Sequence record: MK327932.1 | Direction: 5' to 3' (one strand) | Origin: Escherichia phage vB_EcoM_G2248 | Length of the DNA stretch: 64,000 nucleotides | Shown: in pieces, positions 1-64,000 of the stretch | Numbering within the stretch: the stretch's first letter is position 1 | How the letters are laid out: the number at the start of each line of letters is the position of its first letter | Notes under the pieces: generated by a model | The model's input: only the letters and a program-made list of their open reading frames with translations | What the model was told of the DNA's origin: nothing | Databases searched by the model: none | Made by a program: the position numbers and the translations under genes

Positions 1-2109
1 TTAAAATTTAACATTCTTAACCAGTTTCATAAAGTCTTGTGCGCGTTTGTCGTTATGTAGAATACGATACCAGTTATCTACAATATCATACAGTAACGGG
101 CTATTCTCTTTAAACTTCGCACAAACTGCTTTAATTCGTTCGTTTGCTGCCGTGAATTTTTCATCACAGATCTTTTTAGTTTCTTCGTCCATAATCCAAC
201 GAGTATGAAGGAGTAACTTGGAAACCTCTTTATTATAATGGCGACCGTACAGTCTGTCAATAAATTCTGGAATACAGCGTTCTAATTCATCGTCATGAAA
301 CAACATAGTGATCACACCCAGATATTCGCCATACCCCAGATGATTGGTCTTAACCTTCTTAGCCAGACCAGCCAGCTTACCGCGAACAAATTCTAGCGCA
401 CATTCCAATTGTTCGTCAACGAGATATTTTTGTGTCTCATTACGGGTAATAATATACTTTGTTACCCCGAAGTAGTCAAGCGCCATGTGTAATGTATTTT
501 CATTATAGATCGATTGACGGCTACGGCTTTCGAATGCATCCCCCACGCGGAACATGTGCAAGCCTGATAACTCGCGAATCTCTGCCGCTTTCATGTGATG
601 GCTGGTTTTATGCCAACTGTCACCAATCTTTTCCATGATATACACGTTAGGTAGCTTAGGAGTAGCTTCACGTTGTGTACGCTCGGTCTTCTCCGGCTTA
701 ACTGCTTTAGCACGCAGATCATCGGCCTCAGACACTTTAATCACGGTCATTTCAGATTCATCATAATACTGTTTGATGTACTCGAAAGTCTCCATATGTT
801 TTTCGTTGTTCTGACGGAACACCAGTACCTTTTTATTGATGCCGTATTCCTGGACCATGCCGTTAAGAGTCAGTGCACGCAGTTTCGGTTTATCGGTATC
901 ATCAATAAGACACAGAATATCTTCTTTATGCATCCATACAAAATGCGTAATGTTGTATTGACTGCTAACGAAAGCAGGGCGCAATTTACTGATTGTGTGT
1001 CGAGTACGATACAGAGTATACACTTGACCTTCTACGTCATTAGGCGAATCTTTACCAGCATTAACAAACTTATTATAGATTTCTACCGGATCATCCCATT
1101 GTCCGATCTTACCCATCTTGCTAATAATATTGCGTTGAGTCGATGAATACTCGCTCATAAATTGCGCAAGTTTACGCTCTGTTTTAATGTTGGCGATCTT
1201 CTCTTTGACCTTTTCCAACATCATTTCATTGATTTCTGCAATACGTTTTTCGATGTTCGCTTTAGTCTCAATTGACAAGTGAACTTCTTCACGCGATGGC
1301 ATCAGGTCCAGATCACCCAAATCAAAATTAATGTAAATGGTCTGGTGCTGACGGTTTACAGCTTCTAACCATGTTCCGCGAACATATTCATACGGGATCG
1401 GATACTGAATCTTACCCATGATTGCATATACTACATAGGAATCGTTATCACGCCCATTACAAACATAATAATTATCAAAGCTAGGGAAATAATTAATTTC
1501 GATTGCATTGATATTAGGTTTGTGTTCCCCAAAATGACGCAGTACAAATTGCGCTTCTCGATGCCATGTCTGAATATCTTTTTCTTTCACTGGAATAGTG
1601 ATTTTCAGACCATTGTCTTCATCAGTCGGTTCGTCGAAAATCTGCACCATTTTCGGCATAGAGTTTTGCACAAATGCCGTAAAGCCATAAGCGCGACCAT
1701 TGTAACAGTTTACGATTGTAAAGGTGTCAGTGTAGCTATAAGCAGATTTCGCACCTAAACCAAAAGATCCGATATAATCATTAGTTTGGTCTTTTGTTGA
1801 TTCAAAGTAAACCGTAAACAATTGTTCTAATTCTTTCTTAGACGGAATACCAGTACCATAATCACGCACAGAAAAATACGGTTCGATTGCAGTCGGTAAA
1901 TGAATATCAAACGGACGATCTAAGGTTCCGGCTTCTTTGTGAGTGTCGGTAGCATTGCACGAATACTCACGGACGCAAGCACGCTCACAATATTGATAAG
2001 TGTTCTTAGAAAGCACCATAAAAGCCTTGCTACTTGCTTTCAGTGAAAAATCAACCGCACCGCTCAAGTCACTGCCAAATACTTCTTCATTATCAATATG
2101 CATTTTCAT
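1..2109 (-). CDS. rIIA: rIIA-like protein with N-terminal GHKL-type ATPase motifs
   Basis: 702-aa ORF, stop at nt 1-3, ATG at 2107-2109 with GAGGA SD; GHKL G1/G2-like boxes RDYGTGIP and GSFGLGAKS; first gene of T4-like order next to topoisomerase. Confidence 0.75.
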   Translation of the reverse strand: MKMHIDNEEVFGSDLSGAVDFSLKASSKAFMVLSKNTYQYCERACVREYSCNATDTHKEAGTLDRPFDIHLPTAIEPYFSVRDYGTGIPSKKELEQLFTVYFESTKDQTNDYIGSFGLGAKSAYSYTDTFTIVNCYNGRAYGFTAFVQNSMPKMVQIFDEPTDEDNGLKITIPVKEKDIQTWHREAQFVLRHFGEHKPNINAIEINYFPSFDNYYVCNGRDNDSYVVYAIMGKIQYPIPYEYVRGTWLEAVNRQHQTIYINFDLGDLDLMPSREEVHLSIETKANIEKRIAEINEMMLEKVKEKIANIKTERKLAQFMSEYSSTQRNIISKMGKIGQWDDPVEIYNKFVNAGKDSPNDVEGQVYTLYRTRHTISKLRPAFVSSQYNITHFVWMHKEDILCLIDDTDKPKLRALTLNGMVQEYGINKKVLVFRQNNEKHMETFEYIKQYYDESEMTVIKVSEADDLRAKAVKPEKTERTQREATPKLPNVYIMEKIGDSWHKTSHHMKAAEIRELSGLHMFRVGDAFESRSRQSIYNENTLHMALDYFGVTKYIITRNETQKYLVDEQLECALEFVRGKLAGLAKKVKTNHLGYGEYLGVITMLFHDDELERCIPEFIDRLYGRHYNKEVSKLLLHTRWIMDEETKKICDEKFTAANERIKAVCAKFKENSPLLYDIVDNWYRILHNDKRAQDFMKLVKNVKF

Positions 2110-2123
2110 AATATAATCCTCAC

Positions 2124-2381
2124 TTAATTAAAATCTTCTTTGTCCATCTCTGCGTAGATTACATCCCACGCCCATAAATCAATAAACGCATTATATGTCA
2201 CGGTGCAATCGTTGTCAATCACTTCTTTCGCATATTTCTTGATGTTTTCGTAGGAAACTTGCGGGTCAATTTTGTGTTTACGAAGGTGCGCATATTCATA
2301 CCTCAAACATTTCATAAACAGGTCCATCGATTTCTTTTCTCGATGACACTTGGCGATCAGAAAATCAAAACTTCGACTCAT
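2124..2381 (-). CDS. hypothetical protein (rIIA.1 position)
   Basis: 85-aa ORF co-oriented, tightly packed between rIIA and downstream genes; no recognisable motif. Confidence 0.45.
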   Translation of the reverse strand: MSRSFDFLIAKCHREKKSMDLFMKCLRYEYAHLRKHKIDPQVSYENIKKYAKEVIDNDCTVTYNAFIDLWAWDVIYAEMDKEDFN

Positions 2382-2578
2382 TTTCTACTCCTTATACATT
2401 TTCAATCACCCATTGCAGATGGGCTTCTGCGTCAACCAGTTAAGCGCGGCTTTTCTCTAAGCACTTGCTGTATTCTTTACGTTCCCAATCAGCAATTTCG
2501 TTTTTCAGGACTTCTTCATAGTAAGCAATTACGCCTTTCAGGTCTGAAACTTTACGGCTTGCCAATTCGATGTAATGG

Positions 2579-2773
2579 TTACGCATTTTGATTCTCCTTT
2601 GTTACTAGATAACGAATTTGGTCTTGCATTGCGATCAGTTCCCAGCGTGCTACTTTCATCATGGAAACTGACTCTTTGAACATAATATTAGCTTTTTCCT
2701 TATTCCCTGTCAAGTAGATTTCTGCAATTTTTTCACAAAATTTTTGAGTTTCTTCATTCTTAAACGGTTTCAT
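2579..2773 (-). CDS. hypothetical small protein
   Basis: track ORF begins at TTG; first ATG gives MKPFKNEE...; preceded by promoter cassette at 2804-2832. Confidence 0.4.
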   Translation of the reverse strand: MKPFKNEETQKFCEKIAEIYLTGNKEKANIMFKESVSMMKVARWELIAMQDQIRYLVTKENQNA

Positions 2774-2803
2774 ATAAGTCAACCTTTTGTTTTCGATGGG
2801 GAC

Positions 2804-2832
2804 ATTATGATATATCCCCGATCCAGTGTCAA
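2804..2832 (-). promoter_or_regulatory. sigma70-type early promoter cassette
   Basis: minus-sense TTGACA-N17-CATAAT; G/C-rich inverted repeat in the spacer; then CATCGAAA leader. Confidence 0.5.
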
Positions 2833-2839
2833 CAGATTT

Positions 2840-3139
2840 TTAATCTTTTTTCAGTGCGTCCATTACTCGCTCTGCGATCAGTTCTCGTAAGCACTGATAA
2901 CCATGATATTTGATGGCAATGTCACGCAGATCATTAACCAGTTCCCGTACTTCATGGTCTTTCAGATCGTCTCTGTATTTCGATTTAACCGTGTCTTTAG
3001 GTGGATTGTGGATAACCTGAAAACCTTGTTCTGCAATCACTGCGGCTTCGCGCTGGCGTTCATGCTGTACTGTATTTTTGATCAGGTCTGCTTCCATGAA
3101 CTTTGCCATACTCATCATCATGTTATTCTTTTTGCTCAT
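2840..3139 (-). CDS. hypothetical protein
   Basis: track ORF starts at TTG; internal ATG at 3137-3139 has GAGGA SD 8 nt upstream (MSKKNNMMMS...); promoter at 3174-3201. Confidence 0.5.
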   Translation of the reverse strand: MSKKNNMMMSMAKFMEADLIKNTVQHERQREAAVIAEQGFQVIHNPPKDTVKSKYRDDLKDHEVRELVNDLRDIAIKYHGYQCLRELIAERVMDALKKD

Positions 3140-3173
3140 TATTAAATCCTCATAAAAGAAAAGGGAGACTCCC

Positions 3174-3201
3174 ATTATAGAGAATCTCCCTTGTATGTCA
3201 A
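3174..3201 (-). promoter_or_regulatory. sigma70-type early promoter cassette
   Basis: TTGACA-N16-TATAAT followed by GGGAGTCTCCC palindrome. Confidence 0.5.
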
Positions 3202-3204
3202 GTG

Positions 3205-5028
3205 TTATGATTGCATCCAAATTTTGCGCTGATCTGCATCTTCACTATAGAGCAAATCGAATAGCTCTTTATAGTTTTCCGGTAACGTGATGATCTCCAT
3301 GACAGGATCGTTGATCACGCGATGATAGTCTGATTCTGTGAGCGATGCTAAACCTTTGATATATCGAATGTTGTAACCTTTGATATTATCTCGGTCGTTC
3401 TCGAAATCTTCTAGGTCATAATACCATCGAACATCATCACCTTTCTTTGGTTCCGCAATGATAATAGGTGTTTTGATAAACCGGATTCGTCCATCTTCGA
3501 ACAATTCAGGCCAACGTGCAAAGAAAGAGATCAGACTAGGTTTAATAGACCCGATCCCGTCAGTATCAGCGTCTGTCATAATCGCAATATTTTTGTATTG
3601 CATAACGTCCAGCGCATCAACACCAAATTGCAAACCAGTGATCGCCATGATGTTAAAAATTTCGGCGTTCTTAACGATCTTTGCCTCTGGTTGTTCCCAC
3701 GTTGTAAGAGTTTTACCTCGCAACGGGAAACCGCCATGTAAATCTTGATCACGTACAGAGATCAGATAGTTGATCGCGGAATCACCTTCCGTCAAAAACA
3801 GGGTAGTTTCTGCGTCAGTTCCAATAAGGTTAGCTTTAACGTGTTTTGCCACCTTAGCCCGTTTCGCTGCCTTTGCTGCCTTAGTCGCTGCCGCTTTATC
3901 TGCTGCCTCTTTGCGTGCCAGGACTACAGCAATAATAGGCATGATAATGTTTTCTTTCTTAGCAATGACTTTAGCCAGCTTTTTAAAATCCAGATCAATG
4001 TGTCGCTTGATATCACCAGTTGGGTTAGTCAAGCGTTCTTTTGTCTGTGAATCAAAACGAAGGTTAGGCAATTCACGAACAATAAGAATACAGGTCAATC
4101 CAGACTTAACCGCAGCTTTAGTAACATCAACCTTATATTCTTTCTTGATTCGTTTTACAATCTCTTCACAAAGATCATCTGTCACGTAGTCTACGTGTGT
4201 TCCCCCGTTTTTGGTAAACAGACCGTTAGCAAAGGATACTGATTTAAAACCTTCTCCCTCGACCGCCGGAACTAGGGCAAGTGAAAAGTTTTTATCTTCA
4301 ATGACAAACGGATCATCATTGTATAGTTTAGCATAATCCTTGAACTTGCTGGTTATCTTTTTGCCATTAAACTTAAACGTGATCTTAGGAAAGATTACAC
4401 TCAATGAATACATTCGATCGCAAATCACATCTGAAATTTCTTGTGACATGATCATACCTTCAAAATGATCGAAATCGGGGCAGAACGTAACCTTAGTTCC
4501 TTTCAGTTTTGACGGCTTAGATGACCAGCTAATATTTTCTGCACCATTGGTACATTGAACGGTCAGTTCATTCTCTCCGTCACACGTCACACCAGTAAAC
4601 CAGGACGAGAAAAATGATGTGAGCGCGCTTCCGATCCCATTCATACCCATAGTAACACGATTTGTATCATCAAAGTTAGACCCTGCTTTAGCTCGTGTCC
4701 ATGCAGCAACTGGTTGTGGAATCTGTTTCCCTTCTGGCGTCGTAACAATATGTTGCGGAATACCGCGACCATTATCTGTTACTGACACAATGTTATCTTT
4801 TATATCCACACTAATAACATTAGCGTACTCAAAATTAGTGCGGATCGCCTCGTCCACAGAATTGTCGATAATTTCATCAATAATTTTAACTAGACCGGGA
4901 ACGTATGAAACTTTGGTCCATTTTCCAAATAGGAAACGATTGTGTGATTCATAAGTCGTTGACCCGATGTACATTGAAGGTCTCTTAAGACAGTGAGCGC
5001 GATCATCCAACAGCAAAAATTCAGACAT
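3205..5028 (-). CDS. 39: DNA topoisomerase II large (ATPase) subunit, gp39 with gp60-equivalent C-terminus fused
   Basis: 607 aa; GyrB-type GHKL ATPase motifs (DNGRGIP, GLHG-like) and TOPRIM-like region; length matches T2-type uninterrupted 39 rather than split T4 39+60. Confidence 0.9.
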   Translation of the reverse strand: MSEFLLLDDRAHCLKRPSMYIGSTTYESHNRFLFGKWTKVSYVPGLVKIIDEIIDNSVDEAIRTNFEYANVISVDIKDNIVSVTDNGRGIPQHIVTTPEGKQIPQPVAAWTRAKAGSNFDDTNRVTMGMNGIGSALTSFFSSWFTGVTCDGENELTVQCTNGAENISWSSKPSKLKGTKVTFCPDFDHFEGMIMSQEISDVICDRMYSLSVIFPKITFKFNGKKITSKFKDYAKLYNDDPFVIEDKNFSLALVPAVEGEGFKSVSFANGLFTKNGGTHVDYVTDDLCEEIVKRIKKEYKVDVTKAAVKSGLTCILIVRELPNLRFDSQTKERLTNPTGDIKRHIDLDFKKLAKVIAKKENIIMPIIAVVLARKEAADKAAATKAAKAAKRAKVAKHVKANLIGTDAETTLFLTEGDSAINYLISVRDQDLHGGFPLRGKTLTTWEQPEAKIVKNAEIFNIMAITGLQFGVDALDVMQYKNIAIMTDADTDGIGSIKPSLISFFARWPELFEDGRIRFIKTPIIIAEPKKGDDVRWYYDLEDFENDRDNIKGYNIRYIKGLASLTESDYHRVINDPVMEIITLPENYKELFDLLYSEDADQRKIWMQS

Positions 5029-5034
5029 ATTATA

Positions 5035-5778
5035 TCATTCTCCGTCAGTTCGTTTCAGGTATTCCAATGCCGCATATAATCTTTGAGGATCGTCTTTGAA
5101 CATCCCTAATCCGGCATTACATTTTCCACAAAGAACACCTCTTATCTTACCAGTCTTATGATTATGGTCAAGATGTTTCCACTTTTGGCGTTTTCTCACG
5201 CCGCATCGTTCATTTATGAATTTTACACCGCATATCTCGCAATTGTCAACTCTGCCTAAAATTTCTAACGCTTCTCTTTTTGATATTTTTATACCATTTT
5301 CGGCATGATGATATGGCCTATCTAGTTCTCGCTCTCGCTTCTCAAACAATCGACACTCATCAGAACAATACTTTTGAGATACGTTTATTGCAACAAATGG
5401 TTTACCACATTTAGCGCATTCTCGTTCAATCTTTATGTTTTGTGCCTGGTCCAACGATGCGCAACGAGAACAGCAAAATTTATGATAGCCTTTAGAGTAT
5501 GTATGATAATTTACAGGATTTGGGCATCTTGCACATTTAACTATTCCTGTTATTCCGTGGCGCAATCTATAAACAGCCTCGTTATATGGTTGTTGATTTC
5601 TGAGACCTCCATTACAGAACTTAAACTCATTCCTTATAATCTGAAATTCAGCAGGATACAATTTTTCCATTTCTGGAATTTTATTTTCTTTAAAAAGATT
5701 TGAGTTTAGTCTATTTCCGCTTTTCGCCTCCAGAACATCAACAATAAACTTTTTGATGTTCACTTTTTCTCTCTCCAA
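5035..5778 (-). CDS. HNH endonuclease of the Endo VII type with N-terminal zinc-ribbon repeats (probable homing endonuclease)
   Basis: C-terminal HLDHNHKTGKIRGVLCGKCNAGLG matches the T4 endonuclease VII catalytic signature; several CxxC...CxxC ribbons upstream; locally AT-rich. Confidence 0.65.
   Translation of the reverse strand: MEREKVNIKKFIVDVLEAKSGNRLNSNLFKENKIPEMEKLYPAEFQIIRNEFKFCNGGLRNQQPYNEAVYRLRHGITGIVKCARCPNPVNYHTYSKGYHKFCCSRCASLDQAQNIKIERECAKCGKPFVAINVSQKYCSDECRLFEKRERELDRPYHHAENGIKISKREALEILGRVDNCEICGVKFINERCGVRKRQKWKHLDHNHKTGKIRGVLCGKCNAGLGMFKDDPQRLYAALEYLKRTDGE
5035..5778 (-). mobile_element. free-standing HNH homing-endonuclease-like gene inserted between topoisomerase and dexA
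   Basis: endonuclease signature plus compositional shift; no T4 counterpart at this position. Confidence 0.45.
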
Positions 5779-5866
5779 TACATAACATAACCATAACTTA
5801 CTGCAACCGCCACAAAGACGGCTGCAACAATCATATTAAAAATTGAGTGATTGTCAAGTATATGAC

Positions 5867-6040
5867 TCATGACACGCGCACATTTTTATCATAGTACCCG
5901 CCATTAATCCCGCGCGGGGCGGTTAATCCCTGTTTGCATTCTTTACCACATTCAGGGCATTCTGCCTTTTCACGTTCGGAAATTTTGCGGATTTTCTGAA
6001 ATTGACCGTGTTCTTCACAAGAATAATCATATAATGGCAT
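5867..6040 (-). CDS. small zinc-ribbon protein (FmdB-like CxxC...CPxCG)
   Basis: internal ATG at 6038-6040 (MPLYDYSCEEHGQF...CPECGK); track ORF extends further 5' over dexA. Confidence 0.45.
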   Translation of the reverse strand: MPLYDYSCEEHGQFQKIRKISEREKAECPECGKECKQGLTAPRGINGGYYDKNVRVS

Positions 6041-6041
6041 A

Positions 6042-6710
6042 TTATCCCCTTTGTTTCTTAACTGAATTTGGATCTGGATTTTCTGGCAAGTCTTCCAGAC
6101 CCATAGCATAACGTTGTGCATAGATTAGCATAAGAATATCGCGAGCGCAATCATGAATCGCATCATGTGCGATAAAACCATCTAGCGTACCCATTGGTAA
6201 CGGACACTCACACATCCCGCGATGCATCAATGTACGCTCAATGGCGGTACGAACATCTCGGATGTTCCAGAATCGCACAGGTTCAAGATTGAACGTCTCT
6301 CGTGTATTGTGTGAACGGCGGATCATATCAACTAGTAACGGAATATCAAACGCATTACCGCGTGACCACATTACGGATTTAACCGGATCTACTCCTACGG
6401 CTTCACAGAATGCGTTAAAACGCGCTAAACCTTCTTTAGTTGATACTTCCGTACCATTTGTGATTAATTGCTTTCTCATGCCTTCTGAGGCGGTATTCTT
6501 CCACCATTCAACCACACCATGATCAAACACCCTTACACCTTTCTGGGAAGGAATATCAAATTTTACCAGAAAGGAATTGTCAACCAGTTCTTTAAATGTA
6601 GGTGGATTGTGCGGATCTTCTTTAAATCCGATTGCCGCCATATTGATCACCGCCCCATCAGGCGGATAACCTAAACTTTCAAAGTCAATCATTAAATCCA
6701 CTGGAAGCAT
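6042..6710 (-). CDS. dexA: exonuclease A (DEDD-type 3'-5' exonuclease)
   Basis: start at internal ATG (MLPVDLMIDFESLG...), about 222 aa as in T4 DexA; position upstream of dda. Confidence 0.75.
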   Translation of the reverse strand: MLPVDLMIDFESLGYPPDGAVINMAAIGFKEDPHNPPTFKELVDNSFLVKFDIPSQKGVRVFDHGVVEWWKNTASEGMRKQLITNGTEVSTKEGLARFNAFCEAVGVDPVKSVMWSRGNAFDIPLLVDMIRRSHNTRETFNLEPVRFWNIRDVRTAIERTLMHRGMCECPLPMGTLDGFIAHDAIHDCARDILMLIYAQRYAMGLEDLPENPDPNSVKKQRG

Positions 6711-6711
6711 T

Positions 6712-6954
6712 TTAAATATCCTCCGCGATGTGCCGGAATAACTCCAGATCATTTTTATCAAGAATGAAACCACTACAATCAATAATTCCTTTACCGTAAT
6801 TATCGATTAATAGTCGGTCCGTTGCCATGTATGCGCGTACTTTGTTGTTAAAATTAATTACATGTTGTGCATAGTCACAATGAATCTTTTGACGGTTCCA
6901 CGCGACAATTGATTGTAGATGTATTACATTAGCCATATCATTAATAACAACCAT
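6712..6954 (-). CDS. hypothetical protein
   Basis: 80-aa ORF, ATG at 6952-6954 with GAGG SD, stop abuts dexA start. Confidence 0.5.
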   Translation of the reverse strand: MVVINDMANVIHLQSIVAWNRQKIHCDYAQHVINFNNKVRAYMATDRLLIDNYGKGIIDCSGFILDKNDLELFRHIAEDI

Positions 6955-6957
6955 ATC

Positions 6958-7128
6958 AAAAACCTCGCTTAGTGAAATGCTCGATCATTTTATTGATACA
7001 TGCAGCTTCACTATCGCCGGACACGTTCCAGCCGTATAGACCCCATCTAAAGCACATGGTAACAGTTCCATTGTGACGGCTTACCGTCACATCATTAAAT
7101 TCTGGGATACTTCGCATAATCATAATAA
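6958..7128 (-). CDS. hypothetical small protein (56 aa)
   Basis: untracked short ORF with GAGGA SD, fills the gap between dda and the next gene. Confidence 0.3.
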
Positions 7129-7133
7129 TTTCC

Positions 7134-8525
7134 TCAAATATAGTCTACTCGATACCGCGCACGGGTAACACCCACATATAATAACTGCATTGCCAATTCA
7201 AAGTCAACATTGTCTGTACACATACAAGGAGTATACAGGAACACGCGGTCTACGCTGACCCCTTGTGACTTATGAATGGTGCAAGCTGGTAATGCTTTTA
7301 CATTCAAGAACATACGTTTAATCGTCCAGAAGGAATCCCAATCTGGTTTAAATTTTGGATTCTCTTTCTTCATTTCGCGATATTGTCCGGCGACCGTATT
7401 CAGATAGATAAAGAAAATGTTCTTCTGACGTTGTTCTGTCAGAATGTTGATTTCTACCAAATCCGGTTTATCTGTAGTGATTCCGACTGCATCTAAACCG
7501 ACTTTCTGATTTAGGATTTCTTTGTCTTCGTCATCATCGACGCTTTCCACTTTCAGAGTATAGCCTAAAACTGGTTGCGGATCTACCCCCGTGCAACGTA
7601 ATGTAAATTCACGCGGGATGACCTCTTTAACTCGGATCATCTCACCATTGTTAAAAATGACATTGGGAATCTTCTTCCCGCGTTCATCTCGCAGATATTC
7701 GATCAACGGTTCCTGAGTAACCAGAATTTCATCTACAATCACTGGTTCATCTGTGTTATAAACGCGCTTGCGCACAATTTCATTGAGTTTTTCGACGCTC
7801 TTGTTAGTGTAAGCCAGAATACGGTTTTCTAGAAGGTCTTCCGGCGTTTTAACGGTTTCGAAATAATGTTTCATAAACTCCGGCAGAGTTGAGCTATGGA
7901 ATACACCCTCGTTACCGCACTGCTTTTCGAATACCCATTTACCGTTACGGACAGCGGTCGCCACATCAATGATCGGTGCATTAGAACGTTTAATTTCTGT
8001 CAACTCCACGTTTTGAAAATTTTCATCCGTGAAGAAAGGAGAAATTGACGTTGCACCGCTCGGATCAACTGGTCGTAACTGGTGCGGATCGCCAACGGCA
8101 ATAATAACAATTCGACCGTTGATACTCTTCATGAGAATATCAAATAACTTCTTATCGACCATACTCGCTTCATCAACAATGATGATCTGAACATCATCTA
8201 GTTTAGGAGTATCTTTTTGTTCAAATACTTGAGTATCTTCATAGTTGGTCGGGTTTAGTCGCAATAAAGCATGTAAAGTAAATGCTTGACGACCTACCGC
8301 TTTACTCAAAACTTTTTTAGCCTGGTGGGTAGGCGTTGCCAAAACCACACCAGTTACACCACGGCGGACCATTTCCTGAACAATGAATTTCATCATTGCG
8401 GTTTTACCAGTACCCGCCGCACCACGGACAGTTGTATGCTTCTTTTGTTCAATTCGTTTCATTAGAACATCAAAAGCATGTTTTTGTCCGTCTGTCAACA
8501 TATCGAAAGTTAATACTCTGCTCAT
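7134..8525 (-). CDS. dda: Dda-type SF1 DNA helicase
   Basis: 463 aa; Walker A GAAGTGKT, Walker B IIVDEASM, C-terminal LYVGVTRARY; collinear with T4 Dda. Confidence 0.9.
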   Translation of the reverse strand: MSRVLTFDMLTDGQKHAFDVLMKRIEQKKHTTVRGAAGTGKTAMMKFIVQEMVRRGVTGVVLATPTHQAKKVLSKAVGRQAFTLHALLRLNPTNYEDTQVFEQKDTPKLDDVQIIIVDEASMVDKKLFDILMKSINGRIVIIAVGDPHQLRPVDPSGATSISPFFTDENFQNVELTEIKRSNAPIIDVATAVRNGKWVFEKQCGNEGVFHSSTLPEFMKHYFETVKTPEDLLENRILAYTNKSVEKLNEIVRKRVYNTDEPVIVDEILVTQEPLIEYLRDERGKKIPNVIFNNGEMIRVKEVIPREFTLRCTGVDPQPVLGYTLKVESVDDDEDKEILNQKVGLDAVGITTDKPDLVEINILTEQRQKNIFFIYLNTVAGQYREMKKENPKFKPDWDSFWTIKRMFLNVKALPACTIHKSQGVSVDRVFLYTPCMCTDNVDFELAMQLLYVGVTRARYRVDYI

Positions 8526-8839
8526 TATCCTAAAATCCTCACCTTGCGAACACAGATAGTATTGAGTTCCCGCCGTACCCGTTCTTTTTCATATTCAGGA
8601 ATTTTGTATTCTATACCATCCCGAACAATTTCAGAAGATCGGATTATACCAAATTTTCTTTTAGGCACAACCTTGTATTTCGGTTCGCCTGCCAATAGAC
8701 TCTCACAATAATCTATCTGATCACACATTGACGCTAACGCAGCATCATGTGTTTCGCAAGTTAGGACGCGACCTTTCGCGTCCACTGAGTATTGAAAGAA
8801 TCCGTCTTTATCACGATAACATACAGCAAATACATGCAT
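8525..8839 (-). CDS. hypothetical protein (dda.1 position)
   Basis: 104-aa ORF, start overlaps upstream stop. Confidence 0.5.
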   Translation of the reverse strand: MHVFAVCYRDKDGFFQYSVDAKGRVLTCETHDAALASMCDQIDYCESLLAGEPKYKVVPKRKFGIIRSSEIVRDGIEYKIPEYEKERVRRELNTICVRKVRILG

Positions 8840-9594
8840 TATAAACCTACCTTCGCTTTCATCAATTCAATCCACGACGCATCAATCGGAAGCCCGTATT
8901 TCACGCGTTCTTTTTGTGCTGGCGTTAAGTTCTCATACTTAGAAAGAGATTCAATCAAAACGCTGGTATATTTTAGCACGATTTCGGTATTGTTTGCAAT
9001 AGCCTTGAGTTTTTCCTCTTTCTTGTTGATTTCGCTAAGGGCTTGCTTGAGATCTGCAATTTTCTGATAACGTTCTTCCATACGGAAGATAGTATTTTTA
9101 ATCGCTCGCTCGGCTGCCTCTGCTTTCTCCGGTTCGTTGTGCTTTTTGTGGCGCTCGATTGCTAATTTCTTTTCTTCGATTGCTATTTCCTGATTTTTGA
9201 TGCGATTCTCGTTAAGTTCGATCCACTCGATGTACTTCGCACGTAGGGCAATTTCATCATCAGAAAGTTTACCGTTAGTTCCTAGTTCCTGAATCTCTTT
9301 AAGAGATTCGATAGTGTGATTGCCACGGAAAGAATTATATTTCAGTTTAACCGGAATTACATTGCCATCAACATATCCCAGATTGCAATCAATGCGCTCT
9401 AAGGAGAGTCCGTCATCACCTTCACCGAAAGCCTCACCTGAATAGGCGCAATGAGTCTGACGGTAAATGTTACGCACAGTGACTAAGCTCATAGAGAAGT
9501 CTTTGTTGCGACGTGAAGCGCCAGCCATGATAGAGTTCAGACGGAAAACAACCAGCGCCAGTTCTTCGTTAGATTTAAAAGCAAACAGTTTCAT
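8839..9594 (-). CDS. hypothetical protein with K/E-rich coiled-coil C-terminus (srd position)
   Basis: 251-aa ORF; ATG at 9592-9594 with GGAGAATCAATTATG; promoter cassette at 9624-9652. Confidence 0.5.
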   Translation of the reverse strand: MKLFAFKSNEELALVVFRLNSIMAGASRRNKDFSMSLVTVRNIYRQTHCAYSGEAFGEGDDGLSLERIDCNLGYVDGNVIPVKLKYNSFRGNHTIESLKEIQELGTNGKLSDDEIALRAKYIEWIELNENRIKNQEIAIEEKKLAIERHKKHNEPEKAEAAERAIKNTIFRMEERYQKIADLKQALSEINKKEEKLKAIANNTEIVLKYTSVLIESLSKYENLTPAQKERVKYGLPIDASWIELMKAKVGL

Positions 9595-9623
9595 AATTGA
9601 TTCTCCTTAGTTGGTATGTGTGT

Positions 9624-9652
9624 ATTATTGTCTATCTGGTTTGTGCTGTCAA
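9624..9652 (-). promoter_or_regulatory. sigma70-type early promoter
   Basis: TTGACA-N17-AATAAT upstream of GGAGAATCAATTATG. Confidence 0.45.
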
Positions 9653-9655
9653 CAC

Positions 9656-10159
9656 TTAAATTAAAGAAAATTTGTAAATCTCTATCAGATCGCCATTACA
9701 CGCGTAAACTTCCTCGATCTCATCAAGGATCATGGTCGTCCCTGTCTTGTATATGCACTCGCGCTCATCTGCCAACATAGCATACAAAGACAGTCGAGTA
9801 GTCGGATTGTCATACTCTTTAGACACCACTCGGTCAATAGCATGTTCGTAATAATTCATGCAAGGCTTGGTAGGTTTTATTGCAATAATCTTTCCTGTTG
9901 CATAAACATCGGTTGCAAAGTCCTCTGCTGTTGATTGCAGTGGCGTAAAGCTCATAGGACGCTCTACAACGAAAGAATCACCTACAATTAAGGTATCCAG
10001 CTTACGGCCTTCTCTTTTGCTCACACCGCGATACAAGGCTTCATGATGCACTAACCGCTCAGTCTTTTCGATCAATCCATTAAGGATCGACATATCGATA
10101 TTTTCTTTAGAGTTCATCACTTCATCAATGATGTTAAGTTCTTCTGGTGTAAATTGCAT
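9656..10159 (-). CDS. ADP-ribosyltransferase, ModA/ModB-like
   Basis: 167 aa at the T4 modA/modB position; R-S-ExE-like triad candidates (LYRG, QSTAED, ADERE). Confidence 0.5.
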   Translation of the reverse strand: MQFTPEELNIIDEVMNSKENIDMSILNGLIEKTERLVHHEALYRGVSKREGRKLDTLIVGDSFVVERPMSFTPLQSTAEDFATDVYATGKIIAIKPTKPCMNYYEHAIDRVVSKEYDNPTTRLSLYAMLADERECIYKTGTTMILDEIEEVYACNGDLIEIYKFSLI

Positions 10160-10162
10160 AAT

Positions 10163-10192
10163 AAAAAAGCCTCCAATCTTTCGACGGGAGGC
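10163..10192 (-). terminator. rho-independent terminator-like hairpin that also sequesters the SD of the Mod-like gene
   Basis: minus-sense GCCUCC-loop-GGAGGC followed by U6, ending 8 nt before the ATG at 10157-10159. Confidence 0.45.
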
Positions 10193-10228
10193 ATAATAAA
10201 ACCATGATAGAGTAGTGTCAACTAATTT

Positions 10229-10753
10229 TTAGTAGCCGCGTTCTTGACGGGCGAAGTTTTCAGCATTTTTCAGATAGTACAGAATAAAGAGTTCTTGAGC
10301 GTCAATACCCAGCGGGATCATCTTTGACAGAATGAAGTGGATCGCGTCCACAAATTCAAATTTCACTTCAAGCTGATCTTCTGGTGACAGTTCAGAGAAT
10401 TTACGCGCTCGCGCTTCCCCGTGGTTCTTTTTCCACATTTTCCAGATTGCACTTGCATCTTTACCATTGGACATTCCACCCAGCGATGTGTAAAGCTCTC
10501 GTGTTTCGTCTGCGATAGCGTCATCCATCCGTTGCATCCAATCCAGCATTTCACCGCAAGTCTCTAGCTTAGTTGGATTTGGGACCCAATCAAATTTTTC
10601 GGATAGTGCAACCTGCAAACCAGTTTGCATTTCTAGCATCACCTGAAACGGATCTTTACCTTCTGCAATCGCGTGATGATATGCGGCGATAGCCGCGTTA
10701 ATATCTTTTTCGTTAACCAGACCAGCACAAGAATTAAATTCTGACATATTCAC
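10229..10753 (-). CDS. 56: dCTPase/dUTPase (MazG-like), gp56
   Basis: 174 aa; matches my recollection of T4 gp56, notably the C-terminal LYYLKNAENFARQERGY. Confidence 0.8.
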   Translation of the reverse strand: MNMSEFNSCAGLVNEKDINAAIAAYHHAIAEGKDPFQVMLEMQTGLQVALSEKFDWVPNPTKLETCGEMLDWMQRMDDAIADETRELYTSLGGMSNGKDASAIWKMWKKNHGEARARKFSELSPEDQLEVKFEFVDAIHFILSKMIPLGIDAQELFILYYLKNAENFARQERGY

Positions 10754-10761
10754 CTCATTAA

Positions 10762-11790
10762 TTAAAATTTACAATATTTCATAAACCGCATTTTAGCCAT
10801 CAGACCTTGTACGGTGTTCTCTTTGATATATTCCATGATCTGGTCGCGTGTAGCGCCCTCGTCCTGAATCATGGCGTTAACGTCTTTAGAATGCCACGGG
10901 CAACGGTCCCACAATACAATCTTTTCCCCTGCATTGATAAACTTTTCCAGTCGGTGCATTGTATCGGCAGACCGTGGTTCCGCATCAAGTACAAACACTC
11001 GCTGATCAGGGAAAGGAATTTCATCTAATCCCAAAGTACCGCCAGTAATTGCACACCCGTTATCAATAAACAATGAATCGATCGGACCTTCTAAGAAATA
11101 CACTGGCCTACTCGGATCGGCGCGTTCAAGACCATAGACCTTACTCGCTAACTCATGAGTTTTAATCGTCATATATTTGGTCTTTCCGTAATCCTTTCTC
11201 AATGCTCGCCCCTGAATGGATTCTATCTTGTTCTCGCGGTTAAAGATAGGAATCACTAAACGCGGTTCAGGTTGTGGATTCTTGAAAGTATCAGCCTTAA
11301 TGTGATTTGCTACCTTTTGCCATTCTCTCGTGAAATACAGAAGATCCCATTTATCGTGGGGAATGCAACGATCACTGACATACTTTATTATAGGATGATT
11401 AGCCGGAAGAGTATCTAATCTCTCGCAGAAAGGCAATGTTTGCACTTTCTTAATCTCCGGCTTTTCTACCTTTTTAAGTGGCTTGAACGTGGTGTTCTTG
11501 TGGTCGCCTTGTTCCTTCCGTCGTTCCATAAGCCATTCCCTGAATAGGTCCGGCTTATACTGTTTGAGAAATTCACCTAACGGCTGATTGTAGTTACAGT
11601 TGAAACAACCACAACGCAAACTATCTTTATAGGTATAGATACGGAATCGCGCTTGAGTATGATTTTTCTTTGAGTCACCGCAGATCGGACAACTACAGAC
11701 CAGCGTAAATGAGCTAGTATGCAACCGTTTAAAATTTCGTTCGCCGTATATGGCTTTTTCCGCTATTTCATAATCTGCGTAGTAAATCAT
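10762..11790 (-). CDS. 61: DNA primase gp61
   Basis: 342 aa (T4 gp61 length); N-terminal zinc-binding CxxC...CxxC; position upstream of 41. Confidence 0.9.
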   Translation of the reverse strand: MIYYADYEIAEKAIYGERNFKRLHTSSFTLVCSCPICGDSKKNHTQARFRIYTYKDSLRCGCFNCNYNQPLGEFLKQYKPDLFREWLMERRKEQGDHKNTTFKPLKKVEKPEIKKVQTLPFCERLDTLPANHPIIKYVSDRCIPHDKWDLLYFTREWQKVANHIKADTFKNPQPEPRLVIPIFNRENKIESIQGRALRKDYGKTKYMTIKTHELASKVYGLERADPSRPVYFLEGPIDSLFIDNGCAITGGTLGLDEIPFPDQRVFVLDAEPRSADTMHRLEKFINAGEKIVLWDRCPWHSKDVNAMIQDEGATRDQIMEYIKENTVQGLMAKMRFMKYCKF

Positions 11791-11799
11791 AATAACCTC

Positions 11800-12003
11800 T
11801 TATAGCTCAAATTTCATGAAAGTTCCTACACTTTCATTTTCATTCTCTCCGTTTTCATCTAAGCCAAATTTGTAGACACTACCATCTGGCGATGTGTAAG
11901 AGAATACACGAAAACGGCCTACCGAATCAAGTTCTGTAAATTCATATTCTTTTCCGGCTTCAAAAAGTGCATATGTGCTTTTAAGACATTTCATCGTAAT
12001 CAT
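11800..12003 (-). CDS. hypothetical protein
   Basis: 67-aa ORF, start overlaps upstream stop (ATGA). Confidence 0.45.
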   Translation of the reverse strand: MITMKCLKSTYALFEAGKEYEFTELDSVGRFRVFSYTSPDGSVYKFGLDENGENENESVGTFMKFEL

Positions 12004-12143
12004 TTAAGCGCCACCGACAACAGAATGAGAACTACACCAACATACATTGTGATCTCGGATAACTTTTCTGTTTTTGTTTTGTGTCCAGATAATCCGAAAA
12101 CAACAACACCGATAATAGCGGACAGCAAGCCAACGATAAACAT
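12000..12143 (-). CDS. small membrane protein (47 aa)
   Basis: untracked ORF MFIVGLLSAIIGVVVFGL...; single TM segment; stop overlaps next ATG. Confidence 0.35.
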   Translation of the reverse strand: MFIVGLLSAIIGVVVFGLSGHKTKTEKLSEITMYVGVVLILLSVALK

Positions 12144-12150
12144 GATGATA

Positions 12151-12327
12151 CTAAGCACCGTCTTTCTCCTTTTTGCGTTTTTCTTTACCCGCTACACTAG
12201 GTCCACGATTGGTAATAGATCCGCTCGTTTCACCTGCTGCGATCTTCTCAGGATTGCCGCCAGCATCGCCAGCGGTCATATCTTCTTTGAGTTTATTTTC
12301 TTCAACAAACTGTTTAAATCCAATCAT
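12151..12327 (-). CDS. hypothetical small protein (58 aa)
   Basis: untracked ORF; ATG overlaps stop of upstream gene (ATGA). Confidence 0.3.
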   Translation of the reverse strand: MIGFKQFVEENKLKEDMTAGDAGGNPEKIAAGETSGSITNRGPSVAGKEKRKKEKDGA

Positions 12328-12701
12328 AGAATAATCTCTTTCAGTAAGTCAACAATTTGGTCTTTCGTCAGTTTATCCTGATTCTCTACAATCTTGATAA
12401 CACAAGCATTAACATCTTTTCGAGTCACGCGGGAGATCGTTTTAATACGATGAAACGGTTCGTAGAAATATACTGCTTCATTATAGAGCGCAGCAATTTT
12501 TCGACGCATTTGATCTTTATCTGACAAGAAAACAAGTGCTGTTTTATGACCTTCTACACCCGCCACGTTATATAGTTCAGCAACACCCCAGCGACCTTCC
12601 GGTTCAATCATTCCGGCGTGTTTACCGTCGATAAAAATAAGAATATCTCCGTTGAATGCGGTTTTGAATGCTACATCTTCCGGCGTAATCATATTTTTCA
12701 T
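12324..12701 (-). CDS. hypothetical protein
   Basis: 125-aa ORF in the 61-41 interval. Confidence 0.5.
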   Translation of the reverse strand: MKNMITPEDVAFKTAFNGDILIFIDGKHAGMIEPEGRWGVAELYNVAGVEGHKTALVFLSDKDQMRRKIAALYNEAVYFYEPFHRIKTISRVTRKDVNACVIKIVENQDKLTKDQIVDLLKEIIL

Positions 12702-12731
12702 AATATAGTCTCCTTAGAGTTTCATTATAGA

Positions 12732-13367
12732 TCAAGCGAATGTAGAAAGCAAATGTTTTGTTTCTTTCAGTTGTCGTTCAAGATCTTTGCGTTTCTCTTT
12801 AAGTTGCATTTTAGCATTATTTCGCTGTTTTTCAACATCTTTATCAATACTCTTATTCCAGTTATCAATATCAGAATAAGTTGGCATACCCAATTCTAGA
12901 CCTAATGCGGTTGGATACAGGGTAACAGTCCATAAACCGCTAATCTTCTTAAATAGGTCGGGGTGTAGTGTACTATCTACATCTTCCGGTGTCAACTCTT
13001 TTTCTTCTTTCAGTGGTGGGATCTCGTCATATGGTTCCAGTGCATTTACTTTAATATCAGATACCTCATCAAAGAATCCGCGTACATCCGCAGGAAATAC
13101 ACAAGCAATTTCCCAACCGTGATCACGCAGAGAAGTAATATTTTTCACTCCCCCGCCATGTGTGATGATTGATGTGACATTGCCATCAAGGTCCACCGAA
13201 TTTACGAGAAATGGCTTATCGTCTGTCAGATCATTATAAAACTGTGCTTCGGCTGTAGTCATCTCCAGAAACAGATCTCGGATCGGACGACCATCAGGTG
13301 CGTTACCTTCCTTGAGAGTATAAAAGCGACTTACGATCCATTTTGGCGGTAAAGCATTAGCGATCAT
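12732..13367 (-). CDS. hypothetical protein
   Basis: 211-aa ORF immediately downstream of 41; acidic middle region, basic coiled-coil tail. Confidence 0.5.
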   Translation of the reverse strand: MIANALPPKWIVSRFYTLKEGNAPDGRPIRDLFLEMTTAEAQFYNDLTDDKPFLVNSVDLDGNVTSIITHGGGVKNITSLRDHGWEIACVFPADVRGFFDEVSDIKVNALEPYDEIPPLKEEKELTPEDVDSTLHPDLFKKISGLWTVTLYPTALGLELGMPTYSDIDNWNKSIDKDVEKQRNNAKMQLKEKRKDLERQLKETKHLLSTFA

Positions 13368-13417
13368 GTTATATCTCCTATCAAATCATTCACCAGCGCC
13401 CCGCAGGGCGCATTTTA

Positions 13418-14830
13418 TTAGAAAGTCATGTTATTTGCTAGCTCGTCGAGTTTTTCTCGTTTCTCGGCTTGCTGTGCGCTTTGTGGTTTAACTTGTGCAT
13501 TCTCCTGATCTGCGATCTGGTTTGGAACTTCATACCAACGCTGATTTCCTTTTTTCACACCAACGTTAAACCGTGAATAGTAGTTCTTATCGCCGTAACG
13601 AGACTTGATCTGCTTCATGAGTTGGACGCCCATTTTAGCCAGGTCTTCGGTTTCGATAACACCCAACATAAAATCTGCTGTAGCCGGAAGACCTGCTGAT
13701 TCAGCGGTATCACTCATGTTAAGGTCTGACGCATCCCAACCCGCGCGGGTAGTCTGTGCCGCAGTCCAACCAACAACATCCCACTTAACAAAAAATCCTC
13801 GCAGTTCTTCCGCAATCGCCTTAACTAGTGTGTAACTATTTTCAGAGTATACACGCAAGCGAGACGATGCGCAAATCCCCAGATAGTCAACAATCACAAC
13901 ATCAGGTTTAAACTGTTTCTTGAGTCGCAATTCATTCATTAACGCCTCAAAGTGATTGGAGTTCGCGCCACCAGTCGGATACTGCTTGATCATCAATTTT
14001 CCAACCGGACGATCTCCGATCTTCTTATTCTTAACACGCTTCATACGTGCGGAATATTCCGCAAAAGAAACATTACCATTATCCAATTCATCTAATGTAA
14101 TGTCAAGCAAGTTTGCGTCAATACGTTTGGCTACGACATGCTCTGCCATCTCCATTGAGATATACAATACATCATAACCACATTCCATATAATCCGCAGC
14201 AAGAGAACACAATCCAAGCGATTTACCAACATTTACACCAGCAAGCAACACATTTAGCGTTTTTCTTTCCGCCCCTCCTTTCGTGATTTTATTCAACATC
14301 GGCAGCTTAAACGGGATCTTATTCGCCTTAGTCTGATATAGCAAGAATCGTTTTTCAAAGTCATTAAACCAGTCATGACCTACATCAGAATCAAACGTAA
14401 TTGATAGTGCTTCCTGCATAATCTCAGGAATAGCTCCCTCGCCAGGCAATTTCTTATTCTGTTTCTCTTTTGGTAGTTGTGCGTTCGCCTGAATCTCTAG
14501 CGCCCGTGACATTGCATTATACATGGCACGGTCACGAATAAATTTTTCGGTTTCCTTCATCAACCAATCAAGGTCTTCCGGTGTATTCTCAAGCGAATCA
14601 AGAAGAGTTTTAGCCCCTTCATATGTTGTCTGATTGCCTCTCTCCTTGTCTAAAGCAATCTGTAATGCAGTTGGCGTAGGAATATTGGAATATTCGTCTA
14701 CGTGCTTTTTAATCAGCTTATAAATCAGTTTTTCTTCGTCTTCGGTGAAGTAGTCCGCTTTAAGGTGAGGCCATACATTCGTAAAGAATGCGCCATTGTA
14801 AATCAACTGTGAAAAGATAGTTTTAATCAT
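13418..14830 (-). CDS. 41: replicative DnaB-like helicase gp41
   Basis: 470 aa; Walker A GVNVGKS; collinear with T4 gp41 over full length. Confidence 0.9.
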   Translation of the reverse strand: MIKTIFSQLIYNGAFFTNVWPHLKADYFTEDEEKLIYKLIKKHVDEYSNIPTPTALQIALDKERGNQTTYEGAKTLLDSLENTPEDLDWLMKETEKFIRDRAMYNAMSRALEIQANAQLPKEKQNKKLPGEGAIPEIMQEALSITFDSDVGHDWFNDFEKRFLLYQTKANKIPFKLPMLNKITKGGAERKTLNVLLAGVNVGKSLGLCSLAADYMECGYDVLYISMEMAEHVVAKRIDANLLDITLDELDNGNVSFAEYSARMKRVKNKKIGDRPVGKLMIKQYPTGGANSNHFEALMNELRLKKQFKPDVVIVDYLGICASSRLRVYSENSYTLVKAIAEELRGFFVKWDVVGWTAAQTTRAGWDASDLNMSDTAESAGLPATADFMLGVIETEDLAKMGVQLMKQIKSRYGDKNYYSRFNVGVKKGNQRWYEVPNQIADQENAQVKPQSAQQAEKREKLDELANNMTF

Positions 14831-14832
14831 AC

Positions 14833-15144
14833 TTAGCCCCCAACTACACGCATAACAAAGGTCTTGAGTTTATACCAGAAAGTTTCTTTTTTCAACTTTT
14901 CTTCTGCTTCTTTGATTTGCGCGGTTAACGCCTTAATGACGTGTGGATATACCACATCACGATCTGACGGCGTGGAGTAGTCGACCACAATACCTTTAGT
15001 GTCTGGATCGTATTCAACATTATGAATATAGACAATATGATGCTCTCCCTCTTCATCAACAATTATCAATTCCTGAATAACTGTCTTCATTGCTTCTTGA
15101 ATCAAGCCGTGTGCTTCTTCTAAACTTGTTGGTTTCTTATCCAT
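14833..15144 (-). CDS. hypothetical protein
   Basis: 103-aa ORF between 41 and uvsX. Confidence 0.5.
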   Translation of the reverse strand: MDKKPTSLEEAHGLIQEAMKTVIQELIIVDEEGEHHIVYIHNVEYDPDTKGIVVDYSTPSDRDVVYPHVIKALTAQIKEAEEKLKKETFWYKLKTFVMRVVGG

Positions 15145-15166
15145 AATATAATCCTCTCTAGATATG

Positions 15167-15186
15167 AAAAAGGGGCACGTAGCCCC
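15167..15186 (-). terminator. rho-independent terminator after uvsX
   Basis: hairpin GGGGC-ACGUA-GCCCC followed by U-run in minus sense. Confidence 0.5.
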
Positions 15187-15199
15187 TTTACTACCATTG

Positions 15200-16270
15200 T
15201 TATGCTAACATATCTTCGATTTCTTTGTCAACTGCTTCGTCGCTGATCACTTGCCCCAGCTTATAATGATCGTTGATTGCTTCGTTAAACTTATCGTTTG
15301 TCAGAAGTGGTTTCCAGAACTCAATGCTATTGGTTTCTTTAGCACGGAACTTGCGTTCTTCGGTTTCCATCTCTCCGGTCTCGGTATTCAGGATTGAACG
15401 AGAATACCAGCCGTTTGACGGTTTCACTACCCAGCCTAACTCTACAGCCAATTCCAGCAAGCCAGAATAAGGATCGATACCACCGCTAAATGTTACGCTA
15501 ATCGGGAACTTAGATTTTTCTTTAACGGTTCGTGATTTTTCCGCATTCAGGATAAAATCATAACCAGTAATTTCGGTTCCTTCTTTCTGCTGACGACGAC
15601 CAATAATGAAAACTTCATTGGCTGAATACATCGCGCCCGTACCGCCGGACATAACGGTCTTACTAAACATTTCTTGCGTTTCGTAAGTGTGGTTAATAGC
15701 GATGCACGGGATATCATTCATAGTCAGATACGGCGTCACCATACGGAACAAGCCTTTAAGTGCTTTAGCTCGCGTCATATCCTGTGCGGATTTCTCATTA
15801 ATCGCGTCTTCAACTTCTTTTTTACTTGCTAAGTTACCGATTGAGTCAATAAAGATGATCACTTTATCTTCACGGGTAATTTGCTCAAGCTGGTTCATGA
15901 TTTCAAATTTAAGTTCTTCGATGTTCTTGATTGGAACATGCACCACGCGATCAGGATCTACACCCATAGATTCAAGATAAGCGGATGTAATACCGAACTC
16001 AGAATCAAAGAACAAACACGCCGCATCAGGATTCTGTTTCATGTATGCACTAACACAAGTTAATCCCATGTTTGATTTAAAGTGCTTAGACGGACCAGCA
16101 AAGAAAATCAGACCAGATTGAAAGCCTTTTTTAACATCACCCGAAAACGCAATATTCAGCATCGGGATCTTAGTGCGAGTATTTGTTTTTTCGTTAAAGA
16201 AGCTGGATTTAGACAGTACCGCAGTAGTTTTCAGTGTAGAGTTCTTTTTCAGTTTTTCCAGTACAGACAT
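15200..16270 (-). CDS. uvsX: RecA-like recombinase UvsX
   Basis: 356 aa; Walker A GPSKHFKS; RecA-fold motifs. Confidence 0.9.
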   Translation of the reverse strand: MSVLEKLKKNSTLKTTAVLSKSSFFNEKTNTRTKIPMLNIAFSGDVKKGFQSGLIFFAGPSKHFKSNMGLTCVSAYMKQNPDAACLFFDSEFGITSAYLESMGVDPDRVVHVPIKNIEELKFEIMNQLEQITREDKVIIFIDSIGNLASKKEVEDAINEKSAQDMTRAKALKGLFRMVTPYLTMNDIPCIAINHTYETQEMFSKTVMSGGTGAMYSANEVFIIGRRQQKEGTEITGYDFILNAEKSRTVKEKSKFPISVTFSGGIDPYSGLLELAVELGWVVKPSNGWYSRSILNTETGEMETEERKFRAKETNSIEFWKPLLTNDKFNEAINDHYKLGQVISDEAVDKEIEDMLA

Positions 16271-16281
16271 TATTAATACCT

Positions 16282-16509
16282 CTATTCAGTTAATCCGTAA
16301 TACTTTAATTGCTTCATTGTTATTCGATCTTTGTAGTGCTCTTGAATTAACTTTTTCATCGCATCAACATCGATCGTCACAAATACTTCGTTGCTGTGAT
16401 TTCCGTGAACTTTCTTGAAATGCTCTATGCCTTCCTCACGTTCACGTTTAATCTTTTCAATGTCTCTCATAGTATATTTCTCACGTTGGCGGGTATCGTC
16501 ACACAACAC
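16282..16509 (-). CDS. hypothetical protein
   Basis: 75-aa ORF; the only ORF between uvsX and 43. Confidence 0.4.
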   Translation of the reverse strand: MLCDDTRQREKYTMRDIEKIKREREEGIEHFKKVHGNHSNEVFVTIDVDAMKKLIQEHYKDRITMKQLKYYGLTE

Positions 16510-16531
16510 CCGCCATTATACACACTTTATC

Positions 16532-19240
16532 TTAAATGTCAAACAGGTCAGTAAGCGATGCAACTTTTTCGTATTGCAGCTTTGCAGCCGTGGTAATGTT
16601 CTCCAGCGGTTTGACGAAAGTCTTATTAAACAACAAAGGCCAGTCTAACCACTTCAACACTTCTGATTCAATTTCTGGCGGAATACGAGTACCAGACAAC
16701 CAACCAAAACAGATTTCTCCAAACGGATTTCGATCTTTAAGCGGTACAATCATAACCTTCTCGCCTTCACGAATCGGATCTAGTCCGAATTTTCTGGCAT
16801 TACGATTATAACACAATACACTCTTAACCGCATACGGACAACCCTTAATCGGATACCCGTTTGAATCGCTGTATTTCTGTAGGTTGTTTGCCGATGATAC
16901 CGCAGCAACCTCAAGATAGTCAAGTTTTCGAAACTCTTGCTCAAAAATACCGTAGTATTCCTGCAATGACTCTTCCCCTTCCTGCAACATACGGCGAATA
17001 CATTCTTTCAGTGATTTCTGACATGCTTTAGGGGTGGAGCTACGTTGCGTTTCCAAGCCCATGATTTTTAGCTTAGGTTCAGCAAAGCGCGTTCCTTCCA
17101 TATCCCAAACATTAAGAGCATAACGCTTTTTGCCAGTCCAGAATCCACCGATACCCGCAGATTTCAACGGAGGACCAGCAATTGCCTCGCGGTCCATAAA
17201 CATCAAGTGCTCGTAGTTGTTCATGTACTCGCATAACTCGCGATATCCCTTGTCGATAATAGGTTCCATTCGATGTTTACCGAAATTATCAAGGAAGTCA
17301 ACAAGTTTTTCGGTATCGTCGAAACGGTCTTCCCCGCCAACCTTATCAATAACATTGTTAACCAGCACATAAACGGAGTCAGTATCACAATAACGAACAT
17401 ATGCAAAATCGGTTGTTCCGCAAAGATCGTTTAAGTATTCGTTAATCTTACGCTCAATCCACTGAATTGCAAGCTGACCGAACAGTGTGATCGCACTAGC
17501 GTTACGGAGATCATAAAAACGGAATTTAGGATTCCCCAACGCACCATAAAGGGAGTTGATCAAAACTTTTCGAGAAAGCTGGTTTGTATTGCACAAGATC
17601 GACTCGCCTTTACATTCTTCCAGCAATTTCTCTAAGGCATCTTTACTTAATTCAGAAAGCATCGATTTAAACGCTTCATCGAAGTCGTGACGCACTTCAA
17701 CGCTATAGCTAATGGTTCCCCCATAAACATGATTTTCATCGTGTAGAATCGCTTTACAGAGTTCAGCATTGCGATCACATGCCAACATCATGTTTTTGTA
17801 CTGCTTACGCTGATCGAATACCTTTTTAATCTCAATCGGTACGATACCATGAATATCTTTTCTATACATCCATCCGTTAGGCGAGCAAGAATACTCATCA
17901 CTCGGACGTGGTGCAGTTTTATTGATATACTCGTGCATCGGTGCAGCATCAAAAGATCCAGCGATTGTTTCAGGCGAAATGTTAACCTGTCGAATAATAG
18001 ATGGGTACAGACTTGTTAAGTCAAAGCTCATCATCCAACGGTAAGCATTCGGCACAGGTTCTTTTACGAATGCGCCTGGATACGTCTGCTTAGGCTGTAT
18101 CTTGTTCTCTGGTACTACTTTACCCTCAGCTTTCAGAGATCCGAAGATAATAGCATCCCATACTTTCATTGGGTTATAAACATGGTTAAATTTAATCTTT
18201 GCATAGAAACATAGGCTATACACCAGATCAATAAAACCACGCTTTTTATCAATCGCCAGCACACGGTCAACGTCGCCGATGTTATAATCTATGTAAAGTT
18301 GATGGTTGTCATCACGCAATTTCTTTAACGGACCATCATAATCAACCTTACCGATTCCGGTCTCATATTCAGCAACATAATCTAACGCATATGTTGGTTG
18401 AGTCGTAAAGCTAAATTTCTTGTACAGGTCAATATAATCAAGGCTTTCGATCCCCATGATCGTAAATGCTTCACGCTCGTTGCCAAAATCATCCTGTGAG
18501 ATTCGGGATTTAATCTTACCGCACGGGCTTAGACGGTTAGCGGTTCTACTTCCGAACTTATTACTGATACGTTTAATGATATACGGTATATCGAATGTTT
18601 CTGTGTTCCAGCCAGTGAAACCAACGGGTCGGTTTTCCTCAAAGAATCGGACGTATTCTAACAGCAATTCATCTTCTGTGTCATAGACGTTATAAACAAC
18701 GCGCTCTACAATATCAGGTCGAAGAATAGACTTGCTTGCTTCCCAGATTTCATCGTTTTTTCCTTTCAAATCAAATACAAAGAAACGATCATGTACGGAA
18801 TCATAATGCGTAATTGCATCGATAGGATATTTCGCTTCTTCTGGTTTAGGAAATTCTGGGGCAGTGACCTCGATATCAACCCATGCTACACGGATTTTAT
18901 TTCGGTCATATCGAATCTCTCCTTTATACGTATCGGACAGATAGGAGATGATAAAATCATCCATCCCTAGTGCCTCTTGCCCCATCTCCCCCATCTTTTT
19001 ACGCCATTTGTTGGCCTCGTTCATAGAGGGGAATTTTTTAGCAATGCAAGGCTTGCCATAGATATCTTTATAATTCGTCACCATACCAGGCGCGGCATGA
19101 TGAAATAAAGTTGGCGTATATTCAACGTAACGCTCTTGTTCTTGTCCAGCATCATCAATATAACGCTCGTAGATCTTATCACCCACTCGCTCACATGACA
19201 GAAAATACATAATATAAACTCCTTCACTTACGAAAGACAC
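16532..19240 (-). CDS. 43: family B DNA polymerase gp43
   Basis: 902 aa; exonuclease and polymerase motifs (DxE, YGDTDS-like CDTDSVYV, KxxxNSxYG) collinear with T4 gp43. Confidence 0.95.
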   Translation of the reverse strand: MSFVSEGVYIMYFLSCERVGDKIYERYIDDAGQEQERYVEYTPTLFHHAAPGMVTNYKDIYGKPCIAKKFPSMNEANKWRKKMGEMGQEALGMDDFIISYLSDTYKGEIRYDRNKIRVAWVDIEVTAPEFPKPEEAKYPIDAITHYDSVHDRFFVFDLKGKNDEIWEASKSILRPDIVERVVYNVYDTEDELLLEYVRFFEENRPVGFTGWNTETFDIPYIIKRISNKFGSRTANRLSPCGKIKSRISQDDFGNEREAFTIMGIESLDYIDLYKKFSFTTQPTYALDYVAEYETGIGKVDYDGPLKKLRDDNHQLYIDYNIGDVDRVLAIDKKRGFIDLVYSLCFYAKIKFNHVYNPMKVWDAIIFGSLKAEGKVVPENKIQPKQTYPGAFVKEPVPNAYRWMMSFDLTSLYPSIIRQVNISPETIAGSFDAAPMHEYINKTAPRPSDEYSCSPNGWMYRKDIHGIVPIEIKKVFDQRKQYKNMMLACDRNAELCKAILHDENHVYGGTISYSVEVRHDFDEAFKSMLSELSKDALEKLLEECKGESILCNTNQLSRKVLINSLYGALGNPKFRFYDLRNASAITLFGQLAIQWIERKINEYLNDLCGTTDFAYVRYCDTDSVYVLVNNVIDKVGGEDRFDDTEKLVDFLDNFGKHRMEPIIDKGYRELCEYMNNYEHLMFMDREAIAGPPLKSAGIGGFWTGKKRYALNVWDMEGTRFAEPKLKIMGLETQRSSTPKACQKSLKECIRRMLQEGEESLQEYYGIFEQEFRKLDYLEVAAVSSANNLQKYSDSNGYPIKGCPYAVKSVLCYNRNARKFGLDPIREGEKVMIVPLKDRNPFGEICFGWLSGTRIPPEIESEVLKWLDWPLLFNKTFVKPLENITTAAKLQYEKVASLTDLFDI

Positions 19241-19292
19241 TCATTATAGGGGAATCGACTTAGTTTGTCAATACCCCTATCTCATCAGTATC

Positions 19293-19655
19293 TTAGCGTC
19301 CGATCTGATATTTCTCGATCAGCGTCCACTCTTCTTTCTGTTTGAAAGACAGTACACGGAAATTATTAACTTCGGTAGTTTCAAAATCACTATCAATCAG
19401 GGTACACAGATTCCACTGCGCCAGAAGTTTTGCAATGTTATTACGGCGTAATTCATCTTCCCACGTCATTTTAACACTACGACCATCTAATTTCAACAAC
19501 TCCTTGAAATGAACGATGTAATAGCGCCCTTTCTTCTGGAGAATATGACAAGACTGATACAGTGTCTTGTCACGATTGTTGGCAATGCCGCAGCGGGTTA
19601 AAGTCTCCTTAATTTTAAGGAAGTTTTCAGGACTAATCAAATTAATTTCAATCAT
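19293..19655 (-). CDS. regA: translational repressor RegA
   Basis: 120 aa; near-identical blocks to T4 RegA (VLYQSCHILQKKG, NNFRV). Confidence 0.9.
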   Translation of the reverse strand: MIEINLISPENFLKIKETLTRCGIANNRDKTLYQSCHILQKKGRYYIVHFKELLKLDGRSVKMTWEDELRRNNIAKLLAQWNLCTLIDSDFETTEVNNFRVLSFKQKEEWTLIEKYQIGR

Positions 19656-19656
19656 T

Positions 19657-20235
19657 TTACCACCTTTCTATAATCTTTTTAAGTCGTTTCCTTTCTGTCT
19701 GATTCTTAGTAACACCCGCCAAAAGTTCATCGGTCGCATACGGTTTAATGTGCTTCAATAACTTGTCCATATATCCCTTTTCATTAGCCAAATCGAGATA
19801 AAACCGGGCGTCATCCATATTTACACAATATGCTTTCGCCACTGCCATTAAAACCAATTTTTGGTCCAATTCTTCTGTTAGTTTAGCCCATTTACCGTAT
19901 CGTTTCCCCTTAGAAATACTCTGTAAGAGATAATCAAAATGCATTTGATCTGGGAGGCCATGACCGATTAAATTCATCACATACGCGCTATATAGACAAT
20001 CTGCGTGCTGGGAAAGAGCGGTGTTAATCCATCTCTGGTTATATGCAGAATTGTTTCCCACATTAACGCGCTGTTTATCTAAGGTGATATGATCCATCAG
20101 AGCAAATAATGCATTGTCGGTTTTCTCGGTGAATGTGTCCGCTAGTTCAGACACTTTTTCCCAATCACGAGAGCGCCATGCAATTTCATGCTCGTTTAAT
20201 TGTGTATCATCTTCACCGAAAAATTGACCTAACAT
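19657..20235 (-). CDS. 62: clamp loader small subunit gp62
   Basis: 192 aa; position and KGKRYGKWAKL block. Confidence 0.85.
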   Translation of the reverse strand: MLGQFFGEDDTQLNEHEIAWRSRDWEKVSELADTFTEKTDNALFALMDHITLDKQRVNVGNNSAYNQRWINTALSQHADCLYSAYVMNLIGHGLPDQMHFDYLLQSISKGKRYGKWAKLTEELDQKLVLMAVAKAYCVNMDDARFYLDLANEKGYMDKLLKHIKPYATDELLAGVTKNQTERKRLKKIIERW

Positions 20236-21224
20236 TATACAAACTCCAATTCAACCATTAATTGCATTAACAAAAAGACAATGTGAATCTCTTTATCAGC
20301 CGCGTGCGCAAACATCTGATTATTTTCACCGATAATCTCGGTCAGACGGATAATCGACGCTGGCTTAACTTGAGTATACAACTCATTATAAAGTTTCTTG
20401 ACAAATTGAGCGTATGTATTGGTATATCGCGGTGCAAGTTTACGCACATTAGCAAACTGTTTAGTTTTCAGTGCTTCCACCACATCGGTTACTTCGGTAT
20501 TGCTACTTTCGATAACCATACTCAATACGCCAGCATCAATTTTACCATGTTTAGCGTAGCGGTCCAAAAGTTTCATTACGCGCCGGAAGTCTGGGAAGTT
20601 CTGCTTAACCAGTTCCGCTAATACGCGCATTTCTTCGACTGGCACACCTTCTTTATCAAGAATTGCTTTACACCGGACGATCATTTCTTTCATCATGCGA
20701 AGCTGATCATCTTTAGTCGGAGATCCAAACGTGATGGGATCAAAACGAGAACGTAACGCTGGGATAATACCTTCTAGATCGTTTGCTGTGATAATGAATG
20801 TCACGTTGTTTGAGTATGCCTCAGAGAAACTACGCAAGTGTCTTTGAGCGTCAGCCAACCCAGCTCGGTCATACTCATCGATAATAACAACTTTGCCTTT
20901 TTCTCGTTTTTCTTCATCGAGTGATACACTCTGCGCAAAGCGTGTAATCTCATCGCGGATAAAATCAATCTTACAATCTGCGCCGTTAACAAACAGATAA
21001 TCAACACCCACATCTTCGCAAAGCGCCTTAGCAACGGTTGTTTTACCAGTACCCGGCGATGGGCTATGCAGGATCATAGAAGGGATTCGGCCTTGCTTAA
21101 CAATCTGCGCGAAGATCTTTTTATCTGCTTCCGGCAGAATACATTCAGAAATTGATTTCGGACGGTATTTCTGTTCCCACTGAAACTCATTTTCATTAAC
21201 ACTCAGCATATAATCACCTCTCAC
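20235..21224 (-). CDS. 44: clamp loader ATPase gp44
   Basis: 329 aa AAA+; Walker A PSPGTGKTT. Confidence 0.9.
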   Translation of the reverse strand: MRGDYMLSVNENEFQWEQKYRPKSISECILPEADKKIFAQIVKQGRIPSMILHSPSPGTGKTTVAKALCEDVGVDYLFVNGADCKIDFIRDEITRFAQSVSLDEEKREKGKVVIIDEYDRAGLADAQRHLRSFSEAYSNNVTFIITANDLEGIIPALRSRFDPITFGSPTKDDQLRMMKEMIVRCKAILDKEGVPVEEMRVLAELVKQNFPDFRRVMKLLDRYAKHGKIDAGVLSMVIESSNTEVTDVVEALKTKQFANVRKLAPRYTNTYAQFVKKLYNELYTQVKPASIIRLTEIIGENNQMFAHAADKEIHIVFLLMQLMVELEFV

Positions 21225-21274
21225 AAATTACATCATTAAAACGGGGAGTATTTACACTCCCCACAAACATTATA

Positions 21275-21964
21275 TTAGTCGGTGTAGCTGGAGTCAAGGT
21301 CACACGCGATCATATAAGATACGGTTTCACTTGCCAGCCATACAGCCTTACGGCGAGTGAAGCTCAGTTTGTAATCGCCGAAGTCAGTAGCAACCAGTTT
21401 CATGTTATCTTTACGAATAAAGAAATGGAAGTCTGCGGTTCCGGTATATTCGCCCATATCAAGACAAAACATCTCATTAGGATTATTTTTGTCAATCTCT
21501 TCCCAACCTTTGATCATCAGACGACCATCAATCGGAAGAAATTCAAGGCGATCCACTTTAAGCTGATTGCTCATTTTCATAAGCTGTTTCAGATCGTCGT
21601 TGCTCAGTTCGTAATCTACATCGCTTGCGGGTGGAGTAACTCGGCCTTTCGGTGATACGATAGCAGCAGCACTAGCACCAGGGTAATTAATTTTCAGACG
21701 ATCATTAGACACACGAATGTTACCAGTGCGGTCATCAACCGTAATATCTGCTTCATCGCCTACCAGATTCAGAATACCCAGGAAAGAGTTAAGGTCATAG
21801 ATCCCGATTTCGTGTTCCAGTTCTTGATTCAGAGTCGCTTCACCATATACAACGTTTGTCATGTTTTTGGTGATCAGGACGTTTCCTTTTTTCAGGATGA
21901 TACCTGGGTTAATAGCGGAAAAGTTTTTCAGGGTAGCAATGGTTTCTTTAGTCAGTTTCATCAA
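21275..21964 (-). CDS. 45: sliding clamp gp45
   Basis: 229 aa; collinear with T4 gp45. Confidence 0.9.
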   Translation of the reverse strand: MMKLTKETIATLKNFSAINPGIILKKGNVLITKNMTNVVYGEATLNQELEHEIGIYDLNSFLGILNLVGDEADITVDDRTGNIRVSNDRLKINYPGASAAAIVSPKGRVTPPASDVDYELSNDDLKQLMKMSNQLKVDRLEFLPIDGRLMIKGWEEIDKNNPNEMFCLDMGEYTGTADFHFFIRKDNMKLVATDFGDYKLSFTRRKAVWLASETVSYMIACDLDSSYTD

Positions 21965-21991
21965 ATCACCTTTATCATGTTAATCAATTAA

Positions 21992-22390
21992 TTATGGGTT
22001 TACTGCGTGTTCGTTACGAATCTTGAGCATTTTGTTTTGGAAGTTTTCCGCAGCTTGCTCATCAATAGCATGAGTATACTTAAATCCAATGTATGCTGTC
22101 AAGTATTGTTGCAGAGCATAGACAGTAACAGGATTCTTTGCGGTCTTCTTGCCTTCGAGATATATCAGATCACCACGAACATCAAACGCAAGTTTACGAC
22201 GAATCACATTATCAACAAACTCATCAACAACAAAATGCCAAATGTTGCTATCGGTTCCAATATCAAAATTAACCACACATCCTCGTTTGACATAATCAAA
22301 CGGTATCGGGAATAGTTTATAGTCAAGTTCGATAAACATTAATTGTTCTTTTAGGCTCATACGTTTCATTCTATCACTTCCCATCAGCAA
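21992..22390 (-). CDS. hypothetical protein at the rpbA position
   Basis: 132 aa; synteny only (45-rpbA-45.x-46). Confidence 0.45.
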   Translation of the reverse strand: MLMGSDRMKRMSLKEQLMFIELDYKLFPIPFDYVKRGCVVNFDIGTDSNIWHFVVDEFVDNVIRRKLAFDVRGDLIYLEGKKTAKNPVTVYALQQYLTAYIGFKYTHAIDEQAAENFQNKMLKIRNEHAVNP

Positions 22391-22766
22391 TTGCGATCAG
22401 ACGAGTTACTACTACGCCAGCGGCTTCAATCAGCAGTTCATCAGTGTCAATCTGATAACCCTTTTCGAGAATATCTTTACCTCGAATAGTTTTAGCGCCT
22501 TTAGCAATTGAATCATCGTAATACTTGCGCATTGCAGCGATCCATTCTTTTTGCACCATATCATCAATATGCGCGTACAGTTCAAAGCGTGCTTGCTGCG
22601 GGATAACCTTCATTTTAGCTTTCTCGCTTTCTGGCATTTGTAGTACCCACGCTTTACGGATCTTGTTCATTGCTCGGTCAAATTCGAGACTGGTTTTCTT
22701 GTTCTGAATGTCTGCTACAGTAATTTTAGCCAGGTTTGCGGAAGTAGTCATAATATTAATCTCCAA
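22374..22766 (-). CDS. hypothetical protein (45.x position)
   Basis: 130-aa ORF. Confidence 0.45.
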   Translation of the reverse strand: MEINIMTTSANLAKITVADIQNKKTSLEFDRAMNKIRKAWVLQMPESEKAKMKVIPQQARFELYAHIDDMVQKEWIAAMRKYYDDSIAKGAKTIRGKDILEKGYQIDTDELLIEAAGVVVTRLIAIADGK

Positions 22767-22781
22767 AATAAAATCAGTATA

Positions 22782-23012
22782 TCACGTTCTAAAGTTTGTT
22801 GCAACCCCAGCATCAGGGTAATCAAGTTTATCAAAGTTGGGGACCAGCATAAACTCATGATGACGACAAGACAACATTTTTGTTATGTCTTCATCGCTGT
22901 ATATGCTGTTTTTCATATCCCACATACTAACTACATATTCTTCACCGGAATATAGATTGATTAATGTATACAATTCTAACTCCGGCTGCGTTACTCTGTC
23001 AAATGTTAACAT
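22782..23012 (-). CDS. hypothetical protein (45.x position)
   Basis: 76-aa ORF. Confidence 0.4.
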   Translation of the reverse strand: MLTFDRVTQPELELYTLINLYSGEEYVVSMWDMKNSIYSDEDITKMLSCRHHEFMLVPNFDKLDYPDAGVATNFRT

Positions 23013-24696
23013 TCATTTCAGTGAATCGCCCACGTTTAACCATCTTGAGATGACGGCTAAAATCATCAGGGTTATGGTCACGATGGCTGATAATATACAC
23101 GTTATCATCTAACTTGTCAATGATGGAATCAAGTGCTTTTACGCCTTGAACGTCCGTAGCCCCATCATAAATTTCGTCGAGTACCAACAAAGAAATGTTA
23201 GTACCAGATACTTTACCAGCAACATCACGCCATGTAAAGAGCATCGCAAGGTCAATACGTGCCTTTTCGCCTTGACTGAATGATGTATACGAAAACGATT
23301 CACGCCCCCGTGATTTGATTGTTTCGTTAAACTCTTCATCTAGCGTAAAGATATAATCCGCTTCCATGATATCAAGATAATATGCAATCCGATCATTGAA
23401 ATATGGAATATATTTCTTGACGATAGACGCCTTAACACCGGAATCCTTCAACATTTCTGTTACAAATCCACGATGATATTTTTCAAGAACTAGTTTTGAT
23501 TTTTCATTAGTGATCTCTACCAGTTCGTGTTCCAGTTTAGCAAGTTCTTCGGAATTGTCAACCCTTTCTTTTTGCAATTCCTGCATTGCTTTCTGGATCT
23601 GTTTAGCCCGACCTACAGATGCCGTTAAATTCGCTCTCTGTGACTCTATAGCGCGTTTAATTTCCAAGACCTTAGTTTGTGCTGTCTGGAAAGAATTTGC
23701 TTTCTCTGCGTATTCTACGCGTTTCTCGTCAATAAGAGACAGTTTATGTTCCGCTTGTGCTTTTTGTTCGCGTACAGCCTGATCATTACCCTGAATGATC
23801 GGTTGTGTGCACGTAGGACAGATCCCGCCTTTCTCGTGCATATGGATAACACGGTCAAAGTTCTGGATCTGCGCACCAATCTGTGCGATAGCCGTATTAA
23901 TTTTCGCCAATGCCGCGCTAGGATCTTCCGGCATAACAACAGCCAATAGCTCATCGGTCAAGCGCGTTTCTTCGGCTTTAAATGCTTTAGCCGATTCTAC
24001 CTCTTTATCATACATATTCTGTAAACGCTGGATATTCTCGGCACTCGCCTTGCTAGCGTCTTCTATGTACTTTTTATGAGTGTTGATTTGTTGCTGAACG
24101 TGATTAGCTTTCATTTCCTGCATTTGGATATTCTGGGTAATCTCGCGCACATACGCTTTATTCAGTTTATCCATTTCGCCTAGCGTAGCAATATCAAGCA
24201 AATCCTCGACCAGTTTACGGCGACCCGCTGCCGGAAGACTCATAAACGGAACATAACCAGCAGTGCCTAAAACAACGATCTGTTTAAAGCTGGCTAGGTT
24301 CATGCCTATGATACCTTCAAAATATTCCTGAAAGTCTTTGGTGCTTGCGCTCTCGTCGATCTTTTGACCGTCGCGATGCACTTCGAATACTTCCGGCTTT
24401 TGACCACGTTTGATATAAAACTCTTTCCCGTCCAGTTCAAACCAGACTTCGACTAACAGTTTCTTTTTGTTGACGCTGTTAATCAATTGGCCTTTCTTGA
24501 TACTACGAAACGGTTTACCAAACAGCACAAAGCAAAGCGCCTCGATCATTGTTGATTTACCAGCACCGTTAACACCAGTGATCAGTGTCTTTTTGAATCC
24601 GTCTAGCTGAATCTCTACAGGTTCAGCACCCACGCTCATTATATTTTGATAGCGCAAGGTTTTAAAATTTAACTTTGCCATTAATCCACTCCGCAA
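22999..24696 (-). CDS. 46: recombination endonuclease subunit gp46 (SbcC/Rad50-like)
   Basis: 565 aa; Walker A GVNGAGKST, central coiled coil, C-terminal signature/Walker B. Confidence 0.9.
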   Translation of the reverse strand: MRSGLMAKLNFKTLRYQNIMSVGAEPVEIQLDGFKKTLITGVNGAGKSTMIEALCFVLFGKPFRSIKKGQLINSVNKKKLLVEVWFELDGKEFYIKRGQKPEVFEVHRDGQKIDESASTKDFQEYFEGIIGMNLASFKQIVVLGTAGYVPFMSLPAAGRRKLVEDLLDIATLGEMDKLNKAYVREITQNIQMQEMKANHVQQQINTHKKYIEDASKASAENIQRLQNMYDKEVESAKAFKAEETRLTDELLAVVMPEDPSAALAKINTAIAQIGAQIQNFDRVIHMHEKGGICPTCTQPIIQGNDQAVREQKAQAEHKLSLIDEKRVEYAEKANSFQTAQTKVLEIKRAIESQRANLTASVGRAKQIQKAMQELQKERVDNSEELAKLEHELVEITNEKSKLVLEKYHRGFVTEMLKDSGVKASIVKKYIPYFNDRIAYYLDIMEADYIFTLDEEFNETIKSRGRESFSYTSFSQGEKARIDLAMLFTWRDVAGKVSGTNISLLVLDEIYDGATDVQGVKALDSIIDKLDDNVYIISHRDHNPDDFSRHLKMVKRGRFTEMNVNI

Positions 24697-24925
24697 TCAC
24701 ACATTCCATAATATTAAATGCTAACACATCTTCATCAATGTTGTAAACACTTGCCGCCTTCACTTTAACTAGTGTGTCTCTGCGATCTGGCAACATGATC
24801 ACATAATCCAGTGTCGCCGGATCATATGTCATAAAGGGATCAACATAAATCCCTTTATTCAATGCCAGATATTCGCGAAGACCTTCTATAACCCTGTGTC
24901 TAAGGTAGGTCATCGATAGAATCAT
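24662..24925 (-). CDS. hypothetical protein
   Basis: 87-aa ORF in the 47-46 interval. Confidence 0.45.
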   Translation of the reverse strand: MILSMTYLRHRVIEGLREYLALNKGIYVDPFMTYDPATLDYVIMLPDRRDTLVKVKAASVYNIDEDVLAFNIMECVIAEWINGKVKF

Positions 24926-25518
24926 TTTAGTTTATGTTCCTCTAAAAATTCTTCAATTTCACCTTGCAGGTCTTCCGCTTGTTGTTCCAGAATATCGCGA
25001 AATTCACCTACAGTCAAGCGGTAATCACATTTCACCAGTCGATGCGGGAGAATATACCCTTTATACATTGTCTCTGACGCTTCCAGGAATACCCCACTAT
25101 GCATGACAGAGATCCAACCTGTTAGCGTCAATGGAGTATTCGGAAAATAATACTTGCTGGATTGTTTCCACTGGACGAAAGCACTATATACAATCGGATT
25201 ATATTCACCAACCACACTCTTAATAATTGCTTCTACTTTGTCTTTTACAAAGTCGCCAATACCCACAGTCACCATCAATTCTTGTGGGTGAATCACTTTA
25301 AGGTAACGACGGTAGCCGTCATCATACCACAGCTTAACCACTGGCTGACCCCACATTTTAGCAATACGCGCTTTCAGATAACCATAAATCGGATTCTTGT
25401 AATATGATTGTTTTAGTGTGTATGCGTGCACTAATTCAATAAAATATTCCATTGCTATCGAATCAGGATCAGCCGCGACCATAGTCGTATTCATAATATG
25501 TTCCTCGTTCAATTTCAT
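24922..25518 (-). CDS. hypothetical protein
   Basis: 198-aa ORF; true start probably an internal ATG. Confidence 0.45.
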   Translation of the reverse strand: MKLNEEHIMNTTMVAADPDSIAMEYFIELVHAYTLKQSYYKNPIYGYLKARIAKMWGQPVVKLWYDDGYRRYLKVIHPQELMVTVGIGDFVKDKVEAIIKSVVGEYNPIVYSAFVQWKQSSKYYFPNTPLTLTGWISVMHSGVFLEASETMYKGYILPHRLVKCDYRLTVGEFRDILEQQAEDLQGEIEEFLEEHKLK

Positions 25519-25786
25519 ATTGTTTCAGGTCTTCTAACATTTCATCAATAGCTTGTTTCAGCATATGACGCAGCGTAAAGTAATAGCTTTCATCAAATTC
25601 TATTTCCGCGCGAGGAATAGAGCGAAACTTGCACTTAACGGTAGTATCGGTGAGTCGCTTTTCGACCATCATCCGAACTTCTTCATGCTCTTTGGAATAC
25701 CATACATCAACGGAGATCCCCTTGCGTCGAGCAAACATAGGCAATGCCGCATTAAATTCCATTACCTTTTGTGCAAGTGTTTTCAT
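25469..25786 (-). CDS. hypothetical protein
   Basis: 105-aa ORF. Confidence 0.45.
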   Translation of the reverse strand: MKTLAQKVMEFNAALPMFARRKGISVDVWYSKEHEEVRMMVEKRLTDTTVKCKFRSIPRAEIEFDESYYFTLRHMLKQAIDEMLEDLKQYEIERGTYYEYDYGRG

Positions 25787-26034
25787 CGTACAGACTCCAT
25801 AGATCCACGCGCAATAACATTCTGGGTAATATCAGCAACCTTACGGGATACAATGTTTGTTAGCCCCTCTTTGGTGATATGTTCACGATCAAATGGGATT
25901 TCGTCATGAGTCCACAAACCATAGTTAGACCGAAATGATAGCATATACTGACCATCTCGCACAACCTCAAATACATGGATCTTAGTGAATTTCGATAAAC
26001 CTTCGTTGATTTCTTTCAGTGCATTAGCAATCAT
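25783..26034 (-). CDS. hypothetical protein
   Basis: track start is TTG; ATG 12 nt in has GGAGG SD; promoter at 26060-26088. Confidence 0.45.
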   Translation of the reverse strand: MIANALKEINEGLSKFTKIHVFEVVRDGQYMLSFRSNYGLWTHDEIPFDREHITKEGLTNIVSRKVADITQNVIARGSMESVR

Positions 26035-26059
26035 AACAACCTCCAATCAATTTTTAGAG

Positions 26060-26088
26060 AGTATACCGGGGATTTCTCCCCGCGTCAA
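26060..26088 (-). promoter_or_regulatory. early promoter cassette with spacer palindrome
   Basis: TTGACG-CGGGGAGAAATCCCCGG-TATACT. Confidence 0.5.
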
Positions 26089-27114
26089 CTAACTTTTTGC
26101 GCTATTTACTTCGGCTAAAAGTTCATCAGAAATACGCTTGACCGCCGCAAGTTCTTCCGGTTCTAGGTTTTGTTCTTCCAGATATTCATAGACCATCTGA
26201 ATAGTGCTTTTAACTTCAATAACACCTGTTTCCTGTGATGCGCTACTCTCCAGTTTATGGACCACTTTTAGCTTGTGTACAACGGCCTCTAACGCGCTTT
26301 CTAACTTAGTTAACCCATTATCAGCAACCGTTGCGATAAGACGCACACTAAGCCCCTTAAAGCGTTCTACATCGATTTTATCATCTGACGGGTAAGTGAT
26401 ACGCACATGATAAGTTTTGTCATTCTGGATAAACTCTTTTTTGTGTGTATCGGTATCGAATACCCAAAACCCACGCGGATCGTTTTCGTCACCCGCCGTT
26501 AGTGTGTATGGTGTACCAATATACGTTACGTTACCGCCATCACTGATAGTATGAAAGTGACCCGAAAACACTTCACGGTATTTCTTGAGGAAGTCCGCGC
26601 TATAACCTTCGGATTTTAGCCCTTTATAGAAATAGTAACCGGACAATTCCCAATGGCCTACACAATATTCGCTGAATGAGTTTTGAATAAACTCTAAAAT
26701 CTCTGATTTATTGTCATCACAAAACCACGGGAACAGATCAAATGATACACCATCAAAGGTAACTGTTTCCGGTTTATCGATAACCTTAATGCAATCATAC
26801 TGGCTTAACACTTCACGCGGTGCGTTAGGCTGGATCTTGTTTCGTTTAAACATATCATGATTCCCGACCGTGGTATAACAAGTAATATCAGCCTCTTCCA
26901 GTAGCGGTATGACCTTAGTACGGTTAAATTTCATGGTTTCATGGGTAATTGCTTTTCGGCAATCAAACCAATCCCCTGTTTGAATCCATGTCTTAATATT
27001 ATGCTCTTTGGAGTATTCAACCGCTTTCTTGATGGTGTCAAGAATATACTCATGCACCCACGGATCATCGCCACCGATACCAGTATGCAGATCACCTAAA
27101 AGCAAAATTTTCAT
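26089..27114 (-). CDS. 47: recombination endonuclease subunit gp47 (Mre11/SbcD-like phosphoesterase)
   Basis: 341 aa; calcineurin-like motifs (MKILLLGDLH, GNHD). Confidence 0.9.
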   Translation of the reverse strand: MKILLLGDLHTGIGGDDPWVHEYILDTIKKAVEYSKEHNIKTWIQTGDWFDCRKAITHETMKFNRTKVIPLLEEADITCYTTVGNHDMFKRNKIQPNAPREVLSQYDCIKVIDKPETVTFDGVSFDLFPWFCDDNKSEILEFIQNSFSEYCVGHWELSGYYFYKGLKSEGYSADFLKKYREVFSGHFHTISDGGNVTYIGTPYTLTAGDENDPRGFWVFDTDTHKKEFIQNDKTYHVRITYPSDDKIDVERFKGLSVRLIATVADNGLTKLESALEAVVHKLKVVHKLESSASQETGVIEVKSTIQMVYEYLEEQNLEPEELAAVKRISDELLAEVNSAKS

Positions 27115-27205
27115 AGTCTCTTCCTCTCTTCGTTTTCGATGCTCTCACTATATCACAGAAAAATAAAAAGGGAAACCCCTTTCAGAGTCTCCCTTATAAA
27201 AGCCA

Positions 27206-27493
27206 TTACAGCATACTTAATACCGTTTGCCGTGTACTAATCCACATAGCAGAAAGCAGTTCTGGCGTGTGTGGCTGTTTGTAGATATCACGTAACTTTC
27301 CGATAGCGTAGATATACGCATCACGGTTATCATCGATGATAGCTTGTTCAGCCCACCGCTTAAGGCGTGCAATCTCTCGCGAGTTCTTACGCAAGATCTT
27401 TTCCGCTTTCTTAGCGGCTTTAGCCTCTAGTTCTGCTTGTACTTTGTCTACTTCATTCACTGCAATCTGGTCATGCTGTTCATTGCAAGTCAT
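27206..27493 (-). CDS. hypothetical protein
   Basis: 95-aa ORF between 47 and 55. Confidence 0.45.
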   Translation of the reverse strand: MTCNEQHDQIAVNEVDKVQAELEAKAAKKAEKILRKNSREIARLKRWAEQAIIDDNRDAYIYAIGKLRDIYKQPHTPELLSAMWISTRQTVLSML

Positions 27494-27494
27494 A

Positions 27495-27728
27495 TTATTT
27501 TACCTCTGGGATATAATCAATTATTAAAGAAAATTCATCTTCTGATACATTATAGCTATGTGAGATTGTACCCGTAAAGACCTCAAGATCCGGTGATTTG
27601 ATATTGCACGGATCGATAATCACCGGAACGCCGCAATCTCTCAAAAATAATTTGGCGAAATACGGCACAAGGTCAGTTTCAAACTCTGCTTCTTCCAGCA
27701 AACGGGAAATGTTAATTTTCAATCTCAT
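27495..27728 (-). CDS. hypothetical protein
   Basis: 77-aa ORF between 47 and 55. Confidence 0.4.
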
Positions 27729-28245
27729 AAAATTGGTCCAGGCTAGGCAATTCCTCGGTCAATACATCTTCAACCTTTGGCGCTTTCGGTTTATTGACCG
27801 ATTCCTCGTAGTTGTTGATTTTATCGTAAATGTCCTGTATGAATGCCTCATCAGCAATCTGGCACATATCAGCGTCGCGTTCGTCATATACATGATGCAC
27901 AAAATATTTGTATTTTGCGGCTGTCGCTGTTCTCTCTTTTTTAATGCGCTGTACAAAAGCATTAAAGCACGCTTGCGTGATGTAAGCATGAGGATTTTTA
28001 TACTTTGTCTCGTCAAAATTAATCAAACCCTTGACCGCCGCTTCGATTCCGTCGTCGATCATTTCTTCGCGCCATGTTTGACTATAACCAGAAAAGTTAA
28101 AACGACGTGATAGATTTTTAGAGATTTGCATAATTGCTAGGCCGATTTGATCGCTCATTGGAACTTGCCGACCTTCTGCTGCAATTTGTTGTTTCCAACG
28201 GCAAATTTCTTCGTAAAGCTCTTTATTGTTTACATAATCAGACAC
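27712..28245 (-). CDS. 55: late-transcription sigma factor gp55
   Basis: 177 aa; long identical blocks to T4 gp55 ([33 protein letters not shown]). Confidence 0.9.
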
Positions 28246-28285
28246 TTCGCACCCTCGCTATTATTTAGGAAATAACCCTTTCGGG

Positions 28286-29755
28286 CTATTCCCCATTGCC
28301 ATTATACTTTCTTTGCTTAGTTATCCACACTCTAACCATCTCTACAGATTCGCCGTCAGACGGATCAAGAGTTTTTCCTTTTTTCTTCATACGGTACTTA
28401 AATCCGTTAAATCTTGCATTCTCTTGCTCGTTAAAGTCGAACATCTTTTTAAATGATTTTCGCCCTTTACGCTCGCCACATTCTAGCGGAATCATTCGGT
28501 CTGTTATTACATTGGCATTAGGTAGAAACGTTTTTAGATAATCTACCAACGCCCAATCAGGAACATATAGATTAACATTCTCCTTGCTCTCGTTGTCTCT
28601 CAGGTTACAACGCAAACATAATTGAAATGCTGGTTCCAGATAATCAGACACATGACGCGCTTTCAAAAACTCGTTTGTCGGGAGATCGCAACTATTAGCA
28701 AGACCTTTTAAAATATCAATCTCCCATCGTTGAGGGTTAAAGCTGAACATCACAGCAACATTTTTATGATGAATGTAAGAGTTAAGACCATAAGATCCGT
28801 AAGGTATCCTCTCACCAATACCATTTGTGCACGCTTCACGGTCCCGATTCACGGTATAAATGAAGTCATCACCACATTCATTTTTAACCATATCAACAAG
28901 ACGTTCAAAGGTATTGTTTGTTTCTGACTGGTGACGCGACCATCGTTCAGAATCCGTCATAAGGATGATGTTAACTCTATCTGTATTTTTATACTCTTTG
29001 AAATATAGTCTGGATTCTAGCGCACTCGGAACAAAATCGCAATTTGCATAGTATCGTAGATACTTCCCACTATATGTATCAAAGAGATTTGCACATGCTA
29101 TCGTAACCTTTTTAAAGTCTCCCCACGTACCGTGTTTGTTATCGTTCAAGAAAACAATTTTCGACCCATTCTTCCGGTGTCCTTCGTTATGTTTTACCAT
29201 AACGTTGATTTTCTTCTCTAATAACGCCTCATAAAGCCCTCTAAGAGAAGAATCGATCATATCAGTACCATCCTTTGCACTTTCTATCTTTTCTTTGATA
29301 ACGGCCTTCTCAGAGTCTTTTAGAACTAAGTTCTGTAGGCATTCCGATTCGTCGGCGATTGGTTCGCAATGCTTCGTGATAAGTTCAAGATTAGACTTAA
29401 ACGGATACTCATTAAATTCAACCAGTTGAGGAACTTCATCAATGTAAAGAGCATATTCACCAAACATTTTTGAACGTTCCATATTAGATAACGCTGTATG
29501 TGTAATGAATATCACATCAGCACCATCTTTAACTGATTGCATTATCGACGCTTGCACTGTCTTAAGGCTTCTTAGTCTTGTGCTATCAATCAAGACAGCA
29601 CGACCGCCCATTCTTTTAAACTTATTGTAAGATTGTTCACTTAAAACACGAGATGGCGAAGCAATAACCGCTTTTTCTTTTGTCTCTAGGACGTGGGAAA
29701 GTATAGCATCAGTTTTCCCCGCCGCTGGCAATGCGATTAATGTTTCAATCTTCAT
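28286..29755 (-). CDS. helicase-like P-loop NTPase, function unknown
   Basis: 489 aa; Walker A-like LPAAGKTD, motif Ia-like ASPSRVLSEQ, Walker B YIDEVPQ; C-terminal ~300 aa without recognisable motifs. Confidence 0.55.
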   Translation of the reverse strand: MKIETLIALPAAGKTDAILSHVLETKEKAVIASPSRVLSEQSYNKFKRMGGRAVLIDSTRLRSLKTVQASIMQSVKDGADVIFITHTALSNMERSKMFGEYALYIDEVPQLVEFNEYPFKSNLELITKHCEPIADESECLQNLVLKDSEKAVIKEKIESAKDGTDMIDSSLRGLYEALLEKKINVMVKHNEGHRKNGSKIVFLNDNKHGTWGDFKKVTIACANLFDTYSGKYLRYYANCDFVPSALESRLYFKEYKNTDRVNIILMTDSERWSRHQSETNNTFERLVDMVKNECGDDFIYTVNRDREACTNGIGERIPYGSYGLNSYIHHKNVAVMFSFNPQRWEIDILKGLANSCDLPTNEFLKARHVSDYLEPAFQLCLRCNLRDNESKENVNLYVPDWALVDYLKTFLPNANVITDRMIPLECGERKGRKSFKKMFDFNEQENARFNGFKYRMKKKGKTLDPSDGESVEMVRVWITKQRKYNGNGE

Positions 29756-30042
29756 TAGAAACCCTTACGTCGTGCTTTCTGACATTTCTTGATCATTTTA
29801 TCAGAAATTTCGCGCTTAGGTGCAATCTCTTTCACACCGAAAGCACTAATGCCAAATTCAGAGAGAATATATTCAACCAACAATTCACGCACACGCGCTT
29901 TACCGATATTCACGCCGTTATTTTTCAGATATGTCTGACCTTCGACTTGCATCAGATCTAAATCTGCGTCTGTGATATTGATTTCTTCCATGCGCCCAAA
30001 TCGAGAATAAACCATGTGTGCGATTGCATTGTGTACTAACAT
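29755..30042 (-). CDS. hypothetical protein
   Basis: track start is TTG; ATG at 30040-30042 with GAGGAA SD (MLVHNAIAH...). Confidence 0.45.
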   Translation of the reverse strand: MLVHNAIAHMVYSRFGRMEEINITDADLDLMQVEGQTYLKNNGVNIGKARVRELLVEYILSEFGISAFGVKEIAPKREISDKMIKKCQKARRKGF

Positions 30043-30063
30043 AATATATTCCTCACTCAAGAA

Positions 30064-30222
30064 TTACTTAATGATACTTACTTTACCAGATCCGTGACAA
30101 TGAGCACAACACCCATCACCACGCAATCCTGTTCCGTTACAGTGTTTACACTTCTTCAACGGTAAAGCCATTATAGCAAATAAAGCAATAATGAATACCG
30201 AAACTAAATTCTCAATAATCAT
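30064..30222 (-). CDS. small membrane-anchored zinc-ribbon peptide (52 aa)
   Basis: untracked ORF MIIENLVSVFIIALFAIMALPL... then CKHCNGTGLRGDGCCAHCHGSGK; start overlaps nrdH stop. Confidence 0.3.
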   Translation of the reverse strand: MIIENLVSVFIIALFAIMALPLKKCKHCNGTGLRGDGCCAHCHGSGKVSIIK

Positions 30223-30481
30223 AAATCGCCCTCAGTTCTTTATAGCCTCCAATGTGCTCGTTGTCAATGAATATCTGGGGGTATACAAACCGGAGGCTCT
30301 TTGAGTTCAGCCTCCCCGCCAGTTCTTCAATCATATCACGGTCGGGAATAATGTCAACCCCGACCTGCTTGAATACTGGTTTAAGTGTATACGGAATACC
30401 CAGATCATCCAGTAGCTTCATTGCACCAATACAACCATAACAATGATAAGCCTCTTTCGGTATGCCGTATATCTCGATCAT
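30212..30481 (-). CDS. nrdH: glutaredoxin-like protein NrdH
   Basis: 89 aa; CYGC redox motif near N-terminus; position near nrdG/nrdD. Confidence 0.7.
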   Translation of the reverse strand: MIEIYGIPKEAYHCYGCIGAMKLLDDLGIPYTLKPVFKQVGVDIIPDRDMIEELAGRLNSKSLRFVYPQIFIDNEHIGGYKELRAIYDY

Positions 30482-30978
30482 TTCTCAGCCTTTAATCTTT
30501 CTAGTTCTTCTTCCAGTTCCTTGATCCGTTGGTCACGTTCAAAGTCACGCTGTAGCTTAGTGGCAAATACTCGCTTAAACTGATTGTAATCATCGATTTT
30601 AAACACTTCTTCTTCGCCATAGCGACGTACAGAAACTTCGTAGTTATTGAAGAATTGTTGCATCATTGCTTCGGATGATAGTTCTGCTGATACTACTTTA
30701 AAATATTGATCTTCTGTAGGCGAAAACCAATTACAAGCATAAAGATAAACCTTTTCATTGTCTGGACACTGGTAAGCCTTACCATCGATTTCAATCACAG
30801 AAACATATTCAGGTATAGTAGATGAATCAATAGCTAAGACTTTAAACGAACGGTCCCCGATAAACTCGGAGATCACACGATTCGCATCACTGGTTGCAAA
30901 TGCTTTACGCGCTTGTTCGTTTTTCCACTGATAGGTCATGCCAACAACAAACATATTACCATCCTCGCTCTTTACCAA
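30478..30978 (-). CDS. paralogous family member A (beta-rich domain + charged coiled-coil tail)
   Basis: 166 aa; shares domain pattern with ORFs at 30956, 31793, 32283, 36635, 37184, 38419 and 39000. Confidence 0.5.
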   Translation of the reverse strand: MVKSEDGNMFVVGMTYQWKNEQARKAFATSDANRVISEFIGDRSFKVLAIDSSTIPEYVSVIEIDGKAYQCPDNEKVYLYACNWFSPTEDQYFKVVSAELSSEAMMQQFFNNYEVSVRRYGEEEVFKIDDYNQFKRVFATKLQRDFERDQRIKELEEELERLKAEK

Positions 30979-31780
30979 TCAAAAATTCAACTTCACGACG
31001 TTTAATATCTTCTTGAAGGTCTTTAATCTTCTGGCGATCTTGCATGATTTCATCCATCTTGTCAAGTGCCGCAATGAAATCATCGAAACGTTCAAAGGTT
31101 TTACCTTCATTTGCTTCGCCAAATTTAACCATTGTCAGGCCGTAACGACTACTAAACAGACGTTTCAACTGTCCAACGATTTTAGAATCAGTGGTTATAA
31201 CTTCCAATTCTTCTACCTCTTGAAAGAATTTTCTATCAGAATCAATAAACCAGCTAGTTCCCTTATGGTCGCTATCTTCGGTTGCGCTCATTAGAGTATG
31301 GTCTTTACCATCAATTTCAATTACATTAACTTGCCCACATAGACTAACATTTTTAACAGTAAAAGGTCTATAATTTATTGCTCGTGCAATAACATAATTA
31401 AGGTTAGATACGTTTTCAGCATAATGACAGAAGTCGGTCATAGCATTCGCATCTTTCCAAGTATAAGTTTTACCAACTTCCCATTTCTGGGGAACTTCTT
31501 CAACTTCACGAAAGAATTTTCGATCGAATGGACTAAAGAAATATGTTGCAGTCCAAATGTCTTTTCCTGTAGCAGTTTTCGCCGTATGATAAACACCGTC
31601 TAGCTCTATTGCATTAATCCAACCGTTACCCTCGATCTCGATGATGGTAAATGGCTTGTCACCAATAGCTGCACTAATATCGCTGTTAAGTGGAGAAAGA
31701 ACACCTTCTCCGTTAGTAATAAACTCAGTTTTAGCGTTTTCATCTTTCCAGGTGTAAGTTTTACCAATTTCCCATTTCAT
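30956..31780 (-). CDS. paralogous family member B (two tandem copies of the domain)
   Basis: 274 aa; repeats MKWEIGKTYTWKDENAKTEF and KWEVGKTYTWKDANAMTDF, each ending RKFF(R/Q)EVEE. Confidence 0.5.
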   Translation of the reverse strand: MKWEIGKTYTWKDENAKTEFITNGEGVLSPLNSDISAAIGDKPFTIIEIEGNGWINAIELDGVYHTAKTATGKDIWTATYFFSPFDRKFFREVEEVPQKWEVGKTYTWKDANAMTDFCHYAENVSNLNYVIARAINYRPFTVKNVSLCGQVNVIEIDGKDHTLMSATEDSDHKGTSWFIDSDRKFFQEVEELEVITTDSKIVGQLKRLFSSRYGLTMVKFGEANEGKTFERFDDFIAALDKMDEIMQDRQKIKDLQEDIKRREVEFLIGKERGW

Positions 31781-31792
31781 AATATATTCCCC

Positions 31793-32293
31793 TTAACCGA
31801 TTTTATCAAGTTCGTTTAATGCTTTCTCAGCTTCCTGTATAGCTTGCACTCTTTCCGGCATTTTGTCAAGAAAATCTTTCAACTCTTCAAAACTGGAGAT
31901 ATGACGCAAGGCGTTAGCACCGATAGCCGCATGTGATTTGCATTCAAAGCGGATTTTATAATTATCCATAGCCAATTTTAGAAGGTCTATTAGATCATAT
32001 TCATGACCAGGCAATAAAACTTCTTTGAAGCACGCTCGGTCGCCATCGGAAAACCATATATTATCACCAACATCGATAGAACTAATATAATCCCCTTCGT
32101 GATTATAGATTGAACGTACATTACCCCAACGGTCTACCGTAGCGACAGTAAATGGTTTATCTAGATATGTAAACACACCATCAATATTAGGTTTTTGTTC
32201 GTAACGCCAACAATCACGCAAAATACGCTTTTCGTCCTCACCAACCAACTTATATGTCTTCCCTTCTTCCCATTTCATAATATCATCTCTCAT
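31793..32293 (-). CDS. paralogous family member C
   Basis: 166 aa; MKWEEGKTY... domain plus helical tail. Confidence 0.5.
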   Translation of the reverse strand: MRDDIMKWEEGKTYKLVGEDEKRILRDCWRYEQKPNIDGVFTYLDKPFTVATVDRWGNVRSIYNHEGDYISSIDVGDNIWFSDGDRACFKEVLLPGHEYDLIDLLKLAMDNYKIRFECKSHAAIGANALRHISSFEELKDFLDKMPERVQAIQEAEKALNELDKIG

Positions 32294-32819
32294 TTTTGAT
32301 ACGTGATTCTAATTGGATCATACGGTCTCGCGTTTGCTTGTATTCGCGGATAGCACCAATCCGGCTAGGCATACCATTTAGAACGCTCTTAATACCTTCT
32401 AGGGTAGTGATTTTGGCAATACTATGTTGTAGCCCCGTCTTATCGATCAACTGAATGTCGTAGGCTTCCATAAGCAGACCCAGACGTTCTAAAGTTAGGT
32501 CTTCTTCTTTTTCTTCCGATTCTGGAATCTTAGGTTCAATAGTAACTTCGGTAAAGAAACGACGCTCACCCGACCAAAACCACACACCGGAACAGCCAAT
32601 AGGGGATTCTTTTAACGTCATAGAGTCGAAATCACTACCAATAATAGTAATTTCTCTAACATCACCATCATCGTCAATGTCTTCTACCCTAAACGGGCGA
32701 CCAGCCAACAAGTCAACAATACATCTGTTAATAGACGACGAAAATTTAGTCAGTTCGGCTTTCGACGCTTCGCATTCAATCTTGTAAGTTTTACCAACTT
32801 CCCATTCCATAATAATCAC
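32283..32819 (-). CDS. paralogous family member D
   Basis: 178 aa; MEWEVGKTYK... domain, ERRFFTEV motif, helical tail. Confidence 0.5.
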   Translation of the reverse strand: MIIMEWEVGKTYKIECEASKAELTKFSSSINRCIVDLLAGRPFRVEDIDDDGDVREITIIGSDFDSMTLKESPIGCSGVWFWSGERRFFTEVTIEPKIPESEEKEEDLTLERLGLLMEAYDIQLIDKTGLQHSIAKITTLEGIKSVLNGMPSRIGAIREYKQTRDRMIQLESRIKNER

Positions 32820-32820
32820 C

Positions 32821-33330
32821 TCAAATAATTTTCACTGGAATACTATTAACAATCTTGTATTGTACTTGATTGTCGGACCCACGCCACGGTTTTTTCGTTG
32901 GCATGTCTTTAATATACCGACCATCGATGAACATGTCAACTGATTCTACAATTTTTCTTTGCTCATCATTCAATTGGTCAAGGGTATAACCGGACCATAG
33001 CCAAATATCTTTATTTGGCATCCATGATTTTACTTCATCGATGATCCGCTGTACACCCTTTAAATTGCGTTTATACAGTGGATCGCCACCTAAGAATGTT
33101 AGCCCCTGAATAAAATCAGGTCTAAGCAGATCCAGAATCAATCCCATTGTATCATCGGTGAATGGTTCCCCGTTCTTAGGATTGAGTATGCTAGCATTAA
33201 AGCAACCATCACATGCGTGTGAACATCCGGTAACGTAAAGGGAGACTCTCACTCCCTCACCGTTAACCATATCACAATCTTTAATATCGGCATAGCGTAG
33301 TTTGCCGTATGTATCAGAACTCATATTCAA
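32821..33330 (-). CDS. nrdG: anaerobic ribonucleotide reductase activating protein NrdG (radical SAM)
   Basis: 169 aa; CxxxCxxC cluster CSHACDGC; adjacent to nrdD. Confidence 0.85.
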   Translation of the reverse strand: MNMSSDTYGKLRYADIKDCDMVNGEGVRVSLYVTGCSHACDGCFNASILNPKNGEPFTDDTMGLILDLLRPDFIQGLTFLGGDPLYKRNLKGVQRIIDEVKSWMPNKDIWLWSGYTLDQLNDEQRKIVESVDMFIDGRYIKDMPTKKPWRGSDNQVQYKIVNSIPVKII

Positions 33331-33466
33331 TTACCCCGAACTCGTTTACAATCTGCGCTTTATAGTAACCACCGCGAGATGCCAATAGATAAGCTGGGCT
33401 TAGGTATTCGTATTCACGGATTTCTACTTGTGCGTTTTCAGTTTCCCAAATCAGTAAAGTCCACAT
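33314..33466 (-). CDS. hypothetical small protein (50 aa)
   Basis: track ORF 33314-33541 overlaps the promoter at 33509-33537; ATG at 33464-33466 follows GGAGAATCAAATATG. Confidence 0.3.
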   Translation of the reverse strand: MWTLLIWETENAQVEIREYEYLSPAYLLASRGGYYKAQIVNEFGVIEYEF

Positions 33467-33508
33467 ATTTGATTCTCCTGTAAGGTTGTATCTCGTCTTG
33501 ATGAATAT

Positions 33509-33537
33509 AGTATAGGGGATCTCGCGATCCCCGTCAA
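33509..33537 (-). promoter_or_regulatory. early promoter cassette with spacer palindrome
   Basis: TTGACG-GGGATCGCGAGATCCCC-TATACT. Confidence 0.5.
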
Positions 33538-33541
33538 GCAT

Positions 33542-34069
33542 TTATTTTAAATTTTTTCGAATGTATTCAGACCATTCCTTCCCTGTCATTTCGGACCCGT
33601 TCTGGAAACTGAAATATTCATACGGCATCGAGTCAAGATAAAACAGGATCATACATCGCGCCATATAATACCAATCACGATTAAAGTAAACTACGTTATC
33701 ACCAGTACCATCAGCACCTTTATCATAACCATCGCGGGTACGGGCGACCCATTGAATAGTATCATTTTTCTCACGGATAGTAACAGGTTCCCAATATCCA
33801 GCACATCCAGCATGACCACACGAACAAGTAAGGAAATATTGACCTTTTGCTTTGTTGTCATCCCATTCACGATGGATTGGTTCGATCTCGTGAAACAATG
33901 CCAAGCAATCATGATTATGCAACACTGGCTTACCATCAATCAATGCATGGAATGTATACAAACGACCAGTAGACAGATAGCTATCCTCACGCTCAACCAG
34001 TTCAATAGCAATCTTTTTAGCTCGTTCTTTGTGTCGTTGTGCTTTACGCTTACGGTTTAATGATTTCAT
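33542..34069 (-). CDS. hypothetical Cys/His-rich protein
   Basis: track start is TTG; first plausible ATG gives MKSLNRKRK...; CSCGHAGCAGY cluster. Confidence 0.45.
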   Translation of the reverse strand: MKSLNRKRKAQRHKERAKKIAIELVEREDSYLSTGRLYTFHALIDGKPVLHNHDCLALFHEIEPIHREWDDNKAKGQYFLTCSCGHAGCAGYWEPVTIREKNDTIQWVARTRDGYDKGADGTGDNVVYFNRDWYYMARCMILFYLDSMPYEYFSFQNGSEMTGKEWSEYIRKNLK

Positions 34070-34086
34070 ATTCACCCCACACATTA

Positions 34087-34626
34087 TCAAAGGTCGCGAT
34101 ATAGTACATTATGAAAATGAGAACTTGCATTACCAATATTGTAGATAATAAATTCTTCATCCGGCGCTTGCGCTACAAATTGAGTATGAGCAACCGCCAC
34201 AACCTTAAAAATACGATCCGTGATCTTGTGTTTAATTTCTGCCCCTACTTCCATAGGAACATATTCATTTGTTTCTGTTTCAGTCGCAAAACAGCCATCT
34301 TCTTCATAAGCACGAATAAATCGGTCGCAATCAGTACGCTTAACAAATTCAAGAGTATATAATTCTCGTGAATTGTCGGTATAGACCAATACAGAATTAT
34401 TATGATAGCGAATCACATACAGGTTATTATCATCGTCAATTACGCAAAAGCTACGGATTCCTTCGCCTTGACTCCAGCAGATATTAACCACCGTTCCTCT
34501 AATAAAAAAACTTTCCTTTAAATTAAAACTAGCCAATGTGCTAGCGTGCATTTTAACAACAACACCATCACCAATTTCCAGTTTACGAAGTTTAACTTCT
34601 TTGCTCAGTACACAAAACATCATCAT
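34087..34626 (-). CDS. hypothetical protein
   Basis: 179-aa ORF; triple ATG with GAGGA SD; promoter at 34656-34683. Confidence 0.5.
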   Translation of the reverse strand: MMMFCVLSKEVKLRKLEIGDGVVVKMHASTLASFNLKESFFIRGTVVNICWSQGEGIRSFCVIDDDNNLYVIRYHNNSVLVYTDNSRELYTLEFVKRTDCDRFIRAYEEDGCFATETETNEYVPMEVGAEIKHKITDRIFKVVAVAHTQFVAQAPDEEFIIYNIGNASSHFHNVLYRDL

Positions 34627-34655
34627 GTTGTCCTCTCGTTGTTTTCGATGTGAGC

Positions 34656-34683
34656 ATTATACATTAGCTAATCATGTTGTCAA
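34656..34683 (-). promoter_or_regulatory. early promoter
   Basis: TTGACA-N16-TATAAT then CATCGAAAAC leader. Confidence 0.5.
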
Positions 34684-34695
34684 CACCCCAAAACG

Positions 34696-34720
34696 AAAAA
34701 GCCGACCCTTTCGGATCGGC
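34696..34720 (-). terminator. rho-independent terminator after nrdD
   Basis: hairpin GCCGAUCC-GAAAG-GGUCGGC + U-run, 6 nt after nrdD stop. Confidence 0.6.
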
Positions 34721-34726
34721 TAAAAA

Positions 34727-36589
34727 TTACATGTGCTTAACGCGGTTTACCATCTCGGAGTGTTTCCCGTGGTTGAATGGACGCAGATCAACAGATCCAA
34801 GATATCCACTAACGCGACGGATAACATTCATCTTTTCCAGATTGTCATTGCCGCAATCAGGACAAACAAAACCAGACTCGGTCGCTCTCATTTCCTTAGT
34901 AGATCCGCATACATGACATACATCAGAAGGAGTATTAACACCGAAGTAGTGCAATTTATCCATTGCATAGTCTACTACAGTTTCAAGACCTTTCAGGTTG
35001 TTTTTCATGTCTGGGAACTCAACATAAGAGATCATGCCACCGGACGCCAGCCAGTGATAATCTTTCTCAAAGTCGATTTTCTCAAATGGAGTGACTTTCC
35101 GGTCTACGTCAAGGTGGAATGAGTTGGTGTACCAGTCTTTATCGGTAGCACCCTTAACAATACCAAATTGCTCTCGGTCCAGTCGATTAAATCGATAGCA
35201 AAGGCTCTCGGCTGGCGTACCGTAAAGACTAAACCCAAGTCCGGTTTCATCCTTCCATTTTTCAGTATAATGACGCAAGATCTTAAGAATATGTTTACCG
35301 TATCGCTGCGCATCTTCCGAATCAAACGGATGAACACCAAACAGGACGCTCAATACCTCATGTAAACCAATATATCCAAGAGAGATACTAGCGCGACCAT
35401 CTTTCAGAACTTCCAAAATTTCATCGTTTTGATGAATACGGAAAAATGCACCTTCTGTATACAGTACAGGAGCAACATTGGCTTTAGCCCCTTTTAAAGC
35501 GTCTACGCGACTCATGAGCGCATCAAAGCAAATAGGCATACGATTAGCTAGCTCTTGTTCGAATAGCTCAATTCTGCGCATTACAGACGCTTTACCAGCA
35601 CGACGCGCGGCAATAAGGGCAATACGCGGAAGATTTAGAGTCACAACACCTAAGTTATTACGTCCGTCTAATACTTCTTCGCCTTTCTCATTATGCCACA
35701 CACCCAGGAAGCTACGACAACCCATCGGGCTAACCGGAACACTAGATCCAGTGATACTACGGTTATTCTTCGCAGAGATATAATCAGGGTAAAGACGCTT
35801 ACTAGAACATTCCAATGCAAGTTGCTTAATGTCGTAGTTCGGATCTTCCGGTTTAAGGTTTAATCCTTCTTCTAAGAACATCACCAGCTTAGGAAACACC
35901 GGAGTTATACCGTCTTTACCTAAACCTTTAGTTCGAACTTTCAGGATCGCTTTCTGAATCAGTTTTTCTTCCCAGCTAGTACCCATACCAAAGGTTAAAG
36001 TCACAAAAGGCGTTTGACCGTTGGTGGAGAACAAAGTGTTGATTTCATATTCCAACGCTTGATACCCGTCTAGCGTTTCTTTTTCTGTCTTCTCTTGTGC
36101 ATAGAGAGTATCAGCTTTGATTCCGTAGGTTTCGGCATCAGCAAGGTGTTTATGATATGTTTTCTCAACGTATGGCGCTAAAACCTGATCGATGTTTGCA
36201 ATTGTGGTCCCGCCATATTGATGACTTGCCACCTGTGCGATAATTTGAGCGGTTACAGCACAAGCAACGCCGATCGATTTCGGACTTTCGATTTGTGCGC
36301 TACCCAATTTAAAACCATTCTCTAACATGTCTTTGAGATTAACAAGACAGCAGTTAGTAAACGGCATAGCGGGTGCATAATCCATATCATGATAATGAAT
36401 ATCACCATCTACATGCGCTTTATAGATGTGCTCAGGTAACACGGTTTTAGCAATCTGTTTAGACACAGCACCAGCAATCAGATCTCGACGTGTCGGGAAT
36501 GTTCGCGCGTCTTTGTTCGCGTTCTCTTTGCTTACTTCGTTTTCTTTACCCGTTGCGATCTCTGTAATGTCTTTGATTAGTTTTTCCAT
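34727..36589 (-). CDS. nrdD: anaerobic ribonucleoside-triphosphate reductase NrdD
   Basis: 620 aa, uninterrupted; C-terminal zinc ribbon CHVCG...CPDCG. Confidence 0.9.
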   Translation of the reverse strand: MEKLIKDITEIATGKENEVSKENANKDARTFPTRRDLIAGAVSKQIAKTVLPEHIYKAHVDGDIHYHDMDYAPAMPFTNCCLVNLKDMLENGFKLGSAQIESPKSIGVACAVTAQIIAQVASHQYGGTTIANIDQVLAPYVEKTYHKHLADAETYGIKADTLYAQEKTEKETLDGYQALEYEINTLFSTNGQTPFVTLTFGMGTSWEEKLIQKAILKVRTKGLGKDGITPVFPKLVMFLEEGLNLKPEDPNYDIKQLALECSSKRLYPDYISAKNNRSITGSSVPVSPMGCRSFLGVWHNEKGEEVLDGRNNLGVVTLNLPRIALIAARRAGKASVMRRIELFEQELANRMPICFDALMSRVDALKGAKANVAPVLYTEGAFFRIHQNDEILEVLKDGRASISLGYIGLHEVLSVLFGVHPFDSEDAQRYGKHILKILRHYTEKWKDETGLGFSLYGTPAESLCYRFNRLDREQFGIVKGATDKDWYTNSFHLDVDRKVTPFEKIDFEKDYHWLASGGMISYVEFPDMKNNLKGLETVVDYAMDKLHYFGVNTPSDVCHVCGSTKEMRATESGFVCPDCGNDNLEKMNVIRRVSGYLGSVDLRPFNHGKHSEMVNRVKHM

Positions 36590-36602
36590 TGTATCACCTA
36601 TG

Positions 36603-36624
36603 AAAAAGCGGGATTTTCTCCCGC
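36603..36624 (-). terminator. rho-independent terminator upstream of nrdD
   Basis: hairpin GCGGGA-GAAAA-UCCCGC + U5 between family member E and the nrdD RBS. Confidence 0.55.
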
Positions 36625-36634
36625 TCGTTGATAG

Positions 36635-37129
36635 TTATTTTACCAGTTCTGCTAATTCTTTTTCTTTAGCTTCTAGTTCAGCTTTAAGCTGTTTAATCTC
36701 TTGTCGCTTCTTATTAGCGGCTTCTTGCTTACTATTTCGGATAACCTGATCTAGATACAACTCCCAATCCTGAATATTTTTGATAATGTAACCGTCAACA
36801 TTAATTGGTCGGAGATTCAGTACAGCTTCCAGTTTAGTTGCAAAAACTTTAATTGCTGGTGTGAAGTATTCATATTCGTTATCTTCAAACCAATAACCTA
36901 GACTTGCATTCTCAATACGAAGATGAAGTTTAAGATCAAGGTCTTTATCATCGGTATATAGGTCTTTTACACACCCAATAGAATTAACAACAACTTTAAA
37001 ACGAATTTTATCTACACCACCAAACACATCTTCAAGAATATCAGCAATTGAGCTATTAGCGCAAGATTGGTCGCTGAATGCGTCAAGGTTTTCTTTAGTT
37101 ACAGTATACCAAACATCTTGTACCCACAT
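36635..37129 (-). CDS. paralogous family member E
   Basis: 164 aa; family-like N-terminal domain with K/E-rich coiled-coil tail. Confidence 0.45.
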   Translation of the reverse strand: MWVQDVWYTVTKENLDAFSDQSCANSSIADILEDVFGGVDKIRFKVVVNSIGCVKDLYTDDKDLDLKLHLRIENASLGYWFEDNEYEYFTPAIKVFATKLEAVLNLRPINVDGYIIKNIQDWELYLDQVIRNSKQEAANKKRQEIKQLKAELEAKEKELAELVK

Positions 37130-37159
37130 AATATAATCCTCTCGTTGTTAAGTGGGAGT

Positions 37160-37187
37160 ATTATAGCATACTCCCTTCGCATGTCAA
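37160..37187 (-). promoter_or_regulatory. early promoter cassette, stem-loop enclosing the -10
   Basis: TTGACA-N16-TATAAT with GGGAGTA...TACTCCC inverted repeat around the -10. Confidence 0.5.
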
Positions 37188-38362
37188 GCACTAACTTTTT
37201 TCTTTACTGCTTTCACCTTCTGGCGAATTGCTCGAATCTCTTCGATCTCTTTTTCAGTCTCTTTAACAATTTCTTTGCGATTCTGAATATCTGTATCTAG
37301 ATTATCATCAAGTTTAGGCAGCATGTCAATCAAGAACTTTTTAAAGTCTTTCAGGTTTCGGATAACAGCACCTTCACCCATTACCGCCACGCCTACACCA
37401 TCCGGCAGGTCGCCAAACAGTTTAACCAGTTCAGACAGATGATCATGATCTTCTAGTGCTTCTTCCGGTTCAGATGGCAGTTCCACAAAGTAATAACGTT
37501 CATCATTGCTGATCAGGTGATACCAGCAAAGCCCAAAAGATTTAGGAGTATATTCTACACCACCAACTTCAACTGCGTCAACACTTCCGAAAGAATCTAC
37601 TTTAGTTACCTTAAATCCATGTTCCAGCGTTTTAATAATTTCAATAACATGACTGGATACGGTTTCAGTATTAAACCAATGAGGCAAATTATGTGGATTT
37701 GGCTTGTATCGTTCGCCTACTTTAAATCTCTGACCACGCTCTTGCATACGGACATATTCAACTCGCGTGATTTCCGCGAAGTATTCAAATTCGCCACCGT
37801 CAAACACAGAAGCCCATTGATCACAAAAACGATCTGCCTTAACAGTTTCACCTTTCGCGGTGATCATGGTAGCTGATCCGTGCAATTCTTCTTCAACTAA
37901 AAAGCCATATTCGACAAAATCAACAAGTTTCATAGCTTCTTTGTGATCTGGATCATGCTCTCCCCAGAATCGCTTAAATTCTTGCAAACCTTCTGGGGTA
38001 AACGAATAACATTTACCTTTTTCAAAGTAAGTCGGCATTGCATCCTCTTTCTTGTTCATCGCTTCGTATGCCTCTTTTGAGATGCGTTTAAAGTATTTAC
38101 GCTCATTGTGCATAATCATAGTAGCCCAATAATCAACAATATCATTAGCGGAATAAACTACATCTCCAGCTTCAATAGTAATAACATGACCGTGGTCATC
38201 TTTTTCTAATACTTTAAAGCCCTTTTCTACGATTTCAGCAACACGAATATGACCACGGCGCGAAGCATCGGTCAGAATAATTGAATAGCGAGAAAAGTCT
38301 AGAAACTCATCTTTACCGCCTTCACGGAATGCATAGCAATGACCTTCAAAGAATTTAGCCAT
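37184..38362 (-). CDS. paralogous family member F (three domain copies)
   Basis: 392 aa; repeated ERKYFKRI / FEYFAEI / ERYYFVEL motif blocks; K/E-rich tail. Confidence 0.5.
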   Translation of the reverse strand: MAKFFEGHCYAFREGGKDEFLDFSRYSIILTDASRRGHIRVAEIVEKGFKVLEKDDHGHVITIEAGDVVYSANDIVDYWATMIMHNERKYFKRISKEAYEAMNKKEDAMPTYFEKGKCYSFTPEGLQEFKRFWGEHDPDHKEAMKLVDFVEYGFLVEEELHGSATMITAKGETVKADRFCDQWASVFDGGEFEYFAEITRVEYVRMQERGQRFKVGERYKPNPHNLPHWFNTETVSSHVIEIIKTLEHGFKVTKVDSFGSVDAVEVGGVEYTPKSFGLCWYHLISNDERYYFVELPSEPEEALEDHDHLSELVKLFGDLPDGVGVAVMGEGAVIRNLKDFKKFLIDMLPKLDDNLDTDIQNRKEIVKETEKEIEEIRAIRQKVKAVKKKVSA

Positions 38363-38393
38363 AATATAATCCTCTCGTTGTTTAGATGGGAGT

Positions 38394-38422
38394 ATCTTAC
38401 TACTCCCGTTTCATCATGTCAA
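38394..38422 (-). promoter_or_regulatory. early promoter cassette, stem-loop enclosing the -10
   Basis: TTGACA-N17-TAAGAT within GGGAGTAGTAAGATACTCCC. Confidence 0.5.
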
Positions 38423-38985
38423 GCGTTAAATGACTTTTGGATCTCTTTCAGTTCAGCTACTTTATCGGCGCTATATTTTGCTTGATGTTCCATGCGCTTA
38501 AGCTCACCTTTGATATAGGTTTCTAGCTTAGGTTTATTCTCAATCAGAAAATCTTTCAGGTCATCGGCATTTTTAAAGTATAGCTGATTATCAAAGCTAA
38601 AATCTTCCAGCGTCAATGATACCAAAGAAGACTTCGCAAACAAGTTAATCAGATCTTCCAGAGATTCTTCTTTCTTAATTGGTTTCATTTCTTCAAACTG
38701 CTTTTTAGTGATGCGTTTAAAGTATTTTCGCTCGTTTGCAGCAATCAGAACAGATGCACCTTCATACTCATGAGTTTCTACCAGATACACACGCCCCATC
38801 GCATCAACAGTGAGAACTTTAAAGCCGTTACAAAGCACGTCATACAAGAACTTATTATGTTGCGGACATCGTTTGATAAATTCTGCGACTGTTTCTGCAC
38901 TACGGAAAGTATAGTAACGACCTCGTTCAAAAACAGCGTCATTGGGTGACTTAACCGAATATACTTTGTATGTTTTCTGTACCAT
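38419..38985 (-). CDS. paralogous family member G
   Basis: start at internal ATG with GAGGATTATATT SD (MVQKTYKVY...); ERKYFKRI motif. Confidence 0.5.
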   Translation of the reverse strand: MVQKTYKVYSVKSPNDAVFERGRYYTFRSAETVAEFIKRCPQHNKFLYDVLCNGFKVLTVDAMGRVYLVETHEYEGASVLIAANERKYFKRITKKQFEEMKPIKKEESLEDLINLFAKSSLVSLTLEDFSFDNQLYFKNADDLKDFLIENKPKLETYIKGELKRMEHQAKYSADKVAELKEIQKSFNA

Positions 38986-38999
38986 AATATAATCCTCTA

Positions 39000-39272
39000 T
39001 CATTTCACTAATTGAACAGCACGGAACAGAATGCGGTCACACGGAAGCAGCATAAATTCCCAACGCGGATCAAAGTCTTTAGCGGTATATGTTTTCCCAT
39101 CAACCGAGATTTCACTTACATAACCAATAGGTGACACTTTAAGAACAGTAAATCCATTCTTGATGACTTCGTAGGTATCTTTCAATCCTTCGTAGTCATC
39201 CTCTAGGAAGTCTTTACGTGCTTGCTCAGATTTAAAAACATAGGCCACACCGGATTTAAACATCTTACGCAT
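39000..39272 (-). CDS. paralogous family member H (single domain, no tail)
   Basis: 90 aa; GFTVLKVSPIGYVSEISVDGKTY resembles the family core. Confidence 0.45.
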   Translation of the reverse strand: MRKMFKSGVAYVFKSEQARKDFLEDDYEGLKDTYEVIKNGFTVLKVSPIGYVSEISVDGKTYTAKDFDPRWEFMLLPCDRILFRAVQLVK

Positions 39273-39303
39273 TGTTGATTCTCCTTCTTGATTAGATGGG
39301 AGT

Positions 39304-39332
39304 ATTTTACTACTCCCATTTCATGTTGTCAA
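39304..39332 (-). promoter_or_regulatory. early promoter cassette, stem-loop enclosing the -10
   Basis: TTGACA-N17-TAAAAT within GGGAGTAGTAAAATACTCCC. Confidence 0.5.
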
Positions 39333-39335
39333 CCA

Positions 39336-39809
39336 CTATCTTAATCTTTGTATGAATTGTTTCTTATACTTCTTCGTGATCTCTTCTCTTGTATCCGCGT
39401 CACAGTAATCGAAACCTTCTGCGTCCATAATAGCAACCATCTCCGCTCGTGTCAAGCGTGAAAATCGTTTTACTTTATCAACAGCATATTGAGGATGTAA
39501 ATGATTGTTGGTGTAGTCTCCTTTGATGTAATTAACATAGTTTGTAGCCCAAACAACGAAATCAGCACCTAAAGCACCAACACCAAACCGTTTAAAGTCT
39601 CCGGTCAACGATCCTTCTAGGCGGTTGCAACACGAATGAAGCAATCCCCTTACGCGGCCTTGCCCTTTCCCATCTAGATCGTGGTCGTGGTCAAGATGGT
39701 TTTTGCTCATATCCTCAAAAAGTGGCAATTGACAAAGGGGGCAAATGCCCCCCTGTTTTTCGAATAGTTCTTGTTTGTACTCTTTAGCACTCTTAGCAGT
39801 CAGTAACAT
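39336..39809 (-). CDS. 49: recombination endonuclease VII (gp49)
   Basis: starts at ATG giving MLLTAKS... as in T4 gp49; HLDHDH...RGLLHSCCN catalytic/zinc motif. Confidence 0.85.
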   Translation of the reverse strand: MLLTAKSAKEYKQELFEKQGGICPLCQLPLFEDMSKNHLDHDHDLDGKGQGRVRGLLHSCCNRLEGSLTGDFKRFGVGALGADFVVWATNYVNYIKGDYTNNHLHPQYAVDKVKRFSRLTRAEMVAIMDAEGFDYCDADTREEITKKYKKQFIQRLR

Positions 39810-39833
39810 AAATTCACCCTCCAAAGAAGGTAT

Positions 39834-40115
39834 TTAACCATTAATCTTGTTTTTGACTACAAAGGATCGGAACTCATCAAAACCACCGATATAATCACCA
39901 TCATAGAAAATCTGCGGCATGGTGGCAATAACTTCTACCCCTGCGCGATCCTGAATATCGGCAATGATAGAATCAATCTTTACCGGACGACCGTTTTCGT
40001 CCACACCATCATTAACCGGAATGTAGATGTAAGGGATCTTACGCGCTTCACAAAGGCGCTTTGCATTCTGGCAATACTTACAGTTGTAACCTTCAAAACC
40101 AAAAATTTCTACCAT
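39834..40115 (-). CDS. nrdC: glutaredoxin/thioredoxin NrdC
   Basis: CKYCQNAKRL redox motif comparable to T4 NrdC CVYCDNAKRL. Confidence 0.75.
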   Translation of the reverse strand: MVEIFGFEGYNCKYCQNAKRLCEARKIPYIYIPVNDGVDENGRPVKIDSIIADIQDRAGVEVIATMPQIFYDGDYIGGFDEFRSFVVKNKING

Positions 40116-40123
40116 GTTATACC

Positions 40124-40936
40124 TCAATCTACGTTAGTTACATAAACTTCTTGCGTATCAGAAGACTTACCACCTGAACGATCTAGGCAATAGGTCTTAT
40201 TCAACAGGACGCAGTTTAAATCATTCCGCTTGATAAAGTCAAGGAGATGATCATTTACCTTTCCCTTATGATGCGTGACATTACTGATACCAAACTGAAA
40301 ACCACGCGCCATAATCGATTCTACCCACTGATAGAATTTAATCTCTTCCTCGTCACTCCAGAACTTATTATATTCCGCAGAAGTGATAAGGTACGGCGGG
40401 TCCAAATAAACGAAATCACCTGGCAAGATCTCGATCTCGTCATAGCGACCAGACGTAAAACTGATTCGACCGTCTTTGTTTTCTTCCTTAAAATTCAGGA
40501 CACGCTCTACCGCGTTTTCGTTAAAAGTCCGGCGACCAAAATTAGCATTAAATTCTCCCTTCCTGTTATGGCGGTTAATGTTGCTAAAACTGTGCTGAAT
40601 CAGAACAAACAGAGATAGCGGATCTGGATTCTCATTATACTTCTTGCGGAATGCCATATAAGAATCTTTATCATCACGAGACAAACCATTCTCGGCAATA
40701 ATCAGCTTGATCGTAGAAACCGGATCAGGACACTCGTCAATCGCTTTGTACGCGTCAATTAAGCGGTGATCATAGTCATTAGCCAGAACACCCCCTTCGA
40801 CGTACAGAGACACGCTCAAGCCACCACAAAAGGCATCAACAAAGCGGTTATAGTGCTTAGGGAAATACTTACTAACACTTGGCAATAACTTTTCCTTATT
40901 GCCAGTATAGGGAATTAAACCTAATGCTTTCTTCAT
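40124..40936 (-). CDS. dam: DNA adenine methyltransferase (Dam)
   Basis: 270 aa; SAM-binding FCGGLS and catalytic DPPY motifs. Confidence 0.85.
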   Translation of the reverse strand: MKKALGLIPYTGNKEKLLPSVSKYFPKHYNRFVDAFCGGLSVSLYVEGGVLANDYDHRLIDAYKAIDECPDPVSTIKLIIAENGLSRDDKDSYMAFRKKYNENPDPLSLFVLIQHSFSNINRHNRKGEFNANFGRRTFNENAVERVLNFKEENKDGRISFTSGRYDEIEILPGDFVYLDPPYLITSAEYNKFWSDEEEIKFYQWVESIMARGFQFGISNVTHHKGKVNDHLLDFIKRNDLNCVLLNKTYCLDRSGGKSSDTQEVYVTNVD

Positions 40937-41367
40937 TATCCCTTCCTCAAATAAGTTCGCTCAATCTCTACCAGTTCGAAAAATTCATCCCAATCACACG
41001 GAAAATTGCAGTTTCCAAAATGGTCTTCATTGTAAAGCTCTTTACCGGATGGCAACTTAATATCTGTTACAGTATACCAACCGCAACAATCACAATCACC
41101 CTCAACAACAGAAACTTTCGTCGGAATTTGCATCATTGCCAGATAGGTCGGCACGTCAGACTGTTCAAAGATCATGTAACCTTCATTGTCAAACGAAACA
41201 AAATTATCATCGCCCAAAAAAGGGATATAGTGGTCATAATCGGTTACAGGTTGACCGTGCAATTCCCATTCTACAATTTTAACATTACCACTAAACTTGA
41301 TACCCATCATATCAACCATAAAATGAGTATCGTCAATGTAAATCTTACTAGGAGTTGGATAAACCAT
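40936..41367 (-). CDS. hypothetical Cys-rich protein
   Basis: 143-aa ORF; CDCCGW...CNFPCDW. Confidence 0.45.
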   Translation of the reverse strand: MVYPTPSKIYIDDTHFMVDMMGIKFSGNVKIVEWELHGQPVTDYDHYIPFLGDDNFVSFDNEGYMIFEQSDVPTYLAMMQIPTKVSVVEGDCDCCGWYTVTDIKLPSGKELYNEDHFGNCNFPCDWDEFFELVEIERTYLRKG

Positions 41368-41377
41368 TATATAATCC

Positions 41378-41674
41378 TCATATCTCAGAGAATAGAATCT
41401 CTGTTAGCTTCACTGACTGCTCTCTGAATGTTAGCGTATACTCGAAAGGAAAGTCAACACCTAATTTCAGAAGAGAATAGCCTACCGCCTCTTTATGCTT
41501 ATCTGTTAGGGCAATCCTAACCAATTCCAGTTGAATCTCTTTAGGCGGTGAATGGATAGTAACACGGGTATCATGCAATGTCCAGTCACCATTACGAATC
41601 AAGATTAACGGTTTATCGTCATTGAAGATCACCGACCCCTTTCCGGTCGGTGAGTGTTTTATACTAATCATCAA
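41378..41674 (-). CDS. hypothetical protein
   Basis: 98-aa ORF. Confidence 0.45.
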   Translation of the reverse strand: MMISIKHSPTGKGSVIFNDDKPLILIRNGDWTLHDTRVTIHSPPKEIQLELVRIALTDKHKEAVGYSLLKLGVDFPFEYTLTFREQSVKLTEILFSEI

Positions 41675-41885
41675 ATTCTAAGAAATATTCTGGAACGATA
41701 TAACCGTTAAAGTCATTGCACTTATAAAAATGTGGTGCATTTAATGCTGGATGAGCGTTTGTAAAGAGTTTACCCTCTAGAAACAGAATGTAATTAATAG
41801 GTCTAATACCTACAGAATCAGGGTCTAAACCTTTTTCTTTCAGTTCAGCCAGCGTTAAAACTCGTCCAGATCGTAACTTAGCCAT
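41664..41885 (-). CDS. hypothetical protein
   Basis: 73-aa ORF. Confidence 0.4.
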   Translation of the reverse strand: MAKLRSGRVLTLAELKEKGLDPDSVGIRPINYILFLEGKLFTNAHPALNAPHFYKCNDFNGYIVPEYFLEFDD

Positions 41886-42171
41886 GATTTACCCCTAATT
41901 CATCAAGATTATGTCGCAGCATTTCAGAGTATTTTTCTACTTCCTTGATCTTAGTGTGGATCTCCACGATCTCATCTTCACTATCAGATAGTTTAATGGC
42001 AATTGCGAGCGTGCTTTTACCAGCTTTCATAGTCTCTTTCCGTTCAACCAATAGATCCGCGTGTTTCAATAGCAATTCTTCACGTCGAACATAAGCGACG
42101 GTCAAAGCCTCATCAGCAATTTCTAAAGCGTTTTCAGCGACACCAACAACCATTTTACGAGTAGACAGCAT
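41878..42171 (-). CDS. hypothetical helical protein
   Basis: 97-aa ORF. Confidence 0.45.
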   Translation of the reverse strand: MLSTRKMVVGVAENALEIADEALTVAYVRREELLLKHADLLVERKETMKAGKSTLAIAIKLSDSEDEIVEIHTKIKEVEKYSEMLRHNLDELGVNHG

Positions 42172-42185
42172 AAATTCACCTCACA

Positions 42186-42494
42186 TTATTTCACGTTAAC
42201 GCCGTCATCAATCCAGCCGACGCTATTTGGTTTAACAGTTTTACCATAGGATGCATACTTAATCAAGCATGGTTTAACATCATTATCAAATCTTCCTAAA
42301 CGTACTCCCAAATCAGGAATATCCATGTATGCGGCTTTATATCCCCATGTGCCATATTCAGAATCAATCTCAACCGGACGGCCTTTAAAAGCATACACTA
42401 CACCGTGACGGTCAACGATAACATAGCAATAGCCAGCCGGAAGATACACAGTTTCGCCGTAAACTTTAACTGGAGTAGCAGAAGAGATAAACAT
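42186..42494 (-). CDS. hypothetical protein
   Basis: 102-aa ORF; GAGGATTATATT SD; promoter at 42529-42557. Confidence 0.5.
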   Translation of the reverse strand: MFISSATPVKVYGETVYLPAGYCYVIVDRHGVVYAFKGRPVEIDSEYGTWGYKAAYMDIPDLGVRLGRFDNDVKPCLIKYASYGKTVKPNSVGWIDDGVNVK

Positions 42495-42528
42495 AATATA
42501 ATCCTCACATCGTTCATTTGATGCGGTT

Positions 42529-42557
42529 ATTATAGGATAACCGCATTTTCATGTCAA
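42529..42557 (-). promoter_or_regulatory. early promoter cassette, stem-loop enclosing the -10
   Basis: TTGACA-N17-TATAAT within GCGGTTATCCTATAATAACCGC. Confidence 0.5.
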
Positions 42558-42563
42558 CAGTTT

Positions 42564-42938
42564 TTAAAAATCTTCTTCCGGTTTATATCGACCGTCATCA
42601 ACTGGTTTTGGACTGAATCCGGTATGTTTGCGCGGCTTCGCTTCCGGTTTCCCCGCAATCATCAAACCAAAACATTTCATCCCCTTATAACACATAACAA
42701 TATCAACCACGGTCCACGTTATAGGCCATACGATTGCAGCAATACAAAATGCTCCTGTATCGACCTCTTTGGTGTCCTTATCGAATCTGGCATACAAGCA
42801 GAATACTAGATACGAGATCATTGCACCAGTAAGCCAGATATAAAGCACATTAACAATATCTTGTGTTGTCACGTTATCCTCCTTACATGTCTTGCAGTGC
42901 ATAAAAGCATTTTTCTTCATAGTCATAGAAAATGTCAA
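42564..42938 (-). CDS. hypothetical membrane protein
   Basis: two hydrophobic segments; true start probably internal. Confidence 0.4.
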   Translation of the reverse strand: MTFSMTMKKNAFMHCKTCKEDNVTTQDIVNVLYIWLTGAMISYLVFCLYARFDKDTKEVDTGAFCIAAIVWPITWTVVDIVMCYKGMKCFGLMIAGKPEAKPRKHTGFSPKPVDDGRYKPEEDF

Positions 42939-43161
42939 AGTATGCTTTTTCTACATACTCACCATTGATCCAAGCGGCAGTAACAATCAGAGTGGTCCAG
43001 TTCGATCCACTCTCAACGGTAAAGGTTTTAATACCCAGCTTCGCTGCCAAGTCGAACGCAAACCGGACGCAACCACGGCAGGAAGTGATATTTGAAGTTT
43101 TGATTTTAAAGCCACCGCGAGTTTTGGTAATTTCTACTTTAGCGAAAGACAGGTTGCTCAT
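42883..43161 (-). CDS. hypothetical protein (small-protein family 2)
   Basis: 92-aa ORF; GGAGAATCAAAATG start; promoter at 43204-43232. Confidence 0.5.
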   Translation of the reverse strand: MSNLSFAKVEITKTRGGFKIKTSNITSCRGCVRFAFDLAAKLGIKTFTVESGSNWTTLIVTAAWINGEYVEKAYFDIFYDYEEKCFYALQDM

Positions 43162-43203
43162 TTTGATTCTCCTTAAGAAAGTGTGTTTCGTTTTGATGTG
43201 TGT

Positions 43204-43232
43204 AGTATAGGGGATACGTGATCCCCTGTCAA
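43204..43232 (-). promoter_or_regulatory. early promoter cassette with spacer palindrome
   Basis: TTGACA-GGGGATCACGTATCCCC-TATACT then CATCAAAACGAAACAC leader. Confidence 0.55.
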
Positions 43233-43240
43233 CAACTTTT

Positions 43241-43570
43241 TTATGATTTTAGTGAATTAACCACTACATCAAAATGATGTACAGAGTACACCTTATTAAA
43301 CACATATTCATCGTGTTTAGGAATAGCCCCTAATCGCTCTATTTCGCTCGCTGACACGATAAACCGTTTATCCGGTGCATTTACCTTATATGCTTCAACA
43401 ACGCACGGAAAACGCGTTTTAGCGAGTTCGGGATAGTTTTCTGACTCCATCAGGACAATGAATACCCTGTTACATTGATTGTAGAATCCTGTTTTTGATT
43501 TCATCAAGTTTTCTTCTATGTTCAAGTCGTGCAATCTTCTTTTCATGATTTCGTTGGTTCTTGTCTTCAC
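43241..43570 (-). CDS. hypothetical protein (family 2-like)
   Basis: track start is GTG and overlaps upstream gene; true start uncertain. Confidence 0.35.
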   Translation of the reverse strand: MKTRTNEIMKRRLHDLNIEENLMKSKTGFYNQCNRVFIVLMESENYPELAKTRFPCVVEAYKVNAPDKRFIVSASEIERLGAIPKHDEYVFNKVYSVHHFDVVVNSLKS

Positions 43571-43811
43571 AGTTTACCCACTCAACAAGATCTTTACCTA
43601 ACTCGAAAGCCCATTCTCGGTCTTGCTTTACGTTTTGTAGGTATGGACTTTCTGACACTCTACGAAGTGATGTTGTCGTAACAAGAATGATCCCAGGAAT
43701 GGTCGGATGTTCCTTTCCATATACAATCGGACGGGAATCACTTTCGACACCTTGTAAGAAGGTGTATCCTGAATCATTCAGCAACAAATACATTTTCGGT
43801 TCGTTCATCAC
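43470..43811 (-). CDS. hypothetical protein (family 2-like)
   Basis: 113 aa; N-terminus similar to ORF at 43808. Confidence 0.45.
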   Translation of the reverse strand: MMNEPKMYLLLNDSGYTFLQGVESDSRPIVYGKEHPTIPGIILVTTTSLRRVSESPYLQNVKQDREWAFELGKDLVEWVNCEDKNQRNHEKKIARLEHRRKLDEIKNRILQSM

Positions 43812-44065
43812 AGATTCCTCAACCAGTTATTAAAGCGAGCAAAGCATGATTCTTTTCGTGCTTTTTCTGCTTTACGGGCAAATCTATCCAAGAAACACCA
43901 TTCATAATCATCATTGTAAATTCCCTCAAAGGAAGCTCCAGCTTTGCGTAATTCTTTGGTTGTTACCAAGAAACTATCATAGAAGGGAGTTCCTCTAACA
44001 ATGACCGGAAGTTTAACACCTTTCAAGAAAGAATAATCGGCATCATTAATAATTTCAATTTTCAT
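43808..44065 (-). CDS. hypothetical protein (family 2-like)
   Basis: 85 aa; IINDADYSFLKGV...FLVTTKELRK parallels LLNDSGYTFLQGV...ILVTTTSLRR in neighbour. Confidence 0.45.
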   Translation of the reverse strand: MKIEIINDADYSFLKGVKLPVIVRGTPFYDSFLVTTKELRKAGASFEGIYNDDYEWCFLDRFARKAEKARKESCFARFNNWLRNL

Positions 44066-44310
44066 TTTACATTATCTCCATAGATCTTTCCAGCAATATC
44101 AATTTCACCAGCACGAACATCTAGGATAAGATGCGGTAGGTGTATGCAGTTTTCCCACCCTACGCGCTTCATTTCTTCTACGGTAACGTAAGCCCACCCG
44201 TTAGCTGTAATAAAGTCTACTTCAACCTTGAGAGGAAAGCAAGACTTTTCTATGTCTCCGAATCCGACAATATGTTTTGTTGTTGAATATGGAATATATC
44301 CTGTGATCAT
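44062..44310 (-). CDS. hypothetical protein (family 2-like)
   Basis: 82-aa ORF. Confidence 0.45.
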   Translation of the reverse strand: MITGYIPYSTTKHIVGFGDIEKSCFPLKVEVDFITANGWAYVTVEEMKRVGWENCIHLPHLILDVRAGEIDIAGKIYGDNVK

Positions 44311-44768
44311 TTTGTGATCTCCTTATACTCAACACACCATAAGCGTGTAGCCCATGATAAACGCTCATAACGCTGGCAGAAATCGGACCATAGATATTGT
44401 GTACCGTCTTGCATAGTTGAAATATGCGTTTTCTCGCCTACTTTCACGAAAGATGTATTTGACTTCGTGATCTCGACCGGAGTATATCCGAAAGCGGGTT
44501 CCAAGTCAACATCTGAACTAAATGCCAATTTAACAGAATTTGTTTTTCTGACCGCTGTCCGGTTTCCTTCTGGGTACAGCACAGCAGGTTTAGAGCCTAA
44601 GCGGATAAACTCAGTATTTTTAATGAACAGAATATCATGATAACCGTCATATTCCGACACTTCCATAGTAACAGGAAAATCGATATGTGCTAAACCTGGT
44701 AGATCTCGCATATCATGAAATGTAGCCATCAACTTTTTCATTCTATATTCCTCACTCTTCTGTTTCAT
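44307..44768 (-). CDS. hypothetical protein (family 2-like N-terminus)
   Basis: 153-aa ORF; start probably internal. Confidence 0.45.
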   Translation of the reverse strand: MKQKSEEYRMKKLMATFHDMRDLPGLAHIDFPVTMEVSEYDGYHDILFIKNTEFIRLGSKPAVLYPEGNRTAVRKTNSVKLAFSSDVDLEPAFGYTPVEITKSNTSFVKVGEKTHISTMQDGTQYLWSDFCQRYERLSWATRLWCVEYKEITK

Positions 44769-44988
44769 TTCTTTTATATGGTACTATAACAGGATTAATA
44801 CAGCAAGCACCAATTACGTTATGAGCACCACAATTTAAGCATTTATAATCATGGAACTTATTAAGGAATCGCCCGAACTCATAACCGACTAACGCCGCGT
44901 GTACTTGAGTATCGATCTCATCCATATCAGCCAATGTTTTAACCTTCATAATATAATCCTCAAATACTGGTTTTGCGAAGATGGTCAT
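44752..44988 (-). CDS. hypothetical Cys-rich protein
   Basis: 78-aa ORF; CLNCGAHNVIGACC. Confidence 0.4.
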   Translation of the reverse strand: MTIFAKPVFEDYIMKVKTLADMDEIDTQVHAALVGYEFGRFLNKFHDYKCLNCGAHNVIGACCINPVIVPYKRNETEE

Positions 44989-45250
44989 TACATGCTTTTA
45001 ATGCATCAGTCGAGGTGTCATAGCGAGTATTATCATAGCACCAATAACCATCTGTCAACTGATAAATTAATCCATCCTTTTTAGCGTCGATGAAAGACAA
45101 TTCTTTGAAAGTTTCTACTTTCTTTGCTGATACTCCACGGTCACGGCGTTTATAGAGTTTAGCTAAAACGCGTTCAGCTTGTTCCTCTTTATCGCCAGAC
45201 AGATCCCAGATGACGTTTCTGATATGCTTGATTAATTGTTCAGTGGTCAT
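44960..45250 (-). CDS. hypothetical protein
   Basis: 96-aa ORF; GGAGAATCAAATATG start; promoter at 45281-45308. Confidence 0.5.
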   Translation of the reverse strand: MTTEQLIKHIRNVIWDLSGDKEEQAERVLAKLYKRRDRGVSAKKVETFKELSFIDAKKDGLIYQLTDGYWCYDNTRYDTSTDALKACNDHLRKTSI

Positions 45251-45280
45251 ATTTGATTCTCCTTAGTTGGTATGGTTATC

Positions 45281-45308
45281 ATTATACGGGGATTTCTCCC
45301 CGTGTCAA
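45281..45308 (-). promoter_or_regulatory. early promoter cassette with spacer palindrome
   Basis: TTGACA-CGGGGAGAAATCCCCG-TATAAT. Confidence 0.55.
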
Positions 45309-45311
45309 CAA

Positions 45312-45533
45312 TTAAATGATCTCTGCTTCACCGTTAAGGAAGAAAGACCATGTTTTGTTAGGATAACGAAGCGCCCATGATTCAGCAGTTTTAACACCAG
45401 CTTCGAACAATTGACGGCTGGTTACTTTAGCCATACCATCTTCGATGGCAACGTTTTCAATAATCATCGGGTACTTAGCGCCACGCATGAAACCGAAGCC
45501 AGTGGAAGATTTGATAATTTTAACAGTTGCCAT
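45312..45533 (-). CDS. hypothetical protein (family 2-like)
   Basis: track ORF overlaps promoter 45573-45601; ATG with GGAGAATCAAAAATG gives MATVKIIK... Confidence 0.5.
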   Translation of the reverse strand: MATVKIIKSSTGFGFMRGAKYPMIIENVAIEDGMAKVTSRQLFEAGVKTAESWALRYPNKTWSFFLNGEAEII

Positions 45534-45572
45534 TTTTGATTCTCCTAGAAAGTGTCGTGTTTCGATGGGTGT

Positions 45573-45601
45573 ATTATGCAATAACACCGGATCGCTGTCA
45601 A
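45573..45601 (-). promoter_or_regulatory. early promoter
   Basis: TTGACA-N17-CATAAT then ACACCCATCGAAACACGAC leader and GGAGAATCAAAAATG. Confidence 0.55.
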
Positions 45602-45619
45602 CACTTTCTAAGAAAAATT

Positions 45620-45904
45620 TTAAATTAATCGAATATAACCAAGAATTTCAGCGCCTTTAGCCAGTCCTAAAACTTCCCATTCAAGGTCGCCGTAGTCATA
45701 ATTTGCAACCATCAACTGACCATTTTTCATGCAGCAATCATGAGAGAAAATTTTCCCCGTATAAACTACGATAGTAATAAACTTTCCTGATTCTGGCGGT
45801 GTGGAAGACAAAGCGACCATATGACCATTCAGCTTAGTCACCAGTGATGGAACAATAAAATTCGGGCTTACCTGAATACCGTTAAATTCGTTTGTGTCTT
45901 TCAT
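45620..45904 (-). CDS. hypothetical protein
   Basis: 94-aa ORF. Confidence 0.45.
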   Translation of the reverse strand: MKDTNEFNGIQVSPNFIVPSLVTKLNGHMVALSSTPPESGKFITIVVYTGKIFSHDCCMKNGQLMVANYDYGDLEWEVLGLAKGAEILGYIRLI

Positions 45905-46251
45905 GCCAGACCTCGCAAAACACTAATAGCATAATCATGCTGGTTATTCATAATATCAATTGCATTGTGATAACGAGCTAAACCATCAAGGATAAATTCT
46001 TGTTTATCCTGTTTCAGTTTTGTATCACGCGCAGCCATAAGAGCATCAAGAACAGGTCCAAAGTGATTATCTAATTCATCTTCGGTTGCAATGTTTCCTA
46101 TTGCCTCGTCGATCCGTGATTCTAATGCTTGCTTTTCGTTGATCACTTGCTGGGTATATTCCAACACATCAAGAATATCGCGGGTAACGTCGCCATGATA
46201 AGGTATTCCCGCATGAAAATGATCAATTAATCGCTGAATATCAATGTTCAT
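45901..46251 (-). CDS. hypothetical protein
   Basis: 116-aa ORF. Confidence 0.45.
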   Translation of the reverse strand: MNIDIQRLIDHFHAGIPYHGDVTRDILDVLEYTQQVINEKQALESRIDEAIGNIATEDELDNHFGPVLDALMAARDTKLKQDKQEFILDGLARYHNAIDIMNNQHDYAISVLRGLA

Positions 46252-46586
46252 TTGTAACCCTCCTCTGAAAGCACATCCCAGATCGTTGCGTCAAGATGCA
46301 TTAAATTCCACATAATAGAGTCATAACTACCGAAGCCAGAAGTAAAAATTACATCACACTGGCGATATGTCTTATGAAAATCGGTGGCTGTCTCTGCATC
46401 AATCGGCATATCGTCACCGGAAAGCACCAGACATTTAAGAATCATAACTCTGTTAGCCGTTGGCGCTTGCTTAGTCTTTTCAGCATATTTTTCGATGATC
46501 CGTTTTGCCTTTTCTTCTTTGATACGTCCAGACCAAATCCGGTTTCGGTATTGATTCATAATAATTTCAATCACATCATTTTGCAT
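46248..46586 (-). CDS. hypothetical protein
   Basis: 112-aa ORF. Confidence 0.45.
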   Translation of the reverse strand: MQNDVIEIIMNQYRNRIWSGRIKEEKAKRIIEKYAEKTKQAPTANRVMILKCLVLSGDDMPIDAETATDFHKTYRQCDVIFTSGFGSYDSIMWNLMHLDATIWDVLSEEGYK

Positions 46587-46785
46587 TCTTCACGGTCTCC
46601 ATAATTGTTTTGTAAGCCAGCTTAAAATGATCACCGAAAAACTTTGCGGTGTTACCATTCGGATCGCGGAGCATGGTTTCTACGATCTCATCGGCAGTAA
46701 CAATTTCTCCTTTCTTTGCTGCATGTTCTACCATATACTTCAAAGTTTCTTCGGAGGCAAGTGCTGCGGCTACTGGATTAATCAT
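46576..46785 (-). CDS. hypothetical protein
   Basis: 69-aa ORF; promoter at 46815-46843. Confidence 0.45.
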   Translation of the reverse strand: MINPVAAALASEETLKYMVEHAAKKGEIVTADEIVETMLRDPNGNTAKFFGDHFKLAYKTIMETVKNAK

Positions 46786-46814
46786 TTTGGTTCTCCTTTG
46801 TTGTCGATGTGTGC

Positions 46815-46843
46815 ATTATGCTATACCCTATTCCGGTTGTCAA
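46815..46843 (-). promoter_or_regulatory. early promoter
   Basis: TTGACA-N17-CATAAT then CATCGACAA leader; just downstream of terminator 46856-46883. Confidence 0.5.
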
Positions 46844-46855
46844 CACCTAAAAACG

Positions 46856-46883
46856 AAAAAGCCACCCTTTCGGATGGCTTTTT
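46856..46883 (-). terminator. rho-independent terminator after the 714-aa gene
   Basis: hairpin AGCCAUCC-GAAA-GGGUGGCU flanked by A-run and U-run. Confidence 0.6.
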
Positions 46884-46892
46884 GATTATATT

Positions 46893-49037
46893 TTATTCAC
46901 GTCCATTTGTATAGTAGTGTTTGAATCGACCGTAACCAGTTTCAATGGTCATTGTTCTTTGGTGAACAATAGCCCAATAACCGTTACAGGAATCTTGCAG
47001 ATACAAATCTTTACCTTTCATAAACTCATTAAAGATTGTTTTCTGCCAGTCATAATAGACAGAATCTTCAATCTTATCCATCCAACCGTGTGGGTCTTCA
47101 AGCAGTTCAACAAGTTCATCGATAACCCAATACGGACACGGACTAAATCGACCTTTACTAAATTCGTTGAACACAGTAACGGTTTTAGCTTCCGGTCTAG
47201 GTTCATCAGGTTCTTCCGGTCGACGATTAACCACAACCTGAACATATTTTGTATAACCGATAATTTCCCCAGAGTCCAACTCATCGTTATTGTTCTGGTC
47301 AGCAAAAGCAACGAATCTATAGACTCCAGAGTCACCTATAGTAGCATTAACTTTTGTGTATATCGGTGTTTTGGGATCGATAATCGGCAACCGAACACCA
47401 TTTTTACTAAACTCATACGTTGGAACGTATGTAGAAGGAGGATTTAATGTCGTTGCTTCTAATGTCAAAGTATCCCCTTCCATAATCTGTACAGGATGAG
47501 GTCCGTCAAATTCCATATTAGGAACAACTTCAACATTATAGGTTGCACGCCCTGCAATATCATAATCATGATGCGCACTATATGGGTCTACACTAGGACT
47601 ATCTCTATATTCATGCGCCCAAATGCCATTATGTTCACGATCCGCAGAGTCAGTAATTTTATACTCTTTAGCCTCAATTGGTAGTTCGGTCACAAAAACA
47701 TCATTTTTTGTTATAACCAAAGAACGAGTTTGAGTAAAATCGCTACTTGCGGGTGGCTCTGGATCGACGATCTTAATAACAATAGGTTCACCAACCTCAA
47801 TATTTCGATAATCGTATTCTTTGTCATAAATGTCAAGCATACGACGGTCGTAAAATAATGGCCTTCCTTTATTGAGGTCATATGCACCATCTTGATTAGA
47901 AGGGGCAACTAGTAATTGTAAAGCAACGCTATTATCATACTGCAAGTCCGATAAAGTAATTCGGTCATAACCTTCATCGCCATATTTTTTGCTTTGTAGA
48001 GTTTTACCACCCAACATCCACGTAAAATAAACATTATTATTAATCAAACTATAATGTCGATTCCACGTATTATCGGATGTTACTAATGGCATATCTAGAT
48101 TGACGGTGGACCCAGAAGGATAACGAAATTCAACGGAATTAAAATCACGATCAAAAAATTCATTGTCTTTGATTGTTACCGTGAATCTATGACGATCACC
48201 ATCAATATATGCTGTCCCTTCTCTGGTTTCACTTGCGGCCTTATATGCACGAACCAAAGCAACATAAACACCCGCATCGGTTTCTTGAGCATGTTTCGTT
48301 ACAAACAGAGTCCTGTCTGTAGATTCATAAATTAAGCTACCATCTTCTCTTTCCAGACGATAACGGACAACGGTATATTCATCATTGGCGGGAGAATCGT
48401 CTGTCACCGTAAAATAGACAGGAGCATATTTCTGTGCGTTAAAAATTTCCGCGCTTTCCTGAATGGTGGCCTCAAACGGATAAACAAATTTCACGTCACC
48501 CGCTTCATCGCTAAGTTCCATTCTATATGTGCCAGAAAATTCAGGCCATGCAAATTTTGCAATTTTAAATTCACGATGGTCTAAACCAAGATCCCCGTCA
48601 ATAGTATCAACAAGACCGTCATTATAATAAAGGTCGATAGAAATGTTTTCTGGGATATGAATACGAAAAACAATTTTAGCCTTTATTTCGTCACCAACCA
48701 CAAAGGAAGTTGGAGGATATACATATTCAACATACTGATTATCAAATAATTCAAATGTGAAATTTTCCGTGCCGATATCAACGGATTCACCAGCAAAATC
48801 ATTATCATCTTGGGCATAGCCACGAACATTAACAGACCATCCTGTTTTATCGCTTTCTTTCACAGATTTTAATTCAAAAGACGGTGTATCGGTTGTAGCA
48901 ACAACCACCCCACCTTTTTTCCAAACATAACCTTTTTTCGGTTTAGTTGGATCATCTGATTCGGCAGCAATTGAGCACGCGAACGTATGAGGAAGCCAAA
49001 TGGTTGTGTTAATGCTAGTATCTTTTACTTCTGGCAT
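46893..49037 (-). CDS. large beta-rich protein, function unknown
   Basis: 714 aa; strong SD GGGGGAA; repetitive beta-strand-like segments and distinct C-terminal domain; followed by terminator 46856-46883. Confidence 0.55.
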   Translation of the reverse strand: MPEVKDTSINTTIWLPHTFACSIAAESDDPTKPKKGYVWKKGGVVVATTDTPSFELKSVKESDKTGWSVNVRGYAQDDNDFAGESVDIGTENFTFELFDNQYVEYVYPPTSFVVGDEIKAKIVFRIHIPENISIDLYYNDGLVDTIDGDLGLDHREFKIAKFAWPEFSGTYRMELSDEAGDVKFVYPFEATIQESAEIFNAQKYAPVYFTVTDDSPANDEYTVVRYRLEREDGSLIYESTDRTLFVTKHAQETDAGVYVALVRAYKAASETREGTAYIDGDRHRFTVTIKDNEFFDRDFNSVEFRYPSGSTVNLDMPLVTSDNTWNRHYSLINNNVYFTWMLGGKTLQSKKYGDEGYDRITLSDLQYDNSVALQLLVAPSNQDGAYDLNKGRPLFYDRRMLDIYDKEYDYRNIEVGEPIVIKIVDPEPPASSDFTQTRSLVITKNDVFVTELPIEAKEYKITDSADREHNGIWAHEYRDSPSVDPYSAHHDYDIAGRATYNVEVVPNMEFDGPHPVQIMEGDTLTLEATTLNPPSTYVPTYEFSKNGVRLPIIDPKTPIYTKVNATIGDSGVYRFVAFADQNNNDELDSGEIIGYTKYVQVVVNRRPEEPDEPRPEAKTVTVFNEFSKGRFSPCPYWVIDELVELLEDPHGWMDKIEDSVYYDWQKTIFNEFMKGKDLYLQDSCNGYWAIVHQRTMTIETGYGRFKHYYTNGRE

Positions 49038-49059
49038 GTATTCCCCCTTGTGACTGGCA

Positions 49060-49458
49060 TTAAGCCAGTCGAGTGAGTTTATAAATGGTTTTAAAGCATA
49101 GAGCTTTGATATCGTCTAAAACGCTCTGTAACGAGCTATCAACATCATTATAAATCTCACTAGCCATTTGCGTTAACTCTTGCAAATAGGCAATTTCGCT
49201 AATCTCCTTGCGGACGACCAACGTTGGTTGATAACGACCAGTGATCCCAATATTGGTTTCAGTGAAATTATCAACCAATTCTTGCATTTCAAGATAGAAC
49301 TCTTCTAGCGCCTTATGTTTTGCATAAGAACCAGGACCAGTCACCCCAAAATGCGCAGAATGCATATAAGTAACACTCATCAGACATTCACCGATAAAGC
49401 GGTCAACTTTATTAGCTTTCCCGTCTTCGGACGTCTTTCGAAAATCACTGAATTTCAT
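49060..49458 (-). CDS. hypothetical protein, possibly ferritin/Dps-like
   Basis: start at internal ATG with GGAG SD (MKFSDF...); HSAHFGVTGPGSYAKHKALEEFY resembles the Dps H-x12-H ferroxidase helix. Confidence 0.35.
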   Translation of the reverse strand: MKFSDFRKTSEDGKANKVDRFIGECLMSVTYMHSAHFGVTGPGSYAKHKALEEFYLEMQELVDNFTETNIGITGRYQPTLVVRKEISEIAYLQELTQMASEIYNDVDSSLQSVLDDIKALCFKTIYKLTRLA

Positions 49459-49747
49459 GTTCTCGATTCTCCATATTATGCAACATAACAAATTGGTTTG
49501 CGGCATATTCCCCCATAATAAAACACTGCTTAGAGTCCATACATTTACTACGAGCGTACATCTTCATAATGTGGGCATGAAATTTCTGGCTGGTTTCAAT
49601 GGAAGGAGATATTTTGTTTACATATACTATCATCGCACCGTCGAAATAATCAGTAAAGTCACCAGTTAGATCATATTGATCAGCACTGACACTTCCGACC
49701 GCTGTCAAGCATATTGCCGTTGTTAGAGTTTTACGAATAAATGACAT
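49445..49747 (-). CDS. small secreted protein (signal peptide)
   Basis: 100 aa; N-terminal MSFIRKTLTTAICLTAVGSVSA; late-promoter motif TATAAATA about 33 nt upstream. Confidence 0.5.
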   Translation of the reverse strand: MSFIRKTLTTAICLTAVGSVSADQYDLTGDFTDYFDGAMIVYVNKISPSIETSQKFHAHIMKMYARSKCMDSKQCFIMGEYAANQFVMLHNMENREHEIQ

Positions 49748-49780
49748 GAGTCATTCCCCCAGATTGAAAATATTCAGTTA

Positions 49781-49788
49781 TATTTATA
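49781..49788 (-). promoter_or_regulatory. candidate T4-type late promoter (TATAAATA)
   Basis: minus-sense TATAAATA about 33 nt upstream of the ATG of the secreted-protein gene 49445-49747. Confidence 0.35.
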
Positions 49789-49815
49789 ATCTGGGGCTTT
49801 ATTTATGATTAACTC

Positions 49816-50412
49816 TTAGTTGGTAGTGCCGTCAATAAAATGTTTACGGCACACAGAAACATATTTATCCTCTGCACCAACTTCTATTTGAGCACCATCG
49901 CGAACAACATTACCCTCTTTATCTACACGAAGGACCATAGTTGCTTTCTTACCGCAATGACAAATACCCTTCATTTCGACCAGTTTATCAGCAAATGCCA
50001 TCAATGCCGCAGATCCTTCAAATAGATTGCCCTGAAAGTCGGTGCGAAGCCCATAACACAAAACAGGGATATTGGCATCATCAACCAGTGCACACAAGCC
50101 TAAAACATGCTCTTTAGTCATAAATTGGGCTTCATCTACAAACACAGCAGCAGGACGCCAGCGATCTGGTCTACGCTTACCTAGTGATTCACGATAAACC
50201 AAATCGAAAAGATCATCTGATTTAGTGAATGTGATCGCTGGAGCACTTAGACCAATTCGGGAAACAACTTCACTCTCTGAATCTCGATTATCAATCGCTG
50301 GCTTAAGAATCAATACTCGCATATCACGTTCGGTATAGTTATAAGCACTTTGTAACAGAGAAGTTGATTTGCCAGCGTTCATAGATGCATAGTAGAAATA
50401 TAATTGCGCCAT
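49816..50412 (-). CDS. tk: thymidine kinase
   Basis: 198 aa; P-loop SMNAGKST and C-terminal zinc ribbon CHCG...CRKH. Confidence 0.9.
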   Translation of the reverse strand: MAQLYFYYASMNAGKSTSLLQSAYNYTERDMRVLILKPAIDNRDSESEVVSRIGLSAPAITFTKSDDLFDLVYRESLGKRRPDRWRPAAVFVDEAQFMTKEHVLGLCALVDDANIPVLCYGLRTDFQGNLFEGSAALMAFADKLVEMKGICHCGKKATMVLRVDKEGNVVRDGAQIEVGAEDKYVSVCRKHFIDGTTN

Positions 50413-50705
50413 TAATTAATCTCCAAAAATCCAACAAGACCTAAACCGATATAAGTCCAGATACCAATGAAAAAGATGTTAATGCTCATGGCAAGGATAA
50501 ACCCTTTCAGAGTTTTGGGATACCCGACCCAATATTCCAGACCATCTTCTAACCGGATCAACTTATTGCCTTGCGAGTCCATATCAACTACAACATGTTT
50601 ATTTCGAGATTGCAATAGATATTGTTTTACAATCTCTACACCCGCCATAATAACAATAACGAAAATAAAAGTCCACACAACAAGATTAATGATAGTCTCA
50701 AGCAT
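50412..50705 (-). CDS. small membrane protein
   Basis: 97 aa, two hydrophobic segments. Confidence 0.45.
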   Translation of the reverse strand: MLETIINLVVWTFIFVIVIMAGVEIVKQYLLQSRNKHVVVDMDSQGNKLIRLEDGLEYWVGYPKTLKGFILAMSINIFFIGIWTYIGLGLVGFLEIN

Positions 50706-50940
50706 TTTCTATCACCTCCACCCAATCAGGTGTTTCCTGAAAGACTCCTTCACCTTCATGATGGTCGCAACCTTTATTGCTGCAATACATCCACCAATCC
50801 CACATTCCCCACGGTAAACGCTGCATATCGTCGTTACAGCAAGTGAATACAATAGGCCAACCACATCTACCACAACGGCAGTTTTCCTTCATGTGAGCGG
50901 TATTAGGCTTCTTCATAGATGACTCCAATATAATCGACAT
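50698..50940 (-). CDS. Cys-rich zinc-ribbon-like protein
   Basis: 80 aa; CRCGRCG...CCND...CSNKGC. Confidence 0.4.
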   Translation of the reverse strand: MSIILESSMKKPNTAHMKENCRCGRCGWPIVFTCCNDDMQRLPWGMWDWWMYCSNKGCDHHEGEGVFQETPDWVEVIENA

Positions 50941-51143
50941 TTACATTTAGGGCAATGCGGTTCTTTAATATAATACCCGTCTGTCTTTGGAACACTAACA
51001 GGAGCGGTTTTTATATTGTATTCAGTGAAACAACGAAAACAAGTTACGTTTTCTACAGACTGACGTTTCACCCAATCACCGGAATAGAGATCATTTTTAT
51101 TTGTCATATTCCACCACCACAATGTTAATGTCTGGAGTGGCAA
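50913..51143 (-). CDS. Cys-rich zinc-ribbon-like protein
   Basis: 76 aa; CFRCF...CPKCKC. Confidence 0.4.
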   Translation of the reverse strand: MPLQTLTLWWWNMTNKNDLYSGDWVKRQSVENVTCFRCFTEYNIKTAPVSVPKTDGYYIKEPHCPKCKCRLYWSHL

Positions 51144-51552
51144 TATTAATGATTTCTTCTACACATTCCCACTCAAGGCCACCGATACCGCAACCGATTT
51201 TAGGAATATAGAAAGGCTGTATAGCACCTTCAAAAACATCATTGAGAGCCTCAAATCCTTTCAGGATAGCACCATATTCAGCATTTGGACCCGGTCGGAA
51301 TTGGGTATAGAGATTAACCCCGCACCAATTATAACCATTAACTTGATGCGTCCAGACACTAAACCCACCCAGCTTTTCGACCTTACCGCGAGAAGTTTGC
51401 TTGTCAATCTCTAACGCTTGCGGGAACTCTTTCGCGATCTTCGCAGCAATACCAGCGCCCATAGTATGAAAACAATTACAACCATGAATTAAATGACCTT
51501 TTCCTTGTTTAAACAGGGCGATGAGATCGCCCTTTACAGTATCAATAATCAT
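51097..51552 (-). CDS. macro domain protein (ADP-ribose binding/hydrolase fold)
   Basis: 151 aa; VKGDL...HGCNCFHTMGAGIAAKI and IPKIGCGIGGLEWE resemble macro-domain glycine-rich loops. Confidence 0.6.
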   Translation of the reverse strand: MIIDTVKGDLIALFKQGKGHLIHGCNCFHTMGAGIAAKIAKEFPQALEIDKQTSRGKVEKLGGFSVWTHQVNGYNWCGVNLYTQFRPGPNAEYGAILKGFEALNDVFEGAIQPFYIPKIGCGIGGLEWECVEEIINIATPDINIVVVEYDK

Positions 51553-51567
51553 AATATAAACCTCTCA

Positions 51568-51927
51568 TTAGTCACGGGAAGACAACCCAGCCATAAAACG
51601 GCTTAACAGTGTGTCGCGATAAGCAAAGCATAATTGCTTATCAGGGGCAGTATCACACAGGTTGCGTTTTGTTTTAGCAAAGCTGGCAATACTCAGATCC
51701 CATGCTCGATTTTTTCGTTTTTCGTCTCGACCTTGTTTGTATGCTTCATCAAGTTCGAGCGCGATAAAATCACTACACATGTTATCATCATCACAGAAAG
51801 TTTTAATGATCTTTTTGTTGATCTCAAATCCTTTGTATTCGAACTTTGGATAATGGCGCTCATTACTAGCAAGCGCACCAGCCGATAACATCATAGCAAT
51901 CATAGCAATTATTGTCAACTTTTTCAT
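51568..51927 (-). CDS. small secreted protein (signal peptide)
   Basis: 119 aa; N-terminal MKKLTIIAMIAMMLSAGALA. Confidence 0.5.
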   Translation of the reverse strand: MKKLTIIAMIAMMLSAGALASNERHYPKFEYKGFEINKKIIKTFCDDDNMCSDFIALELDEAYKQGRDEKRKNRAWDLSIASFAKTKRNLCDTAPDKQLCFAYRDTLLSRFMAGLSSRD

Positions 51928-51934
51928 ATATTCC

Positions 51935-52525
51935 TCAATAGCGTTTAGTCTTAAGAATGCCTTTACTCTTTAGATGGTTGGCCTTTTTTAGTACGTCATC
52001 AGCATAACCTAATCCGGCTTTATAGTTCCATCCAGCATTGTAAGAAGCTAGCGCGAGTCGGATATTACCGTTTCGAACATCCAGCCAGTATGCTAACTCA
52101 TCCATCGCGTAGAATGCAGAAACCTCGCGATTCATGATAAAGTTGATAGTCTGGCGATCACTCATTTTAACACCGCGCTTTGCATTTTTCGCTTTCACCG
52201 TTTTAAGGTAATTTTGAAATAATCCATAAGCATGATGATTTTTCTTTGGTGCTAAGTTTGCACCCGCGCTTGATTCTTGCCATGCGATACCCGCCAGGAT
52301 GTGGCCTAAACCCTTTCCGTCATAGCGAATATTCGGATGGTCATTTTTCAACTTACCGCTTTTCTCGAATTGTTCGCCATATTGATAGGCGAAATGTAAA
52401 TTATCTAGTTGGTGTGCTGTAAAGTTGTCTATCGGCGCTTTTTTGATCGGTGCGCTAGTCGATGCGTGTGTAGCACCAACGGCTAGTGACAGACTCAATA
52501 CTATCGCTTTTAGAACTTTTAACAT
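51935..52525 (-). CDS. secreted lytic transglycosylase (SLT domain)
   Basis: 196 aa; signal peptide; SLT catalytic motif GIAWQESS and AYNAGWN. Confidence 0.65.
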   Translation of the reverse strand: MLKVLKAIVLSLSLAVGATHASTSAPIKKAPIDNFTAHQLDNLHFAYQYGEQFEKSGKLKNDHPNIRYDGKGLGHILAGIAWQESSAGANLAPKKNHHAYGLFQNYLKTVKAKNAKRGVKMSDRQTINFIMNREVSAFYAMDELAYWLDVRNGNIRLALASYNAGWNYKAGLGYADDVLKKANHLKSKGILKTKRY

Positions 52526-52612
52526 TAATTTCTCCTGTTTGGCTTAACTTTCTGATTCCATAATATAGCCCTATCACCAGAAAGTCAAGCATTATTTTTA
52601 ACCAATTTTCCA

Positions 52613-53035
52613 TTATTGGTCTACCTTCAAAACAACCGCCGACATTTTACCCGCCAGTCGTTTTGGATTCTCTATAATCATTCGACAGCATAGACCGTGA
52701 TATGGCTTACCCTCTTCGATTAGATCTACTGTCATCCCGATCCACATGTTGCCGTCAGTAATTTCTAATCGATTAGGTCGGTCTTCCATTTTCAGGAAGT
52801 CGAAGATCTCCGGCAAACGAGTTTCTATCTTATTGAATAATTCCATTGTCTTATGTTCATCGATATGACGATCGGTTAGACGGTCGATCATATGCGGACT
52901 AAAGCGAATGAAAATATACTCACCGTAACCATCATTCAAGCACTTTTCTTTGATCTGCGCATTGGTTTTGCGCATTTCGGTTTCGAAGAATCTACGCAGC
53001 TTACTACGGCGAACATGTACGTTAATTGTTTCCAT
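52613..53035 (-). CDS. regB: RegB endoribonuclease
   Basis: start at internal ATG (METINVHVRRSKLRRFFE...) paralleling T4 RegB; RLEITDGN block. Confidence 0.6.
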   Translation of the reverse strand: METINVHVRRSKLRRFFETEMRKTNAQIKEKCLNDGYGEYIFIRFSPHMIDRLTDRHIDEHKTMELFNKIETRLPEIFDFLKMEDRPNRLEITDGNMWIGMTVDLIEEGKPYHGLCCRMIIENPKRLAGKMSAVVLKVDQ

Positions 53036-53039
53036 TTTA

Positions 53040-53375
53040 TTATCCTTTCTTAAACAAATTGCGAATCCAGTATACAAACGGGATTTCTTTAAACTTGAAT
53101 TTCTCTATAGTTAATTCTTTAGTAGCAAGATGAATACCATAAGCATCATGTGTCACGATATGCCATTTTCTATAGTCCAAATGTGAACAACCGTCTGGAT
53201 CTAGGTTAATAAGAGTTTCTCGCTCACTAGGATTATTTTTCCACAATTTTGTAATAGGATCGCACATAATTCGACCTAGCGTACCATGAATAATCTCACA
53301 ACGGTAAAGTTTTCCAGCAGTGAGATAGGCGCACCCGTCATAGTCGGTATAAACAAACACTTCTTTAATACTCAT
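53040..53375 (-). CDS. hypothetical protein (triplet family, CxHLD...W)
   Basis: track ORF overlaps promoter 53404-53432; ATG at 53373-53375 (MSIKEVF...). Confidence 0.45.
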   Translation of the reverse strand: MSIKEVFVYTDYDGCAYLTAGKLYRCEIIHGTLGRIMCDPITKLWKNNPSERETLINLDPDGCSHLDYRKWHIVTHDAYGIHLATKELTIEKFKFKEIPFVYWIRNLFKKG

Positions 53376-53403
53376 TTTAATACTCCTTTGTTTCGATGGG
53401 GGT

Positions 53404-53432
53404 ATATTACTACCCCCGTTTTGTTGTGTCAA
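53404..53432 (-). promoter_or_regulatory. early promoter cassette, stem-loop enclosing the -10
   Basis: TTGACA-N17-TAATAT within GGGGGTAGTAATATACCCCC. Confidence 0.5.
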
Positions 53433-53693
53433 CTACTTTTTCAAGATTTTTTTAATTGCGTTCCAAAGACCTTTATTCTCAGGTTGTTTTGGTTCTTCGA
53501 TCAGTGTCCATGTTCGACCGTCTAAGTGTGCACAATTTTTAAGACAAATAAAAATCTGGTGTCCCTTATCATCACGGATATAACCACTATTCGCAAATCT
53601 TTCATGTGGTGTATATTCATACAGTGTATTTGGTGTAATATACTTGCGGTTACTATAAGGTGTCATCACATACATCATGGTACTAACTCCCAA
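53433..53693 (-). CDS. hypothetical protein (triplet family)
   Basis: 86 aa; ...GYIRDDKGHQIFICLKNCAHLDGRTW. Confidence 0.45.
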   Translation of the reverse strand: MGVSTMMYVMTPYSNRKYITPNTLYEYTPHERFANSGYIRDDKGHQIFICLKNCAHLDGRTWTLIEEPKQPENKGLWNAIKKILKK

Positions 53694-53869
53694 CGATCAC
53701 CGCGAAGATGAGAACATCCACCATCAAGAAGTATCGTAATACGATAACCTATATCATCTTTGATGTAACCGATTGTCGGTGGATTTTCGTCGTCTCGTGC
53801 CGGGGTAAAATCATACATCTTTCCGGGCGTAATATCTTGTCCTTTATTACTATTGGTATAAACTTGCAT
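53675..53869 (-). CDS. hypothetical protein (triplet family)
   Basis: 64 aa; ...GYIKDDIGYRITILLDGGCSHLRGDRW. Confidence 0.45.
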   Translation of the reverse strand: MQVYTNSNKGQDITPGKMYDFTPARDDENPPTIGYIKDDIGYRITILLDGGCSHLRGDRWELVP

Positions 53870-53890
53870 TTTCTTAATCTCCTATATTAA

Positions 53891-54589
53891 CTAACCACGG
53901 GTATAGTGTTCCAGAACAACGGTCAGATGAATATATTCTAATAGATCTTTCCAAAAGTCAACATCTGGTTCTTCCGGCATACCGTTTTTCTTTGCCTCTT
54001 CACGCGCGAGTTTAACACGCTCGTAGAGATCTTTCAATTCTTCCCGCACATTATCAAAGGTTCTTTCTCCTAACTTACACGCTAAGATAGAAGAACGTCG
54101 CGCGAGCGGGAATTGTAGATCACCAGTTTGATAGATTTCAAGTAGCTGATAACCAACACGCAGAGCATGAGAAAGATCTTTCCAGTTACTGAAATACTTT
54201 TCAGATTTGGCTACCTGTTTCTTGAGATAACCAGACAAACCCCACATACCAACATGATAGAATTTATCGCGATGTGTTCGGATGTATTCCCATTCTCTGG
54301 AGGATTCGATCAACATGTTACTAGGCGCGTGCACCATATCAATAGCGCCGATATCACCTTTACATGCCAGATTGATAAACCGTTTTAGACTGAACATATT
54401 AACGTCAATATCGTCTTTGGTGTTCTTGATACCTTGACCGCTAGTGCTTTGGTCATAGTGTTCTTTCATCGATCCTAAGATAATTTCTTTCGCAGTCGGA
54501 ACAAAGATACCACGATAATCTTTATCGGAATTTTCAGTATCAAGGCCGTATAAGTGAGATCCGAAGACCATTTTAACCATTGTATGCAT
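53891..54589 (-). CDS. nucleotidyltransferase-fold protein (Pol-beta-like minimal NTase)
   Basis: 232 aa; hG[GS]x9-13DxD signature FGSHLYGLDTENSDKD, downstream acidic DIDV, helical C-terminal half. Confidence 0.5.
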   Translation of the reverse strand: MHTMVKMVFGSHLYGLDTENSDKDYRGIFVPTAKEIILGSMKEHYDQSTSGQGIKNTKDDIDVNMFSLKRFINLACKGDIGAIDMVHAPSNMLIESSREWEYIRTHRDKFYHVGMWGLSGYLKKQVAKSEKYFSNWKDLSHALRVGYQLLEIYQTGDLQFPLARRSSILACKLGERTFDNVREELKDLYERVKLAREEAKKNGMPEEPDVDFWKDLLEYIHLTVVLEHYTRG

Positions 54590-54638
54590 AATTAAACCCT
54601 CAGTTGATTAAGAGATTGCATCATATCATCATAAAACG

Positions 54639-54664
54639 AAAAAGCCAACCCTTTTCGGATTGGC
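54639..54664 (-). terminator. rho-independent terminator after the GrcA-like gene
   Basis: hairpin GCCAAUCC-GAAAAG-GGUUGGC + U5. Confidence 0.55.
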
Positions 54665-54675
54665 TTGATGAAAAA

Positions 54676-55092
54676 TTAGAGAGATTCGGTAAAGGTACGA
54701 GCGATAACATCACGTTGCTGGTCTGGAGTCAGACTATTGAAGCGCACTGCGTAACCAGAAACGCGAATTGTAAGCTGCGGGTACTTCTCAGGATTAGCAA
54801 CAGCATCCAGAAGAAGGTCGCGACTCATCACATTGATATTCGCGTGCTGACCACCTTCGACAACCGGAGCACCATTATCTACAATCACCGGACGGAAGCT
54901 AGTTGTGTGCAGTGCCAGCGAATCGACGTCTTCTTCGGTGATCACATGGTCTTCTGCGAAAGTTTTACTAACAATTACTTTAGCGCCGATCAGTGCTTTC
55001 GGTTCGGATACCAAAATCATAGGCGCGAAGTGTCCACCGATAATAGTACCTTTATGCTCACCTTTCATGATTTGAATTGCTTTAAATTCCAT
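54676..55092 (-). CDS. autonomous glycyl radical cofactor (GrcA/YfiD-like)
   Basis: 138 aa; C-terminal glycyl-radical signature [32 protein letters not shown]. Confidence 0.8.
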
Positions 55093-55226
55093 AATTCACC
55101 TCTTATAGATCAGGACGTTCGTCATTAATTTTACCAACCAAAACACCATAGAGTTTATCAGGTTGGATTTTACGATTCTTTTTAATTGTAGCACGAAATC
55201 GACGAGCTACGCTATCTTTATTTTCA

Positions 55227-55718
55227 TTAGTTGATACCTAAGCCAATGAAAATAGGTTGGTCTTCTACATTACCCATCCCAACACTAAGTCGATTCAATT
55301 CTAAAAACTGCAATACGCTGTCAGTAAATCCGCGCATGGTAGTATCTAGGATAAAAATTGTTTTGTCAAGACTACGACCTCGCCATGTGATCGGATTCAG
55401 GAAAGTTCGGATCGACGTACAATCTACATCTGAAATATTTACATTTTCACCACGACCGCGATCTCGGATCGTTTTGGCATGTTCCCGCGTTGTTGAAACG
55501 ATAAAGACACTATAGCCTTTTCGCGTATAATGGTCATATAACTTGATTGTAGCGTCTGTATGCCCTGTCTGACGGCCTAAATTGATTGAGACAATGGAAT
55601 CTAGGTCATCAGCAAAATTGCGTCGCTTACGGCGTTCCATGATGCCATTTACAGCAGATACACACGCAGCATAAATCAAATCTTTACTTTCTAATTCTAA
55701 ATCAATGTCAATATTCAT
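55227..55718 (-). CDS. hypothetical protein
   Basis: ATG at 55716-55718 with GGAG SD (MNIDIDLELE...). Confidence 0.45.
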   Translation of the reverse strand: MNIDIDLELESKDLIYAACVSAVNGIMERRKRRNFADDLDSIVSINLGRQTGHTDATIKLYDHYTRKGYSVFIVSTTREHAKTIRDRGRGENVNISDVDCTSIRTFLNPITWRGRSLDKTIFILDTTMRGFTDSVLQFLELNRLSVGMGNVEDQPIFIGLGIN

Positions 55719-55780
55719 GGTAAAGTCTCCAGTGAACGGGGAGAGATCCTTAGATTGTCTCCCCATTGATGGTTAATATT

Positions 55781-56356
55781 TTATTTTGGATCTGGGAAAT
55801 TCAATAGAGCATATTCTCCATAAAATTTCCTAGCTGCATTATCATAAGCGATTGCAGCTTCGATTTCTGTGTCATATTGTCCAAGAACATGTCTTTGTAG
55901 GTTGACCATTATACTAGCTCTCCATTTCTTACGCAAATCCTTCCTGTTACACTTACTAACACCCTTATACACACTAGAAAACTTTTTAGACTTCTTCTTT
56001 CTATTATGTTGATTTTGCGCGTCGGTTGCCTCCCTAAGATTTGGAGGATTGTTATTAGCAGGATTACCGTCAATATGATCAATTAATCTAACTTGCGTCC
56101 CATGTTCTAGAAACCAAACAACCCTATGCACGAATAGATGAACTCTAGGAAGACCGTCATCTCTACTATGCCAAAATCTAAGATGACCATCTTTATTTGT
56201 TCTGACTTTAACTAAATCGCCGTGTTTATATCTACTCCCTAATGGTCGTCCTTTGATAGCTTTACTATCGACTCTATAATATAAGATACCCTCTATATGA
56301 GCATATCTAAGTTTTATCTCGTTTTGTAGGGATTCATCCCAATATTTAAAAGCCAT
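55781..56356 (-). CDS. HNH homing endonuclease with C-terminal AP2 DNA-binding domain
   Basis: 191 aa; HNH motif IDHIDGNPANNNPPNLREATDAQNQHN; AP2-like YKGVS...WRASI...YDNAARKFYGEYALLNFP; AT-rich. Confidence 0.75.
   Translation of the reverse strand: MAFKYWDESLQNEIKLRYAHIEGILYYRVDSKAIKGRPLGSRYKHGDLVKVRTNKDGHLRFWHSRDDGLPRVHLFVHRVVWFLEHGTQVRLIDHIDGNPANNNPPNLREATDAQNQHNRKKKSKKFSSVYKGVSKCNRKDLRKKWRASIMVNLQRHVLGQYDTEIEAAIAYDNAARKFYGEYALLNFPDPK
55781..56356 (-). mobile_element. free-standing HNH-AP2 homing endonuclease gene
   Basis: domain architecture typical of phage homing endonucleases; compositional shift; own SD and a hairpin upstream. Confidence 0.5.
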
Positions 56357-56401
56357 TTTATAATCCTCACAAAGCCAGCGATTAAGCTGGCTTGATTTTA
56401 G

Positions 56402-56791
56402 TTATACCGGGTCTGGATATACCTTTTTATCGAGTTCCATATGCGGTCCGTCTTTAAAAGTAACCCAATCAACACCGCAGATAACAGGAACACCCAATTC
56501 TCGACCAGCTTGTTTAAATGCATCCGCGATCATGCGGTAGTATTTCATGTTCCATGTATCCTTATCTTTCGGATACGCTACAACGTCAACCGCGAAACCG
56601 TGAAGATGACGAGATTTCATAGTCTTAGATTTACCTTCCGCAACATATTTCTTTTGCGTTTCTAGACTACGTACACCTTCCGTAATACCAAAATCGACCG
56701 GAGTCAGTTCTAACGCACGATGAACGACTTTTACCAGGTCAGGATGCACACCAACAAGCCGATCTTTGCTTCTTTGAGATAATTTAAACAT
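56402..56791 (-). CDS. peptidase M15-type cell-wall peptidase (candidate endolysin)
   Basis: 129 aa; zinc-ligand pattern SRHLHGFAVD ... DGPHME as in L-Ala-D-Glu peptidase endolysins. Confidence 0.65.
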   Translation of the reverse strand: MFKLSQRSKDRLVGVHPDLVKVVHRALELTPVDFGITEGVRSLETQKKYVAEGKSKTMKSRHLHGFAVDVVAYPKDKDTWNMKYYRMIADAFKQAGRELGVPVICGVDWVTFKDGPHMELDKKVYPDPV

Positions 56792-56819
56792 TATTCACCC
56801 CCTTTGTGAGTGATAATAT

Positions 56820-57011
56820 TTAGATTCCGGCGATCCTGCATAGAGTTCTTGTATTAGCACCAATCAGGATCGCATTAACGACAACCATTCCCCAATCAAC
56901 CCACTGATTATTATAAATGCTAAACCCGTTTGCAAGACCAAATACAAGCATTCCGGTACACATACTCAGAGCAATAATCAACATCACGGTAAAACCAAAT
57001 GCAAATTTCAT
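56820..57011 (-). CDS. small membrane protein
   Basis: 63 aa, two TM-like segments. Confidence 0.45.
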   Translation of the reverse strand: MKFAFGFTVMLIIALSMCTGMLVFGLANGFSIYNNQWVDWGMVVVNAILIGANTRTLCRIAGI

Positions 57012-57012
57012 A

Positions 57013-57279
57013 TTATTTTCCTTTTCTCTGTTTACGTTTATAAAAGTAATACATTACCTCATCACGTCCGGTGATCCAACATGCTAGGGCGGTAAACAGG
57101 TTTACAATTCCCAACACACCTACTGACGCGGCGCTGTCAACAGACATAGGAACAGTAAAGGCCATAGCTAACATAGCAACGCCACAAATGACATTAAGCA
57201 CCATTATAATAAGACCGAAGAAAACCATTGTCAATCCTCCGACACAAGAAAACCAACAATCACGCCAGTGATAAGACAT
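57013..57279 (-). CDS. small membrane protein
   Basis: 88 aa, hydrophobic, basic C-terminus. Confidence 0.45.
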   Translation of the reverse strand: MSYHWRDCWFSCVGGLTMVFFGLIIMVLNVICGVAMLAMAFTVPMSVDSAASVGVLGIVNLFTALACWITGRDEVMYYFYKRKQRKGK

Positions 57280-57422
57280 GATGCGCCGCTAATCAGACAA
57301 CCCGCACCAAGTGATTCCCACCAGATCAGAGAAGCGACAATAACACAGAATCCCCATACTACCGCAATCACAACATAGGCAAGGGTCGCCCAAAACATAT
57401 ATTTGTTCATAATAAATCCCAT
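57231..57422 (-). CDS. small membrane protein
   Basis: 63 aa, hydrophobic. Confidence 0.4.
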   Translation of the reverse strand: MGFIMNKYMFWATLAYVVIAVVWGFCVIVASLIWWESLGAGCLISGASCLITGVIVGFLVSED

Positions 57423-57595
57423 TCACCAAACAAATAAGAAAAAAGCCATATCAACAGAAACGAGGCAATTGATCCGGCAAGCAAAATGATATTAGAGAAT
57501 CCGCCGTCTATCCAGGCGACAAAACAGAATACGCCAGTATAGAAGCATAAACCCATTACAAAGCATACTATAAGCAACCATAGACAAAACGCCAT
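57407..57595 (-). CDS. small membrane protein
   Basis: 62 aa, hydrophobic; GGAGGG SD. Confidence 0.45.
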   Translation of the reverse strand: MAFCLWLLIVCFVMGLCFYTGVFCFVAWIDGGFSNIILLAGSIASFLLIWLFSYLFGEWDLL

Positions 57596-57639
57596 AGAAA
57601 GCCCTCCATCGAGATAAATTAGTGCGGGTAGGGGACTGC

Positions 57640-57798
57640 ACTACCCGCTTTGTTAATCATCGCAGAGCGTGTTCTAGAACGATTCCACACCAACCGCTAA
57701 CCACACCAAAACACACAGCAACAAGCAGATTCATTCGGTCTTTTGGAATCATCGCAAACAGAACAACACCCACACAGAAAGCCATCACCATTGAAGTT
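57640..57798 (-). CDS. small membrane protein (about 52 aa)
   Basis: untracked ORF MVEQMLTSMVMAFCVGVVLFAM...; coordinates approximate. Confidence 0.3.
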
Positions 57799-57817
57799 AA
57801 CATTTGTTCAACCATTA

Positions 57818-58156
57818 TCACACCTTTAAAGTCATAGACGCATAAACATTAATGCCAGGCCAGTTAGGATCGCAATTATACTCAACATCCCACAAATAAA
57901 GCGGTTTAGATGTATCAGCCAAGTTTTTAAAATCTTCTACCCACATTTCAAGGCTATATGATGGATAAACTAGGCTATCATATCCGCCGTAACGTTGGCC
58001 TACTGGTCGGTCAGTAAAAACTACATCAAGATCCGGTAATTCTTTTTCAAGGATAACCGCCAGCGCATAAATCAGACTGTCTTCCTTGTTACGCTGCCGA
58101 AGGACCGTTGTCAGTTGGTTTTTCTGGTTCACTAGCAAGCACCTCCACATTTTCAC
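57818..58156 (-). CDS. hypothetical protein
   Basis: 112-aa ORF; true start likely internal (overlaps upstream ORF). Confidence 0.4.
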   Translation of the reverse strand: MKMWRCLLVNQKNQLTTVLRQRNKEDSLIYALAVILEKELPDLDVVFTDRPVGQRYGGYDSLVYPSYSLEMWVEDFKNLADTSKPLYLWDVEYNCDPNWPGINVYASMTLKV

Positions 58157-58409
58157 AGAATGAAATTTTCACAGACACAATTTTACCATAAGTGAAGAAT
58201 GAATATACATTATCGAGATATTCAACGTCACCTACAATCACATCAAACTGAGGATCAGCCACCGCCGCAACATATTCTACCAGTTCATCAAGAGAATGCA
58301 ACTTAATTTCATCAATTCGGCTGTATTTGGTTGCATCTTTGATTTTAAAACCACGTTCTTTCAGCTTATCAATTAGAATTTCACGCGGAGTTTCAAACAG
58401 TTTGCTCAT
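58089..58409 (-). CDS. hypothetical protein
   Basis: 106-aa ORF. Confidence 0.45.
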   Translation of the reverse strand: MSKLFETPREILIDKLKERGFKIKDATKYSRIDEIKLHSLDELVEYVAAVADPQFDVIVGDVEYLDNVYSFFTYGKIVSVKISFCENVEVLASEPEKPTDNGPSAA

Positions 58410-58430
58410 AATATAATCCTCACATTAAAT

Positions 58431-58631
58431 CTAAAATTTGTTAACGACGAATTGCATAATTAGACTAATCACAAACATTGCAAACCAAGTATAAATGCAA
58501 CAGATAAAAGCTACATACAATTCAATCTGGTCAGAGAATACACCGGGTAAAAGCATTAGCAAAATAACAACAGTAAAAACGCTAGCGATACCCGCAACAA
58601 AACCAATATCATTTTTACTAATCGTCATCAA
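58431..58631 (-). CDS. small membrane protein
   Basis: 66 aa, two TM-like segments. Confidence 0.45.
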   Translation of the reverse strand: MMTISKNDIGFVAGIASVFTVVILLMLLPGVFSDQIELYVAFICCIYTWFAMFVISLIMQFVVNKF

Positions 58632-58825
58632 GTCACCGTTTTGTAAAGAAACACAATAAAATCCCAGACAAAAAAGACAGTGAAAATAATCATCGTCAAG
58701 ACAATAAACACTGTCAGATTTTCATCGTTAGTTAATTCATGACCGTCCATCCATATAATCACCAGATAAAACATCGAAATCAAGGAGGCGAATACCAAAT
58801 TATAAAACTCTTCCTTTAATGACAT
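58628..58825 (-). CDS. small membrane protein
   Basis: 65 aa. Confidence 0.45.
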   Translation of the reverse strand: MSLKEEFYNLVFASLISMFYLVIIWMDGHELTNDENLTVFIVLTMIIFTVFFVWDFIVFLYKTVT

Positions 58826-58826
58826 A

Positions 58827-59009
58827 CTACACCTCGTCGCGGCTTAAGTCAACAGCAATTGCATACAGCATAATGAATATGCTAGCCGATCCGAGAATCA
58901 ATACACCCTCACATTTTGAAACTCGCTCATCAAAATGTAACATTATCCATCCGAGGATGTTAAAGGCGCAGACCGCGCCTATGTTCGCTAACCAATTAAT
59001 CTTTTTCAT
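58827..59009 (-). CDS. small membrane protein
   Basis: 60 aa. Confidence 0.4.
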   Translation of the reverse strand: MKKINWLANIGAVCAFNILGWIMLHFDERVSKCEGVLILGSASIFIMLYAIAVDLSRDEV

Positions 59010-59017
59010 AATATACC

Positions 59018-59344
59018 TTAGAAAGAAACAGTTTTCAAGAAATCCAGATTTTTAGTACCGAAAACAGAAAAGTAGTGTTTTCCTTTTTCGGTTTTAGAGA
59101 AAGCGATTGTCTTCTCTACATGGTGACGGAAGCCAGACAGACGATCACCCAGGTCAAGGCGGCAAGCGTAAGTAGTGCCGTTTTCGAAAGTAACCTCGAT
59201 TTGAGTTTTGTCATATTCGCTTTCATAGGCTTTTGCTGCCGCGTCCTGTGCTTTACGCTCGAAGTCTTCGAAGTGGAATACTTCGTTTGCGTTAGCGAAT
59301 ACAGAAGATTCAGAGAAGATAACTTTAACAGATACTGGTTTCAT
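59018..59344 (-). CDS. hypothetical protein
   Basis: 108 aa; GGAGTATCAAAATG start; promoter at 59387-59415. Confidence 0.5.
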   Translation of the reverse strand: MKPVSVKVIFSESSVFANANEVFHFEDFERKAQDAAAKAYESEYDKTQIEVTFENGTTYACRLDLGDRLSGFRHHVEKTIAFSKTEKGKHYFSVFGTKNLDFLKTVSF

Positions 59345-59386
59345 TTTGATACTCCTTAGTAGTTCGTGTTTCGTTTCGATGGGTGT

Positions 59387-59415
59387 ATTATGCTATACAC
59401 CCTCTCTCGTGTCAA
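59387..59415 (-). promoter_or_regulatory. early promoter
   Basis: TTGACA-N17-CATAAT then ACACCCATCGAAACGAAACAC leader. Confidence 0.55.
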
Positions 59416-59423
59416 CAACTTTT

Positions 59424-59612
59424 TTAGTCTTTTTTCATAATTTCTAGAGCAGTTTCTACAGCACCTTTCCAACCTTCCCACATAATGGACATAGTAAGGA
59501 AGTTAAAGCACCCGCAGGAATCAACCTTTTTAGAGATAAACCATTCTACAAACGCTTCGCTCATACCATGCTCTTTAGCGGATTCGCGTAATTGTTCAAT
59601 TTGGTCTTCCAT
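59424..59612 (-). CDS. hypothetical protein
   Basis: 62-aa ORF. Confidence 0.4.
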   Translation of the reverse strand: MEDQIEQLRESAKEHGMSEAFVEWFISKKVDSCGCFNFLTMSIMWEGWKGAVETALEIMKKD

Positions 59613-59634
59613 AGTATCACCTCAACACTTAACG

Positions 59635-59829
59635 TTATTCAAACTCAAACGGTCTATTCATCCTATTGTAAAAGTACATATAACAAGCATAGTTATGTTT
59701 TGGTTGTACCGTATCAGATAGACACGCTTTTACAGCCTCGCGGTCCGATGGGTCTACACCCTCAGCTTTAAGTAATGCTAAAATCTGGTTATAGCGTACT
59801 CTTAGTTGTACTAATGGTTTATCCCCCAT
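59635..59829 (-). CDS. hypothetical protein
   Basis: 64-aa ORF. Confidence 0.4.
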   Translation of the reverse strand: MGDKPLVQLRVRYNQILALLKAEGVDPSDREAVKACLSDTVQPKHNYACYMYFYNRMNRPFEFE

Positions 59830-59838
59830 ATTACCCCC

Positions 59839-60060
59839 TTATAGTTGATCAGCGATGTAAGCGTGACAAGCGCGGAGTTTCATTAATGCACTACCTTTCA
59901 CTTCGCCTACGATGTTCATAACTTCTAAGCGGTCGGATGGATTCATCTTAGAGCACCAGATCTGGTTAGCCAATTCCAGTTTACTCATATTTGGTTCCAT
60001 CTCAAACAGTTCACGCTCAAAGTCGATAATTTCTTTTGCTGCGTCTTTAAAGTTAATCAT
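59839..60060 (-). CDS. hypothetical protein
   Basis: 73 aa; GGGAGAATCAAAATG start; promoter at 60090-60118. Confidence 0.5.
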   Translation of the reverse strand: MINFKDAAKEIIDFERELFEMEPNMSKLELANQIWCSKMNPSDRLEVMNIVGEVKGSALMKLRACHAYIADQL

Positions 60061-60089
60061 TTTGATTCTCCCGTTTCGTTGATGGTTGT

Positions 60090-60118
60090 ATTGTAGGGGA
60101 GTTATCCTCCCCTGTCAA
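60090..60118 (-). promoter_or_regulatory. early promoter cassette with spacer palindrome
   Basis: TTGACA-GGGGAGGATAACTCCCC-TACAAT. Confidence 0.55.
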
Positions 60119-60126
60119 CACTTTTA

Positions 60127-60312
60127 TCAGAAATATGCAATATAGTTTGCCAGTCCTACAGAGTCATCATTCGGCATTGCTTTTACTGCCAGTTCAAACC
60201 CTACTTCAACTTTCTGTTTAGCGGATTCTTCGTTATAACCCCAGATTACCAGAATAGCTACTACGTTTTCTTTGCTTACTGCTTTCAGTGCTTTAGTGAT
60301 GCGACGTGCCAT
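60127..60312 (-). CDS. hypothetical protein
   Basis: 61 aa; GGAGAATCAAATTATG start; promoter at 60359-60387. Confidence 0.5.
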   Translation of the reverse strand: MARRITKALKAVSKENVVAILVIWGYNEESAKQKVEVGFELAVKAMPNDDSVGLANYIAYF

Positions 60313-60358
60313 AATTTGATTCTCCGTTTAAGAAAGTGTGTTTCGTTTCGATGGGTGT

Positions 60359-60387
60359 ATTATGCTATAGGCCGGATCTGGTGTCAA
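60359..60387 (-). promoter_or_regulatory. early promoter
   Basis: TTGACA-N17-CATAAT then ACACCCATCGAAACGAAACAC leader. Confidence 0.55.
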
Positions 60388-60415
60388 CAACTTTTTTAAA
60401 AAAATTTTAGGCAAT

Positions 60416-60439
60416 AAAAAAGCCACTCCGAAGAGTGGC
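60416..60439 (-). terminator. rho-independent terminator ending the structured RNA region
   Basis: hairpin GCCACUC-UUCG-GAGUGGC + U6. Confidence 0.6.
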
Positions 60440-60584
60440 TTATAGGGAAGGTAGCGAATCTTCCTTGTCTCCAACCTGCTAGCGGCCTAGCAAGTGAATG
60501 CTTTAGCGTACCGGATCGCCCATACGCTGCAATAAATGCGGCTAGGTGACGTCCAAATCATTCTAACCGCGCTGTCTTTAGTTC
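60416..60584 (-). ncRNA. candidate structured small RNA between a late-promoter motif and a terminator
   Basis: about 170 nt without convincing ORF; four consecutive hairpins (8-bp GCGGTTAG/CTAGCCGC, 6-bp AGCGTA/TACGCT, 8-bp CTTGCTAG/CTAGCAGG, 5-bp GGAAG/CTTCC) then terminator GCCACTC-CGAA-GAGTGGC + U-run; TATAAATA at 60590-60597 upstream. Confidence 0.35.
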
Positions 60585-60588
60585 ACTA

Positions 60589-60807
60589 TTATTTATATCG
60601 CTTTCTCTCGCGACGTTTTTGATCTTCTTCCTTGATAGAGTTAAATGCATCAAAAAGACACATGACACTAATAATAAACATAACCGTATTTTCTACGGTA
60701 TCCCACGGCTTCGCATCAGTACAGATCCCCCAAACGGTAAGAAATGCAAATAAGGCAGAAGAGATCACAAGAATGATACTTGCTAAAATATAAAAAGTCA
60801 TTTTCAT
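60589..60807 (-). CDS. small membrane protein
   Basis: 72 aa, hydrophobic N-terminus, basic C-terminus. Confidence 0.45.
   Translation of the reverse strand: MKMTFYILASIILVISSALFAFLTVWGICTDAKPWDTVENTVMFIISVMCLFDAFNSIKEEDQKRRERKRYK
60590..60597 (-). promoter_or_regulatory. candidate T4-type late promoter (TATAAATA)
   Basis: minus-sense TATAAATA overlapping the stop of ORF 60589-60807, directly upstream of the structured non-coding region. Confidence 0.35.
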
Positions 60808-60998
60808 GGTTTTACCTCAATTCTTCGATATTCATCACACATCCACGCAGTAAGCAAGAATCCCAACACATAAGCAACAAAATACGTTAATGCTTCTTCT
60901 GGTTCGGTGCTATGCGCCATCATCAGACCAGCGAGAAAGGTCTTAACAATTACATTTAAAATAATTAGCCACGCAAATAATTTCATCGTTTGCCCCAT
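60804..60998 (-). CDS. small membrane protein
   Basis: 64 aa. Confidence 0.45.
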   Translation of the reverse strand: MGQTMKLFAWLIILNVIVKTFLAGLMMAHSTEPEEALTYFVAYVLGFLLTAWMCDEYRRIEVKP

Positions 60999-61222
60999 TT
61001 CGGTCGAGTCTTTTCAAACTTATACATTCCGTAACAATCTCGAATCATCCACGTAACAAGAGCACCAGTCAACACAGACAATACACAGAAGAAGTAAAAC
61101 GGTCCGGTTGCATTATCAACATGAGCAAGCCAGGTAAAGAAAACACATGCAAGGAATGTAAAGAACATCATAAAGCACAAGAAAGCGAAATATTTTATAC
61201 TACTCATAGCGCCACCATACAA
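60983..61222 (-). CDS. small membrane protein
   Basis: 79 aa. Confidence 0.45.
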   Translation of the reverse strand: MYGGAMSSIKYFAFLCFMMFFTFLACVFFTWLAHVDNATGPFYFFCVLSVLTGALVTWMIRDCYGMYKFEKTRPKWGKR

Positions 61223-61310
61223 CAGATCATAAGAAACCCCAACGCAATAAGAATTGCATCAAATTTAGTGAACTCAGGTCCACCTATCAACATCATTCGT
61301 TCCTGTTCAT

Positions 61311-61553
61311 TCATAGATCACAGAGCCATCTTACAGCACCACATAAAGCGATCAAAAGACTAGGTATAAACGAGACTAAAACAAGACTACAAAAATCATC
61401 TAAGGTAACGCCGGAATAGCTACCTACTGTAACAACACCGATCATCAGACACAGAAAGAAAACAAATGCAATCAGAAACAAAGTATTGCTAAACAGTTTA
61501 GTGATCATTAGACACCCCACGACGATCAATTTCAAAAACTTTTTTATCATCAA
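61311..61553 (-). CDS. small membrane protein
   Basis: 80 aa, three hydrophobic segments. Confidence 0.45.
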   Translation of the reverse strand: MMIKKFLKLIVVGCLMITKLFSNTLFLIAFVFFLCLMIGVVTVGSYSGVTLDDFCSLVLVSFIPSLLIALCGAVRWLCDL

Positions 61554-61701
61554 CGAAGCATGTCACAACTGCATCGTTGACTTCCGCAAATTGTTGTGTT
61601 ACCCACTTAAGGTCAGAGCGAAACAATGTTCTATTAATAACAAATGTTTTACCGCTCTTATCCTTACCCATAAATTTTGCTTTAACCATATCAAATTCCA
61701 T
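61498..61701 (-). CDS. hypothetical protein
   Basis: 67-aa ORF. Confidence 0.4.
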   Translation of the reverse strand: MEFDMVKAKFMGKDKSGKTFVINRTLFRSDLKWVTQQFAEVNDAVVTCFVDDKKVFEIDRRGVSNDH

Positions 61702-61710
61702 ATTATCACC

Positions 61711-61869
61711 TTATTTGCTAATCGCTAAACCCAATCCGAAGAGAGCACCCGATGCTACAGTATACCCGAAAGTTTCAAATGCAGTAAAGATATCTAAGCC
61801 ACCAGCTAACAGAGTTGCAGTAAACAGAGTACCAGCTACGAACATAAAAGTTTTACCGATAAATTTCAT
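61711..61869 (-). CDS. small hydrophobic protein (52 aa)
   Basis: untracked ORF MKFIGKTFMFVAGTLFTATLLAGG...; GGAGAATCAAAATG start; promoter at 61901-61929. Confidence 0.4.
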   Translation of the reverse strand: MKFIGKTFMFVAGTLFTATLLAGGLDIFTAFETFGYTVASGALFGLGLAISK

Positions 61870-61900
61870 TTTGATTCTCCTTTCGTTTGTTTGTGGGGGT

Positions 61901-61929
61901 ATCTTACTACCCCCGTTTCATGTTGTCAA
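61901..61929 (-). promoter_or_regulatory. early promoter cassette, stem-loop enclosing the -10
   Basis: TTGACA-N17-TAAGAT within GGGGGTAGTAAGATACCCCC. Confidence 0.5.
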
Positions 61930-61935
61930 CTATTT

Positions 61936-62310
61936 TTAAGAATATTTTACTTCGTCTACAATGTCTTTCATGACATTGATTTCCATTCCGGTCAGAACAC
62001 GTTGGAACATGTGCTGCACATACGCTTTCAGGTATTCATTTGATGGCTTACTATCGAAAGTCTTTTTAGTGTAGTAGTCATCACCGAAAGCTACTGTAAT
62101 TACATTTTCGTCGTCGTTCCAAGCGATATAAGCAAATTTGCCGTTATCCCAGAAGCGAGCACTAATTGCTACTTTTGTTGAATCGAATCCTACTTCGCTG
62201 TGAGATTCAAGAACTACTTGCGTACCAGTTTCTTTATGAATGTAGTAGCGGGATACTAAGTCAAAGTTACGGGTGTAGTGACATTCGAATTTATCTTTAA
62301 ACATCATCAT
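61936..62310 (-). CDS. hypothetical protein
   Basis: track ORF overlaps promoter 62348-62376; ATG with GGAGAATCAAAATG gives MMMFKDKFECHYT... Confidence 0.5.
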   Translation of the reverse strand: MMMFKDKFECHYTRNFDLVSRYYIHKETGTQVVLESHSEVGFDSTKVAISARFWDNGKFAYIAWNDDENVITVAFGDDYYTKKTFDSKPSNEYLKAYVQHMFQRVLTGMEINVMKDIVDEVKYS

Positions 62311-62347
62311 TTTGATTCTCCTAAGTGTGTTTCGTTTCGATATGTGC

Positions 62348-62376
62348 ATTATGCTATAGTCGTTTATGGTTGTCAA
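62348..62376 (-). promoter_or_regulatory. early promoter
   Basis: TTGACA-N17-CATAAT then GCACATATCGAAACGAAACAC leader. Confidence 0.55.
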
Positions 62377-62385
62377 CACCTAAAA

Positions 62386-62412
62386 ACAAAAAACCCCGAA
62401 AAATTTTCGGGG
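62386..62412 (-). terminator. rho-independent terminator after the Acb1-like gene
   Basis: hairpin CCCCGAAAA-UU-UUUUCGGGG + U-run, 8 nt after stop. Confidence 0.6.
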
Positions 62413-62419
62413 TATAAAA

Positions 62420-62890
62420 TTACAGTTTGGTCGTCCACTCCAGGTCTAGATCTTCGACATACTCATGAGATCGGACAATCTCTAAATCGAACTCTAGGTC
62501 AGTGCCAAATTTACGCGCACCAACATCATAAGAAAGCGTGATATGCGGTACATATTCAGGATAATCCCACGTCGCACCTAAAGCAGTGCCGATATCGTGT
62601 CTGAATTGCATGTAGTCGCTTTCAAATGCCAGCACAAGCGCATTAGTACCGGATTGAGTTTCAAACACTTTCAGATGGCATAGAGAGCCTAAGAACTTCT
62701 CCCCTTCTTCTGGGATAAACGGAACATAGACACGAGAATATAAGATAGTGCTATGCAGTTTATCACGAGGAACGGCATTAGGCAGATCGTAGAACTCCTG
62801 CAATTTTTCAATGCGGTCTAGTGTATCCTCAGTGAATTTAACCGCCGCATATGTACCTTTAACGGATTCTCTAAACGGGGTCATAATCAA
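62420..62890 (-). CDS. 57B: 2H phosphoesterase, Acb1/57B-like (anti-CBASS-type cyclic-nucleotide phosphodiesterase)
   Basis: 156 aa; two H-x-T/S-x motifs (HSTILYS, HITLSYD); position immediately downstream of 57A and 1 as T4 57B. Confidence 0.65.
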   Translation of the reverse strand: MIMTPFRESVKGTYAAVKFTEDTLDRIEKLQEFYDLPNAVPRDKLHSTILYSRVYVPFIPEEGEKFLGSLCHLKVFETQSGTNALVLAFESDYMQFRHDIGTALGATWDYPEYVPHITLSYDVGARKFGTDLEFDLEIVRSHEYVEDLDLEWTTKL

Positions 62891-63153
62891 GCCTCCGTGA
62901 TCAGTTCTACTTCCTCTTCTGCGTCTTCCGCTGCTTCGTCTTTAGGGAGAAGTGCTTTCACTTCTTCGACAATAGCATCAAGGGAAACAGTCCCGTTTTC
63001 GTCTGGCTGAATACCCAGAATGCGTACCAGTTCCATCAATACACGCTCACGATCTTTCAGTTGGCCTTCTAAGAATGCGGCCTTTTCTTGAGTGTCAAAC
63101 AGACGTACTTTCAGGACATTAATCATTTGTTCATGCTGATTGGACATATTCAC
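62887..63153 (-). CDS. 57A: tail fiber assembly chaperone gp57A
   Basis: 88 aa, coiled-coil, acidic C-terminus; position between 1 and 57B. Confidence 0.65.
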   Translation of the reverse strand: MNMSNQHEQMINVLKVRLFDTQEKAAFLEGQLKDRERVLMELVRILGIQPDENGTVSLDAIVEEVKALLPKDEAAEDAEEEVELITEA

Positions 63154-63179
63154 ATCTCCTACTTGTTGATAACTTTTTA

Positions 63180-63836
63180 TTAAATGTTCGCGAGAATCGC
63201 GCTTTCAAATTCTTCTAATGTACCATTATTTATGATAATGGTTTCACCGTCAATAGGCAAAATTCCTTTTTCGGTGGAGTGAGTCGATACAATACCAGTA
63301 TCACGCTGAATATGCAACACCTTAGCACCCATAGCACGCATGAGAGCAATTTCAATAGGCTGACGCACATCAACCACTACAAAATACCCTTCTTCATTTT
63401 TGCGCTTCATAAACTCATTCACGAAGAGATTACACCAATAAAGCGGATTGATCAAGTTAACCATTATATCAGTACCGAGAGTGGTTAACATGAGACGAAT
63501 AGACCAGACGTTATTATGTTTTTCGCCGATCTCATTAACGACCTTGTAAATCTCAGCCAGACGATCACAAGTAAAGGAACTACCGCCATACTTCGAATCT
63601 AGCATAAGCAGACACTGAATAAACCACTTATGCGCGGTATAGGTATCAATACCTAGATCGGCTTCTCTGTCACGCCCTAACCCGTCAAAGTCAAGATAAG
63701 TCAGACCTAAGTCTGGTTGACATTCGCATAAGATTTCTTTGATCGGTGCTGCCAGTTGATAACTGTGTCCATCAATGATTAACGCGGCAGTATCTTTTCC
63801 TACTCGCTTTTTACCACAAAGTGCAATCAATTTCAT
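63180..63836 (-). CDS. 1: deoxynucleoside monophosphate kinase gp1
   Basis: 218 aa; P-loop CGKKRVGKDT, QLAAPIK, LMLTTLGTD, ALMRAMGA blocks as in T4 gp1. Confidence 0.9.
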   Translation of the reverse strand: MKLIALCGKKRVGKDTAALIIDGHSYQLAAPIKEILCECQPDLGLTYLDFDGLGRDREADLGIDTYTAHKWFIQCLLMLDSKYGGSSFTCDRLAEIYKVVNEIGEKHNNVWSIRLMLTTLGTDIMVNLINPLYWCNLFVNEFMKRKNEEGYFVVVDVRQPIEIALMRAMGAKVLHIQRDTGIVSTHSTEKGILPIDGETIIINNGTLEEFESAILANI

Positions 63837-63848
63837 TATATAAGCCTC

Positions 63849-64000
63849 TTATTACTTTCTAAAAGCAGGGTGCATAGCTTTAATACCTTCCACCCTCTGA
63901 CGATCCGCCGCCTGAATTGCTGGGCGAGGAACGATCAGTTGACCATCACGTTCAATGCTCATTGTTTTAAAGGGAAGAATTGCAGTACACACCAGAGATT
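63849..64000 (-). CDS. C-terminal fragment of an upstream gene (gene 3 position), truncated by window end
   Basis: open frame running to the window edge, ending ...AMHPAFRK-stop; synteny only. Confidence 0.3.

Follow-up and report, generated by a model that had tools for sequence, protein, structure and literature searches.

The mod locus and its upstream region

The window, a stretch of 64,000 nucleotides, is Krischvirus (RB49/Phi1 group) coliphage DNA. In a nucleotide comparison, its bases 7000-12000 were 99.7% identical to Escherichia phage vB_EcoM_G5211 and ~98% identical to Phi1, GEC-3S and other Krischvirus (RB49-group) phages. An open reading frame for a protein of 167 amino acids is located in this segment; it is real, and its boundaries are exactly those originally predicted. 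For the coordinates of all features see Table 1.

Table 1. Positions of the mod gene, its neighbours, regulatory elements and sequence motifs, and of the macro-domain gene.
Feature	Position	Strand	Remarks
Dda helicase	7134-8525		neighbour of the mod gene
dda.1/Y01A protein	8525-8839		neighbour of the mod gene
Srd	8839-9594	minus	adjoins the mod gene
mod gene CDS	9656..10159	minus	ATG start, 167 aa, Mod_ADP_RT (PF26816), short clade; from the ORF listing
E132-R133-E134	9758..9766	minus	predicted catalytic E-x-E, ARTT region, directly before strand 135-137
Q75-S76-T77-A78-E79-D80	9920..9937	minus	earlier serine candidate, not a conserved motif
S70-F71-T72	9944..9952	minus	proposed STS-motif equivalent
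L42-Y43-R44-G45	10025..10036	minus	predicted NAD-binding arginine, strand β1
Hairpin GCCUCC-N12-GGAGGC + U6	10163..10192	minus	-17.1 kcal/mol, z=-2.4
Early (sigma-70 type) promoter GTTGACA-17-TATTAT	10193..10221	minus	11/12 consensus, directly upstream of the mod gene
gp56 MazG-like dCTPase	10229-10753		neighbour of the mod gene
gp61 primase	10762-11790		neighbour of the mod gene
Macro-domain gene	51097..51552	minus	Pfam Macro 29.4 bits, cut-off 22

The gene order dda - dda.1 - srd - mod - 56 - 61 is that of T4 (dda, dda.1, srd, modA, modB, ..., 56, ..., 61) and confirms the claim that the gene lies where T4 has modA and modB. T4 carries two mod paralogues, whereas the phage studied here has one mod gene with gene 56 directly adjoining. 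The placement of the mod gene between srd and 56 is kept in diverged metagenomic relatives. Neither a second Mod-like gene nor an Alt-like gene was found within the window; for RB49, diverged alt genes have been reported at other sites of the genome (PMC1524935). The 167-residue protein, present in one copy within the window, is the sole Mod-type enzyme of this Krischvirus.

The neighbouring Srd homologue matched phrog_1400 at 3e-73. Its N-terminal ~100-170 residues also matched HNH-endonuclease/endonuclease VII PHROGs (5e-12, 1.5e-10 and 6e-5), which suggests that Srd, known as an 'anti-sigma decoy', may contain an HNH-like domain.

The ATG of the mod gene is the first in-frame start and is separated by only 23 codons from the upstream in-frame stop. 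Since this gap is filled by the promoter and the hairpin, the short N-terminus is not an annotation artefact. The promoter is conserved in two diverged relatives (L006 and L007). Its G at -33 corresponds to the early-promoter preference of RB49 (PMC1524935), and in T4, too, the mod genes belong to the early genes (PMC10468400). Over the whole window we counted 33 promoters resembling TTGACA-N16-18-TATAAT on the minus strand and none on the plus strand (0.48 in shuffles). Most of the 33 have a G before TTGACA, and together they form a very dense array of early promoters.

Promoter, terminator-like hairpin and Shine-Dalgarno sequence are packed into 59 nt (10163-10221, minus strand). The 3' arm of the hairpin is the Shine-Dalgarno sequence GGAGG (10170-10174), and the 5' arm begins right after the -10 hexamer. 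In relatives with a protein identity of only 63-74% and saturated synonymous sites, the 88-nt intergenic region is still 91% identical. One compensatory change in the stem, U-A to C-G, was observed in L007; it is not significant (171 of 500 shuffles, three sequences). From this arrangement we infer a regulatory role for the hairpin. A transcript starting ~7 nt past the -10 hexamer would begin just beyond the 5' arm and keep the ribosome-binding site accessible. In transcripts reading through from gene 56, the hairpin would fold and either terminate transcription or mask the ribosome-binding site.

Comparison of the mod gene with the same two relatives resulted in dN/dS values of 0.08 and 0.12, at saturated synonymous sites (pS 0.72-0.73). 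By this measure the gene is under purifying selection.

Family membership and predicted fold

The original prediction of a Mod-family ADP-ribosyltransferase was borne out by several searches. The reading frame matched phrog_832, 'RNA polymerase ADP-ribosylase', with E=1e-20. BLASTP aligned the protein with T4 ModB at 8e-11 (33% identity over 113 residues, N-terminal two thirds) and with T4 ModA at 2e-6 (23% identity over 159 residues, reaching the C-terminus). In precomputed assignments, the Pfam family PF26816 (Mod_ADP_RT) is given to cluster P0001 (99% identical) as well as to relatives with 74% and 63% identity. Scans of the reading frame against Pfam-A and NCBIfam gave nothing above threshold; the scanned Pfam set did not contain PF26816. 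In the NCBIfam scan T4 ModA and ModB were likewise without a match, so that the empty scans reflect library coverage and are no evidence against membership. A phmmer search of the protein against PDB sequences gave no match, and the family profile found only XopAI there, marginally (E=0.19) and at the E-x-E region.

The Mod family has few members: when 1.84 billion representatives were searched exhaustively with phmmer, 10 representative clusters were obtained at E<=1e-3. The same protein (at least 99% identity) is found in at least 56 phage records; in Phi1, ECD7, Skers and W115 it is identical and annotated as modB/ADP-ribosylase. The labels in these records vary between "modB", modA, "ADP-ribosylase" and "ModA or ModB ADP-ribosyltransferase", and one reads "ADP ribosylate ribosomal protein". 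The gene is thus already catalogued, and a Mod ADP-ribosylase annotation has existed in RB49/Phi1-type phages for years. The full Mod architecture of ~200 residues with an N-terminal segment of ~30 residues is absent here, the alignment beginning at residue 32 of ModA and residue 31 of ModB.

An AlphaFold (AF2) model calculated from a 12-sequence alignment had a pLDDT of 86.8 and a pTM of 0.80. The N-terminal part of the model comprises two helices, a strand (residues 42-45), a helix (48-54) and two further strands (62-64 and 69-72). These are followed by a helix (75-85), strands 90-95 and 100-102, two helices, the E-x-E motif and strands 135-137, 142-152 and 158-166. A Foldseek search against the PDB resulted in 109 matches at E<=1e-3, and the best 50 of the 109 were all ADP-ribosyltransferase entries. 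These 50 include Certhrax, CDTa, Vip2, C3 exoenzymes, iota Ia, Plx2a, ExoT, Tre1 and a Listeria ADP-ribosyltransferase toxin. Among predicted viral structures, ModA/ModB-like proteins matched best (TM 0.85-0.93), and Alt-, VIP2- and C3-like phage ADP-ribosyltransferases were farther away. The predicted fold is the ADP-ribosyltransferase fold of the R-S-E (cholera-toxin-like, ARTC) class.

The best structural matches were with R-S-E toxins of the C3, iota/CDTa, Vip2 and Certhrax types (Foldseek E 1e-7 to 1e-5, TM ~0.55-0.64), and the E-x-E motif aligns with E-Y-E of CDTa. The identity to these toxins, however, is only 9-16%, and outside E-x-E there is no significant sequence match. The spacing between arginine and serine is 26 residues here and ~43 in the toxins, whereas that between serine and glutamate is 64 residues here and ~42 in the toxins; two extra helices precede E-x-E in the phage protein. 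Unlike the toxins, the phage protein is not secreted and has no binding component.

Candidate active-site residues

Alignments of 3, 5, 12 and 14 family sequences were mapped column by column onto the residues of ModA and ModB. Invariant in the family alignments, with up to 14 members, are R44, G45, S70, A78, F81, Y86, T88, E132 and E134. The original prediction had assigned an R-S-ExE triad to the strings LYRG, QSTAED and ADERE, all of which are present in the translation (residues 42-45, 75-80 and 130-134). In the alignments to ModA and ModB the arginine and the E-x-E motif held their places, but the serine of QSTAED did not.

R44 of LYRG is equivalent to the arginine of both T4 enzymes: the pair R44-G45 is invariant in the 14- and 12-member sets, corresponds to R72-G73 of ModA and R73-G74 of ModB, and sits on the predicted strand 42-45. 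A ModB mutant with the exchanges R73A,G74A shows neither ADP-ribosylation nor RNAylation (PMC10468400). E132 and E134 of ADERE, whose E-R-E codons GAG CGC GAG were confirmed in the raw bases, are invariant in all full-length members and correspond to E163/E165 of ModA and E171/E173 of ModB. Using hhalign and hmmsearch, the motif was paired with G-E-Y-E-V of the solved CDTa structure and with N-E-M-E-V of T4 Alt. According to one report on ModB, E173 is essential and R73 binds NAD (bioRxiv 10.1101/2025.07.11.664405). E-x-E, not Q-x-E, is typical of arginine-modifying enzymes (PMC8120803).

The situation is different for the serine. QSTAED had to be abandoned as the serine element, since the S76 column is hypervariable and is located inside helix 75-85 of the model. 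Across 14 members this column reads S/T/A/S/E/V/G/S/D/S/S/K/N/H, and S76 is already replaced by T and A in the 74%- and 63%-identical relatives; the only invariant residue within QSTAED is A78. The only invariant serine of the family alignments is S70, which is equivalent to S96 of ModA and S99 of ModB. The segment S70-F71-T72 is invariant or near-invariant and in the model belongs to strand 69-72 (M-S-F-T), directly ahead of helix 75-85. In structures of C3 and cholera toxin, the strand that carries the STS motif leads straight into a helix or loop, a placement that fits S70-F71-T72 and not S76.

A review table citing the original mutational study gives the ModA triad as R72, S109 and E165, and the same table also names F127 and F129 (PMC8120803). 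S109 of ModA corresponds to T83 in the phage protein, a helix position in a variable column (T, A, D, S, G, C, N, Y). An hhalign comparison of the Mod family with a CDTa fragment aligned E-x-E alone and not the STS motif. Sub-profiles covering residues 38-100 and 56-100 did not recover the STS segments of CDTa and Alt, and global pairwise alignment of the strand-helix-strand segment to CDTa/Alt scored like shuffled sequences (z about 0). For this protein, a pairwise alignment paired the STS motif of CDTa with Q-S-T, a pairing that was inconsistent across the family. We also discarded the likeness by eye between S-x-T-x8-F-A and S-T-S-x8-F-A, as it had no statistical support. On the basis of its invariance and its placement on a predicted strand, S70 is likely to be the family serine. 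It differs from both the earlier QSTAED choice and the ModA residue given in the literature.

Based on the alignments and the model, the gene very probably encodes an early-expressed, NAD-dependent mono-ADP-ribosyltransferase of the T4 Mod family that is probably arginine-specific. Direct support exists for the homology and the fold class, for conserved catalytic residues and synteny, and for purifying selection and an early-type promoter dedicated to the gene. In the proposed mechanism, NAD+ would be held by R44 (strand β1) together with S70-x-T72 on the strand next to it. E134, aided by E132, would polarise the nicotinamide ribose. An arginine of the host protein would then attack C1'', whereupon nicotinamide would leave and ADP-ribose would remain on the target. 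By analogy with T4, targets might be RNA polymerase alpha, S1 and EF-Tu, and thus transcription or translation, or else a defence protein.

Relation to ModA and ModB, and the macro-domain gene

A neighbour-joining tree of 21 family members, calculated without bootstrap values, groups the protein with P0002, P0003, P0016, P0017 and P0018 (161-176 residues). ModA and ModB each have a clade of their own, a third clade comprises proteins of 202-204 residues, and the short clade stands apart from all three. The nearest isolate relatives of P0016 and P0017 are Krischvirus proteins (47% and 40%, respectively), so the rest of the short clade is metagenome-only. Over 157-161 shared columns the identity is 27-29% to ModB and 22-23% to ModA. 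As judged from these comparisons the protein is orthologous to neither ModA nor ModB, and the name "modB" is a best-hit label, not a statement of orthology. Because the short clade is separate, the sequence does not tell which host protein would be modified, and target predictions carried over from T4 via the "modB" label are unsafe.

We tentatively consider the possibility that the short Mod clade (161-176 residues; Krischviruses and a few uncultured phages) is a third functional type. Such an enzyme would combine or replace the roles of ModA and ModB or hit another host protein, e.g. a defence factor, by means of a minimal core without the N-terminal segment. If this is true, the family serine would be that of S-x-[ST] on the strand (S96 of ModA, S99 of ModB) and not the published S109.

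It is rather doubtful that the protein is a functional orthologue of T4 ModB. In that role it would act on ribosomal protein S1, L2, EF-Tu and related proteins of translation by ADP-ribosylation and perhaps also by RNAylation with NAD-capped RNA. ModB is indeed the best pairwise match among the characterised enzymes and belongs to the same Pfam/PHROG family. It shares L-Y-R-G and S-F-T with the phage protein, and Y-R-G, S-F-T and E-x-E are found at aligned positions (R73/G74, S99-T101 and E171/E173 of ModB). Both are early genes in the same genome neighbourhood, and modB is the name in most database records. These names are inconsistent, however, and the tree places the protein in its separate short clade. 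ModB has 207 residues compared with 167 here, the identity ranges from 27 to 33% depending on the alignment, and the overall value of just 27% has to be seen against 23% to ModA. The BLAST match is confined to the N-terminal two thirds. Moreover, the first ~31 residues of ModB and its specific insertion of ~12 residues ahead of E-x-E are missing in the phage protein.

A functional equivalent of T4 ModA, modifying Arg265 of both RNA polymerase alpha subunits and thereby shifting transcription off host and early promoters, seems unlikely as well. Family and fold class are the same, R72/G73, S96 and E163/E165 of ModA are aligned, and the alignment runs full-length to the C-terminus. The gene adjoins srd, as modA does in T4, and Krischvirus early promoters have UP-like A-rich regions (PMC1524935). 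Against this stand the low identity and the separate clade. ModA is also longer (200 residues) and has W-R-G and S-A-S where the protein studied here has Y-R-G and S-F-T, as in ModB.

We regard as improbable that the protein is mainly a counter-defence enzyme which ADP-ribosylates a host immunity or toxin protein, in the manner of Alt with MazF or in the evasion of Mokosh type I. T4 Alt inactivates MazF (PMC8120803). Alt is also required against Mokosh type I, a ModA orthologue was flagged in the same screen, and the small family is fast-evolving. But no defence-related context was found at the locus, the gene is part of a conserved early block for replication and transcription, and it is near-invariant in the Krischvirus records, unlike typical variable anti-defence loci. 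A catalytically dead Mod remnant without its N-terminus, to which the ~31 missing residues and the empty Pfam and NCBIfam scans (the former without PF26816) could point, is highly improbable, as the catalytic residues are all intact, dN/dS is low, a compact fold is predicted confidently, the short length is kept across the clade down to 39% identity, and both a dedicated promoter and the ribosome-binding site are conserved. With every catalytic residue in 167 residues, the protein would be a convenient minimal enzyme for users of ModB-type RNAylation.

The original prediction had further combined the mod gene with a macro-domain gene as writer and eraser of ADP-ribosylation. The macro-domain gene does exist, with a Pfam Macro score above the cut-off. 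Its product is DarG-like at 1.4e-13 and matched phrog_335 at 5e-63. It is 45% identical to T4 Tk.4 over the full length, and the gene occupies the same tk-vs position. By identity and position the gene is the orthologue of T4 tk.4 (AdfM). In a transposon screen T4 Tk.4 was required for DarTG2 resistance, and the Krischvirus macro protein is probably an anti-DarTG2 factor that would remove ADP-ribose from DNA.

Arginine-linked ADP-ribose is reversed by hydrolases of the ARH/DraG type and is not known to be a substrate of macrodomains. ARH1 removes the marks of ModB-type enzymes, which are arginine N-glycosides (PMC10468400). A role of the macro gene as an eraser dedicated to Mod marks was dismissed; its DarG-likeness, the Tk.4 orthology and the chemistry of the arginine linkage all argue against it. 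The proposed pair does not stand either when compared with known systems. As in DraT/DraG, Tre1/Tri1 and DarT/DarG, one genome contains an ADP-ribosyltransferase and a domain type that removes ADP-ribose (macro). In contrast to those pairs, the two genes are 41 kb apart here, the macro protein is an orthologue of Tk.4/AdfM, which is proposed to de-ADP-ribosylate DNA and is aimed at a host toxin, and no ARH/DraG-type enzyme for arginine marks was identified. T4 too carries mod genes plus a macro gene, so that the co-occurrence is not special. The macro gene is probably functionally unlinked to the mod gene, and writer and eraser most likely belong to different conflicts.

Three further reading frames in the early region, all on the minus strand, were recorded. 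A frame of 714 residues (46893-49037) is present in full length in only five phage records, with at most 78% identity (Brandy, UPWr_E1). In most Krischviruses, including G5211 as the closest relative of the window, only short remnants are left (residues 5-32; residues 647-714 in Phi1). Its sole family signal is a weak Hoc-like/Ig-like match in the C-terminal part (phrog_1149, 4e-11), and the frame has the appearance of a variable accessory gene that most lineages have lost. The other two frames are conserved: one of 489 residues (28286-29755) matched phrog_2467 at 3.5e-174, and one of 211 residues (12732-13367) matched phrog_16187 at 1.8e-148.

Follow-up and report, generated by a model that had tools for sequence, protein, structure and literature searches.

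The T4 genes for cytosine hydroxymethylation and glucosylation (gene 42, beta-gt and alpha-gt), together with imm, are missing from their conserved slots in the 64,000-nucleotide stretch analysed here (the window), which confirms the observation made in the first-pass annotation. Very probably the phage and its genus, Krischvirus, replicate with ordinary cytosine, with purged palindromes and Dam methylation giving at least part of the protection in place of the absent cassettes, and with the retained gene 56 product (gp56) working in the pyrimidine pathway. The finding is real but ordinary, because the group has long been known for cytosine DNA, missing T4 modification genes and a kept gp56 (Petrov 2010; Yaung 2014; reviews of 2021 and 2025).

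Judged by nucleotide identity, the window covers the opening 64 kb of a coliphage from the RB49-like ('pseudo-T-even') genus Krischvirus. RB49, Phi1, JSE, GEC-3S and vB_EcoM_G37-3 (G37-3) are 98-99.6% identical to it in the tested region. For positions 14000-20000, 58 Krischvirus records match at no less than 95% identity over at least 80% of the query, with 100% coverage in the matches listed; identity is 99.6% for G37-3, a figure that refers to these 6 kb, and about 98.3% for RB49, Phi1 and JSE. The gene orders 41-40-uvsX-ORF025-43 and 47-a-gt.4-a-gt.5-55, the adjacency of dam and nrdC, and a G+C content of 40% are common to the window and its relatives (Table 1); the genus is reported to be free of tRNA genes (PMC7552041). 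The region beyond the window was judged from the complete genomes of the close relatives G37-3 (167.8 kb) and SAP (165.3 kb), which also contain all window segments but two.

Table 1. Features of the window; positions of the slot genes are the annotations of Phi1 and G37-3 mapped onto it.
Feature	Position	Strand	Evidence
Endonuclease_7-domain ORF, homing-endonuclease-like	5035-5778		No counterpart in RB49, Phi1, G37-3 or SAP
Gene 56 homologue, 172 aa, all-alpha NTP pyrophosphohydrolase of the T4 dCTPase-dUTPase family	10229..10747	-	
gp41	13418-14830		Mapped Phi1/G37-3 annotation
Gene 40 homologue, head vertex assembly chaperone	14833..15144	-	PF11113 5.6e-25; T4 gp40 tblastn E 1.6e-7; gene 40 in Phi1
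uvsX recombinase	15200..16270	-	Annotated uvsX/recombinase in records 98-99.6% identical to the window
Small ORF (Phi1 ORF025), sole ORF between uvsX and 43	16282..16509	-	
Gene 43 DNA polymerase	16532..19210	-	Annotation of G37-3, Phi1, RB49
Gene 47 recombination endonuclease subunit	26089..27114	-	Annotation of Phi1, G37-3
a-gt.4 homologue, DUF2654	27206..27493	-	PF10849 1.3e-22; T4 a-gt.4 tblastn E 4e-12
a-gt.5 homologue, DUF5491	27495..27728	-	T4 a-gt.5 tblastn E 2e-7; phrog_1169 2.8e-29
Gene 55 late sigma factor	27712..28245	-	Annotation of Phi1, G37-3, RB49
Dam-type N6-adenine DNA methyltransferase	40124..40936	-	PF02086 1.7e-29; T4 Dam 46.8%, E 2.5e-63; dam in RB49
714-aa Ig-repeat ORF, all-beta	46893-49037		No counterpart in RB49, Phi1, G37-3 or SAP
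tk thymidine kinase	49816..50412	-	tk in RB49 and G37-3 at syntenic position
Gene 1 deoxynucleoside monophosphate kinase	63180..63836	-	PF21448 (DNMK) 3.5e-68; gene 1 in RB49

The backbone genes that flank both slots are syntenic between the window and T4. Whereas the uvsX-43 slot of T4 spans about 3.6 kb and carries segA, beta-gt, 42, imm and imm.1, the window has a gap of 261 bp with one small ORF. An earlier description of this interval as holding a single 75-aa ORF was right about the number, but that length is the longest reading, from a GTG start; translation more probably begins at the ATG at 16470 and gives 62 aa, and Phi1 and G37-3 annotate the ORF as 189 nt. It matches phrog_12120 (category unknown function; 7.4e-42) over residues 14-75, and a Pfam scan of it returned no match. 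Since the product is highly charged and has no hydrophobic segment, it is not Imm-like. The interval had also been begun at 14833, which falls in gene 40 and not in uvsX; at its other end, the gene 43 ORF extends beyond the annotated gene to a GTG at 19240. The 47-55 interval is filled, as claimed, by two small ORFs and no alpha-gt, and both can now be identified as a-gt.4 and a-gt.5 homologues, the latter with a PF17595 match under that family's cut-off. Because a-gt.4 and a-gt.5 flank alpha-gt in T4, this is the correct alpha-gt slot.

RB43 (Pseudotevenvirus) likewise lacks gene 42 and the glucosyltransferases and keeps gene 56; its uvsX abuts 43, and its order 55-a-gt.5-a-gt.4-47 is that of the window. 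It differs in that 32, 59, 33, dsbA and rnh come after rpbA, in a gp56 only 51% identical to that of the window, and in carrying ndd, unlike Krischvirus (PMC12115623). The two junctions would represent a compact backbone state, as in RB43, and the cassettes would simply not be part of the Krischvirus genome.

Queried with T4 gp42, beta-gt, alpha-gt, imm, imm.1 and 47.1, tblastn found nothing in the window better than E = 0.79, and no homologue of gp42, alpha-gt, beta-gt or imm exists in the whole G37-3 or SAP genome by the same search. The sole match of these queries in the window, G37-3 and SAP is the td gene (21-23% identity, E about 0.005). As a gene 42-type hydroxymethylase it was ruled out: compared with T4 gp42 and with an E. 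coli ThyA sequence, the phage Td retains the catalytic Cys and, at the position of an Asp in T4 gp42, the dUMP-specifying Asn ('LGLPFNVASY'), making it a dUMP-type thymidylate synthase and the sole ThyA-family protein. Pfam searches covering 30 ORFs of the window and another 10 of G37-3 detected no glycosyltransferase, hydroxymethylase or dioxygenase.

The T4 hydroxymethylcytosine system comprises gp56, gp42, gp1 and the alpha- and beta-glucosyltransferases, and Alc and DenB act against cytosine DNA. Here homologues of gp56 (49% identity), Dam (47%), gp1, Cd, Td, Frd, DenA and the Nrd enzymes are retained, whereas gp42, alpha-gt, beta-gt, imm, imm.1 and segA of T4 are absent, so that the retention of gp56 and Dam without modification genes, the core of the first-pass annotation, holds. 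In the window dam lies beside nrdC and gene 49, and in T4 between 56 and 61. Also absent, unlike T4, are alc, denB and ndd (PMC12115623, PMC2993671); in Table 4 of PMC12115623 the entries for Krischvirus are dCTPase +, hmC -, denB -, denA +, ndd -, alc -, and two papers say outright that the genus lacks gene 42 and retains gene 56 (PMC8056088, PMC12115623).

Palindromic hexamers have been purged from the window: 14 of 53 testable ones do not occur, compared with 10 of 3461 non-palindromic hexamers, and neither GAATTC (15.4 expected) nor TCCGGA (24.2 expected) is found once. Absent from the whole G37-3 genome are 17 of 60 testable 6-bp palindromes, and from SAP 20 of 60. T4, in contrast, lacks none of 38 (median observed/expected 0.98), and RB43 shows partial avoidance (6 of 34 absent in 26 kb). 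Such extreme avoidance is expected of a lineage whose DNA restriction enzymes can reach; restriction protection would come, at least partly, from purged palindromes plus Dam methylation rather than cytosine hypermodification. HpaII and NheI cut RB49 DNA, and the DNA of the genus type phage is restriction-sensitive, unlike that of T4 (PMC4041780); TB34 DNA contains canonical nucleosides only by LC-MS (PMC13390438). Together with the gene searches, these data support unmodified cytosine, one of two possibilities raised earlier.

The window gp56 is 49% identical to T4 gp56 (tblastn E 2.5e-50). The protein occurs in 1399 phage records, and every Krischvirus record found carries an intact ORF for it; 38 records carry an allele at least 99% identical to that of the window (99.4% for Phi1), and about 20 carry other alleles at 60-80% identity. 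The G37-3 allele is only 57% identical, and G37-3 has an HNH gene beside gene 56 where the window has none. Despite mutual identities of only 57-69% among alleles, 27 positions do not vary among 49 sequences (28 in a set of 47), acidic motifs included; the predicted active-site motif is intact and conserved. The predicted fold is confident (pLDDT 94). In the comparison with the all-alpha NTP pyrophosphohydrolase superfamily (MazG, HisE, dimeric dUTPase, DCTPP1/RS21-C6), no solved structure matched gp56 at sequence level and Foldseek E-values were not significant; no solved structure of the gp56 family is known. No residue signature was found to separate the gp56 proteins of phages with cytosine from those of phages with hydroxymethylcytosine.

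The other possibility raised earlier, a conventional module (a gene 42-type hydroxymethylase with DNA glycosyltransferases, or another known system) outside the window, draws on the fact that the window is 64 kb of about 165 kb and that these genomes are mosaic, with accessory genes, such as the 714-aa ORF, missing from other members. It is largely refuted and extremely unlikely: extending the search for gene 42 and transferases to the complete G37-3 and SAP genomes revealed none, the only ThyA-family protein is of the dUMP type, strong site avoidance speaks against long-term hypermodification, and published genus-level surveys agree on absence (PMC2993671, PMC8056088, PMC12115623, PMC13390438). 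It is very unlikely, too, that all or some Krischviruses modify cytosine by a pathway not homologous to that of T4, for which gp56 would supply dCMP and exclude dCTP. Evident constraint on gp56 and the many conserved window ORFs without assigned function would fit, and 5-hmdC and alpha-gentiobiosyl-methyl-dC were reported by LC-MS in SAP in 2026, along with sensitivity to the type IV enzyme BrxU and no candidate modification genes (PMC13390438). That report, on a single Krischvirus isolate, counts against ordinary cytosine. However, TB34 is unmodified though 99.96% identical to SAP, with no explanatory difference found by the authors, and the SAP profile is that of seven Tequatrovirus phages in the same study (PMC13390438), from which I infer carry-over or a sample mix-up; contamination seems the likelier cause. 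SAP itself lacks gp42 and both transferases and has purged palindromes, cytosine-modification-sensitive enzymes digest RB49 DNA (PMC4041780), and gene 56 is no marker of a hidden pathway because RB43, without gene 42, also keeps it.

That gene 56 is a functionless relic of a hydroxymethylcytosine-making ancestor might be suggested by the best-known role of gp56 in T4, which is bound to that base, and by its neighbourhood, in which homing endonucleases and allele replacement are frequent. The intact ORFs, the invariant positions amid divergent alleles, the confident fold and retention across Straboviridae with or without gene 42 (PMC2993671) make this extremely improbable. Possible, if doubtful, is a variant of the preferred reading in which Krischvirus gp56 has narrowed to dUTP/dUDP and lost dCTP hydrolysis, a change that would reconcile the enzyme with a phage in need of dCTP. 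With the query sequence used, no further phage dUTPase gene, trimeric Dut included, was found, and position 74, Gln in 37 of 40 other homologues, is Met, Trp, Cys or Asn in Krischvirus alleles. Against it, RB43 keeps Gln although it too is a cytosine phage, which uncouples the substitution from the lack of hydroxymethylcytosine; the phage of the window retains a dCMP deaminase in need of a dCMP source.

Ordinary cytosine with a working gp56 has difficulties of its own: at 49-56% identity to T-even dCTPases, gp56 might destroy dCTP efficiently, which is awkward for a phage that needs it, and a DenA (endonuclease II) homologue, with a GIY-YIG domain by Pfam, is kept even though the T4 enzyme attacks cytosine DNA (PMC8056088). 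Of the earlier interpretation, unmodified cytosine is supported, a known kind of module elsewhere is not, and the framing of gp56 as a puzzle was overstated, because dUMP supply, direct and via dCMP deaminase, is independent of hydroxymethylcytosine. Table 4 of PMC2993671 counts gene 56 among the near-universal auxiliary genes of T4 relatives (RB49, phi1, JSE and RB43 included), describes it with the words 'provides dUMP for dTMP synthesis' and records it for RB49-type phages, which have no gene 42. Gene 1 and tk belong to the retained T4-type nucleotide and pyrimidine metabolism, and the annotations of G37-3, SAP and RB49 include cd, td, frd, nrdA, nrdB, nrdD, nrdG, tk and gene 1. Most likely gp56 works with Cd, Td and Frd to supply dTMP and clear dUTP, as part of a T4-type pyrimidine deoxynucleotide pathway that would reach beyond the hydroxymethylcytosine branch. 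It would convert dUTP and dUDP to dUMP, keeping uracil out of DNA and feeding thymidylate synthase; as far as it is still active on dCTP and dCDP, it would yield dCMP for the phage dCMP deaminase to turn into dUMP. With Cd, Td, Frd, gp1, Tk and the Nrd enzymes, gp56 would raise the dTTP supply for a genome of 60% A+T.

The window belongs to the RB49-like genus Krischvirus, to which both its nucleotide identity with RB49 (98.3% over 6 kb) and its synteny assign it. A megablast search with nucleotides 14000-20000 returned 64 phage records, of which 58, all Krischvirus coliphages, matched 80% or more of the query with an identity no lower than 95%; across this interval vB_EcoM_G37-3 (hereafter G37-3) is 99.6% identical, and RB49, Phi1, JSE and GEC-3S about 98.3%. 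The G+C content is 40% throughout, the GC skew is uniformly negative and the long ORFs lie mostly on the minus strand. Krischvirus records conventionally start at rIIA, and so does the window, which is accordingly the initial 64 kb of an RB49-like genome about 165 kb long. All but 2.7 kb of the window is matched in the relatives G37-3, SAP (OZ034687), Phi1 and RB49.

Transferring the T4-style annotation of Phi1, together with that of G37-3, to the window shows what occupies the two slots in which T4 keeps its cytosine-modification genes (see the table). Between uvsX and 43, T4 carries segA, beta-gt, 42, imm and imm.1, whereas the window carries a single small ORF, named ORF025 in Phi1; between 47 and 55, T4 carries 47.1, alpha-gt, mobB and a-gt.2 to a-gt.5, whereas the window carries only homologues of a-gt.4 and a-gt.5. 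By tblastn, T4 gp42, beta-gt, alpha-gt, imm, imm.1 and 47.1 have no homologue in the window. The first-pass annotation had described slots without hydroxymethylation or glucosylation genes in a phage that retains gp56 (the dCTPase-dUTPase of the T4 family) and Dam, and gene order, tblastn and Pfam all bear this out. Some details need correction: position 14833, taken as the uvsX side of the interval, falls in gene 40, and the lone ORF between uvsX and 43, although real, is most likely not 75 but 62 aa long, starting at the ATG at 16470. ORF025 matches a PHROG of uncharacterised function and, because it is highly charged, is not an Imm-like membrane protein. A TATAAT box (gtgtgTATAATg) at 16510-16531, directly after the stop codon of gene 43 and ahead of ORF025, may be a promoter for ORF025-uvsX. 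The junctions of RB43, a Pseudotevenvirus without gene 42, are equally compact: uvsX abuts 43, and the other order is 55-a-gt.5-a-gt.4-47. Thus, the empty slots are not peculiar to the window genome; they are the backbone state common to cytosine-containing T4 relatives.

Features of the window and of related genomes. L003 and L005 (as L004) are pieces of G37-3 and L009 is a piece of SAP; coordinates without such a handle are those of the window.
Feature	Position	Strand	Remarks
Endonuclease_7-domain ORF	5035-5778	-	247 aa, between the topoisomerase gene (60+39) and dexA
gene 56	10229-10747	-	further loci: L003:10275-11646; L009:46156-47248; L012:7574-8601
gene 41	13418-14830		mapped Phi1/G37-3 annotation
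gene 40	14833-15144		PF11113; T4 gp40 homologue by tblastn
uvsX	15200-16270		mapped Phi1/G37-3 annotation
ORF025	16282-16509		between uvsX and 43
gene 43	16532-19210		regA next in order
gene 47	26089-27114		mapped Phi1/G37-3 annotation
a-gt.4 homologue	27206-27493		DUF2654 (Pfam); tblastn with T4 protein
a-gt.5 homologue	27495-27728		tblastn with T4 protein
gene 55	27712-28245		mapped Phi1/G37-3 annotation
Ig-repeat ORF	46893-49037	-	714 aa, early-gene region
HNH_3 and AP2-domain homing-endonuclease ORF	55781-56356	-	upstream of the endolysin gene
td	G37-3 L005:39789-41009; SAP L009:10691-11923		outside the window
second methyltransferase	G37-3 L004:26613-27452		outside the window

Could a modification module sit elsewhere in the genome, as had been proposed? 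The whole genomes of G37-3 (167,832 bp) and SAP (165,332 bp) were assembled and searched with T4 proteins, and they lend that proposal no support for any known kind of module: across the window, G37-3 and SAP, the sole match to T4 gp42 is the td gene (21-23% identity, E about 0.005), and neither DNA alpha- nor DNA beta-glucosyltransferase gives a tblastn match better than E = 0.5. No dCMP hydroxymethylase, that is, a ThyA-family protein in which Asp replaces the dUMP-specifying Asn, was found in the window, G37-3 or SAP. When 30 ORFs of the window and another 10 of G37-3 were scanned against Pfam, no glycosyltransferase, hydroxymethylase or dioxygenase turned up. Alc and DenB, which in the T4 system act against cytosine DNA, are both reported as absent from Krischvirus and the RB49 type in the gene tables of PMC12115623 (Table 4) and PMC2993671 (Table 4).

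Several candidates for a modification enzyme were considered and rejected. The Krischvirus Td is a full Thymidylat_synt protein (Pfam, E 1.2e-84) of 406-410 aa; it is longer than E. coli ThyA because some 130 residues are inserted internally. The 406-aa form is not a disguised hydroxymethylase: it keeps the catalytic Cys and the dUMP-type Asn (in 'PFNVASY'), where gp42 has Asp, and its length comes from the insertion. The genus's second methyltransferase, a SAM-dependent protein encoded in G37-3 within the baseplate gene cluster, might have served as a C5-cytosine methylase for a TET-type route, but its NPPF motif and weak Eco57I/N6_Mtase matches are those of an amino-methyltransferase. Finally, the only two window segments without a counterpart in G37-3, SAP, Phi1 or RB49 encode an Endonuclease_7-domain protein and a protein of tandem Ig-like repeats. 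The former, for which megablast found nothing in G37-3, SAP or Phi1, is probably a free-standing homing endonuclease. The latter is missing from RB49, Phi1, G37-3 and SAP and is carried, with a nucleotide identity of about 80-83%, by a small number of Krischvirus-like phages (Brandy, SSG23, JK32); it matches no Pfam family, its C-terminus matches the PHROG 'Hoc-like head decoration', its model shows Ig-like beta-sandwich domains in a row, followed by a small domain at the C-terminus, and one UniProt entry (A0A482GFY1) is 100% identical to it. The HNH_3/AP2 ORF upstream of the endolysin gene is shared with SAP and absent at that position in G37-3.

A second line of evidence comes from the sites at which restriction enzymes cut. 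Comparing observed hexamer counts with a maximal-order Markov expectation, I found the window to be devoid of 14 of the 53 testable palindromic hexamers, against 10 of 3461 non-palindromic ones. The missing palindromes are GAATTC (0 observed, 15.4 expected), AAGCTT (0, 14.6), GGATCC (0, 11.8), TCCGGA (0, 24.2), AGCGCT, ACCGGT, AGGCCT, AGTACT, CACGTG, CAGCTG, CCATGG, CCGCGG, GCATGC and GGTACC; many widely used six-cutters, among them EcoRI, HindIII, BamHI, KpnI, NcoI and PvuII, have no site here. The whole of G37-3 lacks 17 of 60 palindromes (GAATTC 0 against 46.9 expected; TCCGGA 0 against 69.8) and SAP 20 of 60; the first 50 kb of T4 lacks none of 38, with a median observed/expected ratio of 0.98. 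Palindrome loss in RB43 is partial. Krischvirus genomes, unlike T4, are also depleted in GGCC, AGCT and CCWGG. Viruses whose DNA type II enzymes can reach are known to counter restriction by avoiding the sites (PMC6286503), and a strong purge here with none in hypermodified T4 fits a lineage that has long replicated restriction-sensitive DNA. As indirect sequence evidence, the purge points to virion DNA that is unmodified.

The window also encodes Dam, with a D12-class domain (PF02086, 103.8 bits) and 46.8% identity to T4 Dam (E 2.5e-63), as the first-pass annotation had said, although its position differs from that in T4. GATC occurs at 1.04-1.05 times its expected frequency in Krischvirus (1.04 in the window) and at 0.36 in T4, where it is strongly under-represented, and yet both encode Dam.

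The literature agrees with this picture. Petrov et al. (2010; PMC2993671) confine gene 42, alc and denB to the T-even, JS98, RB69, CC31, Acinetobacter-phage and 44RR groups, record gene 56 for every sequenced T4 relative apart from the giant phages of Aeromonas and Vibrio, and count it as an auxiliary metabolism gene. Yaung et al. (2014; PMC4041780) used RB49 as an unmodified T4-like control that lacks hydroxymethylase and beta-glucosyltransferase, and confirmed its state by digestion with HpaII and NheI. A 2021 study (PMC8056088) notes that the RB43 and RB49 groups have no base-modification enzymes yet keep homologues of DenA and dCTPase-dUTPase, and a 2025 table (PMC12115623) lists Krischvirus as positive for dCTPase and denA and negative for hmC (hydroxymethylcytosine), denB, ndd and alc. 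Most recently, the DNA of the Krischvirus TB34 was reported to be canonical (PMC13390438, 2026). Taken with the RB49 digestion and the TB34 LC-MS, the lack of modification genes in G37-3 and SAP and the palindrome purge support unmodified cytosine, the first of the two options that had been offered for this phage.

One report stands apart. According to the same 2026 study, SAP, whose identity to TB34 is 99.96%, is sensitive to BrxU and has both 5-hmdC and alpha-gentiobiosyl-methyl-dC in its DNA; its authors found no candidate genes in SAP, obtained no lead from the differences between SAP and TB34, and call the modification unexplained. If the LC-MS result is genuine and no contamination artefact, some Krischviruses, possibly including the window phage, would replace cytosine with a hydroxymethylated or glycosylated form by means of enzymes that have no relation to gp42 or to known DNA glycosyltransferases, and gp56 would be the step that excludes dCTP and supplies dCMP. 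I consider this very improbable: no genes for such a pathway were found, the slots of RB43 are equally empty and restriction sites are heavily purged. SAP itself has no homologue of gp42, alpha-gt or beta-gt anywhere in its genome, and it shows the palindrome purge of its relatives. Moreover, seven Tequatrovirus phages that the study processed alongside it gave the same modification profile, and carry-over or a sample mix-up therefore seems the likelier explanation, rather than a new pathway.

Why, then, would a phage with ordinary cytosine keep gp56? The protein is 49% identical to T4 gp56 over its full length (tblastn, E 2.5e-50), 99.4% identical to that of Phi1 and up to 56% identical to T2-type gp56; it matches PF08761, the dimeric dUTPase family, at 24.8 bits (cut-off 22.9) and phrog_173 at 5e-37, and 1399 phage records from across Straboviridae encode a homologue. 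In 49 aligned homologues, 27 positions never vary, including D80, E81, R83, E84, E127, E131 and D134, which are also present in T4 gp56; acidic motifs of this kind characterise MazG-like enzymes and dimeric dUTPases, and by analogy with these the acidic residues may be metal ligands. The AlphaFold model (pLDDT 94) is all-helical, with a MazG-like all-alpha fold. Given these conserved motifs and the confident fold, gene 56 is intact and constrained and no relic. Its putative activity, as judged from sequence, is the conversion of dCTP/dCDP and dUTP/dUDP to the monophosphates.

Gene 56 is not uniform within the genus. Its divergent alleles in Krischvirus number at least three: that of the window, RB49 and Phi1, one about 69% identical and, at 57%, that of G37-3. 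In G37-3, SAP and RB43 the gene lies next to homing-endonuclease genes, as it does next to segF in T4, which suggests that endonucleases have repeatedly driven the replacement of one allele by another. Residue 74 (codon at about 10526-10528) is Gln in 37 of 40 homologues from other genera, T4 included, and Met, Trp, Cys or Asn in all Krischvirus alleles. Loss of this Gln was considered as a marker of cytosine use and rejected, since RB43, which also has no gene 42, retains it; the change is lineage-specific and unlinked to cytosine usage. No residue pattern that divides the gp56 of cytosine phages from that of hmC phages was found.

The work proposed for gp56, supply of dTMP and removal of dUTP, would be independent of hmC, and a phage of 60% A+T in a host of 50% G+C would gain from both functions. 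Partners for such a metabolic role are at hand: the gene 1 kinase (63180-63836, PF21448), tk, nrdD, nrdG and nrdH lie in the window, and cd, td, frd, nrdA and nrdB are present in the genus outside it. A search with E. coli Dut found no separate trimeric dUTPase. Retention of gp56, which had seemed a puzzle, thus largely dissolves as one, if its role is indeed metabolic.

All parts of the finding have been published, and it is therefore already known; it is best read as a correct re-discovery of the textbook difference between T-even and pseudo-T-even phages. Were the modified cytosines of SAP real, an entirely unknown pathway would be required and the finding would matter far more. The consequences of unmodified cytosine for the genus are likewise already recognised: cutting and cloning of Krischvirus DNA are possible, ordinary restriction-modification systems attack it and type IV enzymes spare it, and Krischvirus phages carry out generalised transduction. 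The one remaining point of scientific interest is a biochemical one, namely how an enzyme so closely related to a dCTPase is adjusted in a phage whose dCTP has to be preserved.

Follow-up and report, generated by a model that had tools for sequence, protein, structure and literature searches.

The window analysed here, a stretch of 64,000 nucleotides from Escherichia phage vB_EcoM_G2248 (MK327932.1), is Krischvirus DNA from an RB49/JSE-like T4-type coliphage. Six small ORFs, lettered B, C, D, E, F (44307–44741 in full) and I, lie on the minus strand in a 2.3-kb part of the nrdC-tk hyperplastic region of the ~164-kb genome (Table 1). Genes B, C, D, E and F are contiguous in a single transcription unit and gene I stands apart. 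Start codons annotated in relatives shorten the ORFs at 43241, 44307 and 45312, compared with the longest ORFs, to 87, 144 and 73 aa. Good Shine-Dalgarno sites precede C, D, E, F and I; that of B is weak. The last 35 nt of C also belong to B, which is read in the +1 frame. A programmed frameshift from C into B is a very distant prospect: no +1 site is recognisable and an AAA-AAC run would shift the opposite way. The annotations of JSE, RB49 and Makalu include the family genes, and at least 57 of 58 Krischvirus records contain the cluster, with gene I 95–99% identical in 54 of 57. The annotations, the Shine-Dalgarno sites and the substitution patterns show the six to be real genes under purifying selection: dN/dS is 0.04–0.41 (B, 0.22–0.26; C, 0.15–0.41; E, 0.08–0.27; I, 0.04–0.17).

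Table 1. Domain-bearing genes, the fused module of gene F and predicted promoters in the window
Feature	Position	Strand	Description	Profile matches (E)
Gene B	43241..43504	-	87 aa; RB49p071 orthologue; diverged member	external HMM 1.8e-11
Gene C	43470..43808	-	112 aa; RB49p072; domain at ~residues 6-72 plus basic helical tail	external HMM 1.9e-8
Gene D	43808..44065	-	85 aa; RB49p073; nearest to family consensus	external HMM 6e-17; phrog_7345 2.4e-22
Gene E	44062..44310	-	82 aa; RB49p075; diverged member	external HMM 6e-7
Gene F, C-terminal module	44307..44516	-	~residues 76-144; unrelated to family	phrog_10407 1.8e-26 on residues 89-142
Gene F, N-terminal half	44517..44741	-	~residues 1-75 of 144; RB49p076; diverged domain	external HMM 1.4e-6
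Predicted sigma-70 consensus promoter	45281..45308	-	TTGACA, 16-nt spacer, TATAAT; 12/12 consensus matches	
Gene I	45312..45533	-	73 aa; RB49p080; complete single-domain member	phrog_7345 2.7e-33; phrog_13367 1.3e-4; external HMM 4e-7
Predicted sigma-70-type promoter	45573..45601	-	TTGACA, 17-nt spacer, CATAAT; 11/12 matches; upstream of gene I	

The consensus promoter is predicted to head the unit H-G-F-E-D-C-B and holds a GC stem-loop (CGGGGA-GAAA-TCCCCG) in its spacer, while a 16-nt inverted repeat (45540–45555/45601–45616) brackets the promoter upstream of gene I. A consensus scan and sequence reading find a promoter with an adjacent stem-loop (PeSL) on both sides of gene I and at none of B to F individually. 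PeSL cassettes have been described for phi1 and RB49, and PeSL-mediated shuffling is documented in the genus (PMC2839356). The PeSL-flanked ORFan cassettes (Arbiol et al. 2010, PMC2839356) come from the same genus and the same type of region; they share with this locus strong sigma-70-type promoters and a stem-loop beside small genes of unknown function, as well as presence or absence among close relatives. That paper provides a shuffling mechanism and makes no mention of paralogue families, and, unlike its cassettes, most copies here are internal genes of one operon that are not individually flanked. The array is probably transcribed early, because of its consensus promoters and the PeSL literature for the genus (PMC2839356). 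The first-pass annotation had assigned the family to the nrdC-tk hyperplastic region, and all copies do lie in a 2.3-kb part of it, with predicted sigma-70-type early promoters upstream.

A shared domain in six array genes

Profile comparison shows B, C, D, E, I and the N-terminal half of F to be strongly diverged copies of one phage-restricted domain of ~60–70 residues. An HMM built only from 37 domains outside the window matches exactly these six ORFs in the 64-kb window (6e-17 to 1.4e-6; Table 1), each significantly over the ~65-aa domain, and the next segment has E = 1.2; the match in F covers residues ~16–58. Because the six window proteins served as its seed, this external profile is not fully independent evidence. 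Matches to PHROG profiles (38,880 searched) are independent of it: phrog_13367 matches D (2e-5) and I (1e-4) and is the second-best match of B (0.025), E (0.12) and F (0.09), all in register but individually marginal for these last three. C has no cross-match among the same profiles. Domain 2 of a tandem protein (P0009) matches B's own phrog_17411 at 7.6e-5. Pairwise phmmer comparison against all 643 six-frame segments of the window detects just two significant pairs, C–D (7e-4) and D–I (1e-3), which is insufficient on its own for B, E and F, and leave-one-out HMMs of full-length sequences are noisy, with F not recovered and I non-significant.

The paralogue family proposed in the first-pass annotation thus holds for six ORFs, with statistical support, whose absence was named there as refuting, coming from profiles rather than from mostly non-significant pairwise comparisons. 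It does not extend to the ORF at 42883–43161, which was listed as a possible member; it has no HMM match and its hhalign probability of 0.4% is at the level of the negative control. The peptide segments quoted for the family all occur in the named minus-strand ORFs, but what the six genes have in common is the complete ~65-aa domain rather than an N-terminal segment; it is extended in C and D by a C-terminal helix and in F by an unrelated module.

Fold and distribution of the domain family

The family consensus is MKIKLLNDGGYxGLxGVxFPVxVEA...V(T/S)xxELxRxGA...W.F...ExEVIE. Its predicted order is strand 1, a long conserved NDGGY loop, a strand 2–3 hairpin, a short helix and strands 4 and 5. Three core motifs recur: (F/Y/L)P opening strand 2, with a proline that is invariant in the six paralogues and 28 aligned members; the E-L-x-R-x-G helix, present in all six paralogues; and W/Y-x-F in strand 4, which B, C, D and I keep but E and F have only in degenerate form. 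Strand 1 and the NDGGY loop are also degenerate in E. Confident AlphaFold2 models of I (pLDDT 87.5) and D (pLDDT 86, core >90) have five strands and a short helix in identical order and topology, so that the structure prediction suggested earlier as a check points to a common fold for these two; D adds a C-terminal helix at residues 66–83. Against BFVD, the model of I retrieves, at TM 0.6–0.77, orthologues of p074 and D, an 84-aa Ec_Makalu_003 protein judged by its length to be the E orthologue (TM 0.62, probability 0.93), and other uncharacterised phage proteins.

Neither model has a significant structural neighbour in the PDB (best E 0.19, TM ≤0.48), and the only solved structures returned for both are SH3-like barrels at non-significant scores (E ≥0.19, TM 0.3–0.48). 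Small SH3-like beta-barrels (SH3, Tudor/Agenet, PWWP, chromo, Sm/LSM, ribosomal L21e, PsaE/NdhS) share five short strands and a long first loop with the predicted fold of the phage domain, which differs in that a helix is inserted after the third strand and before the fourth. A sequence-profile search of the PDB gives no match, and neither it nor a Pfam scan of the members finds a sequence relationship to SH3-like fold families; Pfam and NCBIfam yield no domain match. C alone hits Imm33 (PF09951), at 12.7 bits over 14 residues compared with a cut-off of 25.4, and thus misses the gathering score; Imm33 is absent from the families listed in the Pfam scan of all 102 members. PADLOC anti-phage defence profiles have no match at E ≤0.1 to the six proteins and three external members, and neither PDB sequences nor the literature provided a characterised anti-defence counterpart.

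The domain is not confined to the genus. From 1.84 billion proteins, a profile of the six retrieves 39 at E <1e-3, which form, besides orthologues of the window genes, a coherent family of 65–75 aa with tandem two- and three-domain forms; two repeat-rich matches (P0013, P0038) are likely false positives. A second search gave 119 clusters (at 90% identity), and the at least 119 clusters span T4-type, podo- and sipho-like phages and Morganella, Providencia and Pantoea chromosomes, with prophage context shown for Morganella. Lambdoid prophages of Morganella carry the gene in their accessory early region, with RecT/YqaJ on one side and xis-int on the other; phage Moon has it in its gene 32-frd variable region, and in Klebsiella and Aeromonas phages all neighbours are hypothetical. 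The Morganella position is equivalent to that of the lambda exo-xis genes, between recombination genes and xis-int, and the family genes are, like that set, small and probably non-essential and early; orf60a, orf61, orf63, ea8.5 and ea22 nevertheless have no sequence homology to the family, whose HMMs match nothing in lambda 27.5–35.5 kb (PL/exo-xis; best E 0.36). The T4 nrdC-tk and 32-frd regions contain no member, and Frd.3 is not one. With gene I as query, a word-indexed search returns near-identical proteins only and tblastn returns Krischvirus only.

Existing classifications divide this family. Profiles phrog_13367 and phrog_7345 (related: 15322, 13854, 9595, 20482, 5009) share the ~65–75 aa length and motifs of the window domain, and external homologues match several of them at once, whereas PHROGs divides B, C, E and F among four genus-specific families (17411, 16316, 15979, 16117). 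All matching PHROGs are annotated 'unknown function', and a literature search found no paper that mentions any family member. Joining the genus-specific families into one domain family, as the profiles indicate, is new here.

Origin and possible function of the array

Comparative genomics, another check proposed in the first-pass annotation, reveals a dynamic array. RB49 carries a seventh copy, RB49p074, which adjoins RB49p073 (D) and is 55% identical to it; D and p074 are both present in 30 of 58 genomes, and copy number within the genus is 5 to 7. Phage G37-3, a 99%-identical relative, has lost the N-terminal domain of F, and the C-terminal module of F is a separate gene of 60–85 aa in Makalu_001, PHB13, G37-3 and L016. 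L016, a distant relative, keeps the order D, C, B and joins C-like and B-like domains in one 156-aa ORF (P0010). D is a hypervariable locus with two deep allele classes that are 55% identical in amino acids amid ~95%-identical flanks. The class of this phage occurs in 5 of 58 Krischvirus records and the remaining records are ≤60.5% identical to it; the identity trough (62–68%) is limited to 43740–44067. Between classes, dN is 0.28–0.32 compared with 0.005–0.044 in neighbouring genes, and dN/dS is 0.56–0.86. Substitutions fall mostly in predicted loops and the core motifs are kept. The high dN/dS need not mean positive selection: relaxed constraint, or gene conversion from paralogues, could produce it instead.

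We favour, with moderate confidence, an origin mainly by old in-place tandem duplication followed by remodelling, with products that act as early accessory modules binding host macromolecules. Repeated duplication of a small domain, as initially suggested, fits six copies (seven in RB49) in ~2.3 kb, five of them contiguous, and the adjacent p073/p074 pair; the suggestion is refined in that the copies are old and the domain is not unique to this phage. Identity among copies is 12–30% and no DNA-level repeat between them was found in the window, so the duplication is not recent. Remodelling would have added C-terminal helices to C and D, fused the unrelated module onto F, fused or split neighbouring domains (C and B are separate here and one ORF elsewhere), and gained and lost copies within the genus. 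D and its tandem twin RB49p074 may recombine or convert, which would give rise to the two deep allele classes of D.

Alternatively, copies could have been acquired separately from the wider phage gene pool by modular shuffling through promoter/stem-loop cassette recombination, which is possible although rather unlikely for the array as a whole. Shuffling of this kind is documented in the genus (PMC2839356), gene I is a single-gene cassette between early promoters, close relatives differ in whether they have p074, and D and p074 are nearer to external consensus members than they are to B, E or F. Acquisition of some copies, especially promoter-flanked gene I, is possible given how widely the family occurs among unrelated phages and prophages. 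Yet all copies lie within 2.3 kb, five of them contiguous without promoters between; no further copy occurs in about 164 kb (elsewhere in the window or in RB49 60–164 kb); close relatives of B, E and F are limited to Krischvirus-like phages; and the order D, C, B is retained in L016. Phylogeny does not separate in-place duplication from repeated acquisition because identity is so low over ~60 aligned positions.

As for function, the products would best be read as early host-directed binding proteins. Fold class and context suggest a binding module, and a host-interaction role is suggested by D divergence and its loop changes, the acidic external members and the accessory early-region contexts. 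The proteins would be non-essential and expressed early, each copy a small stand-alone module that takes part in host takeover or counter-defence by binding a macromolecule of the host. Binding would be through the conserved loop and the helix face, and different paralogues or alleles may have different targets or target variants. Binding of nucleic acids rather than a host protein, by a small barrel (like Sm/LSM, Tudor/PWWP or ribosomal L21e) that regulates phage or host RNA or DNA, appears improbable. The weak structural neighbours are all SH3-like and many bind nucleic acids (L21e, PWWP with ssDNA, LSM, the HIV integrase C-terminal domain), the C-terminal helices of C and D are basic, and the paralogues in the window range from neutral to basic; but none of the structural matches reaches significance, the strong acidity of typical external members (median pI 4.5, net charge -6) argues against ancestral nucleic-acid binding, and no RNA- or DNA-binding Pfam family is matched among 102 members. 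Similarity by chance or composition, or decay of non-functional duplicates, is already refuted: most pairwise comparisons are non-significant and some leave-one-out tests fail, but the profile evidence has a clean gap to noise, PHROG cross-matches are independent, predicted folds agree, dN/dS is well below 1 and the cluster is conserved across the genus.

A bolder and unlikely reading is that the array is a previously unrecognised effector family for counter-defence or host takeover, in which each copy of one duplicated scaffold would neutralise a different host factor, D and p074 would be engaged in an arms race, and the same scaffold would serve in the early accessory region of temperate phages. 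The arms-race element draws on two ancient allele classes, near-neutral dN/dS and loop-concentrated changes.

A paralogue family of small genes in a T4-type hyperplastic region is unsurprising by itself. Here, five genus-specific families of unknown function become, on profile evidence, one domain family linked to at least 119 protein clusters (90% identity), with a domain that lacks a Pfam entry or solved structure in the databases searched. With natural single-copy losses and gains and two swappable D alleles, the 2.3-kb and probably non-essential array is a concrete, small experimental target and a convenient place to ask what role the many small early genes play in T4-like hyperplastic regions.

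Six copies of one small domain

Genes A–I of the hyperplastic region, named and delimited according to start codons annotated in relatives, lie where every gene is on the minus strand. The 3.5 kb around the array is matched by 58 phage records at 90–99% identity, all Krischvirus (RB49/JSE/phi1-like T4-type coliphages); vB_EcoM_G37-3 is the nearest relative over this region (99.1%). The corresponding stretch of JSE and RB49 is flanked by nrdC/dam and rI/tk, and all genes there are labelled "hypothetical protein". The family genes are all annotated in relatives, with dN/dS of 0.04–0.41 (versus JSE, RB49 and Makalu).

The first-pass annotation took N-terminal segments shared by B, C, D, E, F and I, and perhaps A, as a hint of repeated duplication of a small domain. 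All the peptide segments that it quoted occur in the window, and PHROG and external HMM comparisons identify a shared domain in B, C, D, E, I and the N-terminal half of F. The suggestion did not hold for A, which has no HMM match and an hhalign probability of 0.4%, compared with 0.5% for the negative control H. Pairwise phmmer against all 643 six-frame window segments is significant only for C–D (7e-4) and D–I (1e-3), with weak links for B, E and F. Among PHROG profiles, phrog_7345 and phrog_13367 are matched by D (2e-22 and 2e-5) and by I (3e-33 and 1e-4). For B (E 0.025), E (0.12) and F (0.09), phrog_13367 is the second-best of 38,880 profiles, with alignments in a common register across the FP...ELxRxG stretch; since a single profile, fixed beforehand, is at issue, this amounts to ~1e-6 per profile.

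A six-protein profile searched against 1.84 billion representative proteins gave 39 matches at E<1e-3. Some of these are orthologues of the window genes themselves, and two (P0013, P0038) are rich in repeats and probably false positives; the others form a very coherent family of 65–75 aa proteins with the consensus MKIKLLNDGGYxGLxGVxFPVxVEA...VTxxELxRxGA...W.F...ExEVIE. Tandem forms with two domains (~140 aa) and one with three (531 aa) are also seen, and B's own PHROG (17411) is matched at 7.6e-5 by the second domain of one tandem protein, P0009. An HMM built from 37 external domains only matches exactly six segments of the window (D 6e-17, B 1.8e-11, C 1.9e-8, I 4e-7, E 6e-7, F 1.4e-6), with a clear gap to the next (E 1.2); these values are partly dependent on the window proteins that seeded the external set, whereas the PHROG results are independent. 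A broader family profile returns the same six ORFs. With leave-one-out HMMs, which are weaker, the omitted member is the top non-training match for each of the six except F, and its match is non-significant for I.

Coordinates of genes, modules and predicted signals in and around the array
Feature	Coordinates	Strand	Remarks
A	42883-43161	minus	92 aa
B	43241-43504	minus	87 aa
C	43470-43808	minus	112 aa
D	43808-44065	minus	85 aa
E	44062-44310	minus	82 aa
F	44307-44741	minus	144 aa
G	44752-44949	minus	65 aa
H	44960-45250	minus	96 aa
I	45312-45533	minus	73 aa
L	46248-46586	minus	
714-aa ORF	46893-49037	minus	
C/B overlap	43470-43504		
D trough	43740-44067		
H–I spacer	45251-45311		61 bp
Predicted sigma-70-type promoter	45601	minus	ahead of I
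Predicted sigma-70-type promoter	45308	minus	perfect consensus; ahead of H-G-F-E-D-C-B
Predicted sigma-70-type promoter	43232	minus	ahead of A
AGGAGAATCAAA leader motif	43153-43173, 45243-45263, 45526-45546, 46777-46797		direct-repeat families D2 and D4
phrog_10407 module	44307-44516; L002 3260-3478; L011 2630-2887; L009 2007-2225; L016 811-993		
P0010	L016 1256-1726		156 aa
Family member with NinX-like gene	L005-L007 6206-6535; L015 7583-7885		NinX-like: PF10765

Duplication, fusion and allelic divergence

The rest of the window and RB49 60–164 kb yielded no further member, and the whole family is therefore contained within ~2.3 kb. No DNA-level repeats were found between family copies, and the duplications must therefore be old. 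A seventh copy, canonical and 65 aa long, is present in RB49: RB49p074 adjoins D, with which it shares 55% identity. Both are present in 30 of the 58 Krischvirus records, and the window is without p074. F is a fusion: a separate gene encodes its C-terminal ~70 residues (phrog_10407) in Makalu_001, in PHB13 and on L016, a metagenomic contig of 2.1 kb that comes from a distant relative. In G37-3 (99% identical) the N-terminal family domain of F is deleted, which leaves the phrog_10407 module alone. Gene order is kept on L016 (G-like, F C-module, D-like, C-like, B-like), where the C-like and B-like genes form a single ORF, P0010.

Some Krischviruses have the phrog_10407 module duplicated as a stand-alone gene beside F. 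In PHB13 a 63-nt gap separates it from a family-domain gene; at every other locus examined it directly adjoins, or is fused to, such a gene, which suggests that the two are functionally linked.

D is the most striking copy of the array. The window's allele class (>=80% amino acid identity) occurs in only five of 58 records and the other 53 are <=60.5% identical, whereas gene I is 95–99% identical in 54 of 57. Between D classes, dN is 0.28–0.32, dS 0.37–0.49 and dN/dS 0.56–0.86, compared with a dN of 0.005–0.044 for neighbouring genes, and identity falls to 62–68% only across the D trough. Class differences are concentrated in predicted loops, with core motifs retained, and the mosaic alleles P0084 and P0089 mix features of D and p074. 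We consider the homology of the six copies and this evolutionary picture very probable.

Expression signals and neighbouring genes

Good Shine-Dalgarno sites precede C–F and I. Ahead of B stands only a purine-rich stretch, with no good ribosome-binding site; B starts 35 nt ahead of the C stop in the +1 frame, an arrangement from which B could be translated by coupling, re-initiation or, remotely, frameshifting. The predicted promoter ahead of H has a GC stem-loop in its spacer and resembles the promoter/stem-loop (PeSL) cassettes of phi1 and RB49, which have been shown to be early promoters and terminators (PMC2839356). A conserved leader/start motif, AGGAGAATCAAA[A/T]ATG (coding strand), recurs at A, H, I and M, the genes that immediately follow the early promoters.

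Another paralogue pair, unrelated to the family, is apparently formed by H and L: their reciprocal phmmer E values are 0.004–0.007 within the window, and the similarity runs through their N-terminal parts (IRNVIWDLSGDKEEQAERVLAKLYKR versus YRNRIWSGRIKEEKAKRIIEKYAEK). PHROGs places H in 14129 and L in 1451. Only a promoter-bearing spacer separates H and I in the window; RB49, JSE, Makalu_001 and PHB13 have a gp38-like tail-fibre adhesin gene of ~780 bp at this point, as do many other relatives according to hit annotations, and tblastn with JSE gp38 finds nothing in the whole 64 kb. The 714-aa ORF occupies a position that in JSE and RB49 is just a gap of ~330 bp ahead of rI.-1. It looks like a large Ig-like repeat protein inserted into the hyperplastic region; its residues 478–698 match a Hoc-like head-decoration PHROG (phrog_1149, 4e-11). 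G, a non-member within the family operon, is a small Cys-rich protein (CLNCG...GACCINP) that may be a zinc ribbon because its L016 homologue keeps the CxxC...CC pattern.

Distribution, predicted fold and possible role

A second database search gave 119 family clusters, all "hypothetical", many of them on phage-sized contigs of 40–50 kb and on Morganella, Providencia and Pantoea chromosomes. Members were found by tblastn in Moonvirus, Aeromonas phages phiA005 and MQM1, Klebsiella phage XY3 and Salmonella phage KM16. Phage Moon has its member between gene 32 and frd; T4 has none in its 32–frd or nrdC–tk regions. Morganella lambdoid prophages carry a member in the early-left operon (N ... RecT-YqaJ - small ORFs - member - NinX-like - Dam/DUF5405 - xis - int), a place that matches positionally the exo–xis accessory region of lambda (PMC3824215, PMC8614690). 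No member was found in lambda itself at 27.5–35.5 kb. A member is again close to a NinX-like gene on a 46-kb phage contig. A P22 NinX-like gene is beside or near a member in two unrelated contexts, temperate or 46-kb phage, and the association may be recurrent.

Neither the six window proteins, nor ten external ones, nor the full set of 102 aligned members matched Pfam, and NCBIfam and PADLOC had no match for the family; the PDB contains no sequence relative, every matched PHROG carries "unknown function", and no mention of these PHROGs or the locus tags was found in the literature. The AlphaFold2 models of I and D are confident. That of I (six-sequence alignment, pLDDT 87.5) has strand 2–6, a long loop, strands 23–31 and 34–38, helices 39–44 and 50–56, and strands 61–65 and 70–72. 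That of D (102 sequences, pLDDT 86, core >90) has the same strand order and first helix, a loop in place of I's second helix and an extra C-terminal helix at 66–83. Foldseek comparison of both models with the PDB gave nothing significant (TM 0.3–0.48, E >=0.19); each weak match is to an SH3-like small barrel (SH3, Agenet/Tudor, PWWP, chromo, LSM, L21e, NdhS/PsaE). Among predicted viral structures, the model of I recovers RB49 Q76ZG7 and proteins of Sf20 (85 aa) and Makalu_003 (84 aa), which by their lengths are taken to be orthologues of D and E. It also recovers uncharacterised proteins from phages of Citrobacter, Cronobacter and Vibrio and from T1-like phages; TM is 0.6–0.77 throughout. Single-domain members from outside the genus have a median pI of 4.5 and a net charge of -6 and so are acidic; Krischvirus copies are neutral to basic.

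Taken jointly, the evolutionary claims and the functional reading are held with moderate confidence. The functional reading by itself is tentative: the family could consist of accessory proteins that bind a host target during takeover of the cell or in counter-defence. Binding of nucleic acid by the domain is a weaker alternative. Host-directed binding would fit the early-type promoters, the location in non-essential variable regions of lytic and temperate phages, the small, acidic and stand-alone domain, the variation in copy number, and the presence of one fast-evolving, dimorphic copy.
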